Source of the DNA: Guillardia theta CCMP2712
Taxonomy: Eukaryota > Protista > Cryptophyta
Direction of reading: 5' to 3'
Assembly: GCF_000315625.1 (NCBI RefSeq)
Contig: NW_005434647.1
Location: forward strand, 176,103-240,102
DNA: 64,000 bases
This document shows, one piece after another, positions 1 through 64,000 of the stretch. Each line of letters starts with the position of its first letter. The stretch's first letter is position 1. The translations under genes and the position numbers were made by a program. Under the pieces are notes generated by a model, which saw only the letters and a program-made list of their open reading frames with translations, searched no databases and was not told the origin of the DNA.

Positions 1-275
1 CGGGAAGCGACCTGCTCTGGAAGCCTCTCAACCATCAGCTTCTCCTCCGCACTCGCAACGACTCTGCCATGGTCCGCTTCGCCGCCCTCCAGGTGGTCAC
101 AGGAGTCGTTCAGCGTCTCGGGGAGGAGTACCTGTCGCTCGTGCCCGAGATGCTCCCCTTCATCGTCGAGGTGCTCGAGGACATGGACGAGCAAGTCGAG
201 ACCTGCGGGCGGCAGCTGGTTGCGCTGCTGGAGACTCACCTTGGGGAGAGTCTCAACGAGTATTTGCGAGCTTAA
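1..275 (+). CDS. UTP10: U3 snoRNP protein UTP10/HEATR1, C-terminal end (gene starts upstream of window)
   Basis: Frame from position 3 reads GSDLLWKPLNHQLLLRTRNDSAMVRFAALQVV...YLSLVPEMLPFIVEVLEDMDEQVE...LETHLGESLNEYL*, the characteristic HEATR1/UTP10 C-terminus. Confidence 0.88.
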   Translation, partial: GSDLLWKPLNHQLLLRTRNDSAMVRFAALQVVTGVVQRLGEEYLSLVPEMLPFIVEVLEDMDEQVETCGRQLVALLETHLGESLNEYLRA

Positions 276-387
276 CCTGTATCTTACTGTTCCATACATC
301 TACATCCTCCTCTCCTCCTGCCTCCTCCTCGCATTCTACGCTTCCCCGCATGCTCTACTCGTCGATCTCAGTCTGGCTGGTACTGTT

Positions 388-2621
388 TCACTCCCCTCCT
401 TTTGCCTTCTGTACAAAAGCGTCAGATCAAGAAGTTGGAGCGACAGCGATGGAGAGGAAGGAAGGAAAAGGTGGAGGAGGGGGTGAGAGCAAGAGAGACG
501 CAGGAGGAGGGGAGGAAGAAAACGAGAGCTACCGAAACAATGATCAAGGATAAGAAGAAAGATAGCGAGCGGGAGGGAGCACCAGGAAGAAAGGACTGAG
601 GACAGAGTCTTCTGGGTTCAATAGAATATCCACCTGGATCATCTGATCGATGGAACTTCCGATGGTGACGATGATGGTGGCAAGGAGCCCGACAGTAGAC
701 ACGAAGGAGATCCTTGCGGCTCTGCAAAGAGACAGTAAGAAGCCTCCCTCCCTCCCTCCCTCCCTCCCTCCCTCCCTCCCTTCTTTCCTTCCTTCGCAAG
801 CAAGCAAGCATGAAGGTACTTGCCTGCGGATAGGGTTGTCGATAGCAAGATCGTTCTCAAAATGTTTGACAGCAAGAGGATACTGTACATTTCTGAGCAT
901 CGCCGTTGCCTGCAACGCAAAATTGAACAATTCAGCGAGAATGCTCAGGGAGGAGGGAGGAGGGAGTCGACAAAATCATCGCTATTCAAGGATTGAAGTA
1001 TCATGACACATCAACTGGAAGTTAAGCGAGCGGAGGAGGAAGCGTCCAAGGAGGACAAGATAAGGAACAGCATGTGCCGCTACCCTACAGACGGCTCACC
1101 TTTTCCCAGCTAAACCGCTCAGCAAAGCTCCGGCCTTGCCTTCCCATTCGCTGCAGACGCTGCTTGTCTGCCTTCAGCTGAAGCACATGTCAGAAACCCT
1201 TTTTGGGGCGCACTGTCTCTCCCCTCCATACTCCCTACTCCTCCTTCCACGACTATGGCACAACAACAACACCGCCTCCGCTTCCTCTTCCTCCTTCCAC
1301 TACCTCCACCACTTCCTCTTCTCACCATCTGGATGTGTTGGCTGATGAGGTCTGAGTCCCCAGGGGGCACCAGGAAGCCCGTCTCTCCTTCAGTGATGAG
1401 GTCGGGGATTCCTCCAGCCTTGGCTCCGATCACAGGCACCCCCGACGCCATGCTCTCCAGCACGACGAACCCGAGGGTCTCGCTGTCACTCGGCATGCAG
1501 AAAACATCCGCTGAGGCGAAGGCTCTCCACAACTTCTCTCCTCGCAGCACGCCAGTGAAGACGGTCTTGGTACCCTCAAAGAGCTGCTTCAGGTCCTTCT
1601 CGTAGGGCCCCGTGCCCACAATCGCCAGACGAACATCCGGGTTGGCGTCGAGCACGGCCCGAAGGTCCTGGATCCTCTTCTCCTTGCCCAGCCGGCCGAC
1701 GTAAAGGAGGAGCATTTCGTCAGGGTTGCCGTCGGTCAGCATCCTCCTGGTCTCCTCGTTCCTCCACTTAGGGTTGAAGCTCTCCGTGTCTATCCCCTTC
1801 CTCCAGACCTCCACTCGCTCGATCCCGTGCTCGAGGAACTCCTCCTTCAGCTGAGGGCTGGTGACCAGCGTCAAGTCTGCCTGGTTGTGGATGAGCTTGA
1901 TAGTGAGCCAGGAGATGTCGACGATGAAGGGGACGAAGCCGAGATAGTTGGCCGCGTACACGGGCAGGTGCGTGTGGTATGAGAGCACGAGGGGGATCTG
2001 GAACCATCTGGCATAGATGGAGGACATGAGGCAGATGAACCCAGGAGTTGTGACGTGCAGGACCTCGGGCTTGAACCTCTCAATCATCTTCATCCCCACG
2101 AGGTTCTGATCGAGGGAGAGGCAGATGAGGTTGTACAAGGAGAAACGGAAGCCCGGGGTGTAGGTGATGGGATAGCCCAGGAAACTCTCCGGAGGGTCCT
2201 GGGAGTCGTCGGGAGTTACGATCTCGATCTGATCCTCCGCTTTCTGCATGTACCGCAGCATCTCCTGGTACCTGTTCGAGTACCCACTGACATGCGTGAA
2301 GGGAGTCGGCTCAACGATGAGGCCGATGCGCCATGGCTCCCTGGTTCGCAGATCCGGGATCTCCACGTCCTCCTCCGTAGCAGGGGCAGATACAGTCTGG
2401 GCAACAGCAACAGCTTCTGACTCGCCTGCTCGTGTCATGGAGAGAGAAAGCAGGCTTGTACCCTTGCAGGCACCAGCGTCTTGCGTTTGCCATCGTGAGC
2501 ATGTCTCGGATCTGGGCGATGCCAGCCGGTTGAAGAGGCGGGCAGGGCTGAGACCGAAGGTCGAGACATAATCTACACCGAAGCATGCGATGAGGAGCAG
2601 AAGAATCGAAGATCTCGTCAT
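388..2621 (-). CDS. SQD2: Sulfoquinovosyldiacylglycerol synthase (GT4 glycosyltransferase), plastid-targeted, ~5 exons
   Basis: VEPTPFTHVSGYSNRY, SYHTHLPVY, LLYVGRLGKEK and MPSDSETLGFVVLESMASG motifs. Spliced continuation LKADKQRLQRMGRQGRSFAERFSWEK / ATAMLRNVQYPLAV / RAARISFVSTVGLLATIIVTIG / KAKGGE* (TGA at 388-390). N-terminal signal peptide followed by 'VST-F'. Confidence 0.9.
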
Positions 2622-3365
2622 CCCTGTGTATACTGCTTGACAAGATCAGAACGATGTTTGCATAACAAGTTTGGTCTGCAGGAGAAGAGTCAGATAATTA
2701 CAATCAGGTAGATCAGAACGGCACTATGCATTGGTGTCTGCTTTGCTACGAGTCTTCAACCTACGTCTGCCCTCTACTTGAGCATAGAGCTTACAGTATC
2801 ACCTGCATTACCAACTACTCGATCTTTGTCATGGTCTCTGACACCCTCCCCTCTCTGAATTCTTGTCCTCCTCTCCCGCTGTCATCGTCGACGTCAATCT
2901 CCTCGCCAAATTTCCTGTCCTACAGGCTGTGCATCCCGTCGTTACACCTCCTCCCTTCTCCGTCCCTTCATCCTAGTCGCAGCATCTTCATCGTCTTCGT
3001 CACTGCCAACTTCATCATGCTGATTCTTCTCCTCTTCTCATCCCTCTGTCATGAACAACCTCGCTTCCCGCCATCACATGCAAGGGCTCCCGCAGACTAC
3101 GCCTGTTGGGTACCCCCTCGTACTCATCCATCCTAGACCCCTACCCCCCTAAATGACTAAGAAATGATATCAAATAACCCCATCATTTTCCTTTTACTAC
3201 CCCTACCCCCAAGAAGACTCTTGACCCTGCAAAGCACAGGACTGACAGAGCACGGGACGGCCTCGCATTACGGTCTCCCATCTATGGTGGTTACCAGAAT
3301 GGTCCCCCGGAACTCGCGGTTACTTCCCATCGCCCACAAAATTTAGACCAAATTTCGGTCGAACA

Positions 3366-4246
3366 ATGCAGGAAGCAATGCTCAAGGCGGTGGTCGGAGT
3401 CGGAAGTTTCATGGCACTGGCCATGGCGCACAGGAGGGAGGCTGCGGCAAAGACTGTCGGCAACGATCTCTCGTCAGTGTCCTACGAGGTTGTACCTCCT
3501 GCTTGCTCTGTACTTCCACTGTGACACTAATGCGCCCCCCGCAAACGCCTGTCCTCCACCTTGCCAGCTGCTGACTCGACCTATCTTCTGAACATGGAGG
3601 AGAATGGTTGGGGATAGCATGCATGCTTGAGCTAGCAATGTCCGTGTGCTAAGAGCTATCGTGCGCGCCGAGGACGGGGCGATGTCTCAGTCGAGAGCAG
3701 ATGCGCCTCTTTGCTCGCGCTTCCTTGTACTTTGCTGCCCGTGATATGGTATCGACGTCTTTCCATCTCAAAATGTTCATGTGTGCTGTGTCACATCAAT
3801 GACAGTCAGTCCTCCTCTCCCTGCTCTCGCATGACACCTTCGCGCAGGTGGAAGCGAAGCATATTGAATTCTTGAACGCCATGATCAAGAAGTTCAGCAT
3901 CAAGGATCTGGACAAAGCGGTGAGGATTGCTGTGCAGTTCGCCATATCAGACGGCAATGCCGATGCACTCTTCGTCAAGAAACGATGCAACACGTGCGGC
4001 GGCAAGAAGAACAAGAACAAGGTCACGGTGAAGCTCTACAAGCACCAGGTTGAGTTTCTGGAACAAACTCAGAAGAAGTTCAACATCAAGTCAGTGGATG
4101 TGAGGGCCAACTGTTCGCATCTAGTTTACATGTAACGCTGACCTCCCTCACCCCAGAAAACTCTCCGCTGCATCCTGGAGTACGCGGAGACCGACGGGGA
4201 CAAGGACTTCATCTTCAACAAGACCCGCTGCAAGATGTGCGGGTGA
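3366..4246 (+). CDS. Small protein with two tandem ribbon-helix-helix-like repeats, each ending in RCxxCG (exons 3366-3488, 3848-4099, 4157-4246)
   Basis: Three exons join in frame across GT-AG introns. Repeat 1: HIEFLNAMIKKFSIKDLDKAVRIAVQFAISDGNADALFVKKRCNTCG. Repeat 2: HQVEFLEQTQKKFNIKSVDKTLRCILEYAETDGDKDFIFNKTRCKMCG. Confidence 0.8.
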
Positions 4247-4264
4247 TCTCAGGACCCCCGCCGG

Positions 4265-7200
4265 TCATGCCGGGCTGAGGAAGTTGCGGATGTCCTTGCA
4301 GCCTATGGAGGAGGAGGACGCCCTTGCGATCTTGCGCCTCTTGTGTAGAGAGTTGGTCTCTGACTGGTGGCAGCGAGTGCACAGCGTGCGGAACCCCGAA
4401 ATATCGATCATTCCTCCTCCCTCGCACACCGGCCTGATGTGATCCGCCTGTCCGCGGAGTCAGATTCTGAGACAGCGCACGCTCCCCTGTGTTGGTCTTG
4501 CCTGCCAGAAATCGCCCTCGGTCGGGTGCGTTAGGATGGCCTCCGAGCGGCCCTTGATGGGAATGCCGCTTTCCATGAGGGCGGAGAGGCGCTCTGGTCC
4601 CTGGGGAGGAAGAGTGAGGCGTTGGAGGAGAGGGCACAGAAGGACTGGATGGTAGAAGGATCAGGGGGAGGAGATGGAAGGGGAAGAAAGAGAGGAGGAG
4701 GGCGGGGGGTGGGCAGAGGAAGATGAGGGGAGTAGACTCTTGTGTCTTGAACCTTGGGAAGGCATTTGATGCGCTTGAAGAGACTGTGCGCATCCATGCC
4801 GCACAGCTGACAGACGCCCTTCTCCAGCTCGTAAAGCTGCTGGGAGGGTGAGACGTTTGCGGCAGCACGAGATCTTGGTAGACCTGCCGCCTGACAGATG
4901 CAGAGGAGGCGCAAGTAGCGTATTCCTCGCTGCACTTGTGCGAGCAGAAGTTGGCTCGAAACCTCTCCATCCTCTGCTCGCTCTGCTCCAGGCGCTTGCC
5001 GCACCAGCTGCAGAGGTCAGGGCTGCAGAAGGGAAGCTCGGAGGAGTGACGCTGAGTAGTCGGGTGTTGGGCTCCTTCCCTTCGATTCGCCACGTTTCCT
5101 GGTCGACGTCAGATCGAGCAGCCCCGACAAACCCCCGCGTGCTGCCGACCTGACTTGAGGAGCGCGGCGGTGAGAGAAGAGACGAGGGTGTCTGACAGCT
5201 GCTTCTTCTCCACTGCCCGAAGCTTCTTCCATCTGTCGTGGAACTCTCTCACGCAGCGCAAAGCGGCAGGATCAGCCGTCAGGAACGCAGGAAGGAGAGT
5301 TCCAGTAGAGTCTTCCAGCTCGGACGGATGCACGCTGCCCATGAGAAGTTTGCCTTCCATGTCCTCGTAGACGTACAAACGCTGCGTGTTCCCTGATACT
5401 TGAAAGCAAAGCTTTCGTAGCTTTCAGATTTTGATGGTGCATGGAGTGAGAAGACGGGTACCTTTCGTTTGGGCCCGGCTGCTTCCAAAGTACATTGCGC
5501 CTGAGACGATTCCACCATATCAACTGCAGCAATTTCCTATCATAAATGAGTTCAATCAAAGTTGCAGGTTTTCATGACAGGCAATCTCAGACCTCATCGT
5601 CATCGAGATGGATCCTCACTAGTACCAACTCAACGTCATGCCCAACACAAACGAGTTCTACTATTACCAGAGACTGGTGTAGAGTTTTCCTCGGCATCGC
5701 AAAGATCGATCACATCACCGGTCGATTTAGACTCTAACACTGACTCCTTGGGCTTTCTCGGCCTCCCGCACCTCGGATCGAAGAAAGAACGAATGTCTGG
5801 TTTCCCAGGAGTGACAGCAAGTTCATTGAAGACTTCGTCGTCGTCCGGTAGGGTGAACGAGAGTTCGCTGCTGTCCCGGCGGCCTCCGGCAACCCTCTCC
5901 GCCTCCAGTCTCTGCTTCTTCCCATTCAGCGTGTGGCTCACCACCGACAGCTTGCGAGTCAACAGCCGCCAGATGCATTCGTCAAGCGTTTGTCGCGCTA
6001 CAAGGTAGTGCACATTGACAGAGGCGGTCTGCCCGATGCGATGAGCTCGGTCCTCTGCCTGCACCATCACGCCAGGCGTCACATGCAGTTCGGCGAACAC
6101 AACTGCCGAGGCTGCTGTCAACGTCAGCCCCTGACCCGCTGCCTGCAGACCCAAAACCTGAACCACCTTGCGTCACAATGCATACTGCTGGACATACTTG
6201 TTGAGGTACCGCCACACGCACATCAGAACGGGTCTGAAATTTCTTGACAAGGTCTGGTCTATCGCTAGCGGAAACACCCCCGTCTATCCTGATGTATCCC
6301 ACCTGTACGCTCGTCACTCTCCTACACATTTGTTAATCTCATTGCTTCGTGCCTTTGCTCTGCAGAGCTCCTTTTCCAAAGTGTCCAGTACCGCCAAGTA
6401 GTGAGCAAAGATCAGTAACTTCGCTCCTCCCTCCACCAAGTCCATCATGTACTGTGCTGCTAATTCTGCCTTCGCCAAAGCGGTCTGGAATAGAAGAAGA
6501 TGATTAGTCGGAAGTGTGCTGAAGCAAACAAGAATGTACCTGTTTGGTCAGTTCACCCCAGACCACGTTACGCTCGAAACCGTCGAGTCCGCCCATCTTG
6601 TTCATGTTTTCTCTGATAGACTTCAAAGAGTTCTGATCTAGCTCAAGCTGAACACCCCAGTAAGGACGATGAGAGGTCAGTCTAGTAAAGTTCAAAGACC
6701 GGGATGTGCTGTCGACGTTTCGCTGGCAGTTCACTCATCACGTCATTCTTGAGCCGTCGGATCATGATCGACTGCAACTACAGATGTGTCACGCTATGAC
6801 ATTCGGCTCCATTTCCTCACCTTGTCATGCAGCTCCTCTATGTGTGTCGCTCCTCTACATTCCCAGCCGAATCGACCTCGACGCCCGTCACAATACCTAG
6901 TGGTGTACTCCGTCCAGGATCCAAAGGTCTTGTCAGCGATCATGGTGATCTGTGAGAACAGCTCTGCAGGGCGATTCAAGGCAGGCGTCCCAGAGAGCAG
7001 GACGCATCTGCGCGCTTGTTTGGCCAACCTCATCACAGCTTTTGTCCGCTTCGTGTCTTTGTTCTTGCAGTAATGACTCTCGTCCACTATGATGGTGCGA
7101 AACCCGCAGCCGATCAGACTTGTCTGGAGGAAATCGCTCCGGGACAAGAGGTCGTAAGTAACGATCACCATCTTTGCCGTCTTCAAGTTGTCCACGTCCG

Positions 7201-8029
7201 TACTTGATCTCACTACTTTGATGTCTCCAGGACGCAAATCAGTCAGCCACTTTTCCAGCTCCTCGGCCCAAACCCATCTCATCGAGGCCGGCATGAGGCA
7301 GACCACAGGCCAGTCCTGGGAGAACACGCAAGCTATGGCTATTGCCTGCAACGTCTTGCCCAGCCCCATCTCATCTGCAATCAGCACCCTTCCTCCATGC
7401 GATATCCCAAACTTGACTCCCTCCTTCTGGAACGGCATAAGTGCCGATTCTATGTTCCCTGGGATCAGCTTGTAGAGATCCTCCGCCTCCTCCCCTCGCG
7501 TTCCGTGTCGTTCAGCTCCCTCGCAGCTAGCATGTACACTCTTCACGCTGCGATTGCTGCTACTCCTGCAACTGTGTCCGGTATGATCGGCATCATTCCT
7601 ACGCTCCTCTACCTCGCTCGTGCGATGCCGGTTACTGGACCTTGACGGATGTACCCGTTTCGCTCCTTGTTGAGCATGCTGACAGTCCACTCCATCTACG
7701 TGGATGGCTTCTGCTGCCGAGCTACAAGGAGCTGACGTGGAGCAAGCTCTCTGCATACCCGGAGATAACCTGTCTTCTCTCCCGTGCTCCTGTGCCTTTC
7801 CTTCCCAAATCTCGATTCCGGATGCGATGATCTCATCCGAACCATGACTGTGTTGACCATGATGACGATGACGCCGATGTCGCATCTCCTTCTCATCAGC
7901 GTTGATGATTTTATCTTGCTCCTCCTCCTCCTCCTCCTCCTCCTCCTCCTCCTCCTCCTCCTCCATGAGATCGAAGCTCTGCAGGAGGGAACGCGAGCCC
8001 AAAGAGGTTCCCGCCATTCTGCCCGCCAT
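4265..8029 (-). CDS. ZRANB3: SNF2-family annealing helicase with C-terminal HNH endonuclease (ZRANB3-like), multi-exon
   Basis: LIADEMGLGKTLQA, IIVDESH, LLSGTPALNRP and QAEDRAHRIGQ helicase motifs; PIP-like KPDIRSFF; CSWCG/FCSHKC and CQLCG Zn motifs; last exon WQADHIRPVCEGGG...FRTLCTRCH (HNH) ending KDIRNFLSPA*. Confidence 0.9.
7919..7964 (-). repeat. (GAG)n coding microsatellite giving a poly-Glu tract in the ZRANB3 N-terminus
   Basis: Perfect (cct)n run on the + strand. Confidence 0.9.
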
Positions 8030-8505
8030 TTCGCCAGTCGCCGGGGCGCCCGGGGTCCCCGCCGGCGCGCCGGGCCCCGTGCCGACAGCCGTGACTGCTA
8101 GCAGAGGCCCGGGTGACTCGCCGCGCCGTCGGAACCTGAACCGTTCAACGCCGGGCGTACGGCGGCGGCACGGTTTTCAAGTATCCGAGTACGAGGACAA
8201 TAACAGTACCGGGCCCGACTCCCTCTCATGCCCGAATCAAATGAACTGTTGATGTTTGCTAAGTTCCTTCTGAGTAAGAAAACAGCTCAGCTGGCAAAAG
8301 GAAAATCAATCATCGGCGATCAAACGGAACTTAGCTTCAAAAGTTTCATTCAAGTTCAAAGGCTTCAAATCAATTGCAGGCAGGATTCAAGGCTCGAAGT
8401 TAGGCCGCGCAGTTGCTAAGGCTACCGCAACACTGCCGCTGCGAGTCTATTCGGATACTCTATAGTAATCTGACACAGACTGCCCACATCCGAGGCTCCG
8501 CATTA

Positions 8506-10023
8506 CTATATTTTGTTGTCCGACGCCGCCGTAGCCACGGCTGGCTTTGCCATAAGCAACACTGCGCACCAAACCGCCACAGCCCAGCACAAGGCTGCAA
8601 ACACTGTGATGGCGATCTTGAAACACGGAGACGTCAGGCGGGGTCATCGCGCGGAAACACGAGAGGCTACCTGGGTCTGCAGGTGGATATTCTCCTTCAA
8701 CATGTCATAGCCTTGCTCGTAGCCCAGCATGTCGCTGTCGTATCGGAGCTTCCACTGCAGCACATGTCACGCGTCCGATCCCTTGCACGCTTCTCCTATC
8801 CACGACCTTCCCGTTGACACAAACGCGCGGCTTGCCCGACCCAGAGTAGGTGTCGCCGTGGAGACAACTGGGAGTGAATCAAGGTCATGCGGCTGTCTGA
8901 GGCCACAAGCTTCCCACACTCACTCGTAGCACTTGTTGTTCACACAGTGACCTTGCCAGTCGATCACGCTCGTGTAGAAGCTGAACCTGGAGGCATCACA
9001 GCTTCAATGGCCGACCAACGGCTCCAGGCAGGTCGTCACCCGCCGCCACTGAGTGTACCCGACTCCATGCACTTCTGCTGTATAGTCAAGTCCTTGCTGA
9101 CGGACTCCTGCGGAAAGCCGACAGGTCCAACAGTCAGAAAGCAGAGCACGCGGCGGGTCAGTCAGAGGCTACCGGGAGGCAGATGGACGCGGCCTGGTAG
9201 AATTGGGGGATCGCCGTCTTCTCCTTGCTGCAAGTCCCGGTACTGGGCGTTGGGGTTACAGGAGAGGACAGGCTTGCTCGCAGCTGCTAGATGGCCCACT
9301 CACCCGTCATTGATGCAACTGATTTCCTGGCTCGTCTGAAAGGCGTTGGGGATAAACTTCCCACAGAAGCGATTCTTGTTTCTCTCATGGATCATCCTGG
9401 TTTCGTAGTAGCCGGTTGGGTAGTAGTAACCATTCCAGTAGTAACCACTATAGACGTAGTAACTGTTGTTGTAAATCTTGTTCCTGGAAGCATCAAAACG
9501 AAGTCAGCCTAGCGGTATCAAAAGCCAAGACAAGTGTATACTCGTAGACATTCGAGACAAGGTCTTGGCTGATCTCGTCAATCGTATTGCACAAGTCATC
9601 ATGTCCGTCCGGCAGCTCTCTCTTCTTGCAGATGCTTCTGATTTTCAAGTCCTTGTAGACGCCATAGTACTGCTTCACTTTCGCTTGATCAGCCGCGATG
9701 TACTTGCCCAAGTTTTCGAAAGCGCCTGAAATCTGGGACAGGGAAAGGTCTTGCGCACAATACTGATCCAGATCGCAGTCGAAGTCAGTTGTGCATTGCA
9801 CACACACACCGACAAAGGTGTAGGGCTCTTTGGTGTCTGCAGATTGAGTCAACCCCGTGTCGTTCCAGAGGGGCAGACAAATGGGGTAACTCTTGTCACT
9901 GCAATCAGCCTGCACATGGCACTGGGAGTACGAGGGAGCTGACGCGCTGGCAGGGGCTGCAGGGGCGGCGAGGAGAAGGAGAAGGAGGAGGGAGGGGGAA
10001 GTCGACAGGAGCTTGCTGTTCAT
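8506..10023 (-). CDS. Cys-rich type I membrane/surface protein, copy A (multi-exon)
   Basis: Signal peptide MNSKLLSTSPSLLLLLLLAAPAAPASA; CxxxxDC/CxxC repeats; a Tyr-rich exon; C-terminal TM IAITVFAALCWAVAVWCAVLLM followed by AKPAVATAASDNKI*. Confidence 0.75.
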
Positions 10024-12183
10024 GTTGTATGCGCTGCGCTCGCTTGCGTTAGCTAGGAGTCACTGACAGCTTGAAATAGCGTCACGTTACGCCTCCTGGC
10101 TCTGACCCACAAGAGTCATGACAAAGTTCACCATCCACCCACCCCATGAAGTTGCCTCCAGGATGCCAGAGTAGGACCGGGTCCTAGAACCCTTGACCGC
10201 CCGTATGCCTTGNNNNNNNNNNNNNNNNNNNNNNNNNNNNNNNNNNNNNNNNNNNNNNNNNNNNNNNNNNNNNNNNNNNNNNNNNNNNNNNNNNNNNNNN
10301 NNNNNNNNNNNNGGTACAATGCATACGGGCGGTTCTAGGACCCGGTCCTATCCTGGAGGTAACTTCAGCCTCCTTCAGGCAGGCGCAATGACGCTACGCC
10401 TCCTGGCTCTGACCCCTCCTGCTGGGCTGGCACATGACGACAAGTGTCATCACTAAAGTTCACCATCCACCGACCGGGTCCTAGAATACAATGCATACGG
10501 GCGGTTCTAGGACCCGGTCCTATTCCTGAATCCTGGCAGGCAGGCGCAAGGCATACGGGCGGTCAAGGGTTCTAGGACCCGGTCCTACTCTGGCATCCTG
10601 GAGGCAACTTCATGGGGTGGGTGGATGGTGAACTTTGTCATGACTCTTGTGGGTCAGAGCCAGGAGGCGTAACGTGACGCTATTTCAAGCTGTCAGTGAC
10701 TCCTAGCTAACGCAAGCGAGCGCAGCGCATACAACATGAACAGCAAGCTCCTGTCGACTTCCCCCTCCCTCCTCCTTCTCCTTCTCCTCGCCGCCCCTGC
10801 AGCCCCTGCCAGCGCGTCAGCTCCCTCGTACTCCCAGTGCCATGTGCAGGCTGATTGCAGTGACAAGAGTTACCCCATTTGTCTGCCCCTCTGGAGCGAC
10901 ACGGGGTTGACTCAATCTGCAGACACCAAAGAGCCCTACACCTTTGTCGGTGTGTGTGTGCAATGCACAACTGACTTCGACTGCGATCTGGATCAGTATT
11001 GTGCGCAAGACCTTTCCCTGTCCCAGATTTCAGGCGCTTTCGAAAACTTGGGCAAGTACATCGCGGCTGATCAAGCGAAAGTGAAGCAGTACTATGGCGT
11101 CTACAAGGACTTGAAAATCAGAAGCATCTGCAAGAAGAGAGAGCTGCCGGACGGACATGATGACTTGTGCAATACGATTGACGAGATCCGCCAAGGCCTG
11201 GTCTCGAATGTCTACGAGTATACACTTGTCTTGGCTTTTGATACCGCTAGGCTGACTTCGTTTTGATGCTTCCAGGAACAAGATTTACAACAACAGTTAC
11301 TACGTCTATAGTGGTTACTACTACAGGTTGATCCATGAGAGAAACAAGAATCGCTTCTGTGGGAAGTTTATCCCCAACGCCTTTCAGACGAGCCAGGAAA
11401 TCAGTTGCATCAATGACGGGTGAGTGGGCCATCTAGCAGCTGCGAGCAAGCCTGTCCTCTCCTGTAACCCCAACGCCCAGTACCGGGACTTGCAGCAAGG
11501 AGAAGACGGCGATCCCCCAATTCTACCAGGCCGCGTCCATCTGCCTCCCGGTAGCCTCTGACTGACCCGCCGCGTGCTCTGCTTTCTGACTGTTGGACCT
11601 GTCGGCTTTCCGCAGGAGTCCGTCAGCAAGGACTTGACTATACAGCAGAAGTGCATGGAGTCGGGTACACTCAGTGGCGGCGGGTGACGACCTGCCTGGA
11701 GCCGTTGGTCGGCCATTGAAGCTGTGATGCCTCCAGGTTCAGCTTCTACACGAGCGTGATCGACTGGCAAGGTCACTGTGTGAACAACAAGTGCTACGAG
11801 TGAGTGTGGGAAGCTTGTGGCCTCAGACAGCCGCATGACCTTGATTCACTCCCAGTTGTCTCCACGGCGACACCTACTCTGGGTCGGGCAAGCCGCGCGT
11901 TTGTGTCAACGGGAAGGTCGTGGATAGGAGAAGCGTGCAAGGGATCGGACGCGTGACATGTGCTGCAGTGGAAGCTCCGATACGACAGCGACATGCTGGG
12001 CTACGAGCAAGGCTATGACATGTTGAAGGAGAATATCCACCTGCAGACCCAGGTAGCCTCTCGTGTTTCCGCGCGATGACCCCGCCTGACGTCTCCGTGT
12101 TTCAAGATCGCCATCACAGTGTTTGCAGCCTTGTGCTGGGCTGTGGCGGTTTGGTGCGCAGTGTTGCTTATGACAAAGCCAGC
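8540..12183. repeat. Large inverted repeat: arms 8540-10212 and 10547-12183
   Basis: Mirror ORFs in the track are identical or nearly so. Coordinate sums are constant (20759 inside, 20723 beyond a 36-nt indel). Confidence 0.95.
10213..10312. other. Assembly gap (100 N)
   Basis: Run of n. Confidence 1.
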
Positions 12184-12283
12184 GATGCCGGCTCAGCAAG
12201 CTTCGGCGGCATCGCATACGGAGCGCGCAGGCGCTAACATAGCGCAAGTTGTACAATGCCAGGGCCACGTATCCGATGATTGA
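10736..12283 (+). CDS. Cys-rich type I membrane/surface protein, copy B (multi-exon)
   Basis: Near-identical to copy A. Lacks 12 codons of the GYY-repeat segment and ends TKPAMPAQQASAASHTERAGANIAQVVQCQGHVSDD*. Confidence 0.75.
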
Positions 12284-12289
12284 ATAGCA

Positions 12290-13460
12290 CACTGTCGGAG
12301 AGCTGAGACTGACAGTGAGAGTCAGAGTCACAGTCATTGAAGCCTAGCAAGAGTCTGGGCCGCACAGTGCCCCGGGCCCGCCAATTAGGCTACTAGTGAC
12401 TATACCTGCCGCAACCGTCCGGTTGCCAGCCTCCTGCCAGTTCAAGCTTTGACACCGTCCGTGACTCGCACTGACCATCGGACTTTAACTTACTAAGTTT
12501 ACTTTGAGTAAAGGATTTTCCTGGAACCGGTGACCGGCCACCGCCGTTCAAAGTCCGAGGCTGTCCGAGTTCTGACAGTGAGTCCGACACGCGGGCACTG
12601 CGGCTACCCGCGGGCCGGGGCCGCGCGGCAGCGCGGTGTTGAACGGTTGAACGGTCCCGGAGTCCGATCCGCTGACAGTCGCGGCCGGGCACCGTGCCAC
12701 TGGCAAGTTCACCGTTGCCGGCGATTTAGCCTACTATGGCACGGTACGCCGCGCGGTCCTTGGCGCGGCCCCCGCACGGCGCCCGGTTGCCAGTGCCAGG
12801 GGCCCGGGCCAGTGCCCCGCCCGGGGGCCGCCGGACGGCCGCCGGCCGCCCGGCGCTCGGCCGCCGCCGCGGGGCCGCGGCGAAGCCTGCAAGCTGGAGC
12901 TCCCGGCCGCCCGCCCGCCACTCAAGCGATCCGGGATCATCCGCCCGGATGATGAGATCGCCGAACTCGATCTGTCGGACTGGGCTGGCCCGAATGACGG
13001 GAGTCACCTCCGCCGCCCGGCCGTCACCGGGCCCACCCCCAGTCCTCGTTTTTTTTTTTCGGGGCGCGGACCAGTCACGCGGCGGCCGTACGGTCGGGAC
13101 CGGCTGCTGAGTGGCTGGCGCACTGGCAACATGGTTGACTGACTCGTGAGTCTCACCTGGCACTGCACTCGGATGGCCCGCCGCCGGGCATCCCGGCCGC
13201 CGGGCGGCGGCCGGGCTGCCGCGGCGGCCCGCCGGCGGCCCGCCGCCGGGCACACGGTCGCCGCGCCGCGAGTTCCCGGCCGCGGGCATTTTGATGCGGC
13301 GCTCAGTCAGTGAGACATGGGCGCCGTGATTGACTCTGTGAGTGCCAGGAGGACTCCCCGGAGCGGCTCAGTGCCGCGGGCCCGGGGCGGCCTGTCGGAT
13401 CGGACTCGGGACCGTCCAGCGGAACGGTCCGACGATCGCCGGTCCGATCCGGGCCCTGTC
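12290..13460. repeat. GC-rich palindromic-word island (non-coding)
   Basis: Dense CCGG, CGGCCG, GGGCCC, GACTC/GAGTC, CCGATC and GTTGAACGGTTGAACGG words; the ORFs are G/P/R/A-rich noise. Confidence 0.6.
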
Positions 13461-14399
13461 TGTAACGTCATTTGTAACTGTCGAACAGATCATCCACGTC
13501 ACAGGATGGAGCTTGTGGGTAGGGTCTGAAAGGGACCCGTACCCATCCCTGACATTGACTTGGACTTGGTAGGGGTACATCACGATGAAGGTGTAGGCTG
13601 CGATGAGAACCGGGCGGTGAAACTTGGTTATAGTGTGGGGTCAGAGAAAAAAAAGATCCTAAAGGGTGGGTTATCTATTATACAAAGAGAGGGTAGGGGT
13701 ATATGCAAGGTGGGTAGCAATAACGAAGAATATAGAATTGATGAGGTAGGGTAGTCGTACTCTCGTACACTAGGGGTAGAAGAAATACCAAAAGGGGGGT
13801 TATATGAGGGACAGGCATTGGTAGGGTAAGGGGATTATAGGGGGTGGATTTGCCAGTGGGGTAGTCTGAGGGGTGGTCGTCTGTGAGCGTGGGGTAAGCG
13901 CGGCTGCGTGGCAATGCAGCACTTGAAGGGATGGCAGGGAAGGGGAAGAGGAAGGGAGGGAGAGGGAGGGAGAGGGAGGGAGGGAGGGATAGGGAGAACT
14001 AAGAGGAAGAGGAGAAGAAGAGGAGCGGAAGATGTAGCAGAGCACACACGAGGACAGAGAAAAGATGCATTAATACATGCACTTTCAGTCATGTAGTTCC
14101 TGCATATCAGAGTTCGCAAATCAATTTTATATGCCGTTTCATTCGGAAATTGAGAACATCGATGAGCAGCAGTTGATAGGTGGGGGGAAACCTCATTGAA
14201 AACTTCGGTATGCATTGGACTTGTTTCCCGCATACCCAAAGATAGATCGTTCTCGCTGATTTGTCAGTTATGATATACCCCCGCTTCCTTTCCCTGTTTC
14301 CTTCTCTTGATCTCACTTGACGGTTTGTTTTAGGATTTGTCTCTTGCTCGACTTCTAAAGGCAGGAAACATCTTGCCTGCATCTGGCTAAGAGCAGAGA

Positions 14400-16673
14400 A
14401 TGGATTTCCACGCCATGGAGGAAGCGGACGGAGTCCGTTTCAGCTTCACGATCTGGCCGACGAGCAGACTTGAAGCTACCAGATGCGTCGTGCCCTTGGG
14501 TTGTCACTACTCCCCGTTGAAGAAGATCGCGGATAGTCCTCCTCCTCTTCCCTACGAACCGATCTTCTGCAAGGGACCTTGCCGCGCTGTGTTGAACCCG
14601 GCATGCCAGGTGGATTACAGGAACAGGATCTGGATCTGTCCCTTCTGCGCCACCCGCAATCACTTCCCTCATCATTACGCTGACATCAATGAGACAAATC
14701 TTCCTGCTGAGCTGATCCCTCAGTTCACCACGATCGAGTATCAGCTTCAGCGCCCGTTCGCCCCACCCCCCGTGTTCCTACTGGTCGTGGACACCAGCGT
14801 GAAGGAGAAGGAGCTCATGGCCCTTAAGGACTCCCTCCTGATGGCTCTCAACCTGATCCCCGAGAATGCTAGGATCGGGCTCATCACCTTCGGTGCTACC
14901 GTGCAAGTGCACGAGATCGCGAGCCAGGAGATGCCCAAGTGTTATGTTTTCCGAGGGACCAAAGATGTTAATACGCAGATCGTACAAGACTTCCTCGGCC
15001 TGGGGCCTCGGGGTATGAAGGGTGCAAACCCAGACATGATCACTCGGTTCATTCAGCCTTACAGCGAGTGCGAGTTCTCCTTCACTGGGATCCTTGAGGG
15101 GCTGGAGCACGACCCCTGGCCAGTCAAGATCGAGCACCGTCCTCTTCGCTGCACGGGGGCAGCGCTTGCAGTCGCTGCGGGCCTTCTGGAGTGCAGCAAC
15201 CCCAACAATCCCAGCAGAATCATGATGTTCCTGGGTGGCCCTTGCACCGAGGGACCTGGGCAGGTTGTGGGGGTGGAGAAGGAGGAGCCCATGCGTGGCC
15301 ACTCGGACATTGACAATGACTCGGTGAAGTGGGCAAAGAAAGCGACCCAGTTTTACAATAGCATTGCGCAGAGGTGCGTGCAGAACGGGCATGTGATTGA
15401 CATCTTCGCATGCGCTCTGGATCAGTGCGGTGTGCACGAGATGAAGGCCTGCGTTGAGAAGACCGGAGGATCGATTGTACAGACTGACACGTTCAGCAAC
15501 GTGATCTTCAAGGAGTCGTTCAAGAGGATTTTCGCTCGTGACGAGGAGAACAACCTCAAGATGGCCTTTAATGCCGAGCTGGACGTGATCACCTCTAGAG
15601 AGTTCAAGGTCGCTGGAGCCATCGGTTGTTGCGCGAGTCTGAATAAGAAGACTCCGTTCGTGGCGGAGACCGAGATAGGGCAGGGAGGGACTAGCGCGTG
15701 GAAGATATGCGGTCTTCATCCAGGCACCTCAGTCTCCATCTTCTTCGAAGTGACGACTCAGCACACTCAGCCGATCCCCCCGGGCCAGCTGCGCTACACT
15801 CAGTTTCAGACCCACTACATCCACAGCACCGGACAGCACCGGCTGCGCGTGACGACCCTTGCGCAGAGCTGGGCGACGGCGGAGAGCACGACAGAGAACA
15901 AGCTCGGGCCACATGGATGGATGGAAGTTGCCTCCTCCTTCGACCAGGAAGCGACTGCTGCTCTCATGGCTCGCTGGGCGGTGCACAAGGCAGAGACGGA
16001 GGAATCGTTCGACATCCTGCGATGGTTGGACCGCAAGCTCATCCAGCTGTGCCAGAAGTTTGCTGAGTACAGGAAGGACGACGCCTCGTCCTTCCGCCTC
16101 GCCCCCAACTTCTCGATATACCCTCAGTTCATGTTCAACCTTCGCAGGTCTCAGTTCCTGCACGTGTTCGGCAGCTCTCCTGACGAGACGGCGTTCTTCC
16201 GCATCTACCTCCTCAAGGAGGGGACGACCAACATGACCTTGATGATTCAGCCCTCTCTCCTTGCCTTCTCCTTCAACCATCCTCCAGGCCCCGTCCTCCT
16301 GGATGTCAGCAGCATCGCTCCTGACCGCATCCTGCTCCTGGACACCTACTTCAACGTCGTCCTGTTCCACGGAGAGACGATTGCGGAGTGGAAGCGGCAG
16401 AAGTTCCAGGAGAATCCAGAGTATGTTTCTTTCAAGCAGCTGCTAGAGGCTCCTCAAGAGGAGGCCAAGGAGCTGATGCGGGACCGTTTCCCGTACCCTC
16501 GTTTCGTTGACTGTGACCAGCACGGTTCGCAGGCTCGCTTCCTGCTCTCCAAGGTTAACCCTTCCTCCACTCACAACCAGCAGGTGGGAGGGGTTGGCGA
16601 GATCGTGCAGACAGACGACGTGAGCTTTCAGACGTTCATGGAGTACTTGCAGAGGTTGACAGTGCAGTCATGA
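14400..16673 (+). CDS. SEC23: COPII coat subunit Sec23, 757 aa, single coding exon
   Basis: [11 protein letters not shown], Zn finger CRAVLNP...[58 protein letters not shown]. Confidence 0.98.
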
Positions 16674-17029
16674 TCGGGAGGAGGGAGGAGGGACAGTGAG
16701 GGGAAGTTCACTTTTGGTGGAACTGTTGGAGTTCATGGTTGCCTGCTCCAAGGACACGAGGAGCGTGCGAGATGATACGACTTTCAATAAACGATCATCA
16801 TCTGCATGATGCTGCATGCGTTGAGGACTGACGATACTTCAGCCTCCCACACCCAACCACCTCGAGCACGTGCACACCGTCACCCCCTGCCGTACTTGAT
16901 CTTCCCCTCTTCCTGCCTGGCTCTCTGGCTGCCTGCCTATCTCTTCTCTTGATTTTCTCGCAGGTCTAGAAGGGCCGTTGATTGACGTATCCTCCTTCTT
17001 TGGTCTGCAGCTGCTCGCCTGCATCATGG

Positions 17030-20000
17030 TTACCTTGAGGGCGAGGAGGCAGCGGCAGCGTCACCGTCCCACACAGGAGGGTCCCAGGACGTCGTCCTGT
17101 CGTTGTGGTTGACGTAGTAGACTTGCCCGTCAGCTGTCAGCTGCTGCTCCCAACCAGGAGGAAGCTGCGGCGAGGACGAGGGAGCACGTGAGTACACGAG
17201 GAGGCCGCAGGGTTCTCATTACCTTGACGTTCTGTGTCGGTGGAGCAGCAGGAGGTGGAGGCGCCGCAGCGGGCGCAACGGCAGTCGCGACATGAGTGGC
17301 AGCTTGCTCTGAGTGAGCTGAGAAACTTGGAGGCTGAGGAGCAGGGCGCTGGGGCGGTAGTGCCATCTGTAGGGTGGGAGCCGATCCCGCTTGCACTACG
17401 CCTTGCACCTTGAGAGAGAATGAGCGGGAGAGAAGGAAGAGGAAGGACAGCAATACCAGATGCGAAGGAGGAGGATTGGAGGGAGGAGCGAAAAAGGGAG
17501 TCGGCTGCATGGCCTGCGGAAGGATGAGGATGATTGGGAGCAGCGAGGAGGGAGTGGCACCTCTGCAATTCCTACGACAGGCTGAGCAGGAGCAGCTGAA
17601 ACAGGAGCTGCTGGGACAGGATGAGCAGACGCACAAGGAGATCTTGTCACGTTGGCTCCTCACCTGAGAAAGATGGAGCAGCATGCGCGGACGAGGAGGC
17701 GCCTGGCGACATTTCCGCACGTGCGAACTCGGCTGGGACAATGGGTCACGAGGACGAAGCGAGGGAGTGGAAGACGGAGAAGAGGGCAGAGAGAAGCAAA
17801 GGTCCACGGGATGGACAAGAGAAAGAAGAGAAGAAGGTGGATGTGGTGTGTGATGGTGGAGGAGGTGCGGGTGCCAGACCTGCCAGTTGCCTCGCGTACT
17901 CCTCGTCCTTGGAAGTGTCAGGAGTGGCTCGGGAGTAGCTGAACGTCTGCACAGGAGCCACGGGGATGGCTGTTTGCACTGCGGGGACGTCAGATGCTTC
18001 TTGAGCGCGATGAGACTATTCCACGTCCTACCAGGAACAGCGGCGACGGCAGCAGCAGGAGCAGCAGGAGCAGGGGCACCTTGGGCGCATGCTTCGGTGA
18101 TGGAGGAGAGGAGGTCCTCCTTTTGGATGTCTCGTGCGACCCGAAAGTCTTCGGCTCGCGATCGCAGCTTATTCACCTAAAGGCTTCAATCAGAGGGAGA
18201 GGCGGTGGGTGGTTGGAGGACGCGGGAAGGGATGGGAGGAGAGGGAACATGGGAAGAGGAGGGGAGGGAGGGAGGGGAGGGAGAGAGGAGCAGGCAGGAG
18301 GCAGGAGGCAGGAGGCAGGAGGCAGGAGGCAGGAGGCAGGAGATTGCTGACCTTTTCTTGGGTTGCTGAATAGTAGGAAGCGCCTTCCCTGACGTAGTTT
18401 GAGACCTGTGGGGGTATCGCATTCACAAAACCGAACATTTTACCTCACCTTTACTCCCTCCCCCTCCCCCCTCCCCTCCCCTCCCCCCGTTCTCCTCTTC
18501 CTTCTCCTGCACCTCCGAGTATGCGTCGATGGCCTGCGAGATCTTGGTCAAAACAGCTTCTCTCCTGCTCATCTCCTCGTCTTGCTTCTGCTCTGACAGG
18601 AATTCGTCGATCTCCTTCTCGAGCTTCTGCATCAGCTCCTGCACAATCTTCTTGTTCTTCACAAACTCCTCACGCAACTGCGCATATCCCGCCAGGAGAT
18701 TGTCCATGGCCTCTGCCTGGGACTTCCCTCCAAGGATCAGGTTGCTCAACGTCTGAGGTGTCATCAGCACGAGGAAGGAGCCACGGCCTTGCCGCACCTT
18801 TACTGCATCCTCGCTCTCCTTCCTGCGGATGATGGAGCTTCGGATCTGCTCCCGGTGGGAGATCAAGTTCTCCACCTCCTTGATGATCAGCTTGAGCTTG
18901 GCGACGGCCTCCCGTGTCTTGATCAGCGCACTCTGCACTGACATGCACTCATACGCCCTGTCTCCTGCTCAAAGATTAGCAACTGGCCCCCTCTTCATCT
19001 CGTTCTAGGCTTTCCTCCTCCGGGTTCCTCGCCCTGTCCTCCCTTGTCTTGCCTTCAAGTCTGTTGCTTTCCCTCGCTTCACCTTCTTTACCCCACTATC
19101 TCCCTCATATTCCTGTCGCTTTTCATGTTACCCCTCTAATGCCTGCTATCCAACCTTCCCTTCTCACTTTCTTTATTTCTCCTTCAGCCCTCACCTGAGC
19201 CTGCAACCATCCCGTCGAGCTGCTCAGTGTTGAGGCCCAGCAGGTCCAGCAGCGAGCGCTTGGAGTCGATCTTCCCTGAGGCAGATACGATGAGCCCGGG
19301 GACAACACACCGCTCACTGACCTCGCACAATCTCGTCAGCATCGGCGGCGAGTTTGAGCTGTTTCTCGATCTCCTTCATGTCCTTCTTCAAGGGCTCATT
19401 GATGCTCGAGCTCAGCGATCGCGTCCATCTCACTCCGAACTTCTGCCTGTAGAAGGGAGCGAATCATTCTCCTGCCTCGCCGCCCGCAATCCCCCAGCAC
19501 CTTAGATCGCTGTCTGTTGCCTCCTCCTCCTCGATCACTCGCTTCGCTAGCTGGACGTTCCCTTGCACGTCCTCCTTCATCTCGAGGTTGAGCTGGAGGC
19601 ACAAAGGGAATAAGAACACATCGGCTGCTCCTGCAATCTCACACCTGGAACCTCTGCATCAACCCTCTCACTCCGTCCTGGGACTGGATGGCAGCGATTT
19701 TCTCCTTCAGGCGGTTGGGGAGACCTGGGCAAGTCGGTTGCTAAGGGAAACTTTTCTCCCCTCCGGACGAGAGGGCAATGAGAGCTACCTGGTTCGCTCA
19801 AGTCGCAGGCGTCAACTTGGGGAGTGATCGTTGAGAGCTTGTTGCGGAGGGCCTCAGTGTCGGCATTCATCTCTTGCACAATCTGTTTGCACACTCGTCA
19901 GCTGTCAAATCACCCAAACCCGCCACAACACAGCGAGCAACACGATGACTGCCCCCCCCCTTCCATTCCCCAATGTTTCCATTCCTCTTGCTCTGAATTT

Positions 20001-21623
20001 GTCTGCCGTCCTTTACGGCGTGTTTCTACCTGATTGCAGTATTCCTGTCGCTTTGATGCATATTGCGATGCAGCTTGCCGTACGGTATCAGGGACCAGAG
20101 CAGAGAACAAGTCGTAGCCGACAGCATCCTGCCCAGCACCATCAAATCAACTACCAAGATTGCCGCCTCTGCAGGATGGGTAGACTCGCTGGCAACGGGA
20201 CTTCGTTCGGTTCGGGGTTCATGTTCACATTCCCTCGATCACTAAAGGGCAGGGCCGGGCTACCTGGATGCTCGGCAGAGGCTCGCTCTGAACGACTTGC
20301 TTTGCCTCCGGGTCAGGCATCGCCTTCTCTTCTGGCATGTGGTAGATGGTCTGCCAACTTCACAGTCACCTCAAGCAGCCCTTCCTCCCAGTCCCTCACG
20401 TCGTTTTCTTTCTTTGCCTTGGCGATGAGCCCTTGCATCGTCGTGGTCTTCCCCTTCAGCTCCTTCTCTTTCGGGTTGTTCAACTTTAGTTTGCACGCCT
20501 GCTCCAACAACGAGTTCGCTGTGTGCAGATGCCCAATCTCCTGCCCTTTCTTCATCCCCTTCGCCTCCTGAAAACCAACAGCGCGACCGAATAGTCAGCT
20601 TCCAGCACTTCCTCCTTTCTCCTCCCGACCTCTTCCAGCCCGTTGGCCGCATGCACATGAGCCATGGACTTGAATGTGAACATTTCTTGCGCTGCCTCCC
20701 CGGCCCACGTGGTTCCCTTAAAGTGTTTCGCAACCTCCCCAGCTGTACGGCGCGTCAACTTTACCCAGCAGTGGTGTGACATGTTCACCCGTCAGCGCCG
20801 CATGCACCGAGGCGTAGAGATTGGCAACCCCGGCAGCCAACTTGGCAAGAAGTGACTCCTTCATCTTGTCATTGGCCGCCTGCAGTCTACGGTGAGCAGG
20901 AGGAGGAGGAGGAGGAGGAGGAGGCGAGTCCACCTTCTCATAGAAGCATCGCTGAGCATGCGCCAGGCAGAGGTTCTCCAACATGGTGCAGCAGTCCGAG
21001 GTCTGCACAGACTGCGTCACCGGAGACAAACTCGCATCGTCTCCAAGTCACCAGGTCTGTGCTGACAGCCCCATCAATTCTGCTCGAGTAAGCCTTCACC
21101 CCTGCGAAGTACCCAGCAGCCTTCTTGAACAATATCGAGGCCTGCTTCAAGTTCTCTTGACCGCCCGAGCTGTGCACTGTGTTGCCTTGGAAGGCCAGCA
21201 TGGCGCCAATGTTGAAGAGGACAGAGGAGATCTCTAGGGCAAGAGCCGTGCTGTTCATTCTTCCCTGGTTTGGCGAGAGGGTGGTGGGCCCTTTGAACGC
21301 ATCGATCCACGTGAAGACAAGACCAATCTGACTGAAGTCGATGCGCTTGTCCAGCAGGCACAGCTGCGCCCAGTAGCGAATGCTCACGTCGCAGTTGGCT
21401 GTCGTCGCTTCAGAGACATGAAGCGTCTGTCGGACATGGAAGGAGATCATCAGACCAAGCACATGGCACGAGAGTCGCATACCTGCGCGCGAAGTTCCGA
21501 GAGGTTCTTGATCGCCTCCTTCATCTCATTAGCTTCCTGTGCGCTGTAGTGCGTAGAAAAGAATTTCCCCATCCTCCCCTGGTAATCCACACCAAACGAC
21601 TTTTTCCTTGGAGGTATCAGCAT
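17030..21623 (-). CDS. BRO1/ALIX-family ESCRT adaptor: BRO1 domain, V (coiled) domain, UIM, Pro-rich tail and WW domain; many exons
   Basis: Start MLIPPRKKSFGVDY; FTWIDAF, LALEISSVLFNIGA, FKKAAGYF, CLAHAQRCFYEK and AKKEND motifs; KDEEYARQLA (UIM-like); LPPGWEQQLTADGQVYYVNHNDRTTSWDPP (WW). The 3' end is uncertain (could extend to 16839). Confidence 0.85.
18290..18341. repeat. (GGCAGGA)n intronic tandem repeat
   Basis: About 7 copies of a 7-mer. Confidence 0.85.
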
Positions 21624-23059
21624 CTTCCACCTAGTGTACCAACATCAGCCAAGCTTCGAAGAGCACTGGGACACTCATGGATTTACTTTCTTACAATCCT
21701 CTATCCGTACACCACTGCCACGCTAAGACCTTTCCAACAACTGTCCCACTCCAGATCGTTCTTGCAACCCTCCTTCACTTCTTCCCTCTCGCCATCGATC
21801 TCTACTTGAAGATTTCTTCATGTCTTACGGTCGAACGCTACTGACATCAACATCTTCCTCCTGATCCTCCTCCTCAGCATGAGTCCTCTTGCCCATGTGA
21901 ACGCATCTCTTCACTCTCCTCCCCCCCTGCTGGATTTCGATAGTTTTCTTGCAAGCTGTAGCTCCGCTACCACAGCGCCTCAACTACCCCACCCCCTATT
22001 TCAACATTTAGAGTACCCCTTCTCTGAAGGTTTGACCTGAACGAAGCACCCCCTTGATTGAGAGTACCCTATCGAAAAAACAGACCCCACTTTCTTAGCA
22101 AGATTGTACCCGTACTTTGATTGAGAAAGAGATCGAACTTCATATTCGTACCCTACCCTTTTGATAAACCACCCCTACCCCTTGAGCCTACCCAACCTAT
22201 CTTTGGGAGCAGTCTCATCCGAACAGATTTTTTCATCTGTCGTGACGCAAATGAATCATGAATCCCCAACAGAGTAGTTCCCTTCCTCCTCCTCCTCTCC
22301 TCTCCTCTCCTCTCCTCCTCCTCCTCCTCCGCCTCCTCCCCATTGATCCTCTGCCTTAGATCTGCTCCTTTTCATCGTCCTCCCTCCTGCTCTTCCTTTT
22401 CTCGATTTTTTTCTTCGCTCCGATTTTCCTCTCAGGGCTCAGCCGTGGAGGCTCGAAAGTTTCTTTGACGCTCTTCTCCCGAGCTTGAGATGGAGTTGCT
22501 CTGATCGAGCTCGAGTGCCGCAAGTAGCATCAGCCGATTCATCGATCATTGGCCACATGTTGTTGCTGCAAGAAAATTGCTTCACAATGAATTCGTGTAT
22601 TTTTTTTTTAAAAAAAAATGCATGATATACAAATTTTGTTTTGTTGGCAGATTTTTGTTTTGTTGCACAGATGATGATGAAGATCAAGATGAGAACATTC
22701 ATTCAACTAGAATGACAGTATACTATAACTTTGGATCTCAGCTCACCAAAAGTGCTCGTTGTCACGACACGGCTCGAAGAAAAGAGATTTGGCAGGCCCT
22801 TCATACATCCTCTACATCCTCCTGAAGACTGTGCGCTGGATTTCATTTGCCTATTTGATAATTGTTTGCTGTAAATGTAAAATTTTCACTATTTCATCAT
22901 TTCGACCACGCCCCTGTCTACAATCCCTCGTTTCATCTGGACATAATTAACCAAGGTTCTATGCTCATTTCCTGCGTGTACGATTATCTTCGTTCTTCAC
23001 TCCTCTAGAAGCAGGTTTTTGATCGGTGAGGGTGTCCATAACCTATCCGAAACTGCATC

Positions 23060-23370
23060 ATCTACTTCCTGTCCTATTCTGTATCTCCTCTTCCTCCCAC
23101 CCCTCCATCACCTCCTCTCTCTCCTCTTTCTCCTCTTGCTATTTCCTCCCCTTCCTGTCTCCTCCCCCCACCCCTCCTCTACCTCCTCTACCTCCTCTAC
23201 CTCCCCTACCTCTTCGTCCTCCTCGTCCTCCTCGTCCTCCTCTTTCTTTCTCCCCTCCTCTTGCTATTTACTCCCCTTTCTGTCTCCCCCCCTCCCTTCC
23301 GCCCCTTCCCCTCTCCTCTCCCTCCTCTGCTCCTCCCCCTCAAACGCTCCTCCTCCCTTCCATCCCCATC
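23060..23370. repeat. Polypyrimidine (C/T) low-complexity tract
   Basis: Almost only C and T, with cctcctcta/cctcgtcct units. Confidence 0.85.
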
Positions 23371-24360
23371 ATTTGCCTCAACGGTAACGACTCCAGGATA
23401 CCAGGGGTAGTGTCAGGGGTGGTACTGAATCATCACCGGTACTCCTAAAGAACTGAAAATGATTCTGTATAGTCTAGGTATTTCTTATATAATTCACTAT
23501 GAAAATCAAACGAGGTCTGAAGATAGATTAGAAATGGGTGGATGTGTTTCAATTTGGGTGGGTACATCGATCGTTGAGTGAGGGTAGGGTCAGCGCTGAA
23601 CGTTGAGAATGTCATGGGCAATGGAAACCGATGGCGGGAAGATAGAGCAGGAGGGGCAGCGCGATCAGCATAAGGATGCTGAGAATCTCCAGAACCATGA
23701 TCAACATGATAAGGATCGGGATAAGGGATTATGATGTGAAGAGAAGATTGCAGGGTATCAGGCATATCGAAGAGGGCATGTGGTGACGATGAAGCATCGC
23801 TCGTGTGACTTGTAGGGTGCTTCTAGGAATCATTGAGTTTGATGAAATATGCTATGTTATGCACAAGGCCGCAAGAAATTGTGTTGTTGAGTTTTCTTCA
23901 AGTAGTATTCTATTGTTTTGGGGAGGGGGGGATTTCAAGGATTCGTTCTCAAAAAAATATGCTATTTTCTGTTGTTTGTGGGCTCAACATCAGTCAACTG
24001 AATCGTGTTGCGAGTGTTTCTTGATGTTTTCTGATTGGAATCAATGTTAACGATGGCCAACAAAGATCTTGGCAAGTTATCATATCCTTCCGTGTTGTAG
24101 AGATGAAAGATGATTAGGCAGGAGGTCTCATCGAAGAAATGTGAGGATTTTGTTCTAGAATTATTTCAAGAGCAATGATAGGCAATAGAGTGGTCCCGAT
24201 GAAATCCAACATAAAGGAAAATCCACCAGAGACATGCTTGTCTTTCCCTTCATGTGCATTCAATCTGCTGATCCTGTTGTAGTTTTGAAAGGCTAAACCT
24301 CAGTCGAATCTTTCTCTTTTCTCCCTCGCTTTCATCTTTGCCCAGAACATCCTTCACGGG

Positions 24361-25047
24361 ATGGCAGCTGAATCCAAGATCGGATCATGCACTCAGGTTA
24401 CGTCATTGCCTCACAGATGTGATGTTTGATGGTTTCTCCAGGTCATTCGCTCCAATGGAGAAATTTTTGCAGTTGCTCACCCACAGCGCAAGACTGGGTA
24501 CAAGTCTGTGAACAGCGAGACGAATGTACGGACTCTTGGATCAAAGACGTGAGCTGTCAAGGAAGCTTGATGCCCGTGATCTGATCGATCTTTGTATCAG
24601 AACTTACAAACAATTCTATGAAGATGAAGTGGCTCTTCCGACCGTGACTAAGAATCCGAAAGGCATGTCTTACAGGTGACAAGATGCTTCGCTAAGATGT
24701 GCTGCTCATGTTCAGCGCGATGATCTTCAATGAGCAGGCCTAAGCTTGTTCCCTACGACATGAACAGCATCGTCAACCAACTTCCAGTCAGGTTTGACCG
24801 CGAACCTCTGCACGGCGTGAGGTTCTGTGCTCCCAGAAACATCAGTCAGTTTGGGTGAGATATCGTTTGTGTGAGCTTATCCTGTTCTCATGTAAGACAC
24901 AGGCTTGGTGATCGCCCATATGAACGACAGTATGTGACTTCAAACAAGAACTCGTTTGTTCAGCATCATGGGCTGCCAGTCGGCTTCACAAATCAGGGCA
25001 TCATGAGCGAAAAAACCAGATTTCTCCACTGGAAGCAATCCCTGTAG
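24361..25047 (+). CDS. Small spliced hypothetical protein (~160 aa, 5 exons), not visible in the ORF track
   Basis: Four short GT-AG introns join in frame: MAAESKIGSCTQ/VIRSNGEIFAVAHPQRKTGYK.../TYKQFY...MSYR/PKLVPYDMNS...RNISQFG/LGDRPYERQYVTSNKNSF...FTNQGIMSEKTRFLHWKQSL*. Confidence 0.75.
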
Positions 25048-25282
25048 AAGGTTCTGGGATTGGAGACTGTCAATGATTGAAGTTACAAATGTGGTGCGCA
25101 ACGTTTTGAAACATGAAACACGTGAAAAGAGATATATATGCAGATGGGCAAAGTTGATTAGGCTATCGCGGTGATGTAATAAATCATACATGTAGGACGA
25201 GATTTTTGCACTTGGAACAACAGCTCACTCGCATGTTTCACGGAAATCATTTATTGAGCGTCATATAGGTATATCAACTGAT

Positions 25283-27416
25283 TTAGGCATAGACTTGGTA
25301 GTCGGCGATCTTCACGTTGCAGTTCTGCAGGAGCTGCTGGAACTCCTCAGCAGTCACGGTCTCCTTCTCCACGAGCAGCCTCGCGAGCTCATCAAGCGCC
25401 TCTCTGTTGTCGAGGAGGAGCTGCTTGGCACGGTTGTAGGCACCGGACACGAGGCGGGAGACCTCAGAGTCGATCAAGGCCTTGGTCTCGCCAGACATGA
25501 CAGCCTGCTGCTGACCCATCTGCCTGCCGAGGAAGGGAGAGCCGGCATCCTGCGCGAGCGCCACCTGGCCGACACGCTCGGACATGCCGAACCTGGTGAC
25601 CATCATCTTGGCAGTGCTGGTAACTCTCTCCAAGTCGTTGGAGGCTCCAGTGGTAACCTCATCCTCCCCAAAAACAATCTCCTCCGCAATGCGTCCCCCC
25701 AAGGCCACAGCCATCTGAGACTCCAAGAACTGGCGGGAGTACAAGCCGGAATCAACCCTGTCCTCGTTGGGAGCGAAGAAGGTCAATCCTCCCGCTCCTC
25801 CACGGGGAGTGATGGTGATCTTGGCAACCTGATCGTAGTCAGGGGTGAGGGCGCCGACAATAGCGTGCCCGGCCTCGTGGTAGGCGACGAGCTCCTTCTT
25901 CTGGAGGCTGACGACGGCGTTCTTCTTCTCCGGGCCGAGGGTCACGCGGTCAAGAGCATCGCTGATCTCGTCGTTGCCGATGGAGACCTTGTTCTTCCTG
26001 GCAGCGAAGATAGCTGCCTCGTTCATCAAGTTGGCCAAGGAGGCACCGGAGAAGCCGGGGGTACGGCGAGCGATCTGGTTGAGGTCGATGTCATCGCCGA
26101 GGGGCTTGCCGCGGGAGTGGACACCAAGGATGGCAACACGTCCAGCGAAGTCAGGGAGGTCGACAACAATCCTTCTGTCGAAGCGGCCAGGACGAAGGAG
26201 AGCAGGGTCAAGAACATCGGCTCTGTTGGTGGCAGCGATGACGATAATTCCGGGGTTGCCCTCGAAGCCGTCCATCTCAGTGAGGATCTGATTGAGGGTC
26301 TGCTCCCTCTCGTCGTTTCCTCCAGCGATACCAGCTCCGCGCTGACGGCCAACGGCGTCGATCTCATCGATGAAGATGATGCAAGGGGCGTTCTTCTTGG
26401 CCTGGGAGAAGAGGTCGCGAACCCTGGAAGCTCCCACACCAACAAACATCTCGACGAACTCAGAGCCGGAGATGGAGAAGAAAGGAACACCGGCCTCTCC
26501 AGCAACAGCGCGGGCAAGGAGGGTCTTACCAGTTCCGGGGGGGCCCTCGAGGATGAGACCACGGGGGATGCGAGCTCCGATCTCAGTGAACCTCTCGGAC
26601 TCCTTGAGGAACTGAACAACCTCCTCGAGCTCAATCTTGGCTCCGTCAACTCCAACAACGTCATTGAAAGTCACACCAGTATCCGGCTGCATCTGAACCT
26701 TGGCTCCCGACCTGCCTAGGTCCATGGGTCCGCCGAATCCACCGCCACCAGGGAAGTTTCCTCCCTGGTCTCCTCCGCGGCGGGAGAGGAGAAAAAGGCC
26801 GCCGAAGAGAAGAGCGGGGAAGATGAGGGAGCGAATGAGGTCTCCTCCGCCTCCGGGCTGTTGGGCGGGAAGGACAGTCACGTCAACCTTGTGCTTGGTG
26901 AGGGTGTCGAGGAGAGTTGGGTCGTTGGGAAGGGCATCGAGCTTGTAACGATTGCCGTCGACGTCAACGGCGAGCACGCGGCGGCCATCCGCGGAGAAGG
27001 TGACCTTCTCCACCTTGTCGCCCTCCACGGCGTTCATGAACTCGGAGTAGCGCCAGTTCTGAACTCCACCAGCTTCCACCCTCTTCACAGGAGCCGCAGC
27101 CGGCTCAACTGCTGCCTGAGCAAAGGCTGGCTGGGCGGAGATTCCGCTTCCGAGAACTACAGCAGCCATGGCAGCGGCCATCTGACGACGAACCTGTACC
27201 ATGCGTCAGAAGAAGCAAAGCTTAGACCGAACAACTCACGTCGTCCTGGTTCTTCATGTTCACGCTGACAATTCCACCGCGTCCATTCCTCAAGGTGGCA
27301 GCAGGGACTGCGCTCTTCCTGAGAGCGAGCGGGGATCCAGCTCCGGGGGCAAAGGCATCGGCGTACTGCGACAGGCAAGCGCAGCCAAACAGCAAGACAG
27401 AAGTTCTCAACGGCAT
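25283..27416 (-). CDS. ftsH: Thylakoid ATP-dependent Zn metalloprotease FtsH (FtsH1/5 type), nuclear-encoded, 2 exons
   Basis: [10 protein letters not shown] lumenal domain, Walker [33 protein letters not shown]. Exon 1 [24 protein letters not shown]... splices to [25 protein letters not shown]. Confidence 0.96.
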
Positions 27417-29533
27417 ACTGGCCTCAGAAAATTAATTCCAACCTATAAGGATCATTGAATCAGTAAGTTTGTTTACACCCAAGTTCTGGTAAAGTGATAC
27501 GCTCTAATCTCAGCCAAAATCCAATACAGCTCAAATCATTGTGCAAACAGAAAAAATCTACAACGGCCGCAAATGGAAATTCTGAAGCTGCAATGTTTTT
27601 CACTGAACGATTCGGGTACAAAAAGCGTTCTTCGATGGAGGGTAAGGAAGCTCGCTCAAAACTTGTCTCTACTTTAATACGCGCAAACATACTGACCCTC
27701 TATCCACACCTGTGACATGGTCTACGAGGGGGGAATCGTTCACATGACTCCATCTCCATGTGAATTTTCTAACTTGATCCTCTTCCTCTCCTCTTATGTT
27801 TCCCCTTCGTCCGAACCATCGCATGCTCACAAACACCCAAGATGTCTTGTCAGCATCTTTCCGCCTCTACTTGTTCCCTCTCCTCTTGTCGCCTTGAATG
27901 TCCTCCCCCCACCCCCACCCTGAATTGGTGAGCCACACACACCCTCCAGTGTGGACCCACCCTACCCGGCAACCCAACATCTTTGATACTCCCTCATTCC
28001 CCTATGCATATACTGGGTATTTCTCGATTAGAGCACTAAGCTTGAACAGCCTACCCCATAGCCTTTCAGGTGACCTTATTATACCGGTGTGAACGCAAAC
28101 GCCTCCTTATCACTGAACCCTGCAAACCATCACCCCTGCCATCTGTAAGATGGAGTGATATGTACCCTACCCTCCCTTATTACCAAGACTACCCTTATTT
28201 TCCCGCAAGTACTCTCTCAAATACCCACCCCATCTGCGTTACAGCTACCCCACCTTCGATTTGTGTCTTTGGGAGTGCCCGACACATTTCCCCTACCTCG
28301 AAGGACCCCTTTCAGAACAGGAAAAGTACCCGGTGAGTGATTTGCGCACCTGGTGTACCCCCAACTTCCTCAGAAAGGTACCCCTACCATTCCCAGTCCC
28401 CGAACCACTAGAACACAAATCCTGACCCCTACCCCTACAATCACCTCGCGAGTTTTCTCCTCACACCTTCAATAAAACTATTTTCCGGTCTTGGTCGAAA
28501 TATAAAATAAAACATAATAAGAATTTTCATACTTTTTTAATAAGTAAAAAATGAACTTAGCTAAGGAATGGTGAGGCCTGGTACCAATACTTTTCAAGAA
28601 AAACAATTGGCAAACAGTATCTATGATTCTAAAAATAGATATCTTGCTTATGAGTCTGGTTTACTGTGGTAAGGCATTCTCTATAAACATGATTTAGTAA
28701 CAAAGTTTTAAACTTCAGGCCTAATAACTTTGAACCGGGGCCCGAGTGGCAACTCAGTGGAAACTTGGCAAGGCTTGGCACAAACTCGGACCTGCGCTTG
28801 GCACTGATCATGCCGGACCTGCACCGGTCCGGGGACCATCGGTCCTGGTAGGGGCCGCCCGGGGACCGTCCGAGGCTCGGACCGTACTTCCGGGGTGACT
28901 GAACTCCGCGGTGGCCGCACAGGCTACCGTCTCAGTACGGTCGGACGGCCGGCGTGGCTAACTGGGGGTACGGCGGTCGGCTTCCGAGTCCGCTTTTCAC
29001 GCCGCCGGTGCCGCACTGCGGCATTGCCAGCCTCGGAGCGGCCGAGAGCGATCCGAGTCCGATCTCTTCGAATTTCTTCTTCAGAGTCTCGGGCCTCTTG
29101 CCTCGACGGTTGACCTGTTGCATAAACCATTCTCTCATTGGATGCGTCCGATCACTCCATCCAGTCATCCGGCTTCCTCAGCGTAGAAGCTCTCGTCGTG
29201 CTTGCTGAACGTGGCATCCTGTGTCCGGCGGACGGTGCGGATCATTGCTTCTGCGCCTCCACCACAGCCTTGCAAGCCTAGCTCTTCACCCTCTCGACCA
29301 GATCAGCTTGGAGGACCGAGGCATCCACAAGCTCGCCCTGCGTGTATTGATGATTGGAATGATCTCCGATACAGCATGTTGCGAACACTTTCATCATACT
29401 GAAGAACCATACTTAAGTTAAAAAGCTGTTTGAACCATACAAACCTCTTCAAGTTGCTTGCAGCTCCCTTCAAGCCGCGCCCAGGCGGCTTCCCCTACAC
29501 CTGGCGCGCAGCCATGGTGCCTGAAATACACGG

Positions 29534-29564
29534 CTAAACCCTAAACCCTAAACCCCTAACCCCC
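29534..29564 (+). repeat. Interstitial telomere-like repeat (CCCTAAA)n
   Basis: ctaaaccctaaaccctaaacccctaacccc. Confidence 0.7.
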
Positions 29565-30938
29565 GAACTACCGGGACGAGAAGTGGGAAATTTCAGGCAG
29601 GCATGAGGAGCATCACTTGTACTCAGCTCATATTCGGAGAGGCTTCAAGCCGGCGGCCGACGACGAAGATGCGAGAAGCAGAGGGCTGGGAAAAGAGGGG
29701 AGGGAGGAACAGGAGGGCTGGGAAAAGAGGGGAGGGAGGAGCAGGAGGGCTGGGAGAAGAGGGGAGGGAGGAGCAGGAGGGAGCAGGAGGAGCAGGACAA
29801 CGCAGTCCCTATCATCCCCTCAAAGTGCAAGCTCCAAGTAGACTGAAAATGCTTACCGCCTTCCGAGGAAGAACATGGGGTCAAAGATACACATCCTGTA
29901 CCAGGATCGATCTCGATCTAGAGCATAACGAGTCACAAGGACAGGGATGTGCGATCAAACATTCCTCAAACAACCAGAATCAGCCTGAAAGATTGCGCAA
30001 ACACAGATCAAGATCGTACACATGCTGATTAGGATCACGTTGTTGAGGGAATAAATCGTCACTCAACACGTCGCCTACTCCCAGCTCATTCATACGCATT
30101 TTTGAGATGCATGTGAGGAATTGCGTTTGAACCTTTTATGACGTGACGAGACGTTGTAGTGCTTTTTCACACGCTGCTGAATTTGTAGGGTAAGCAGTGT
30201 CAACCCTGATGTAGCGCTGTGCAACATCAAGTGGCGCTACCGTTTACATGTTTCTAAGATATCATGTTTACTTATGTCCTGATTCTTGTTCCCTTGCTTG
30301 TCGTGAGGAGGATTTGTTGATTTATCCTATCCTACGCAGCTTGCTCCTGTTTGTCCCTTCCCCTCCAGTAAACCGAAGAAGATCATTCTCTATCTTATGC
30401 TCTCCTCGCCCCCTCCACACGTGTAGACATGGTGAGCGTTGATCTCATGAGCATCTGCACAAAGCCTCCATGACGATGCGGAGTCACGGATACTTGTACG
30501 GATACTTCCCTTCAACAGGACGCTTCATCAGCGCGGCTCCTCCTCTTGCCTTCCCCAACCTTAAGTAAACCAACAGACTTCTATCTTCTGCTTCTATATC
30601 TGCTTTCGTCCTGACTCTACTTTCTATTTGTTTTTTTTAGCTCCGTTGATCTCTACGTTGTGTATACTGACAACACCTCTCCTACTGCACCCATCTGGTT
30701 GGGCTAGTCACAAGTTCTGTAAATGAAGGCTTCACTTCTTGTGACGTCCGATCAGCGGCTGACACTTCTCCCCGATAGCCTCCATTGTGCATCAAGGTCG
30801 GTAGATCAGACGCGTTGAGTGACGGTTTATTCCTAACGTGCCCCTACTCATCTTACTTGAAGGCCTTCAGCATCCCTGCCTCGGGCCCCGCTGAGGCTCC
30901 ACAGCCGTCACGACGACCATCACCTCGTGGCTGAACAC

Positions 30939-31648
30939 TCACAGCCGAGAGGTCATCGCATACCCCAGCAACGACAGCAGCAGAGGAATGTACAGCGACG
31001 AAAGGGTCCTCGGCGCCGCTGAGGTGCAGTTGGTATCACTACATGCTGCTTTGGATTTTTCAGAAGCGATGATGGAGTCAAGCTTGGCTGAGTCGACGGT
31101 GCAGAAGTTTGAGATGTCTGACCTCCTCTTGCTGCAGCAGTCCACCACTGTAGTAGTCGTCGTTGCGCACTGGGAGTCTGAAGTACAGCCTGACAAAAAT
31201 GCATACCCAGAGCATAGGTCCGAGCACTTGGTGGCCTTTGCGGTCTATACAAACATCATCGTCATTGACGCCATCCATCGATTCATACAAAGATGCATTG
31301 CATCACTCACCAAGCCGTAGCTTGCACAAATGCTAGAGAAGAAGGTGGCACAAGTAGCATCGGTTGAAGCCATGAGAGCTGCGCCTGCAATGGCAGCGGC
31401 AAGGTTTGTGTCTGCATCACTTTTCGAGAGACAGCTGCCGTACTGGACGGTTTTCGTTCCGCAGCTTCCTGCAGCCACGAATGACAAACGATCGCTAAGC
31501 AGATCAGACAAGAGCCGGATAGAGCAAGGCATACGAGTCAAAGTGAGAAAGAAAGGCTCAAACCTATGGCGGCATCGCTCTTCTTGGCAATGTTGCATGT
31601 GACGGCTGATGCTGTCGCGATCGCTGTCAGGAGGAGGAAAGCTCGCAT
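30939..31648 (-). CDS. Secreted Cys/Ser/Thr-rich protein, probably GPI-anchored (4 exons)
   Basis: MRAFLLLTAIATASA signal peptide; in-frame splicing through GSCGTKTVQYGSC, TAKATKCSDLCS and GCTSDSQC; tail CTSAAPRTLSSLYIPLLLSLLGYAMTSRL* resembles a GPI signal. Confidence 0.8.
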
Positions 31649-32599
31649 GGTCTTGCTTGGCACGGTCGTTCCTTGGCCCCTCCCGGTGCCTCTGCGGCAG
31701 TGTTAACTTCCGGGGGACCCCTACTTACCCCCTCTGGTACCCCTACTTACCCCCTCTGGTACCCTCCTGTCCCCCACTATGGAAACCTGCCACATATTAT
31801 TATTGTTTGCACACCGGCAGCCACGGGTTTCCCGCCGGCTCCCAGATTCCAAGTCTTTGACTTTATTCAGAGAGATTTGAAATTTACCCTGAAATATTCA
31901 CCGGTCCTTTCAGTGCCTGTCAATTAAAATATCTCATTTTTTTCCCTCTCTGATACATACTGACACGGGGGTGGGGTCCCCTGACTGCTCATATCGTACC
32001 CTCCCTACATTCTAACATTTTTTCTCGATTTGGAGAATGACTCATTTTTTTGCCTCTCCAAATCGAATGAGTCAAACGAATTGAGTTGAGTTCTCCAAAT
32101 ATTTTGAGAATTCAACTTTAATTTGAGAATGAAACGGTGCGATTGACCGTTAGCTCAGAGTTTCAAAGTTTGCAGGAAATCGCCAAGGCAGCCAGGCCGC
32201 CACCACTTAGGTTTGATAATGATAAGGATGATCAAAGCAAAAAGCGCGATGATGACAAGCCAGTGTCAAAACCTCACCGTCGTGGCACAGTCTATCAGGG
32301 CAAATGTGAGTTCTATCTCATGACATCCGAATGGTTCGCCGGATCACTATTGCAGTGAGCTTTTTAATATTTTCTACTTTTCGTATACCTCTTTTTCGAC
32401 TTGCAACCAGCAATGTCACGTAATCCCCGAAACCCTGGCATGTTACCTTCGAGCCCTCCATCCCATTGTGCTGATTTAGTACCGTACGTTCTCGTCTTCT
32501 CCCGGCAGCGGGGCCGGCCTAGGGCCGTCGCGGCGGCGCCGCCCGGGGCCGCGATCTGGCGCCGCCGGCGAGGCTCTGGCCGCAGTGCGGATACAGCTT

Positions 32600-34286
32600 T
32601 TATTCTTTGGATCGCGCTGCTCGCTTAAGCTGCTTGGTCTGTCGGCGTACAACGTCGGCCGCACTTTCTTCATGCGCTTCACTAAAATGCGGGCCCGGGG
32701 TCAAGAGAGCACTCAGAGAATGAGAGACCCTACCTTCTAGGACACAATGAAAATCCACCAGCAGGACCTTCGTAAGCCTGCGACTTGCAGCATGTCCAGT
32801 AGAAGAGCCATTCCACTTTCTTGCCCTGTCATGCACCTGATGTCAGTCGTAGTAGCCGATGATTCTCTATGCTGCTCTGACATTTCGATCCGTTCCCCAG
32901 TTCGCCCACTTCCCAGTGTGCATGCAAAATCCCGGCCGGTTGGTAGCGTTGGTGTACACTTGACCACATCTTCCACATGTGCGCTCCCTGCTGCAAAATC
33001 AGGAAAGGAGAAAACCGTTGACCTCAGATGGGCAAAATATTGTATGAGCAGAGCTCGTCTGTGCAGAGGAGTGAAAAGATACCGACCGGTTGAGCTCCTT
33101 ATGAGCCCTCTTTTCTTCTTTCTGCTCATAACGTGAGCAGAAAGGACGAAACATCACATGGAATATCAAACCAGCTGCTCCGCCGCCCTCCTTTCCTCGT
33201 TCCTTCTGATCTCCTCCTGCCGCGACTGCACAGGATGAATGAGCCCGAATGAGTCCAACGAGACAAGATTGACCTCTTCCAAAGCCCGCTTTGCCTCCTC
33301 TTTTGTTTTCTTCCTGCTCAACATCTCAGCACACTTCACGGCTGCACAACAAGGTACTCGCCTCAGGGACTGCACGCCAGCTTGGAAGGCGGCTTCTTTC
33401 AACTCCAGCGGTCTTTCCTACCGCAGACAATCAAACCTAGAGAGAAGAGACGAGGAGGCAGGAGCTACCTTCATATAGTTGTTCAGCTCCTCCCATCGCT
33501 CCTCTTCAACCCTTTCAACGATCTCCACGCCCTCCAGCTCCTTTTCGAGCCTCATCATATCCCATACCCCTTCGTCATCCAAACGTTCCCTGTGCGTGAG
33601 AGTAAGAAACTGCTGCAAGCACGTTTACACGCTGTTCACATCGCATCCTCGAGTTCAGTCCCCAACAGCTCTCCACTCCAGTACTGCAAGGGAGGGTTAA
33701 GATTCTGCAATCTGTAGCACAGGGATAGAAACCTTCTTTTGCAGCAGTAGGGCCCTTTTCCGCTTCTCCTTTTGGAACGACTCAACTTTCTTCATGATCT
33801 CGGTTGATCTCCTTGACAGCTGGCTGGAAGGATTGTCACACCACAGGCGGACGTTCAGAAGGGCAGGCTACGATTGCACGCCGGAGTCGTTAGCCAGATC
33901 CATCGCAGTCCGGCCCTTACGGTCTTTGATCTCCAGGTTCGCGCCTGCAGGGGACGAGTCACCATCTGCAGCCTGGGGAGCAAGACAGCAACAAGAGGCT
34001 CCTGCTCTGATCCCCACACGCCAACATGCTAGCGCCTCCTGCCTACCGCACCTGAATCGATGAGCACCTTGACCACGGGTAGCCTCCCCCACTTCGCCGC
34101 CAGATGTAGCGCCGTCTGACCACTCGCATCGATCGCGTCAATCGAGACCTTCACCTTCCGGGGAGTCGTCAGACGCGCTCATCGCCATGCACTCCTCACC
34201 TGGCCGTTCTTCCCTTCCAGTATCTCCTCGACCTTCTCTTGGTTGCCATCCCTTGCAGCGACGTGCAGTTGCGTGAGGAAGGACAT
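32600..34286 (-). CDS. Ankyrin-repeat protein with coiled-coil middle and a C-terminal WTCC...C putative Zn motif; many exons
   Basis: LHVAARDG, GQTALHLAAKWG and GANLEIKDRKGRTAMDLA repeats; E/K/R-rich exons; FYWTCCKSQAYEGPAGGFSLCP near the end. Confidence 0.75.
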
Positions 34287-34491
34287 TGCGCCCGATGAAT
34301 CACAAGTTGGATGTACACTGCCAGCTCCGACAATCCAGGTGAAGCTCTTCCCGGTGTTTGAGGTGCGCTTACCCACTCTCTTCAACGACCTCCGTCCTCA
34401 TCCCCTCGAGTCACATCCAGCCATCTCACTCTCCACCTGCATCGCCTCGTTCCTATCCCGCCCTCTTAGCCTGCTTCTCTGCCTACAGAGC

Positions 34492-34628
34492 AGTGCTTGC
34501 AGAGCTCTGTGCAGTGCAGTGCTTGCAGCAGTAGTAGCTTGCAGCAGGCAGGCTTGCTGCAGTGCAGGCTGCAGTGCTGGCTGCAGTGCTTGCTGCAGTG
34601 CTTGCTGCAGTGCTTCAGGCAGTGCTTG
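34492..34628. repeat. Degenerate 12-bp minisatellite (TGCAGTGCTTGC)n
   Basis: About 10 imperfect copies between the divergent ankyrin and WDR62 genes. Confidence 0.8.
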
Positions 34629-35119
34629 TCCGTTGTGTGGACATGAGGGCGATGATCTGTATGATTCACCCATCATCTGCGGTATACGTTTTGGCGCCAT
34701 GGAATGGAGAAGTTGAGGTGATCGATGCAGTGGGTGGGGTGTAGAGCAGGACGGCAGAGGAGGAGGAGGAGCGAGAGGACAGGAGGCTGTGCAGCGGGAG
34801 AGGATGGCAGGCAGAGTCATTGCCGAGCAAGGACAGAAGCATCGTCAAGCTCGAAAGTTGGAGGATGTTGGGCAGGGGGGGGAGATGGGGAGGTAGCAGC
34901 TGGTTGTTAGGGTGGTATGAGACATGGAGACCGTGAAATAGGAGGTACAGGGAAAGAGAGGGAGGGAGGAAGGGAGGGAAGGGGCTAGCGCTCAGTTCTA
35001 GCATGTGGAAGCAGCCTCCTTCTAGCTGGAGTGGAGTTGCGATTGCTGACGTGCTGCCGACAGGAAGAATGCTCGTTTCTGATTTCAGCATGGAACCATA
35101 GTGCCTCGGAGCTTCTGCC

Positions 35120-38100
35120 ATGATGCAGCTGGAGAAAGTCATTGGAAACACCATCAAGAGTTCCTGTGCGCTCTCAGTGAATGCTGTCACGGGCGAGTTC
35201 GCATACCCTGCAGGGTGTGTTCTGGTGTTCTACAACCCAAGGAAGAACAGGCAGACGCATTACTTCTCCTCCAGCAACAACAAGGCGCTCCAGTGCTCGG
35301 CCTTCTCTGCAGACGGATGCTACGTTGCTGCTGGGGAGAGCGGGCGCCAGCCATCCGTGCATGTATGGGACACGTCGTCGGGGACACACCTGGCAGAGCT
35401 GCAAGGGCACTCGTTCACGGTCAAGGCGATCCAGCTCTCGAGGGATGGGAGGCTGCTGGCATCAGCTGGATCGAGAGGAGACGGGCGGCTGAAGGTGTGG
35501 GAATGGAGGTCTGGAACTCTCATAGCGAACGCAAGGTTCAAGATTGAGATCCACAGCCTCGACTTTAGCTCGAGCGACAACGTGCTGGTCTCAGCGGGCG
35601 CCGAGGGTCACCTCAAGTACTGGGATATCAGGCCCACGACCACGTCCAACTCAAAGGCGCAGGGGATGAAAGGGAGGAAGGCCATCATGGAGGGAGGGCC
35701 GCCGACTGCCGGGGACTTTGTTGAGATTGCGTCTAACCTGACAAGGAATAATGAGCTGATCGTGTACGCCGTGACCTCGGACGGCTTCCTGCTCAGTTTT
35801 GATGCAGACAGGGCAGTAGACAAATGGGTGGACTTGAAGTCGCGCAAGGTGTCTTCGTTGGCCGTGAATGATTCACATGTTGCCTGCGCTTGTTGTGATG
35901 GTCTCGTGAGGCTGTTTCATCCCGAAACACTCGAATACATTGCTACCTTACCACGTCCTCCGCCCTTCCGACCAAAGGACACGGCAGAATCAGCTCGTTC
36001 AAATCCCGTGGAAGCTGTATGGCCAGACACCCTGTCGGTCCGATTGACGAGAGATGGGCAGAGACTTGGGTGTGCTTATTCAGACCGATCGTTGTTTATT
36101 TGGGACCTCAGAGATGCGAAGAAGGTATGCCGTTGCCGTGCCATGTACTCGCATGCCGGCAGTATCTGGGACCTTGAATTTCTCAACAAAGATTCCGCAG
36201 AAAGGTTGGGGTTCGCGCCAGACACGTTCGTTACGTGTTCTTCGGATTCAACCCTTAGACTTTGGTGTCTGCCGCAAGCGCATGCCACAAAGGAACACGG
36301 TTCCAAAGGCCACTCATTGCGAGATCTGCTGGCGGTGGCGGAATGTGATGATAATGCAAATACAAGCAGCACAAACGGAAAGTCTCGAACGGGAGGAGGA
36401 TTGAGATGCGTTCGGATATCCACCGACGGCAGATACGTCGCTTCTGGAGACAAGGCGGGGAATCTCAGAGTGCACAAGATCTCGCCAGACATGGAGATGA
36501 AGGTGTTCTTGGAGGCGCATGACGCTGAAGTTCTGTCTCTCGACTTTGGTGGAATCAATGGGGCACTACTGGCTTCTGGAGGTCGGGACAAGCTCATCCA
36601 TTTGTTTGATGCGGACTCTGATTACGACCTGATTGATACGTTTGAAGATCACACCTCAGCGGTCACTTGTGTTCGATTTGCGGGTAAAGGAAGCAGACTT
36701 GTCAGCTGCGGTGGTGACAAGAAACTGGCATTCAAGTCTATAACACAGACCAGTACCGGAGCGAAAGGCAGGACCAAAATCGATGTGAAGCATGTTGAGC
36801 ATCTCGTGGACAATACAATCTATGACGTTTGCGTGGATCGTACGGGGAAGCTGGCCGTCACAGCAGGTCAGGACAACAGTTTGACCCTATGGGACACCTT
36901 TAGTGGGTCGAGGAAGCGAAGGTACGAGATGGAAGTAGAGTGCACTCTCAGGGTCAGGTTTGACCCCAGTGGACGTTACACGGCAACGACGAGCTCTGAT
37001 AAGGGCATCAGACTCTACGACTTGCAATCGGGAAAGATGCTCTGCAAAGCGTTTGGACACTCTGAGCCAGTGACGGTTGTTGCCTTCTCCCCTTCTTCAC
37101 AACATCTTGTTTCGTGTTCCTGTGACGGCTGTATCTTTGTGTGGAAACTGCCGGATTTCCTTATCAACTCGATCTCTTCACAAGACTTGGAGTCGAAGGA
37201 TCCTTCTTTGCTCCAAGAAAAGTCGGGAAAGTCCTCAAGCGGGCAGCAAGCCAACCAATCAACCGCAAAGAAGCCTGGCATTTCTGATCTCATGAAGATC
37301 CAAGAAGAAAGCAAAAATGATGCTTCTATCAAGAAAGGAGAGTCCGCCGACCTTCTACAAAGACAGAAAGCGATGTTGAGCTCGTTGCTGGCAGAGCAGG
37401 ACCGCCCGGAGAATCGTAGAAGCAACACAACGACGATGGATGCAACTACTTCGAACGGGCAGATCTTTACTTCACCCGAAAATGCACAGAATGCAAAGAT
37501 TACGTCGGTCGACACGGCTCGCAGAATATTGATGAGGGGGTGGAACGAGAGTCCCTCCGAACAGCTGAATGAAAATGTTTCTATCCACACCTCGACAGAT
37601 GATGATGACTTGCAGGTTGAAAACCTTGACGATCCGACGGAAGGAGGGACCGAGAGTGACAGTAAGGCTACGCAAGAAAGCGACGAGGAGGATGATGAAG
37701 ATGTTGTTGGGACCATCGACAATGACGACGACAAGAATGAATTCACTGTTTTGACTTCAGCCGGGGTCCGTCTGAGCCAAGGATATGACATGAAGCACAA
37801 GGACGAAGTCAAGACGTCCATCAAGGAGGAGCGAGACAGCGATGATGACTCGGAGGCCGACAACAAGACAGTAACAGAAGACTCAGTCGTGGATAATCAA
37901 ACCTTCCTGAAAGAAGCTCTGTCGGAAGAGACTGTTGTAATCGACCCAAGAAGCTCCTTGCGTGTGAGCAGGTCCACCAGTCACCTTCTTCACAAACAGA
38001 TCAGAGAAGCACTTGGCAAAGTGGACAATCGAGAGAAGGCACAGGAGACTGGCGAGGAGCAAGAGGACGACTTTGCCTTCCAAACTCCGAGGGAATCCAC

Positions 38101-41100
38101 TCATGATAGCTCAATTCCTCTTGCAACTCCAGAGAGTCGAGATCGATCCAACATTGCAAGGGTAAGAGCAAAACAGATGGGAGAGCCCTAACCTTGATTG
38201 ACAGGAGAAGAACCAAGCGCTGGCCAGAGAGATCGAGAACATGCGTGAGAGACTTAGAGCCATGGGCATGTGTGGAGGATCGTGGAACACGGATCAGGAG
38301 GTGCCGAACCCTACTCCAGCTGTTAGTCAGATCTCTAGTGCCGTCCCAAGCTTAATGTCGAGCCCTGCGAAACCCACACCGAACTCAAAGATCGCAAGTA
38401 CTTCGAGAATGGCTCAGGGAAATCGGAAGCAGGAGCAACATGGAACAAAAGGGGCGTTGGATACGAATGCTATGCCTCCTCCGACCGAAGGACGAAGTGC
38501 TGTGCGCCCAGAACCGAAGGCGGGAGAGGCAATGCCGCCTTCTCAGAGTGCGACAGGCACCATGGCTGAGCAGCAGCTTGAGACAAATAAAGAACCGACA
38601 GCAGAAGGTTCGCCTGGAAAGCTTTCCTTGTTTGCTAAGATGAGGTATGCGGGGACTGTTAAGGCTGCAGAGAGAGCAGATACAGGAATTTCGAGCAGTG
38701 CCAAGGATGTGTACACTGCAGTTGGAGCAGAGGTAAGAAAAATACTGGGAGGTTGGAGGGAGAGGGTCGCCTAATGGGTGTGAGCAGGAGACAAGTCTGG
38801 CGCAAGAGCGGCAGCGACTTCGAGAGGAAGCGAAGAAGAAGGCCGAAGAGAATGTTGAATTGCTCCGGCAAGCAGACGAGCAGGCAAGGAAAGAAAAGTT
38901 CAGGGGGGCGAAGGAGGAAGCAGAAAAGATTCGATTGCGACTGAAAGAGCTCGAGAGCAGGAAGAAGCAGTCGTTGGGCGCCAACATCTCTGATGTCCAG
39001 TTGAATGCGACGAAGGAATCATTAGAGACAACCACGTCGTCTGCAGGAAGCGTGAAAGAGCAAATCCTCCAGGAGAGCTCGTCCCGGCGTCCGGGTCAAA
39101 CTCCGACAGGGACGCAAAGGGAGGGGCCTGAAATGCTCGAGTCTACAAGCAGCTCCATGGGTAGCACCGCTGGTCGCACCCTCAGCAAGGAGGAGCTGCA
39201 AATTGCCGCAGCGCGAGCAGCCGCGAAGAAGTTGGAAGTGGAAGAAGCTAAGAGGTAGGCTGGAGCTGTTTTTGCGGGGAAGAAACTCATAAATTTGTCC
39301 TCCAGAAAGGCGATGGAGGCAGACCAGGCGCTGAGGGAAGCGTATGAAGCCGCCAACCAAGAAAGATTGCAGCGAGAGCAGGAGATGATGATGATAAAGA
39401 ATCAACAAGTCATGTTGACGAAAGAGTCTGATCAGGTTACGGGCACCTTTTTGCTTCTTCTTACCTGATGGCCTTTTAGATGCAGGTTCTCATTGCCAAG
39501 GAAGCTCAAGCGCGGAAACTTGCAGAGCAGAGCGCGAAAGAAGCCCAAGCAAAACTCGAAGAGCTGAGAGCGAAAGAAGAAAATCTTCGTCTAGCCGTCG
39601 AGCAGGTGAAACTGTTTTCACCGTCTGCTACCCTTGAAGTCTCGCTCAGGAAATCGGAGCAAGACGAACTGCAGAGCTCGCCGCTGTCTCTGCCCTTGAG
39701 CAGCTCAAACGCTTGAAGGATTCCAGCACAAGCGTAGCCACAGCGCCTGGGGCAGAAGCAAGGGACGGGGAGAGATTGCAGCCAACTGGAGGGATACAAG
39801 CGCGTGCCCCCGCAGAGAAGGACTCGAGTCATCGACCAGATGGTAAAGAAGCTACAGACGCTGGGCAGATGTTGCAAGTGGGTGTGCTGAGCTGGGCATC
39901 GGAGCTCGGCGTTGAGGTTGTATCTCCTATTACGCTCTCCGAAGGGCCTGCAGGACAGTCTTCCTTCCAACATGCAGGCGGCGACGAATTGTGTCAGCAG
40001 GCTACAGGAGACGAAACCGCCGGAGAGGAGGTTTTGCTAGTGAGCACTCAACACGTCCAGACGGAAAGTGGTCCGGAGGTTTTCGAACGGCCCAGCGGAG
40101 CAGGAGAACTGGAGGATGACTCTGTGGACATTGAGATCTTGGAAGGGAAGGAAGAGGAGGTGAACAGCGAGGGCAAGGGATGGTTGGTGCGTGAGTCGTG
40201 CGAGCATGAGGCGTTGAGCACGGTGATAGAACCGAGTGGGGACGAGGAGATCCCCGAGGAGCTGGATGCGTGCGAAAGCAGCTCTTCCAACTCAGCAGAA
40301 CAGACAGGCGGCGCTGCGCTTGAGAAGAATCAACCAAACCTGGAAGGGCCCTTAGAGAGCCAGGTCACTTTCGAGGAGGGTAAGGATGAGAGCGAGATGA
40401 AGAGCACGGAAGCAGCATCTGGGCAAGGGTTCACTAGCCTTGAGTTTCAGAGCCAGGCAGAATTGCCGACCAAGACCTATACCTACAGCCCAGAAGTACC
40501 TCTGATGCCTGCCAGGCTAGGTGACCCGAATCACCCGCTGAGGAAGCTTGACATGTAGAGCCAATATCTGCCTGTACTCGATGCTGCTGCTGACTTTCTC
40601 ACTGCCAGCGACGCCTCGGACTTCACCTTGAACTCGGTATGACATAGCTTGATGTCTTTCCTCCCATGACAAGTCAATGAATCAACAGGAGATGGATGAG
40701 ACAACGTCCGTCCGAGACCAGACGTGCTCCGCCGTGGATGCAGGAAATCGACTCCGAGCTAGCGTGAACGCCACACTGGACCAGTATAACATAGCTCGGG
40801 CAAGCGGAAGGTTCCCTGCGCTGCTCACAACTTCATACCTTTCCTGACGTGTGGAGTCAGCCGGCAGGCCATGGCCGATGTTATTGCGGCTCTCCGGCAC
40901 TCTCAGCATGTCATCAATCAAGTCCTCGACGCGTACGATAGCGAGGTGCTTCAGCACAGCAGCAGGTTGTGCGAGGAGACACCAGCCAAGGTAGAGAACC
41001 AGGTCAGTCCCACGACAAAAGACGCGAATGAGCAGGTGCCACAATTCGAATCTCTGGTGAGCCAAGGCAGCGTAATGCTTCCTCCTTGAATCTTTCTCAG

Positions 41101-41506
41101 GTGACTCCCCTCCCCGTCTTCAACACGGACGCCTCCCGTGCAGCCCGCAACGTCCCTGCTCTTCCTCTCTACCCATCCCATGCTTTCAGCGTTCCATCTA
41201 GCGGACTGCCTTCTGCGCGTTCAAGCGTCGACTTGGGAGGGAGTGTCAGCCAACGCAGTCAGTTCGGCACCAACTACTCAGCTATCTCGGGTAGTCCTCG
41301 ACTCTAGCTCTCTCGTGTTTCCTCCCTTCCACTTGCTGCTCTCTTCCTCTCCAGCGACTTCTTTTCATCCCTCGCTTACACCTGAGTTCGCAGTTGCTAC
41401 GGACGATCGTTCATCGGTCAACGTAGATCTTGAGAGCGTGCTGGAACGATATTCTGAGCGCCTTCTGATGATGGTTTCCTCTCGGCTATCTTCCACTCCC
41501 AAATAA
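35120..41506 (+). CDS. WDR62: WDR62/MAPKBP1-family WD40 protein; ~3 kb first exon followed by multiple exons
   Basis: LEKVIG, AYPAGCVLV, YVAAGESG, DKWVDLK, TFVTCSSDSTLRLW, ASGDKAGNLRV, EAHDAEVLSL, LASGGRDKLIH, GHSEPVT; family C-terminal helix VLERYSERLLMMVSSRL. Confidence 0.9.
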
Positions 41507-41680
41507 ACGTCTATGTTTTGTTCGAGTTGACCGCCTGTGACGGTACAAATGCAGTCGATAGCACAATGTGTGCCCATCTGCTGTTTCCAGTTAGCCTGTG
41601 TGAATGAATCACTTGATTTATTATTTACAAAAATAATGCGTGTGTAAGGAATGAATAACAATGCGATAAGCAATCAATAA

Positions 41681-41986
41681 TCAATACGCTGGAGTGCAGC
41701 CGGCTTGGAAATTCTCGCTTTCTTCACTGCTGCCGGCCTGAAAGCTTCCCCGGTCGACTCTCATGTAGTCGCATCCTCGCATCCAGTTGAAGATCAAGGC
41801 ATCCGTACTCTCTGGAGAGTCTCGTGCAGACAGCCTCTTCGCCTGTTGTTTCAGGTCCGAGGCAAACACCTCAAGCTCTGTGTTGCTCGGTAGCCATCCC
41901 CCTTCCTCCATTTCCATCTCGAAAGCGAATTCAGATAATGAGCTGCGCGAGCTTTCGTTCCTCGACAACCTGTTGGCAATGCTCAT
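41681..41986 (-). CDS. Small intronless hypothetical protein (101 aa)
   Basis: ATG-initiated ORF with protein-like composition, convergent with WDR62; no recognisable domain. Confidence 0.45.
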   Translation of the reverse strand: MSIANRLSRNESSRSSLSEFAFEMEMEEGGWLPSNTELEVFASDLKQQAKRLSARDSPESTDALIFNWMRGCDYMRVDRGSFQAGSSEESENFQAGCTPAY

Positions 41987-43429
41987 CCTTGCTGTTTGAC
42001 TGAAGCTGATACAGTCTATCGCCTGCTATCGCCTGTATCCACGAGGCGAAGAGAACTCCGTTGGACACCACAAAAATGCTACAGTAGTGGATCCGATTGG
42101 AAGATTTGGAAGCACGATTGTGGAAGAAAAAACAGGACCCGCAACAAAAGAATCACTAGTGTCGACGAGGGAGGGGAGACAGAGGCGGGAGGAGGGAGCA
42201 GAGATGAAGAGGCGGGAGGCGCTGAAGCAAGAGGAGGATGTTGCAGAAGGGCTGCTGTGGCGCACAATTCGAGACTCCGAGCAGCAAGCAAGAAGTTACC
42301 TTAGCTTATGATCACCCCACCCCTCCAGCTCCGTCCACCCCACCCCCTCTGTACTGGTATGCCCCCACATCGTCCCCAGTTGCTCTGTATCTCAGATCAC
42401 AGATCTCCCCCGCATTTCCTCGAAAAAGACTGATTTCACTATTTCCTGGATGAGGCCGTGAGTATCTGGGGCGTAAGATTACATCGATCCGGGAAAGTCC
42501 ATCGTGGTACCACCGGTGGTACCGTAGCAGCTCCGGCACATGCATGGGTCCTCAGATTGGGGCTTGCAGCACCTTGTTTGGCACTTTGGAAGGAAAACAG
42601 TTTACAATTTGTGTATGGGTATAGATAATCGATTCTCTAATTGATCTATTGAATAAAAGTCCACTACCACTGATATGACTACCTGAAATTGGTCTAGCCT
42701 TCGGCATGCATACTGCCACACCGCTTCGGGGTGTAGTGCTAAGACCCTCATCCAGTTCCTCTCGGCGTTGGTACCCCACCAGGAAAACAAGCGATGCGAC
42801 CAGGGGTACTTGGAGACGAGTGAGAGAACTGTGAGAACGTTTCTGGATCGATTCACAGATAACTACCCCACCTGTATAGCTTTTAGACCCACCCCTTTTC
42901 AGCTCTGAAGCCCTCAGGACCCACCCCATTTAATCGGGTTTACTACATATGGGCTCGTGCGGAGATACAACCCATAGACTTCAGGTGTAATCCAGACCAC
43001 CCCACCACAGGAAGTTCACCAAACGTCTACCCACCTTCTGGTATACACACTACCCATGGGGGCTGGGGTAGCCCCCTGGGGTGCAGACCACCAGTCAAAT
43101 CAACTCTCGATGGATCATAAAACTCTCCCCTCGTGCGAGTCCCCCGGTCAACCTATCCATAACCACCGGTGTATTTCCCTCTTGATCGAGGAGAATGGAG
43201 GGGTAAAGTAATCAAGTGGTCAAACCAAAGGTAAGGGTAGAGGGGGTCGTAAAAAGCCTCCTCACGCCTTCTACGTACGCCTCGACCATCCACCGGTTCG
43301 CCCCCCAAACCCCCATCGATTCAAGTCAGTACCCCCTTGAAACACCACCCATTGTTTGATGCGAAAGGCTACCACATTGCGCACCGAGGAGTTGAATTAC
43401 GACCTCCCATTCACCCTTATATCCGCCGG

Positions 43430-43990
43430 TGCCAACAACGGACGTCGGCCAGCCAGTGCGGCCGGGCCGGGGCCGCCATCCCCGGGCCTATGCGACCGCC
43501 CACGGTGACTCGTGACCGGGCCCGCCGCCGGGCCTGCCGCGCCCGGACCCCCTGCGGCATTACAGTGAACGGGCGGCCTGGCATCCGATCGAGCTTTGAA
43601 GCTTGAAGTTCCGAAGTTCCCTGCCCCGGCCGCGGAAGTTCGGGCAGCCAACCGGGCCCGGCGTCATGGCACCGTGCGGCACTGCAAGGCCCGGCGGACT
43701 CACTGGCCGCCGCCGGGCGGCCCGCCGGCGGGCTCACCGTTGCCGCAGTGATACGGCGTACTGACTAGGCTCGAACGTAACCCGGTGGCCATACGGTAGT
43801 ACGTTGAAGTAGCCCGGCCTCCTCACCGGGTCACCGGCGGCGCCGGCCCCCGCTGGCGGCCGCGGCCGCCGGGCCGCGCCGCCGCTCACGGCGCCGGTCA
43901 CCGGGTGCCGCCGCCCCGGCCTGGGGCCACCGGGCGGCCCCCCGGGCGGCGCCGGGCCGGCGCGAACCGTTCCGAGAACACCTGAGGCTG
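43430..43990. repeat. GC-rich palindromic-word island
   Basis: CCGG, GCGGCCGC, GTGACTC, GAAGTTCC and GAACCGTTCC words at very high density. Confidence 0.6.
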
Positions 43991-45013
43991 GCTCACTTGA
44001 TTCCTAGCGGCAGCAAAGTCTTGATAGCATCTTTTTACAGCTTTTCCTCAAGGACAGAACATTGCGACTCGAAAAGCCTCGATGGAGCGATGGTAGGGTT
44101 CATAGTAAATGGTAACTATTTTGGGAAGCAGATGTATCAAGGAGATAACCCAAGCTGACTGTTTCATCGGTAGACTTGATATGCTTTTCTCCCGTAGTGT
44201 GAACGGTATGGATGTGTTGTTCCTCGCTGAACCTGTCCAGTTGGGTGGGGTGGTCCATTGGGGTGGGTACGTTATCGAATAGATGCGTTGTTGGGAGGCC
44301 GCCACGTTTTGTGCAGAACGTCTTCCGTCCCATTCTATAGCACCCAGGACATTATTTTCTTACCCCTCAATTTCTCTTCTAAAATACCCCTTCATGTGGG
44401 TCAAAGGATAACCCCCCACCACTGCACATGACCTCCGTTGAAACCCCTGCAAGGAGAGTGCACTTTACTACTAGTCCCCCACTTGTCAGTAGTTTAGTGG
44501 TAGGGTAGTCATGAACAGTAAACAGGCAGGGTGGGCAATAAAGCATGCTCTTGTCTCATAATGGTTTGGGTGGTAATTCACTACAAAAGAACCGGGTACG
44601 TTTCATTTGAAGGGGTGAAAAAAATCAAGGTAGGGTGGTGACGATTGGGTGGTGCACAAATCGGATTGAATTTGAACCAAGCGAATGTTCTGACCTGGCC
44701 GTTAGCACGAATAACGGGAGAAAAAAAAGATCCTCGTGACCGCAAACTCGCATGCTCTTTCCCGCCCACCTACCTCCCCTCACAAAGCGGCTCTAACCCA
44801 TCGTTGCTTCCATCTCAGCGAGTGAACCCTGCAAAATAACTGGCTTCCTGTTCCCATTTCGTACTCGCATTGTAATTGAGAACTTGCTTTGTTATTCTGT
44901 ACATCCATAGGCAGGCCTTGCACGTTTGTGGATTCCAGAAGGATTAGTACGAGGATCCCATTGACGTTTGAAAGGGTCTGGTCAACAGTTTTGCTGCAGG
45001 ATTTAAATTTATC

Positions 45014-45400
45014 ATGCCTGTCGAAACGTATGGTGGATTCATCAATGATGTGTCGCTTGACAGCGATGTACTTTGCTGGCGCTTTCATTCTGACGTCGTC
45101 GAGTCGGGCAGAATAGATCCTATCTTCTCGCGAACCAAGCAAAAACATTGGAGATCCCATTTTGCAGGCTTATCTAGAAAGAATAATCATTTCATGTGCT
45201 CAGAAAAGCCTATGATCGCAGAGAAGGATGATCCTGATTACAGAAAGGACTTCATTATGGAACCAGCGTCCAATTCAAATAATGATAAGTCCAATTCAAA
45301 TAATGATATTTCCCTGTCGGATATGGCATTCAGCATGGATGTTGGTGATGAAATCATGGAATTTGAAGGATGGACCCTTAGCACCGATCATTATCTATGA
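45014..45400 (+). CDS. Hypothetical protein (128 aa) with an internal SNSNND duplication
   Basis: ATG ORF in an AT-richer region; tandem tccaattcaaataatgata duplication keeps frame. Confidence 0.35.
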   Translation: MPVETYGGFINDVSLDSDVLCWRFHSDVVESGRIDPIFSRTKQKHWRSHFAGLSRKNNHFMCSEKPMIAEKDDPDYRKDFIMEPASNSNNDKSNSNNDISLSDMAFSMDVGDEIMEFEGWTLSTDHYL

Positions 45401-45805
45401 CATGGTTATGAACATTCATATCGACGTTAACTCTAGATATATTTTTTTGTTTGCACGTGCATATCTCTTGCTCAGAATAAAGGTGACAGCTCCCAAAAAA
45501 AATACATGGCACATGCAGTATTATCTGTCGCACAATCATGCGTATGAGCATTATTGATTTCTCCTTCGCGAAAAGAATGCATAGTATTGCAAAATTCACA
45601 GTCATGGCTCGATCTGATTTAGATACCGATCCAAGAAGAACTTGGCCGTTGCACTCATAGGGAGGGACCTGCATTTTGCTTGAGTGACTTTGCTGAGCTG
45701 AATTATGATGCAGAGAATACACACCTCAACACGTGCGACGAACTCCGTGTTTCATCGAGTACACTGTACCACTCGTCACCAGAAACAAGACTGAATTATT
45801 TGGGG

Positions 45806-46450
45806 TTAGATCACCTGAGATGGGAATCTTGCTGTAGCGCATTTAAATTCATCTGTTGCAGAAATTAAAAAAATCGTCAACTTATCTCGAGGTCTTATGC
45901 CACTTACAGTATCATGAAACCCTCCACTTTCCTCTAGAATTTGGATTATAGTTTCAAGCGCTTTGATAGCCTCTCCTCGCCGATGACCCTCAGGAATAGC
46001 GTTGATGAACGATCGGACTTTGCATAGACTTTCTATTGTGTCATCATCAACACTCAACGCCGCACTGTCAAAAGAATTTGAAGTTTTTTCACATTGTTCT
46101 TGAAACGACCCTGATCTGGTTTCATGGAGAGAATCAAGGTGCCGGCAATCAAAGCTGTCATGCAGGGCGTGCTTGTTTTCCACGCAAGATTCACGGGCAC
46201 GCAGAGGCACATCATCGACATTTTCATTAGGTAAATTCGACTCCACGGGGTTGCCTTTCGCACTCGTGCTTTCGTTGGAGCGAGCAGGTCGTTGCAGGAA
46301 ATCCTCCCGGGACATGATCTCATCGACTGTCACTGCCATACTCTCTCGAGCAGTGTTGAATTTTCTGCTCGAGACATTATCACCGTTGGCCCGAACGAAG
46401 CCCTTGCTCTCTCTGGCTGCGTTCGGGCGTGTCTTGAATCGCTCCATCAC
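45806..46450 (-). CDS. Hypothetical protein (large exon of a probably spliced gene)
   Basis: 214-codon open frame with a helical segment IESLCKVRSFINAIPEGHRRGEAIKALETIIQIL; gene ends not resolved. Confidence 0.4.
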   Translation of the reverse strand: MMERFKTRPNAARESKGFVRANGDNVSSRKFNTARESMAVTVDEIMSREDFLQRPARSNESTSAKGNPVESNLPNENVDDVPLRARESCVENKHALHDSFDCRHLDSLHETRSGSFQEQCEKTSNSFDSAALSVDDDTIESLCKVRSFINAIPEGHRRGEAIKALETIIQILEESGGFHDTVSGIRPRDKLTIFLISATDEFKCATARFPSQVI

Positions 46451-46859
46451 AGTCGGCTACCTTTTGGGTGCAAGTGGCTGCCGATAGCGAATCTGTATTT
46501 TGGGATTTCTTCCGAAGAGCTCACAAGGTATCAATTGTCATCTGTCTTTCACTTCTGCAAGCCCAAAGTGGGAGGACCGGTTGCTGCTCGCCAACGTCCG
46601 TACACGCCACTTCCCGCAATGCCGCGATTTTCAAAACAGCCAACACATGTTTACTCAAAGTTAAGTTAAAACATGTTTACTACTTTGGTTTTTACTTGAA
46701 ACATACTGTGACACATCTGAGGCGGGCCGTCAGATCCGATGAGAGCCCGGCCCGCCGCGCGGCGCCGAACTTCGAAGCCCGCGGCCGGGACCGTCCGGCC
46801 CGGCCCGGATGGCGACTGTGGAAGGTGAGCCTCTGACCGGCGCGGCCCGCTATGACTTT

Positions 46860-47013
46860 TTACTCAAAGTTAAGTTAAAAATCAGTACGAGGACAATCAG
46901 GATAGTCGAGGAGGCTTGACCCTGATCGGACACTGTCGCACCGTGACTGGCCAAACGGCGAGAAGAGAAAGACAGCGAGAACCAAACCCAATCCTGCCGA
47001 CTGCTGTCCCCCA
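46860..47013 (+). repeat. Dispersed repeat, copy A (TTACTCAAAGTTAAGTTAAAAATCAGTACGAGGACA...GAGAAGAGAAAGACAGCGAGAACCAA...)
   Basis: Homologous to 57950-58114. Head fragments also occur at 46651-46671, 57008-57043 (-), 12484-12511 (-, degenerate) and 8188-8201. Confidence 0.85.
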
Positions 47014-47228
47014 AACTTATATGACGGTCAGTCCGGCGTCACGGTCCGATCATCAGATGGACCGTCCGGAAGCCCGGCTCACTGCCGTCACCCGGCGGCC
47101 GGGGCCCGGGGATCGGACGCGGTGAAGGCTAGGGGCCTAGGCTCCGCCGGCACTGAGTGACGCAAGGAGGCTGACCGTACTACCTTACTCGGCGCGGCAG
47201 TTGCCAGACCCGCCGCCTGAGTTGCGGC

Positions 47229-49120
47229 TCAGCCGTGCGTTCCCGAGGCTGGGAACCAAATGGAAGAGGCAGTTCCTCCGAGAATCCTGCCAGTTCAAGA
47301 GTCACTCAGACCGTTTTCCAAGAATCCGATTGCATCCAATCTCAGGCGGCATCACTAAAGTTATGTGAACACTACAAGCAGTGATTCATGGAGACGAGAA
47401 CAAGGAACAAGTTGGGGTCAGGGCGGATTGCACTGAGTAGCGCAAGTGACGGGAGGTGGAGGTGGAAATGTTGCAAATGTGTGTGCACTGAATGTGGGGT
47501 AGATCGGATGTGTGTGTGTGTGTGTGTGCGGGGGGGGGGGGGGGGGGGGGGGCAAGGGGACAAGATCTGACCATGCAAGCTCGTCCTCCGTAAGGAACTT
47601 ATACTCCTCCTTGGCCAACTTCACCTGCGCAGACATGCTGTGAGCAGACGGTTGAAGATCAACACTGTAGGAATTCTACCGTCATATCATAAGACGTGTT
47701 TCCTCCTGGCCAGGTAGGCATCTTGCAAACTGGCCAGTCGGATGCAAACATGCAGCGATCGGGCCCAAATCTCCGCACGACCTCATCCCCTTGTCAACAC
47801 CACACAGCAGGCAACGTCGGCTGGGTTGCCAACCTTCTGCACCACACTGATGGCGTCTGACCATGGATACTGCCCCGTGCTGATGGCCCAGACATGGGAG
47901 ATCTGATAGGACAGAAGGGCTCATGGGCCGAGCGACGAAGCAGCGCAGCTTGCAAGCACCTTGACCAAGACGTTGGGAGAGGATGCAAGGGACAGAAGCT
48001 CGTCGATCTGTGTACGTGTGTTATGAGGAGGAGGATGCCGTCGCCTCTAGGCTATCCTACCTGCTGATCGTCAGATGGTGGAACGTCGGCCATGTGGTCC
48101 ACTATGAACTTGACGTTGGGAAACTGCTGGGAGCTCAGGCATACGTCGTCCTCCTTCCTCCGCACCCACCTCCTTTATCCTTGGAGCGACCCATTGCAGA
48201 GACTTTCCGCCGTCCTTGCCAAGAAAGAGGAGAACTGGAAACTTGAGCTCCTCTGCCTTCTTCAAGATGTTTCGCATGCGCTCGGACTCCCACCATCCTC
48301 GATCCAGCGGGCCGAAACGAACCTGAGATAACAGCATGAGAACGGAAGAGAAAGAAGTGGGTCTGTTCAGAAAGGGGAGGAGTGCAAGCTTGAGCCTTAG
48401 AGACATTGAGGCTATGAGGATGGTTCAGAACGTTGTTGTGTTGTAGACAAGCGGAGAAAGCAACCAGGGACGAGAGAAGCAAGGTAGAGAGTGAGGCGGG
48501 AAGAGGTGTTGAGATACGGCATGAGATCAGAGCAGGGTAGAGCAGTGAAGAATGCAGCATACTCCGATGAAACCCTCCTTCGAAAGCTCCTCCAACTTCT
48601 CCACTGAAGCATCGTCCTCCGGATTCACCCGCGCCACCGCCGCGAAGCGGCCAGGAAAGCGCCGCATGCAGTCTCGCACATAGGAGTTGTCCCAGAGGTA
48701 GCAGATGGGCTGCACAAGAACGGTCTTGTCCACCCCGTTGGCGTCCATGAGAGCGATGAGCTCCTCTGCAGAAGCATCAGCGGCTGGAGGGTTGGGGGTG
48801 GCCCAGGGGTAGTTGCGGTCCTGCTTCCAGACATGCACGGCGCTATCGACGATGCTCATCCTGAGAGCCTGTGAGGAAGGAGCTCTGCCCTCTGACCCGC
48901 CTCCTCTCTGCCTCAACGCGAGGTAGGAGAGGCACAGGGCTGCCGCGGCACTACCGACAGAAGAGGAAAGGAATTTTCTGCGGTGGTCGAGTCCTCGCGG
49001 GGAGGACTGCCATGTACAGGTGGACGGGCCTTGGCTCGAAGGGAGGGAAGGAGGAAGCTCCCAGGCTGAGCACAGCGAAACTCCCAGTACGACCCACGCA
49101 TGGAGTCGCAGCAGGACCAT
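47229..49120 (-). CDS. Amidohydrolase_2-family (lactonase-like TIM barrel) protein with N-terminal targeting extension; multi-exon
   Basis: IVDSAVHVW, GVDKTVLVQP...WDNSY, VRFGP, FIVDHMA, YPWSD, FGPDRCMFASDWP, last exon WILGGTASSIWFP. Confidence 0.85.
47507..47552. repeat. (GT)n followed by a long G homopolymer (intronic)
   Basis: Direct reading. Confidence 0.9.
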
Positions 49121-49449
49121 GGAGGGGAAGTGGAGGCGATGGGGAAGGGGGGTAGAGGGTGGGTCCTTATAAGTCCCTTCGTTTAGAGGAGGGAGCACGG
49201 GACTATTCGGGGAGGATGTGTTTAAGTTTCAAGGTAATGGGGAGAGGAGGAGAACAGCGTGGAGCTGACATGGAGAGAAGGAGAGGTAGCAGGGAATGAA
49301 CACGCTTTATTTACAATGTTTACAGTAAAATCAAAGAACAAGAGCGGCAGAGAGAAAAGAAGAGAGGAGGAAGGAACAGGGACTGGATGACAGAAGCAGG
49401 AGGAAAGAAAGACGCCACCATTTCCACCGGGTTGTAGGGTAGGATGAGA

Positions 49450-51037
49450 TTACAACGCGAACTTCTTCTTGCTCCCCAAGTTTTCTTTCTTGTGGATCCA
49501 TTCGTATTCGCCGCGACTAGTGGAAGAGCGTCAGCTAGAAGAAGAAAAGAAGAAAAAGAAGAAAAGAAAAAGCAGCACGGAACAAAGGGCATGTACGAGG
49601 AAAGGACAGCAGGAACGAAGGCAAAGAAGGTTCCAGAAGAAACGAGACATAGGGGCTGTGGACTGGCCGGAGCTAGGAGAGAGTAGGGAGGAAGAGGAGT
49701 ACTTCAATATATGGACTGGTGACTCACCTGCTATCGAATGTCCCCGCCTGCATGCTCTTCAGCTTCAGAGTGAACTTAGGGCCAATCTCCTGCTCCACCT
49801 CGTCAGACATCTAAGGAAAGAGAGCAGAGCCCGCACCTGCAGACGAGCCTTCTCCCCTTGCTTGTCGTCGGGGAAGATGTACCTGCCATGGCTGATAAGA
49901 CTCTCGCTCTGCGCACCTCCAGGGAACAAGGACTACAAGGAAGCTGCACAAGGAACGTCCTCAGATACCGTCGTAGTAAAAGATGTCTAGCATGGGAGGC
50001 TAGAAACCATAATCTCCTCACAGGACAGAGCACGATGGGGAGAGAAGACCGTGACGAGAGCAAGGGCCGGGATATACCTGTGATGTCGCACGAAGACGTA
50101 GTCTCTTTGACAGTGAAATGTGACAACCCGTCTTCCCGTGAACTGAGGATCCTGTCAGGGAACATGGAAGTCAGTCTCAAGCCTATCCATGCTAATGAAC
50201 TCCGACGGTATCCCAGGAAAGGTTCCTCAGATACCGTCGTAGTTAAGAGTATCTGATATGCGATCAGCCCCTCGGTGTCATCAGAGGAAGTGATAGTCGG
50301 TTGCAGCACAACACAAGAGAGAGGAATAGCTGCACCTGTGGAAACAAGCTTGAGAATGCACGGCTAACTCGTTGACCCAGCCTCGTTGTGAAGTTGTTCA
50401 GAATGAGCTCAGGCTTGTGTTTGGTTGCCCTGGCATGGTTCTTGATCTGATCCGGAAGCTTCACGCTTGAGAGGCGGAAATGCAGAGTGGGGCCTTCCGG
50501 CAGGTGGATGAGCAGCATTGAGCATGGGAGCTTCTTGTGCCCACCGAGCTGTAAACCCTGACCGAGGATAATCAAGTTGGTGAACCCTCTCTCCCCCGCC
50601 CACTTGCAGATGTCCTTGATGTTGTAGTTGCGTCGGGAATAGTAGTACGATCCAGGGATCAGCACAAGAAGGGACTTGACCAGTTCGATCAGAGGCTTCG
50701 AAGGATGGTTGTTGGTCGTGATGATCGTTCTAGGAGGTTCGCCGTCGAAATATTTCCGGAACTCATCCTCCTCCTCATCACGTCGGATCTCCTCGTCTTC
50801 GGACTCCATGATGGTCTCGTCGGCCTCGCGCATGTTCTCCAAGGTCCTGGGGACTTGCTTGGGGAGGTCCTTCTTCTCCGGGTCCTCGGCATCTTTCTTC
50901 CTCTGCTCCTTCTTGGCTTTCTTGATCGCTTTCTTTTGTTTCTTGATCCTGTCATAAACCTCTTGTCTTTTTGCCTTGTTCCCAATGTGCTTGGTAGCTG
51001 CCCTGTCCTCTTCGGAAGGGAGCTTCTTCTTCACCAT
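49450..51037 (-). CDS. RPF1: Ribosome production factor 1 (Brix domain), 5 coding exons
   Basis: [48 protein letters not shown] / [25 protein letters not shown] / YIF...ARLQ / [10 protein letters not shown]...GTFDS / [10 protein letters not shown]...KKKFAL*. Confidence 0.93.
49957..50026 (-). ncRNA. Box C/D snoRNA (snR79-like, 18S Cm1007-equivalent guide), copy 2, in an RPF1 intron
   Basis: gtcct-g-TGAGGA (box C variant)...actacgacggtat-CTGA (box D)-ggac, with a terminal stem; guide antisense to 18S AUACCGUCGUAGU. Confidence 0.75.
50223..50289 (-). ncRNA. Box C/D snoRNA (snR79-like, 18S Cm1007-equivalent guide), copy 1, in an RPF1 intron
   Basis: ttcctc-TGATGA (box C)...CTGA (D')...aactacgacggtat-CTGA (box D)-ggaa, with a terminal stem; same guide as copy 2. 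Confidence 0.85.
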
Positions 51038-52781
51038 CCTGCAAACACAATGTTCTCAGTTGCCGCAGATTGCACTGTCGCGAAGTAGAATGAGCGCATA
51101 GTGCTCAAGAGCAGCAAAGAGCGATTGCAAAGCAACAGGCTGCAGCTTTGCTCTATCACATGGAGAATCGAGGGATGTTGAGCTAACCAGCTGATTCCAG
51201 GCATGGTCTCCACATCAATCAGCAACCATCTGCTGTTGAAACTAGCATGAGCTCTTGCCTTCTTGCCGCTCTCCTCTACAACTCCTACACTCATGCCCTC
51301 CTTGCATCTGCTCTTTCCTGCTCTCTCCTGCTCTCCTGTTCTCTAACCTTCTCTGCTCTTCTTTGCCTTGCCCTCCCCTCGTCTCTGCACAGTTTCCCCC
51401 TTGCTTGGTTTGGCGCGCGCACGTGCACGTTTGAAGTCAAGGTTCAGTGTTCAAGGACCCGAGCTACACCGGGCCCCGGGCCCCGGGCCCACCGTACGAT
51501 CGGGCAGAGTAGTAAAAAGATCGTTCGAGCATCTTGAACCGTTGTGAAAACGGATGTAATGGCGATCAGTGGTACTAAATTTACACCTCATGCCCATGTC
51601 AAGAGATACCATTTTCATTTTTAAGTTCTATATTCATCTCAAAACAATTATAAATTTCTGATCGTTGTGTTTTTGATGGTAATGGGACCATAAAGAGATC
51701 GAATCGACTTAATAGCTAGTCCTTCTATTAAAACACTTTTATTTCAAATCACACGGAATGTCACAGAACTTCACAGATTCTTTTTCAGATTTCCTGTACA
51801 TCAAAAGCAATTCAAAATACATATCACAGAGATTGACACACAATTGCGTAGTGGTATCACACGGTTATTCCTAGTACCCCAGGAAGGACACGACGGAAGA
51901 GCTCAGGGTTTTCTGCAGTTCCAAGGTTAAATCATATTTTGAGTTAAGCTTTATTTTTTGGTCTGATTTTCATCTACTATATTTGAGTAACTAATTATTA
52001 TGTATTGTGTCTTGTGGTATCACACCGGGGCTGATCAAATTTTCCTGAACTAGTCTCACCCTTTTGTGCAATTGATAGAAACATCTGCTGCCGCCTGCCA
52101 TGCTGGCTGTTGCCGCCCCACAGGAGGGGATGAGCCTTCCTATCGTTCAAGAGCGATGTCGCTTGTCCCTCCTACTCCAGTACATACACGACCTCCATGA
52201 GATTTCTCCTTCTCTTTCCATGCACTTGATGTCCTATCACAGCTTCTGCTCCCGCACCCTCCAAGACCACTCCCGGCCTCCTCCGGCCCCCGTTTCTGAT
52301 AGGAGTGGCTGCATGCCGCTGGCGCGATGCGTAGCGCTGACTTTGCTACCTGATATCAATATTGTTGTCTTGGGACTTTGTTTGATGTTGATTCTTCTCT
52401 TCGTACTCATCGATGTCGTGCCTGTCTGGTTTGCAGATCTCAATACTTTGGGGCACGAACACAATGAGTAGCTGAACCCTTTTGAAAGATGTTCTAGGAG
52501 CAGACAAGGCCTTTAGCATGGCAAATTCAAAGTTAGAGATTGAGTATCCCCAACATTTTTAGCAAGAAGCCTTGTGCAGTCATTGCATCAGTTTCAAAAG
52601 TGTCGAACATGTGGGTGAAGCTAGACTAGGTAGAGAAAGTGGCGTGAGGAAATGTTCGACCATGGTGCGTCTTTTTGAAGCGTTTACTCCACGAGTCTTG
52701 ACATCAAACACGTTCCATGAGGTTTTGTGTGTGTGGTCGCCTGACTCCTGCCTTCACAGAGGTGAGCGCCTATCTACCGCC

Positions 52782-55614
52782 ATGAACGAAAAGTTCAAGG
52801 TGGAAGGTGCCCACCTGAAGCCTGGCTTGACGGAGAGCTCAAGAGCGCTAGCTAAGACAAGCAGAGGACAAGAACATGCAAGATTGACAGCCGATCTGCA
52901 CTCAGGACATGTGGGAGGCAGGAAGTCAACGCAGAGCAGCCTCCTGCGCTCCAACGCGGAGCAGTTTGCGGATCTCATCCCCGAAGGAAGCGAGGACTCG
53001 GAGGTGGATCTGAACGAGGATCTGAACGAGCTTGATAGCATCGAGGCTGAAATCTTTGGGGGGACGCCGCAGGAGGCGAAGGGGGTGCACAGGGGAGGAA
53101 GGGAGGACGACGGAGGAGGCTCGCTGCTGATGAAGGTCGAGCACAGGAGGGGGCCTCCGATCCTCTCGCCGTATCTGCAGCACCACAGGGTGGTGCCGTC
53201 GAGCAGGAGGGCAGATTTTGAGAGCAAGTGGATGCCCAAAGAGGTTAACGGCTCGGTGATGACGAGGCTGAAGAAGGAGCTGGGAAGCAAGGCCGTCCCT
53301 CGAACCATGTCCTTCCTCAAGTCGCTCATGAGGTCGCTGAGCCGCCTCCTCCCGACGGAGGGGAGGATGGCTCTCATCGAGGCACTGCAGAGCTACGAGG
53401 CTGGGAAGCTGTCAGAGGTGACCCTTGCGGAGAGGATAAAGGGGCTGGTGGACCAGTACAGGATAGTGGTGCCACTTGAGGATGGGCACGGTTACCTGCC
53501 ATGGAGGAGGTCGAGCAACGATCCCCCTCCCCTGTCGTTTGATGAAGCTTCTCCTGCCAACGACGGGATGGCTGAAGTTTCTTTCACTAAGAAGGGGAAG
53601 CGGAAGCTTGACGATCGTGACGAGTTGGCTGACATGCAGGATCCTGCAAGGCGAGCAGGGTTGAAACAGCAGGAGGACGAGGAAGGAGAGGATGGCTGCA
53701 TGGAAGAAGGAGGGTCTTCAAGCAGAGGGGCAATGCAGGGGGAGACGTCTAGTGAGCAACTCGAGGACACGCCGATGGCGCAGCATATTACGGGGAAAGT
53801 AAGGAGCGTGTACAAGAGCAGCATGCCTGTGAGGGTACGGGTGGTCGGGGAGAAGGTCTCAACGGCAGGAGGGTACCTGCATCGCTCTAAGGCGATCATG
53901 GCGTTCCAGGAAGCGAGAGGGGGGAAAGAGATCCTGCTGTTTGCCATGTACACCAACGAGTTCGGAGCAGACGCGCAGGCCCCCAACACCGGGAGGGTCT
54001 ACATCGAATGCATAGACGGGCTGCCGCTGAGGCCGAACGAGAGGGGGGAGGAGAGGGAGGAGCTGGTGCGGGGGATCATGTACGGCTACCTGGAGTACAT
54101 GAAGCTTTGCGGCTTCTCCTTCATCCACCTGCGGGTCCCTCCTCCCCACGACTCCAACTGCCAGATCTTCTCGAGGAGGCCGGCGGACGTGCGGCTCCAG
54201 TGGTCCATCAGGATGTCCCTGTGGCTCAAGAAGCTCCTGCGAAGCGCCGCGGCCGCCAAGATCATCGACGCTTACCAGTGTGGAGCCCATGGCAGCATCC
54301 TCAACTACCCCCCGACGCTCCTCCCCGCCCGTCACCTCTACCTGGAGTGCACCTTTGCCAAAGTGGAAGCAGCAAGTGCCAACCGTATCTCCTTCGCATC
54401 CCAGCAGCAGGTACTGGACACTCCTTCCAATCCCCTCCCTGCTCGCCTACCCCCTCGTATGCTTCTCTCGTTGTCTGCGCCGTGTACCCCTGCCCTCTGT
54501 TGCTTGCTATGGTATATCGTTTAACGCGTTGGCAGCTGCGAGAAAGACTGTTTGTGGTTCGTCTGCACCCGGGTCCCAGGACAGGAGGAGGAACAGGCGT
54601 GCGCGCCATCGATCGCTCTCCCCTCGTCCCAGCGACCACCGCAGCCTCTCGGCAGGACCTCATGTGAGTCGAGGGGTAGCGCATCCTCAGGCCGCTGACG
54701 AGGAGAACGAGCAGCAAGACGTTGACGACGCGGCGCTGGTCGTTTCACACTCTTGCTCATGCTACGACGACGACAACGGGACTGTGAGCTGGCACAGGAG
54801 CATGGGCGGCGTCTGATGGTTGCGAGCAGGTTGCAGATGCTGATCAGTGAGCAGCGAGCGGCGAGAAAGCAGGTGGGTGGGAAGAGGAAGCTGTTGTAAG
54901 ATGATGACGCACCTGCAGGAGGCGACAGAGGCGTCATCCTCCTCCTATCCTGCTGCAGACACCTCGATGGCTGCTGCTTCGAGCTCTTCCTCCAAGGATG
55001 CATTTAGGACTCCTGAGCGTCTATCCCAGCAGCTAGCAGCCATGCTCGAGCGATCCGCCGAGACCACACCGGTTGTTGAGCATGCAGCGGTTCCTCTCAG
55101 TGACGGGGAGAGCGCAGAGTGGATCAGTGCCAACGCCAGGACAAGAACTTGCTGAGAACCGATCGGAGTTCCTGGTTAGGGAGGCAGCCTGTGCATATCC
55201 TGCTCTCCTTACTCCCCTTTCAGGATTCCGTATTTGAGGTCTGGGAGAAGCCAAGGGAAGAAAAGCTGGTAAGCCAACGCATCTGCCTCCTCCTGTTCCT
55301 CTTCTGTTCCCCTCCAAATCTGCTCTATAGCCCCTTGCTTTCCTTCCTTTCCTCTCCTTGTGTCCCGCCAGCCGCCATCTGACTTCCGGGCAGTCTGCCA
55401 TCACTGCCAGCACCGTCTCGCCGCTCATCCAGCCTTCTCCGAACCTCCGGCACATGCAGGTGAGGACCTGCTGCAGGAGGGGACCTCACCGCTGACTCGC
55501 TTCAGCATGAGATGCAGGAGCTGGGGCAGCAAGAGATTGACGATGGCTCTTCCCTGTTCTGCATGGACACCCTTCAGTTGTGATCGGGACGTCAGGGGCC
55601 TTGGGAGTAGCTAG
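52782..55614 (+). CDS. Divergent p300/CBP-type (KAT11) acetyltransferase-domain protein with an RST-like helical domain; probably catalytically impaired; multi-exon
   Basis: KAIMAFQE...LLFAMYTNEFGADAQAPNTGRVYIECIDG...YGYLEYMKLCGF...HLRVPPP...IFSRRP...WLKKLL, then LFVVRL and RWSFHTLAHA segments colinear with the p300 HAT. Start and last exons are approximate. Confidence 0.8.
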
Positions 55615-56008
55615 GAAGGTCTCCTTCCCGTACAGCTGGGATGTTCTTGGGGCTGCGTTCTGCTCAGAACCCTTCCTCCTGCACACTTGCGACTCTCACT
55701 TGCTTCTTGGAACCTCTCTTGTTTCTTTGCCATGCGCCCTGTGCTAACTTTGACTTGTCTGTAAGATATGAATGCAATGAATGTAAGATTGAATGAATGC
55801 TCCGTTTAACTCAACCCACGTTTGCAGAGTATGTCACATACCTCGCTGACTTCACAATCATAAGAACCAGCGGGAATCGTTACAATTTCATGTACCCTTC
55901 TTGTATCGGTTTTGACTAGGATGTCGTTTTTGACCGTTTATTCATTTCCTACCCTTCCTACCCATTTTCATCCTTCTATACAACCTGAAGCTCCCTCACG
56001 AGCTCGTT

Positions 56009-56458
56009 TCACCTGCAGTCTGCCTTGCAACCACAACCCAAGAAGTTCCCGTCTTGATTTATGGATGGGCCTAGCGATTTCTCTGACATCTTCAGCACTT
56101 TCATCGCTCCATCTTCAAGGACATTTCCGTTATGATCAATGCATGGCCTCCTGGTTATTTCCAGGTTGATGATACTAAAGGCGACACAGCCTGAAGCGCT
56201 GCCGCTGACTTGTCGATCATTGAAATCGTCCTGGACTTGACTGTAGATGGTGTTGCGTCGCACGCAGAAGCTGGCAGCGTGTGCTCGTGCACATGCAGTT
56301 GAGACCACCAGACTTGCTCGCCTTCGACCAGCGGAACATGCTGAGGGGCTTTGCATCACCAGGGCCCCATGCGAATCTCCAAAACTCGAGCAATGCAAAT
56401 GAGGTCTGAGATGAGACGAAAGGAGGAGAGTTGAGCTCTGCGAAGATTGTTCGATCAT
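56009..56458 (-). CDS. Small intronless hypothetical protein
   Basis: ATG (56458) to stop within the 205-aa open frame; no recognisable domain. Confidence 0.35.
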   Translation of the reverse strand: MIEQSSQSSTLLLSSHLRPHLHCSSFGDSHGALVMQSPSACSAGRRRASLVVSTACARAHAASFCVRRNTIYSQVQDDFNDRQVSGSASGCVAFSIINLEITRRPCIDHNGNVLEDGAMKVLKMSEKSLGPSINQDGNFLGCGCKADCR

Positions 56459-57007
56459 GTCGCAGAAATATCTGAGGAAAGTGCGAGAAATGTGCACTAA
56501 CGAGCCACAAAACAATGTGCGAAGCAACAAGAGCTGAGAATGAACCAGACACAGCGAGGAATTCAAGGTAGGAGGCGGAGAGAAGAGAGGAAGCAAGGCT
56601 GGGGGATGGAGGCGAGGAGGTTGCAAGGAGAGGAATCAATCTTGATCTATCTGCAGGAGGAGACGCTTAAGACGAGATTTCTTTACGGGCTTAAGAGGAG
56701 TGACAGGAGGAAAGGCAAGGCAAGGCATCGCTTCGAAGCTGCAAGGTCGCATCCCCTGCACCACCCTACCCCCAACTTTCCTCCATTTTTCGGGTACTTG
56801 ACGGAGACCGGAGCGTTAAACCGCCGTGACCCCCGTCAGCCGTCACGTTACCGGACCCTCCGGGATGGCTCTTAACGACTCCCAACTGGTGAGCGTATCT
56901 GAAACGAGGGGGTCAAATGCCCTTCTGAGTAGGGGTGGGGTCGAGCATTTATCTGCTTCCACGATAAGACCTGGTTATTCGCGTTTAAACTTGAAGTACC
57001 GTACAAG

Positions 57008-58500
57008 TTGTCACGTACTGATTTTTAACTTAACTTTGAGTAACTAAACTGTCCGCCGCTGCCACGGTCAGCCTGTCGTCGTGACAGATTCTACCATCGC
57101 GCGGCGGCGCAGCGATCGGACGGCGGTCACTGGGCGGCCACGGGTGCGCGGCGAGCTTCGGAACGCGAGTCAACTTACGGTTCGGTCCGATTACTGAGTG
57201 ACGGAGTGACGGTGCCTGCCGGCCGCTGAGCCTGACTTTGAAGTCAGTCAGGCTCAGCTTTACTAAACGGTTTACAACTTACTAACTTAAGTTACCGTTA
57301 AGTTAGCCTTGACTCAGTGAAGCCGGGCCGTCCGATCGGAACTTTGCCCGTCCGGTCGGCCCCGGTGTGCCCGGCCGATCATGCCAGTGCCTACCAAGCA
57401 CGGGGCCGCCGCGCGGGCGTGACGGCGGCGGTCCGTCCCGGTCTGCGGCGGGGGCGGCGTGACTGAGCCCGAGGTGACTCGGGCCCGACTGGCAACCGTT
57501 GGCCCTAGTAGTGCCACCGACTCAAACCGTTCAACGGTTCAACGGGTGACCGAACTCCCGGTCCGTCACCCGGCGGCGGTGCCGTCCGACTCAGTCGTCA
57601 TCAGTCCGATCCGATGCCGCGGCCCTGGCCCCGGGCCGGGCACTGATCATTGGACACTTGAGTTATTACGGTTAGCCTGTCCGATCACGATACCGTGAAT
57701 CAAGCCTATGCCATCATCATGGCCGGGCTTCAGTGATACAGTGATCATGCGGACCGTCAATTGAACTTGGCAGTTACCCGGTAATACCGTGCCGCATGCC
57801 GTCCGTGACGGTCAGCCACGTACCCGGTGACCGGTGGCCCTCCGACGGTTCAACGGTTGGCCCGGACTCCGGGAACGGCCCGGCCGCGGCCGGGGCGGCC
57901 GGGCCGGGTTCAATGGTTCGAGCCAGTGACTTTCCCTCAGCCTGTCAAGTTACCAAAGTTAAGTTCAACGGTTAAAAATCAGTACGAGGACACTGATTGA
58001 ATCAGGAGAGTATCGGACTCAGCAGGCTTGGCACAGGCCATACGACGAGAAGAGAAAAGACAGCGAGAACCAACCCTTATCCGGGCCTGCCGCAGTGCCG
58101 ACTGTGCTGTCCCCTTCAGTAAGTTTCCGACAGTGACTCAGTGACTGTCACAACTGACCGTACCGTCGGACGGTTGGCAGCGCAGTCCGAGGCGCTGAGG
58201 CCGCGAATTCAGTGCCGCAGGTTCTGAAGCCGCCTGAGGCCGCTGAGAACGAGCCACGGGGGCGGTCTGACTCAGTCGTCACGCCACGCGACTGAGCCTC
58301 CGTCACGGACTCGGAGTCCGACCCGGTACAGTTCTGAGAGGCTGAGGCTGGCAGTGAAGGCCGGTGCCGGAGGGGCCCTGGCAGAACCCGGGCCGGCGGT
58401 CAGCGTCACGGGCGAGTCGCAGCCGCGCCATCACCATGCGGTACTAGAGGGCCCTTACAGGCTGAGCCACGTACGGTACGGTAGTGGCCGCGGTGACTCC
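57008..58500. repeat. GC-rich palindromic-word island containing inverted heads of the dispersed repeat (57008-57043 on -, copy B 57950-58114 on +)
   Basis: TGACTCAGT, AACCGTTCAACGGTT, CCGATCGG and CGGCCG words; cgtactgatttttaacttaactttgagtaa is the reverse complement of the repeat head. Confidence 0.7.
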
Positions 58501-59786
58501 GACCTGATCAAGTTGATGATTGAGATGATGGATATGAGCCAACCATTTCGAGCTAAGTCCGGGCAGCATCCCGGCATACCATACAAGCTTCTCTATTGCT
58601 CCACTAGGAGGTGAAGTAAAACAACCCTCACATCGAAGGTGCAAACAACCATTATATCGAAGGTGCGATGACACAAGAACCGTTGTGTGGAACATGTTAC
58701 GCGGATGAAGGAGTCTGGTATTCGTGTGTGCACGTATAGGCAAAGTATCCGTCACTGCAATACAGACCTGACAACTAGCAGATAGAAGACTTCATGGGGA
58801 ATTGCACCTTCGTACTGCCACAAGCCATAAAACGAGTTGGATGATTGATCGTAGCTGCGTTGAACAACATGATTCGCTTGACTGGGCTCGATCCTGAACG
58901 TTCAAGTAGAGGCACACCATTGATCGTTTTCATCGTGTCTAGCCTGGTTTGCTTGTCCCGCCCATGGGTTTTCTCCCCATCTTTTCCAGCACTGATGACC
59001 CCTGGTGAGATAACGCGCTGCATGTTCTCTTGCGGCTACGCCGAGAAACTCCGGGCTGTATTTGTTAGCACGCATACCTTCCAGAGTCTTCCACTAGCTA
59101 TAGGCTCTCATGTTCTCCGCTGCCATCATGGCGGTCGTCGTTCGCTCTCCTTGTCACTCCTCTGGTGACTAGAAGGGCAAACCGGAGCAAACAAAGGAGG
59201 GGGAGGATAGAGCCTACAAACCCGCCTCAATAAAATACTAGGAAACGAAGGAGGCAGCGAAAACCGGCACTCCAACCACGTAAGCGACGGCATGCACGAC
59301 AAGCAGGGGAACAAGGATCAGGACAAAGAGCAGTAGCGCAAGGCCCCTGCGAGGAGGACGGATAGTGAAACACGCGCAAGGGGCGGATCTCCTGAGTTAA
59401 CTAAAGATATCAGTCACCCCGTGCACGATAGGTGGCCGGGTGCCGCCTGTTTTACTGCGGAGCCCCCGGGTCTGAGCGGGAAGGAGGGGTATCTGTATGA
59501 AATGCACACCACACAAACTTGACGGGGGGGCATGCAGAGCGAGAGGAGGGGAGGGAGAGGTATGGAGATAGTCAGAGAGCACACCACACAAACTTAGGGA
59601 GAGGGAGGATGAGAGGATAGGTAGATAGAGTATGAGGTAGATGGACGGCCTGCTAGACACCCTGGAAGGTGATTGGAGGCGATGGCGCCGAAAGCAAGGA
59701 ACGAGGGTTGCGAGAGTGCAAGAGTACAAGAGAGAAGGACAACCAGAGATAAACAGTCAGAGAGGGAGAGATTGGATTCATCTCGA

Positions 59787-62706
59787 ATGACGTCTTGTTA
59801 CAGGCCAGCCTGCACTCCCATGAAGGCCAAATCTGTGTACCTCACTGGGAAACTCATATGTGGCGGGACAAGCGTGTCGAGGAGCATGCGCGTAACGCCA
59901 CAGTTGACTGCAATTGTGCACCCCAAGTGGATCAGGTCCGATGGACTGACGCATCAGCTTTGCCTTCATGCCCGGAGCAGACAGCTGCAGCTGGTAAGCA
60001 GCCAGTGCTATACCACATGTGCAAGGGGAGGGCGATCGCGGCCGCAGGAGGCAACTAGGGAGCGATGGTTTCACTCTAGCAGAGTCTTGGGTCATGACGT
60101 GCGGAAGATTAAGGATGTTGCTCGTGAGGACGCCAAGGGCGAGGAGGGCAAGCCGGACGACGAGGCCAACCACCGAGAGGCGCTCAACGTGACGTACCTT
60201 GGACTCGGGAAGAACATTGTGTTGTGCGTCGGGAAAGGTAATTGTGGCGTGTTGACCTTGTGCTCTTGCTCCCGTGTGGGCGCCCCACTGCTCTACTTCC
60301 GCATCCTTCCTGTCTCTACATCTCTCTATCTCTCTGTCTCTCCCCCGCCCCCCCCCCCTTTCCCCCACTTTCTCCTTCTCCCTCCCTCCCCCCCCCCTCC
60401 CTCTCCCGGCGATATTGTCCTCCGGTGTCGTCCTACATCGCACTTTGTAATGTCCCTTGCTGCTGCTTCCCAGGCGTTTTCGGCGTCACCGCCAACTCCT
60501 CGGCTCTCATAGCCGACGCCATTCACTCGCTCTCCGACATGGTCGCTGACCTTGTCGCCCTCGCCACCCTCAAAGTTGCACATCTTCCAGCAGACAAGAA
60601 ATACCCCTACGGTCAGCTGCCCCCCCTCCTCCTCCTTCATCTCCTCCTTCATCATCTCCTTCCCCTTCTTCCTTGTTTGTTGAGCCACCATGATGATTCC
60701 AACTGTCTTTCTGCTCTTTTTTTCTCTCCTCCTCTTGCTCTTGTGGTTTCTCTCTTCTTCTTCTTGATCTCTCTTCCTCGGCCCGATATTGATCGAACCG
60801 CAGGGCACGGCAAGTTCGAGTCCATCGGGGCCCTGTGTGTGAGTCGTGCTAGCGAATAGGTCGATGACAGCTGGGGTATGACTATCTGTCAAGGTGTCGA
60901 GCATGCTTGTTGCTGCTGGCGGTGGGCTTGCCTATCACTCTGTCGAGCTGCTGCAGGTCTGCCATTTCTTGCTTGCACGAACGAGGGACGTGACTCGGGC
61001 AGGCGGTGGAGGGAGCAGCGGTACCCACGGCTGCAGCGCTGTGGATCAGCATGGCGGCGATCGGGCTCAACGAGGCTCTGTTCCACATCACGCTCAAGGC
61101 TGGCAACCGAGCAAGAAGTCAGACAGTGATAGCCAACGCCTGGCATCATCGATCAGACGCCTGTCAGACCACTTGCTCCCCCAAGCTTCTGTTTGACAAA
61201 CCCGATGATCCCCCCGCTCCTTCTCCCTCTCTCACGTTTGCTGTTCATGTCTTCAACATGAAATTCCTTCCTCCTCCCCTTCCTCCTCCTTGCCCACTCC
61301 CCTGCTCGAACTCATCTTTTCTGTCAGTGTCTTCTGTGGTTGCCATGGTCGGTATTGGCGCAGCCATGTCCGGCTATCCCATCATGGACCCGATCGCTGC
61401 TGGAGTCGTTGGACTCATGATAGCAAAGACCGGTATGTCCTTCACTTCCTTGTGCGATCTCATTCATCTGCTTTCGCCTTCTCTCCTCCTTCTTGTCATC
61501 ATCCTCTACCTCCTTTCCGTCTCCTCCTCGAGTAACTCGTTTGATTGCTTTCCTCTGTCCCCTCTCTTTCAAACGTCTCTGACGCAACCAAGGAGGAGAG
61601 ATGGTCCTTCAGAGCGTGCGGGAACTCACTGACGCCAACGAGGAGGATTTCATTGAGGTACTCGGACCCGACAGTCCCCCCTAGCTCCTGACTTGCTGTA
61701 GGCTCTGGCAGAGACCATAGGAGCAGTTCCAGGTTCATTGTCTGTCTTGCCTTCTTGTTGCCTGCTGCTCCCTGCGCTAACATGCTCTTGTTGCAATCGC
61801 CACTTTGTTTGCTGCTTCGTCGTGGATGCTCTCGAACTCCTGAAGGTGTCTCGAGGATTCAAGCTGTCCGCCATCGCCGTATGGGTCCTTATCACATCGT
61901 CGATGCTCAGATCGAAGTTCAGTGCGAGTTGTCTGTGTCTGCTGCGTCCCAGGTCTCCCCTTCCATCTCCTCCTCCTCCTCCTCATCATCATCATCACCA
62001 CCACCACCACCACCACCACCTTTCTTGAGCTCTTCTGGCTCTACTTTCTCTTCTTCTGCCCCTTCAGTAGCTGACTTCCAGCCGCCAGGTCGCTGACTCG
62101 GCTCGAGCTGCAGTGAAGCGCGAAATGCCGGAGGTTGTTTTGCAGGCTCTGCTCGCACGACTGACCTGACACTCTCTCGTCCTCCGCCTCCTGGCATCCG
62201 CAGGTAACAGAGATGATAGTCCATATCTCTCCAGNNNNNNNNNNNNNNNNNNNNNNNNNNNNNNNNNNNNNNNNNNNNNNNNNNNNNNNNNNNNNNNNNN
62301 NNNNNNNNNNNNNNNNNNNNNNNNNNNNNNNNNNCGGACATTCACCTTGAGCTGGAGGACCATTGCTGGGGTCAGTGCGGCCAGTCGCTGGGGTGAGTCC
62401 TGGGCGGACCTGACCTTTGCCCCGAGTTCCACCTCCTTCCTCCTCCCTTGTGCGCTCCTTCCTTGCATGCTTCCCCTTCTCTGCATCAAATTTCATCCCG
62501 GGGTCCTTCCGGGCCGACCTCCCGCGCCACCCCAGGCCCTCCTTTTTCCCATCCGATGGCTCTCCTTTGCCTTGCTTACTTGCTCTGAGTTGCTCGCACG
62601 CAGCCCAACATGCGCCATCGCTGCCAAGGCGGAGAAGCTGAACAAGCCCAAGAACAGCGAATTGGCTGCGAGCACCTTAAAGGAGAAGAGAGCGGCAAGC
62701 GTGTAG
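59787..62706 (+). CDS. Cation diffusion facilitator (MMT1/MMT2/FieF-like Fe/Zn transporter), probably mitochondrial; multi-exon, spans a gap
   Basis: SSALIADAIHSLSD, KYPYGHGKFES, ANAWHHRSDA, DPIAAGVVG, ELTD, RRMGPY motifs; Arg-rich N-terminal extension ending RWFHSSRVLGH. Both ends are approximate. Confidence 0.88.
62235..62334. other. Assembly gap (100 N)
   Basis: Run of n. Confidence 1.
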
Positions 62707-62709
62707 CCG

Positions 62710-63500
62710 ATGATTGACGCCGGGCTGCTGATAGCCTAACGCGACTCGCCCGGCCGAGTAGCGCATGCGCGTCATGGTAGGTCACCAGTGGTAGTCTAGA
62801 CGATGATCGGATCAGTGAAGTACTGGCCGCATGTAAGCCATTGAAAGATTCTCCAGCCTGGCAGGCTCGCCGGACTGACTCGCTCTCGGCCGGCCTGCCA
62901 TTCCGGCCCGCCGGCCCGGGTTGGAGTTCACTGTCCGACAGCAATCCGCCGTCACTGTGACCGCGGAGGGGGGGCGCGCCGCGGCTGAGGAGTCGGGCTG
63001 CCACTGCCAGTCCGACGGTCAGGAGTCGGCACCGACGGTGAGTGCCGCCGCGCGGCCCGCCGTGATCGGATTCCGCGGCGCCGTGACAGTGAATCGGACT
63101 GGCAGCGCCAAGTGACTCAGTCGGAATGGCCCCGGCCGGTACTAAATTCAAATGATTTGTGACTCAGTCCGCCGATCATCATGCTAAGCCCGGGCCGCAC
63201 CGTGACTCGGACCGTCACCGGGTGATCGGACCGTGTGACCGTGCCACTGCCAGGAAGTTCAATTCCGACATGATCCTCCGAGGCGGCTCCCCCGGCGGGC
63301 CCAACTTGGCCCCCGGGCGGCTCGGTCCTGACTCGCCGCGGAGTCCGAGTCCGGGGCCGGCGAGAGGCTGGCCGCGGCCCACTGCCAGCCTGGAGTGCGG
63401 GCCCCCGGGCCGGGCCCGGCGCTTCAGTTCAGAGTCGGAAGGCTTCAACCGGGACTCAGCCGACGGGCACTGGAGTGTGACTAGTCACAAGTTTTTCAGA
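62710..63500. repeat. GC-rich palindromic-word island
   Basis: Repeated TGACTCAGTC, GATCGGA, CCGGGCC and CACTGCCAG words. Confidence 0.6.
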
Positions 63501-63754
63501 CGGTCACTTGAAAGTTTCAGATGCGCCTCCATGATTTGTAGGCGGAATTGTTGACGAACAAACAAGTCGTGGAGGAGGGCGTGCAATCCGTTGCTCCTTC
63601 CGGGCAAGCTTTTCCGTCACTCTCCATGAGCATGCGTAGCAGAAGCGTCAGGATCTTGCTTCTTGCACTACTGCAGTGTGCTTCATGCTTCATTCTGCCG
63701 GGCCCGGGAGGTGTCAGCCAGTGCTCAACAAGATCGTTCTTGACATGCCGCAGC

Positions 63755-64000
63755 ATGCACGATAACAACGAGAAGGAGATGTGGTACGAAGAAAGAGTGT
63801 CTGAGAATCCCTCCAACGTAGAGAACCTGATCAAGTTTGCTCATTTCCTGCAAGGCATTGGTAAGTACGATCGAGCAGCGAAAATGTACAGCACAGCCCT
63901 GCAGTTCGATTCGGAGGAGGCAAGGAGGCAATCGTACGAAATTACAAACAGCAAAAATGCCTCCATCGAGATAAGATCCTGGGAGAAGACAGAGATCGCA
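63755..64000 (+). CDS. TPR-containing protein, partial (runs off the window; upstream exons possible)
   Basis: MHDNNEKEMWYEERVSENPSNVENLIKFAHFLQGIGKYDRAAKMYSTALQFDS has the TPR pattern. Confidence 0.6.
   Translation, partial: MHDNNEKEMWYEERVSENPSNVENLIKFAHFLQGIGKYDRAAKMYSTALQFDSEEARRQSYEITNSKNASIEIRSWEKTEIA

Follow-up and report, generated by a model that had tools for sequence, protein, structure and literature searches.

Flank-templated micro-insertions in a dispersed repeat and in GC-rich intergenic islands of Guillardia theta are consistent with a fold-back insertion process

How does an intergenic region come to be filled with short, GC-rich words that recur in both orientations? The question is raised by two copies of a dispersed repeat in a 64-kb stretch of nuclear DNA of Guillardia theta (JH992991.1; hereafter the window), which differ by short extra segments resembling the words of the GC islands around them. 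A preliminary description of this DNA proposed that the islands grow by accretion of such segments, through either a local insertional process or selection for protein-binding sites. Here we report that the insertions follow a fold-back grammar, that they can be polarised in the repeat copies, and that the same grammar is specific to the islands. We think it probable that G. theta has a fold-back insertion process, acting chiefly in islands, which makes their vocabulary, their GC richness and their strand symmetry. This process may be undescribed, and the GC islands may grow by it.

Results

The two repeat copies, A and B (Table 1), align in blocks as the preliminary description had reported, with conserved blocks separated by indels, a mean column identity of 78% and a blastn E-value of 1e-13 in a search inside the window. 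The blocks AAAAATCAGTACGAGGACA and AAGACAGCGAGAACCAA occur exactly twice each, against shuffle expectations of 0.00 and 0.17, respectively. A and B belong to one dispersed repeat but have diverged from each other, and both lie within intergenic GC islands. Their differences comprise ordinary deletions, slips of 1-2 nt and stereotyped micro-insertions of 5-8 nt. At the positions equivalent to 58041 and 58045, copy A carries the genome-wide majority base. We also identified the head of the repeat alone (copy C, divergent from copy B, with ~900 nt of island between them) and as a fragment (copy D).

Table 1. Repeat copies, sequence changes and GC islands in the window
Feature	Positions	Strand	Description
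Copy D, head-motif fragment	46650..46671	+	22 nt, 100% identity; direct repeat CATGTTTACT on flanks
GC islands on both sides of copy A	46701..47250 (46701-46850, 47001-47250)	.	GC 0.68-0.73; ~70% of bases in C/G-centred odd palindromes
Copy A, dispersed repeat	46859..47020	+	30-nt head motif, variable middle, conserved central block, tail ...CTGTCCCCCAAACTT
A insertion viii, TCGGA	46926..46930	+	GA-TC-G-GA; family consensus CCTGACACTGTC (13 contigs in X1, also X6)
A insertion ix, CGTGACT	46942..46948	+	GCAC-C-GTG... in A; GCACAGGCC in B and the majority
Copy C, head motif alone	57014..57046	-	Identical to A over all 30 nt
Composite GC island around copies C and B	57051..58500	.	Divergent intergenic region
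Copy B, same dispersed repeat as A	57950..58114	+	More micro-insertions, one 14-nt deletion
B insertion i, CAACGGTT	57966..57973	+	AAGTT/AAAA to GTT-C-AAC-G-GTT; exact X-C-rc(X)-G-X product
B insertion ii, CTGATTGA	57993..58000	+	Inverted copy of adjoining AATCAG; makes 13-nt odd palindrome CTGATT-G-AATCAG
B segment ATCGGACTCAGC	58012..58023	+	CGAGG in A; contains TC-G-GA, GA-C-TC, CT-C-AG
B-specific 14-nt deletion site	58030..58031	+	ACCCTGACACTGTC kept in A and family consensus
B insertion iv, GGGCC	58083..58087	+	CC-GG-G-CC; ...CCCAATCCTGCC in A and RNA-contig consensus
B insertion v, CAGTGCCG	58093..58100	+	TGC-C-GCA-G-TGC; exact X-C-rc(X)-G-X product

The repeat is short, non-coding and transposon-like, with ~600-1000 copies in the G. 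theta nuclear genome. Contig depth in X1 is ~68,700 at the copy C motif and ~38,800 at the central block of B, against ~60 in single-copy flanks, and the ratios in X2 are similar; these depths correspond to ~1000 copies per genome of the 30-nt head and ~600 of the central block. The family is heterogeneous, with some copies lacking the middle region (contig joints from 57992 to 58048 or 58050). No long open reading frame was found through the repeat unit, which is transcribed at a low level from both strands.

The 30-nt head may serve as a terminal inverted repeat. Some contigs carry a plus-strand head, then 14-23 nt, then a minus-strand head. In copies A and B just one end carries the head, which is also found alone (copies C and D) and as a direct tandem. 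The outer boundary of the repeat lies at TTACTC..., as indicated by contig loose ends behind 57043 (agreement 0.4). Families of miniature inverted-repeat (MITE) and other terminal-inverted-repeat DNA transposons are likewise short, non-coding and abundant, insert intergenically on the promoter side, and have inverted pairs of ends, as the head has on some contigs. The A/B repeat differs from them in showing, within the window, neither a complete two-ended element nor a target-site duplication, none being consistent across the flanks of copies A, B, C and D. We rejected a SINE, as A and B have no tRNA-like sequence, no Rfam family and no A-rich tail. A spliced-leader RNA gene was also rejected: the head is present in only ~6 RNA reads among 19.8 million records, and these reads run through GTACG and derive from both strands; there was also no Rfam match.

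All of the extra segments previously listed for copy B are present (CAACGGTT, CTGATTGA, GACTC inside ATCGGACTCAGC, GGGCC/CGGGC and CAGTGCCG), and their structure is stereotyped. Of the three 8-nt insertions, two are exactly what the form X-C-rc(X)-G-X gives from the 3 nt at their left, and the third makes a palindrome with 6-nt arms centred on G. The probability of such an exact product by chance is 4.4e-5 for CAACGGTT and 2.0e-3 for CAGTGCCG, whose polarity is derived from copy A alone. The two complete events are flanked by the direct duplications GTT...GTT and TGC...TGC. Both 5-nt insertions (GGGCC in B, TCGGA in A) can be read as X-rc(X)-G-X, and the inserted AAC, GCA, CTGATT, TC, GG and GTG each match the adjoining flank in reverse complement. 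Readings of partial forms have free parameters (resection and tract length).

Comparison with other copies of the family gives these changes a direction. CAACGGTT is missing from A, C, D and the ~1000-copy majority, and the alignments of other copies break at 57971, which indicates that it is rare or unique to B. The ancestral state at the CTGATTGA site is GGACA/ATCAGG, as found in A, in a nine-contig consensus and in two joint contigs. CTGATTGA, which had been correctly recognised as an inverted copy of its neighbour, is common to B and another single-copy genomic copy, E (X1 record 3), and was therefore inherited by repeat copying and not necessarily made in this island. The 26-nt segment (TGATCGG...GTGACT) that had been read as an extra of copy A is present, but it is composite and mostly ancestral. 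Thirteen other copies have a consensus of ...GGCTTGACCCTGACACTGTC before GCAC, indicating that 14 nt were lost in B and that only TCGGA and CGTGACT were gained in A. Contig loose ends occur before 58031, at the deletion site, in X1, X2, X6 and X21. Descent from an ancestral segment deleted in the other copy accounts for most of A's 26 nt, an outcome that the preliminary description had named as counting against its proposal and that holds here in part. CAACGGTT, CTGATTGA, GGGCC and CAGTGCCG are polarised as insertions in B.

The polarised events are few (only ~6, with 6-8 counted overall), and the grammar could be an over-fitting of ordinary random indels, given the free parameters of one-sided partial readings and a loose junction-palindrome statistic that is not significant for most insertion events. 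We give this explanation very little credence: chance would yield both exact 8-nt products with a probability of ~1e-7, and the island statistics presented below are very strong and independent of the insertion events.

We analysed 12 islands (4366 nt) against first- to fourth-order Markov backgrounds (M1-M4). The islands show a 4-6 fold enrichment of odd palindromes whose centre is C or G. With 3-nt arms, 296 are observed against 75 (M1) and 133 (M3) expected, and 154 against 30 when A or T is required in the arms. Neither A/T-centred palindromes (40 versus 32 expected) nor even palindromes (133 versus 108) are enriched. The odd C/G-centred palindromes cover 69% of island bases, where 27% (M1) or 42% (M2) is expected and non-island DNA has 16%; the 57 kb of non-island DNA shows no palindrome enrichment. 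Pentamer frequencies already hold most of the palindrome signal, as the M4 background, which preserves pentamer content, predicts 240±17 of the 296. Triples of the form X-S-rc(X)-S-X (S being C or G) with A/T-containing 3-nt X number 27, against 0.4 (M1) and 4.8 (M4) expected, and after pentamer control the excess is restricted to 3-nt X. The commonest type of triple is C..G (13, versus 6 G..C), with C..C and G..G also present, and in the islands TRF detected micro-arrays with a period of 8, built of X-S-rc(X)-S units.

These statistics bear on whether the differences between A and B merely reflect subfamilies descended from different source copies, unrelated to the present islands, with the resemblance to island words due to coincidence or a genome-wide mutation bias. 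The sharing of CTGATTGA with a second locus and the heterogeneity of the family's middle region are in keeping with this idea. However, the grammar is not genome-wide: 4.4 kb of island holds 45 S-S triples, and 57 kb outside the islands holds only 4, with 3.8 expected. CAACGGTT occurs in few copies other than B, if in any, and the events in A differ from those in B while being of one kind. We consider the subfamily explanation improbable.

Selection at promoters for dimeric transcription-factor sites (for example of the TGACTCA and AACGG types), with no special mutational process, could also fill islands with words. The islands are intergenic, and one lies in a divergent promoter region: the 57051-58500 island lies between a cation-efflux gene (from ~59.7 kb, plus strand) and a gene for a 149-aa protein (56009-56458, minus strand). 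Some words are bZIP- or Myb-like and strongly over-represented, including GATCGGAC (10 versus 0.25 expected) and TGACTCAG (5 versus 0.06). Nevertheless, the feature common to the words is their geometry, odd and C/G-centred, and not their sequence. The arms of 298 island palindromes use nearly all trinucleotides, a diversity that argues against a lexicon of binding sites. In addition, the sites come from flank-templated insertions of 5-8 nt and not from substitutions, the coverage of the islands far exceeds binding-site density, and no such islands are present near this gene in the contigs of two related cryptophytes. A binding-site origin therefore seems distinctly unlikely, and the idea of words drawn from a fixed set is not supported. 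The preliminary description's claim that the inserts are island words holds in that they include real, polarisable insertions of island type, but they are made by reverse-complement copying of 2-6 flanking nt around a single C or G.

The proposal that islands accrete through a local insertion process is upheld to the extent that the islands are saturated with the structure seen in the insertions and non-island DNA is not; it is reasonable to suppose that islands are built or enriched by insertions made locally. Removal of strict complete events accounts for 280 of the 4366 island bases (~6%), no enrichment of nested events was detected in the islands, and CTGATTGA was inherited. Given the first two of these results, that accretion built the islands is something we infer.

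Discussion

In the stereotyped micro-insertions, the bases at the insertion point are copied as their reverse complement around a single pivot base. In the complete form, 3 nt (X) become X-C-rc(X)-G-X; partial forms read rc(Y)-G-Y or Y-C-rc(Y). One C and one G are added per event, which could explain the GC richness. Such products would be expected if DNA ends with one extra C on each 3' end were closed or folded into hairpins, which would then be opened off-centre and rejoined, with the chemistry of hairpin-forming cut-and-paste transposases. An enzyme of this kind is suggested by the form of the products.

Alternatively, microhomology-mediated repair of the polymerase theta or synthesis-dependent (SD-MMEJ) type may copy existing island words from nearby into breaks, in direct or inverted orientation, with no hairpin grammar. 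Snap-back and loop-out templated insertions are documented for these pathways, and they share with the Guillardia events small insertions copied near a break in either orientation (PMC5728401, PMC2943611). Candidate templates exist: GTTCAACGGTT is found 115 nt upstream of an insertion in B, another CAGTGCCG 117 nt and another GACTCAG 119 nt downstream, and the reverse complement of TGATCGGAC 118 nt from an insertion in A. Direct 7-mer repeats of the islands also cluster at distances under 40 nt. However, there is no general distance peak at 110-120 nt, and the strings that match at 115-119 nt (four events) are common island words; CTGATTGA has no nearby template besides its own flank. Intramolecular snap-back depends on primer repeats and needs several nt of loop, whereas the Guillardia insertions pivot on a single C or G, with no A/T-centred enrichment. 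The two complete events are fully set by 3 nt at the insertion point and require no pre-existing inverted repeat. Copying by repair would, moreover, leave the source of the words unexplained. We regard it as unlikely.

The fold-back process that we favour resembles the footprints and P-nucleotides of hairpin-forming DDE recombinases (hAT, Transib/RAG1, Mutator-like and CACTA/En-Spm), in which short insertions of flank reverse complement adjoin a short direct target duplication. Excision with hairpins on the flank is established for hAT, Transib, MULE and RAG1 (PMC5499845), and enzymatic hairpins permit a palindrome centre of 0 or 1 nt (PMC5499845; 10.1101/342816). CACTA elements make 3-bp target duplications, have CACTA... 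ends of the type 5'-C...G-3' and leave footprints (10.1101/342816). The 3-nt duplication and C...G polarity of the Guillardia insertions fit excision scars of a CACTA-like element. The correspondence differs in several respects: C/G pivots would need a cut 1 nt inside the element, which is undocumented; Guillardia also has G..C, C..C and G..G arrangements; and the donor element is only putative, no transposon with 3-bp duplications and C...G ends having been found in the 64-kb window. We know of no description of excision scars dense enough to form entire GC islands.

More tentatively, a locus-targeted fold-back process may literally write the intergenic GC islands. Its agent could be a CACTA-like transposon that repeatedly inserts at promoters and excises again, or else a nuclease that forms hairpins and has been domesticated, with each event duplicating 3 nt, adding a C and a G and inserting the site's reverse copy. 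On this view mutation, and not selection for a set of motifs, would account for the sequence of promoter islands. If the fold-back reading is correct, the GC-rich intergenic islands of G. theta, a model cryptophyte, preserve as a kind of fossil the traces of a single stereotyped DNA-end reaction. Such a reaction would be a new route to GC content, to sequence near promoters and to apparent vocabularies of motifs, without selection on binding sites. Over-represented island words should accordingly be read as regulatory motifs only with caution. The ~600-1000 repeat copies would act as a natural array of reporters, since each insertion in them can be given a direction and, as G. theta is culturable and its genome is public, the system would be directly testable.

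Promoter CpG or GC islands, and GC-biased gene conversion at stable recombination hotspots, have in common with the Guillardia islands a high GC content (0.68-0.75) and an intergenic location, but they account neither for the surplus of odd palindromes centred on C or G nor for insertions templated by the flank. The observed/expected ratio of CpG is ~1.0-1.1 in the islands, compared with 0.78 in the window.

A dispersed repeat altered by flank-templated insertions

We show that insertions copied in reverse from the flanking sequence around a C or G pivot occurred in the history of the repeat represented by copies A and B, and that products of this type are specific to the intergenic GC islands. 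Copies A and B do belong to one repeat, as the preliminary description held (78% mean column identity; blastn E 1e-13 within the window). They share conserved blocks with indels between them, and the two best blocks have exactly two occurrences each, against 0.00 and 0.17 expected from shuffles. Two further partial copies of the 5' block were identified, C with 30 nt identical to A and D with 22 identical nt, and the core CAAAGTTAAGTT occurs four times against 0.07 expected. Intergenic GC islands hold copies A, B and C: A is flanked by the 3' end of an amidohydrolase gene and by a small gene, and B and C by two divergent genes, one of 149 aa and one for cation efflux.

Positions of the repeat copies and of the insertions in copy B
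Feature	Position	Strand	Sequence or extent
Copy A	46859-47020	+	
Copy B	57950-58114	+	
Copy C	57014-57046	-	head motif only
Copy D	46650-46671	+	22-nt fragment of the head motif
Insertion in B	57966-57973		CAACGGTT
Insertion in B	57993-58000		CTGATTGA
Insertion in B	58083-58087		GGGCC
Insertion in B	58093-58100		CAGTGCCG

Copy D sits in a patchwork (46640-46700) in which CATGTTTACT brackets a 16-nt fragment of the motif and CAAAGT has its reverse complement, ACTTTG, 26 nt further on, a direct-plus-inverted duplication on a larger scale. An AT-richer patch in the B/C island (57232-57310) looks like jumbled fragments of the head (TTACTAAAC-G-GTTTA, TAACTT|AAGTTA); remnants of additional copies may be present in this island. 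A little downstream of the island after copy A, (TG)10 precedes a run of 23 G (47509-47552).

One RNA run and three contig sets were aligned to 55800-59300 (3501 letters). Summed contig depth was ~68,700 at the C motif and ~38,800 at the central block of B, compared with ~45-76 in single-copy flanks of the same run, and an older run gave like ratios (3874 and 2852 versus ~5-7). These ratios indicate ~1000 copies of the head, the 30-nt 5' motif, and ~600 of the central block per genome. Flanks are diverse outside the TTACTC end (agreement 0.4), and inside it the consensus runs on as AGGACAATCAGGAGAGTC (agreement 0.68). Some contigs carry a head on the plus strand, 14-23 nt and a head on the minus strand, so the head behaves like a terminal inverted repeat. 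A spliced leader was considered because the head ends in CA|GTACG; it is ruled out by the RNA reads of the repeat, which are few and come from both strands, and which fit background transcription of a transposon-like family. A known RNA gene or tRNA-derived element is likewise ruled out, as neither an Rfam family nor a tRNA-like sequence (ARAGORN) was detected anywhere within the window. In translation, stops near the head break all frames. Searches of public metagenome collections for extra copies returned none, or chance matches only. There is nothing unusual about the repeat as such, a transposon-like family.

Polarity of the differences between copies

The extra segments previously listed for A and B were correct as a description, and other copies allowed most of them to be polarized. 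Copies A, C and D lack CAACGGTT of B, as do most others, and at 57971 the alignments between B and other copies break off. At the site of CTGATTGA, GGACA|ATCAGG is the reading of both a 9-contig consensus and two joint contigs, identifying CTGATTGA as an insertion in B. Record 3 of contig set X1, another single-copy locus, matches 57971-58065 and runs through CTGATTGA without gaps or mismatches; judged from sequence, the event common to B and this locus is inherited through copying of the repeat. GGGCC is also an insertion in B, since RNA contigs read CCCAATCCTGCC at its site. The 26-nt extra of A is present as reported, but its reading as an insert holds only in part, because it is mostly ancestral in a 13-contig consensus: these contigs read ...GGCTTGACCCTGACACTGTC ahead of GCAC, so that 14 nt were lost by B, and relative to the same consensus A gained TCGGA and CGTGACT. 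Nearly all copies side with A at 58041 and 58045. The polarity of CAGTGCCG and of a TG slip was taken from A alone.

The insertion grammar

We tested a grammar in which X becomes X-C-revcomp(X)-G-X. Two insertions in B yield exact products from the 3 nt to the left of the insertion point: AAGTT|AAAA gives GTT-C-AAC-G-GTT, and TGC|CGACTG gives TGC-C-GCA-G-TGC (chance 4.4e-5 and 2.0e-3, respectively, summed over all products of this kind that a random 8-mer with the composition of the islands could form at those points). This exact-product test replaced a looser 'junction palindrome' statistic, which was uninformative because it caught palindromes of the flanks. The third 8-nt insertion creates CTGATT-G-AATCAG, an odd palindrome with 6-nt arms, and both 5-nt insertions have the form X-rc(X)-G-X (GA-TC-G-GA and CC-GG-G-CC), where rc is the reverse complement. 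The start of CGTGACT in A forms CAC-C-GTG. Every readable case has a C after the left flank or a G before the right flank. Inspection ruled out a hAT-type 8-bp duplication as the source of the 8-nt insertions, as the predicted sequence did not match.

Palindrome signature of the GC islands

The same geometry was sought in 12 islands (4366 nt), with first- to fourth-order Markov simulations of island sequence (M1-M4) for comparison. GC content is 0.68-0.75 in islands versus 0.54 in the window, and the CpG observed/expected ratio is ~1.0-1.1 versus 0.78.

Palindromes in the GC islands, observed and expected
Class	Observed	Expected	Expectation from
Odd, 3-nt arms, C centre	156	40	dinucleotide shuffles
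Odd, 3-nt arms, G centre	140	39	
Odd, 3-nt arms, A centre	15	16	
Odd, 3-nt arms, T centre	25	17	
Even, 3-nt arms	133	111	
C/G-centred, arms required to hold A or T	154	30	
Even, arms required to hold A or T (depleted)	27	42	
C/G-centred, 3-nt arms	296	139; 133; 240±17	M2; M3; M4

Much of the C/G-pivot signal lies in pentamers ab-S-b'a' (S being C or G), yet it reaches beyond them. C/G-centred palindromes cover 69% of island bases, where M1 and M2 predict 27% and 42%, and non-island DNA has 16%. Triples of the form X-S-rc(X)-S-X with a 3-nt X containing A or T number 27, compared with 0.4 (M1), 0.8 (M2) and 4.8 (M4); those with a 2-nt X are accounted for by the pentamers, and those with a 4-nt X are rare. 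The C..G type is the most frequent (13 versus 6 for G..C, or ~12 to 3 by independent loci counted by eye). Independently, TRF reported period-8 micro-arrays in the islands, including AACGGTTC, GTTGAACG, GAAGTTCC and CAGTGACT. None of these palindrome or triple measures is enriched in 57 kb of non-island DNA. Selection for protein-binding sites, proposed earlier as an alternative, is not borne out: what the islands have in common is a geometry rather than a set of motifs, and the palindrome arms use nearly all trinucleotides.

Four copies of a 15-nt odd palindrome, TAGGACC-C/G-GGTCCTA, occur inside a small repeated block (10179-10580) between the arms of an inverted gene duplication at 8.5-12.2 kb, adjoining an assembly gap (N run 10213-10312).

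Island growth and possible mechanism

The proposal that islands grow by accretion gains from the island-specific grammar, but strict events make up only 6% of the islands and nesting was undetected: recursive strict-grammar 'de-accretion' gave 34 first-round reductions and one in the second round, a ratio no better than in simulations. Overall, the interpretation in the preliminary description is partly supported.

A one-base centre is an unfeasible loop for a spontaneous hairpin and natural for an enzymatically closed one, from which we infer the latter. Such hairpins are made on flanking DNA by RAG1 and by transposases of the hAT, Transib and Mutator-like kinds (PMC5499845). CACTA elements are marked by CACTA... 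termini and a 3-bp duplication, and they leave footprints (10.1101/342816). A cut-and-paste transposon whose ends are 5'-C...G-3' and whose target duplication is 3 bp might leave one terminal base behind on either flank, after which the hairpins close. If these were opened off-centre, the left side would read X-C-rc(X) and the right side rc(X)-G-X; fusing the two through their common rc(X) would yield exactly X-C-rc(X)-G-X, and longer opening or resection would produce the partial forms. With each event adding one C and one G and copying nearby sequence on both strands, recurrence would raise GC and preserve strand symmetry, which fits the island composition (A 0.139, T 0.155, C 0.356, G 0.350). 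The weak point of this hairpin model is that pivot arrangements other than C..G exist, and a search for a donor transposon by TIR and target duplication within the 64-kb window returned only noise.

Copying of existing words through microhomology (PMC5728401, PMC2943611) could also contribute to the insertions, since words identical to four inserted strings have their nearest other copies at 57848, 58210, 58135 and 47044, at distances of 115, 117, 119 and 118 nt, respectively. The general distance distribution of repeated words has no peak, however, and does not support a preferred donor distance of ~117 nt.

Relatives and other repeats

An exon of RPF1 in the window matches GUITHDRAFT_137695 of Guillardia theta CCMP2712 at 95% identity, and exact protein matching puts the window at JH992991.1:176103-240102. 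Around the RPF1 orthologue of two further cryptophytes (protein identity 82% and 73%), we found no GC islands with dense C/G-centred palindromes; the contigs concerned have ~8-9 such palindromes per kb versus ~68 per kb in the G. theta islands. This single-locus sequence comparison hints that the palindromic islands may be lineage-specific. Full-text literature searches returned no description of nuclear palindromic islands or of the A/B repeat in Guillardia. Both the grammar of the insertions and its connection with the islands are unusual and, as far as we could find, unpublished.

A single 36-nt indel (9399-9437 versus 11322-11324), located within a GTAGTAGTAACC-type coding repeat, distinguishes the two arms of the inverted duplication at 8.5-12.2 kb, which match over 860 nt at 100% and over 776 nt at 99%; the grammar is ruled out as its source, which is ordinary slippage in the coding repeat. 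Another high-copy dispersed repeat lies at 59171-59300, where a depth of ~21,000 versus ~70 indicates ~300-350 copies. Its other copies usually follow ...TTGACTGAAAA, and one contig of set X2 continues from the repeat into telomere-type GGTTTAGGGTTTAGGG repeats. A short interstitial run of telomere-like CTAAACC/CCCTAACC units (29534-29568) adjoins an island.
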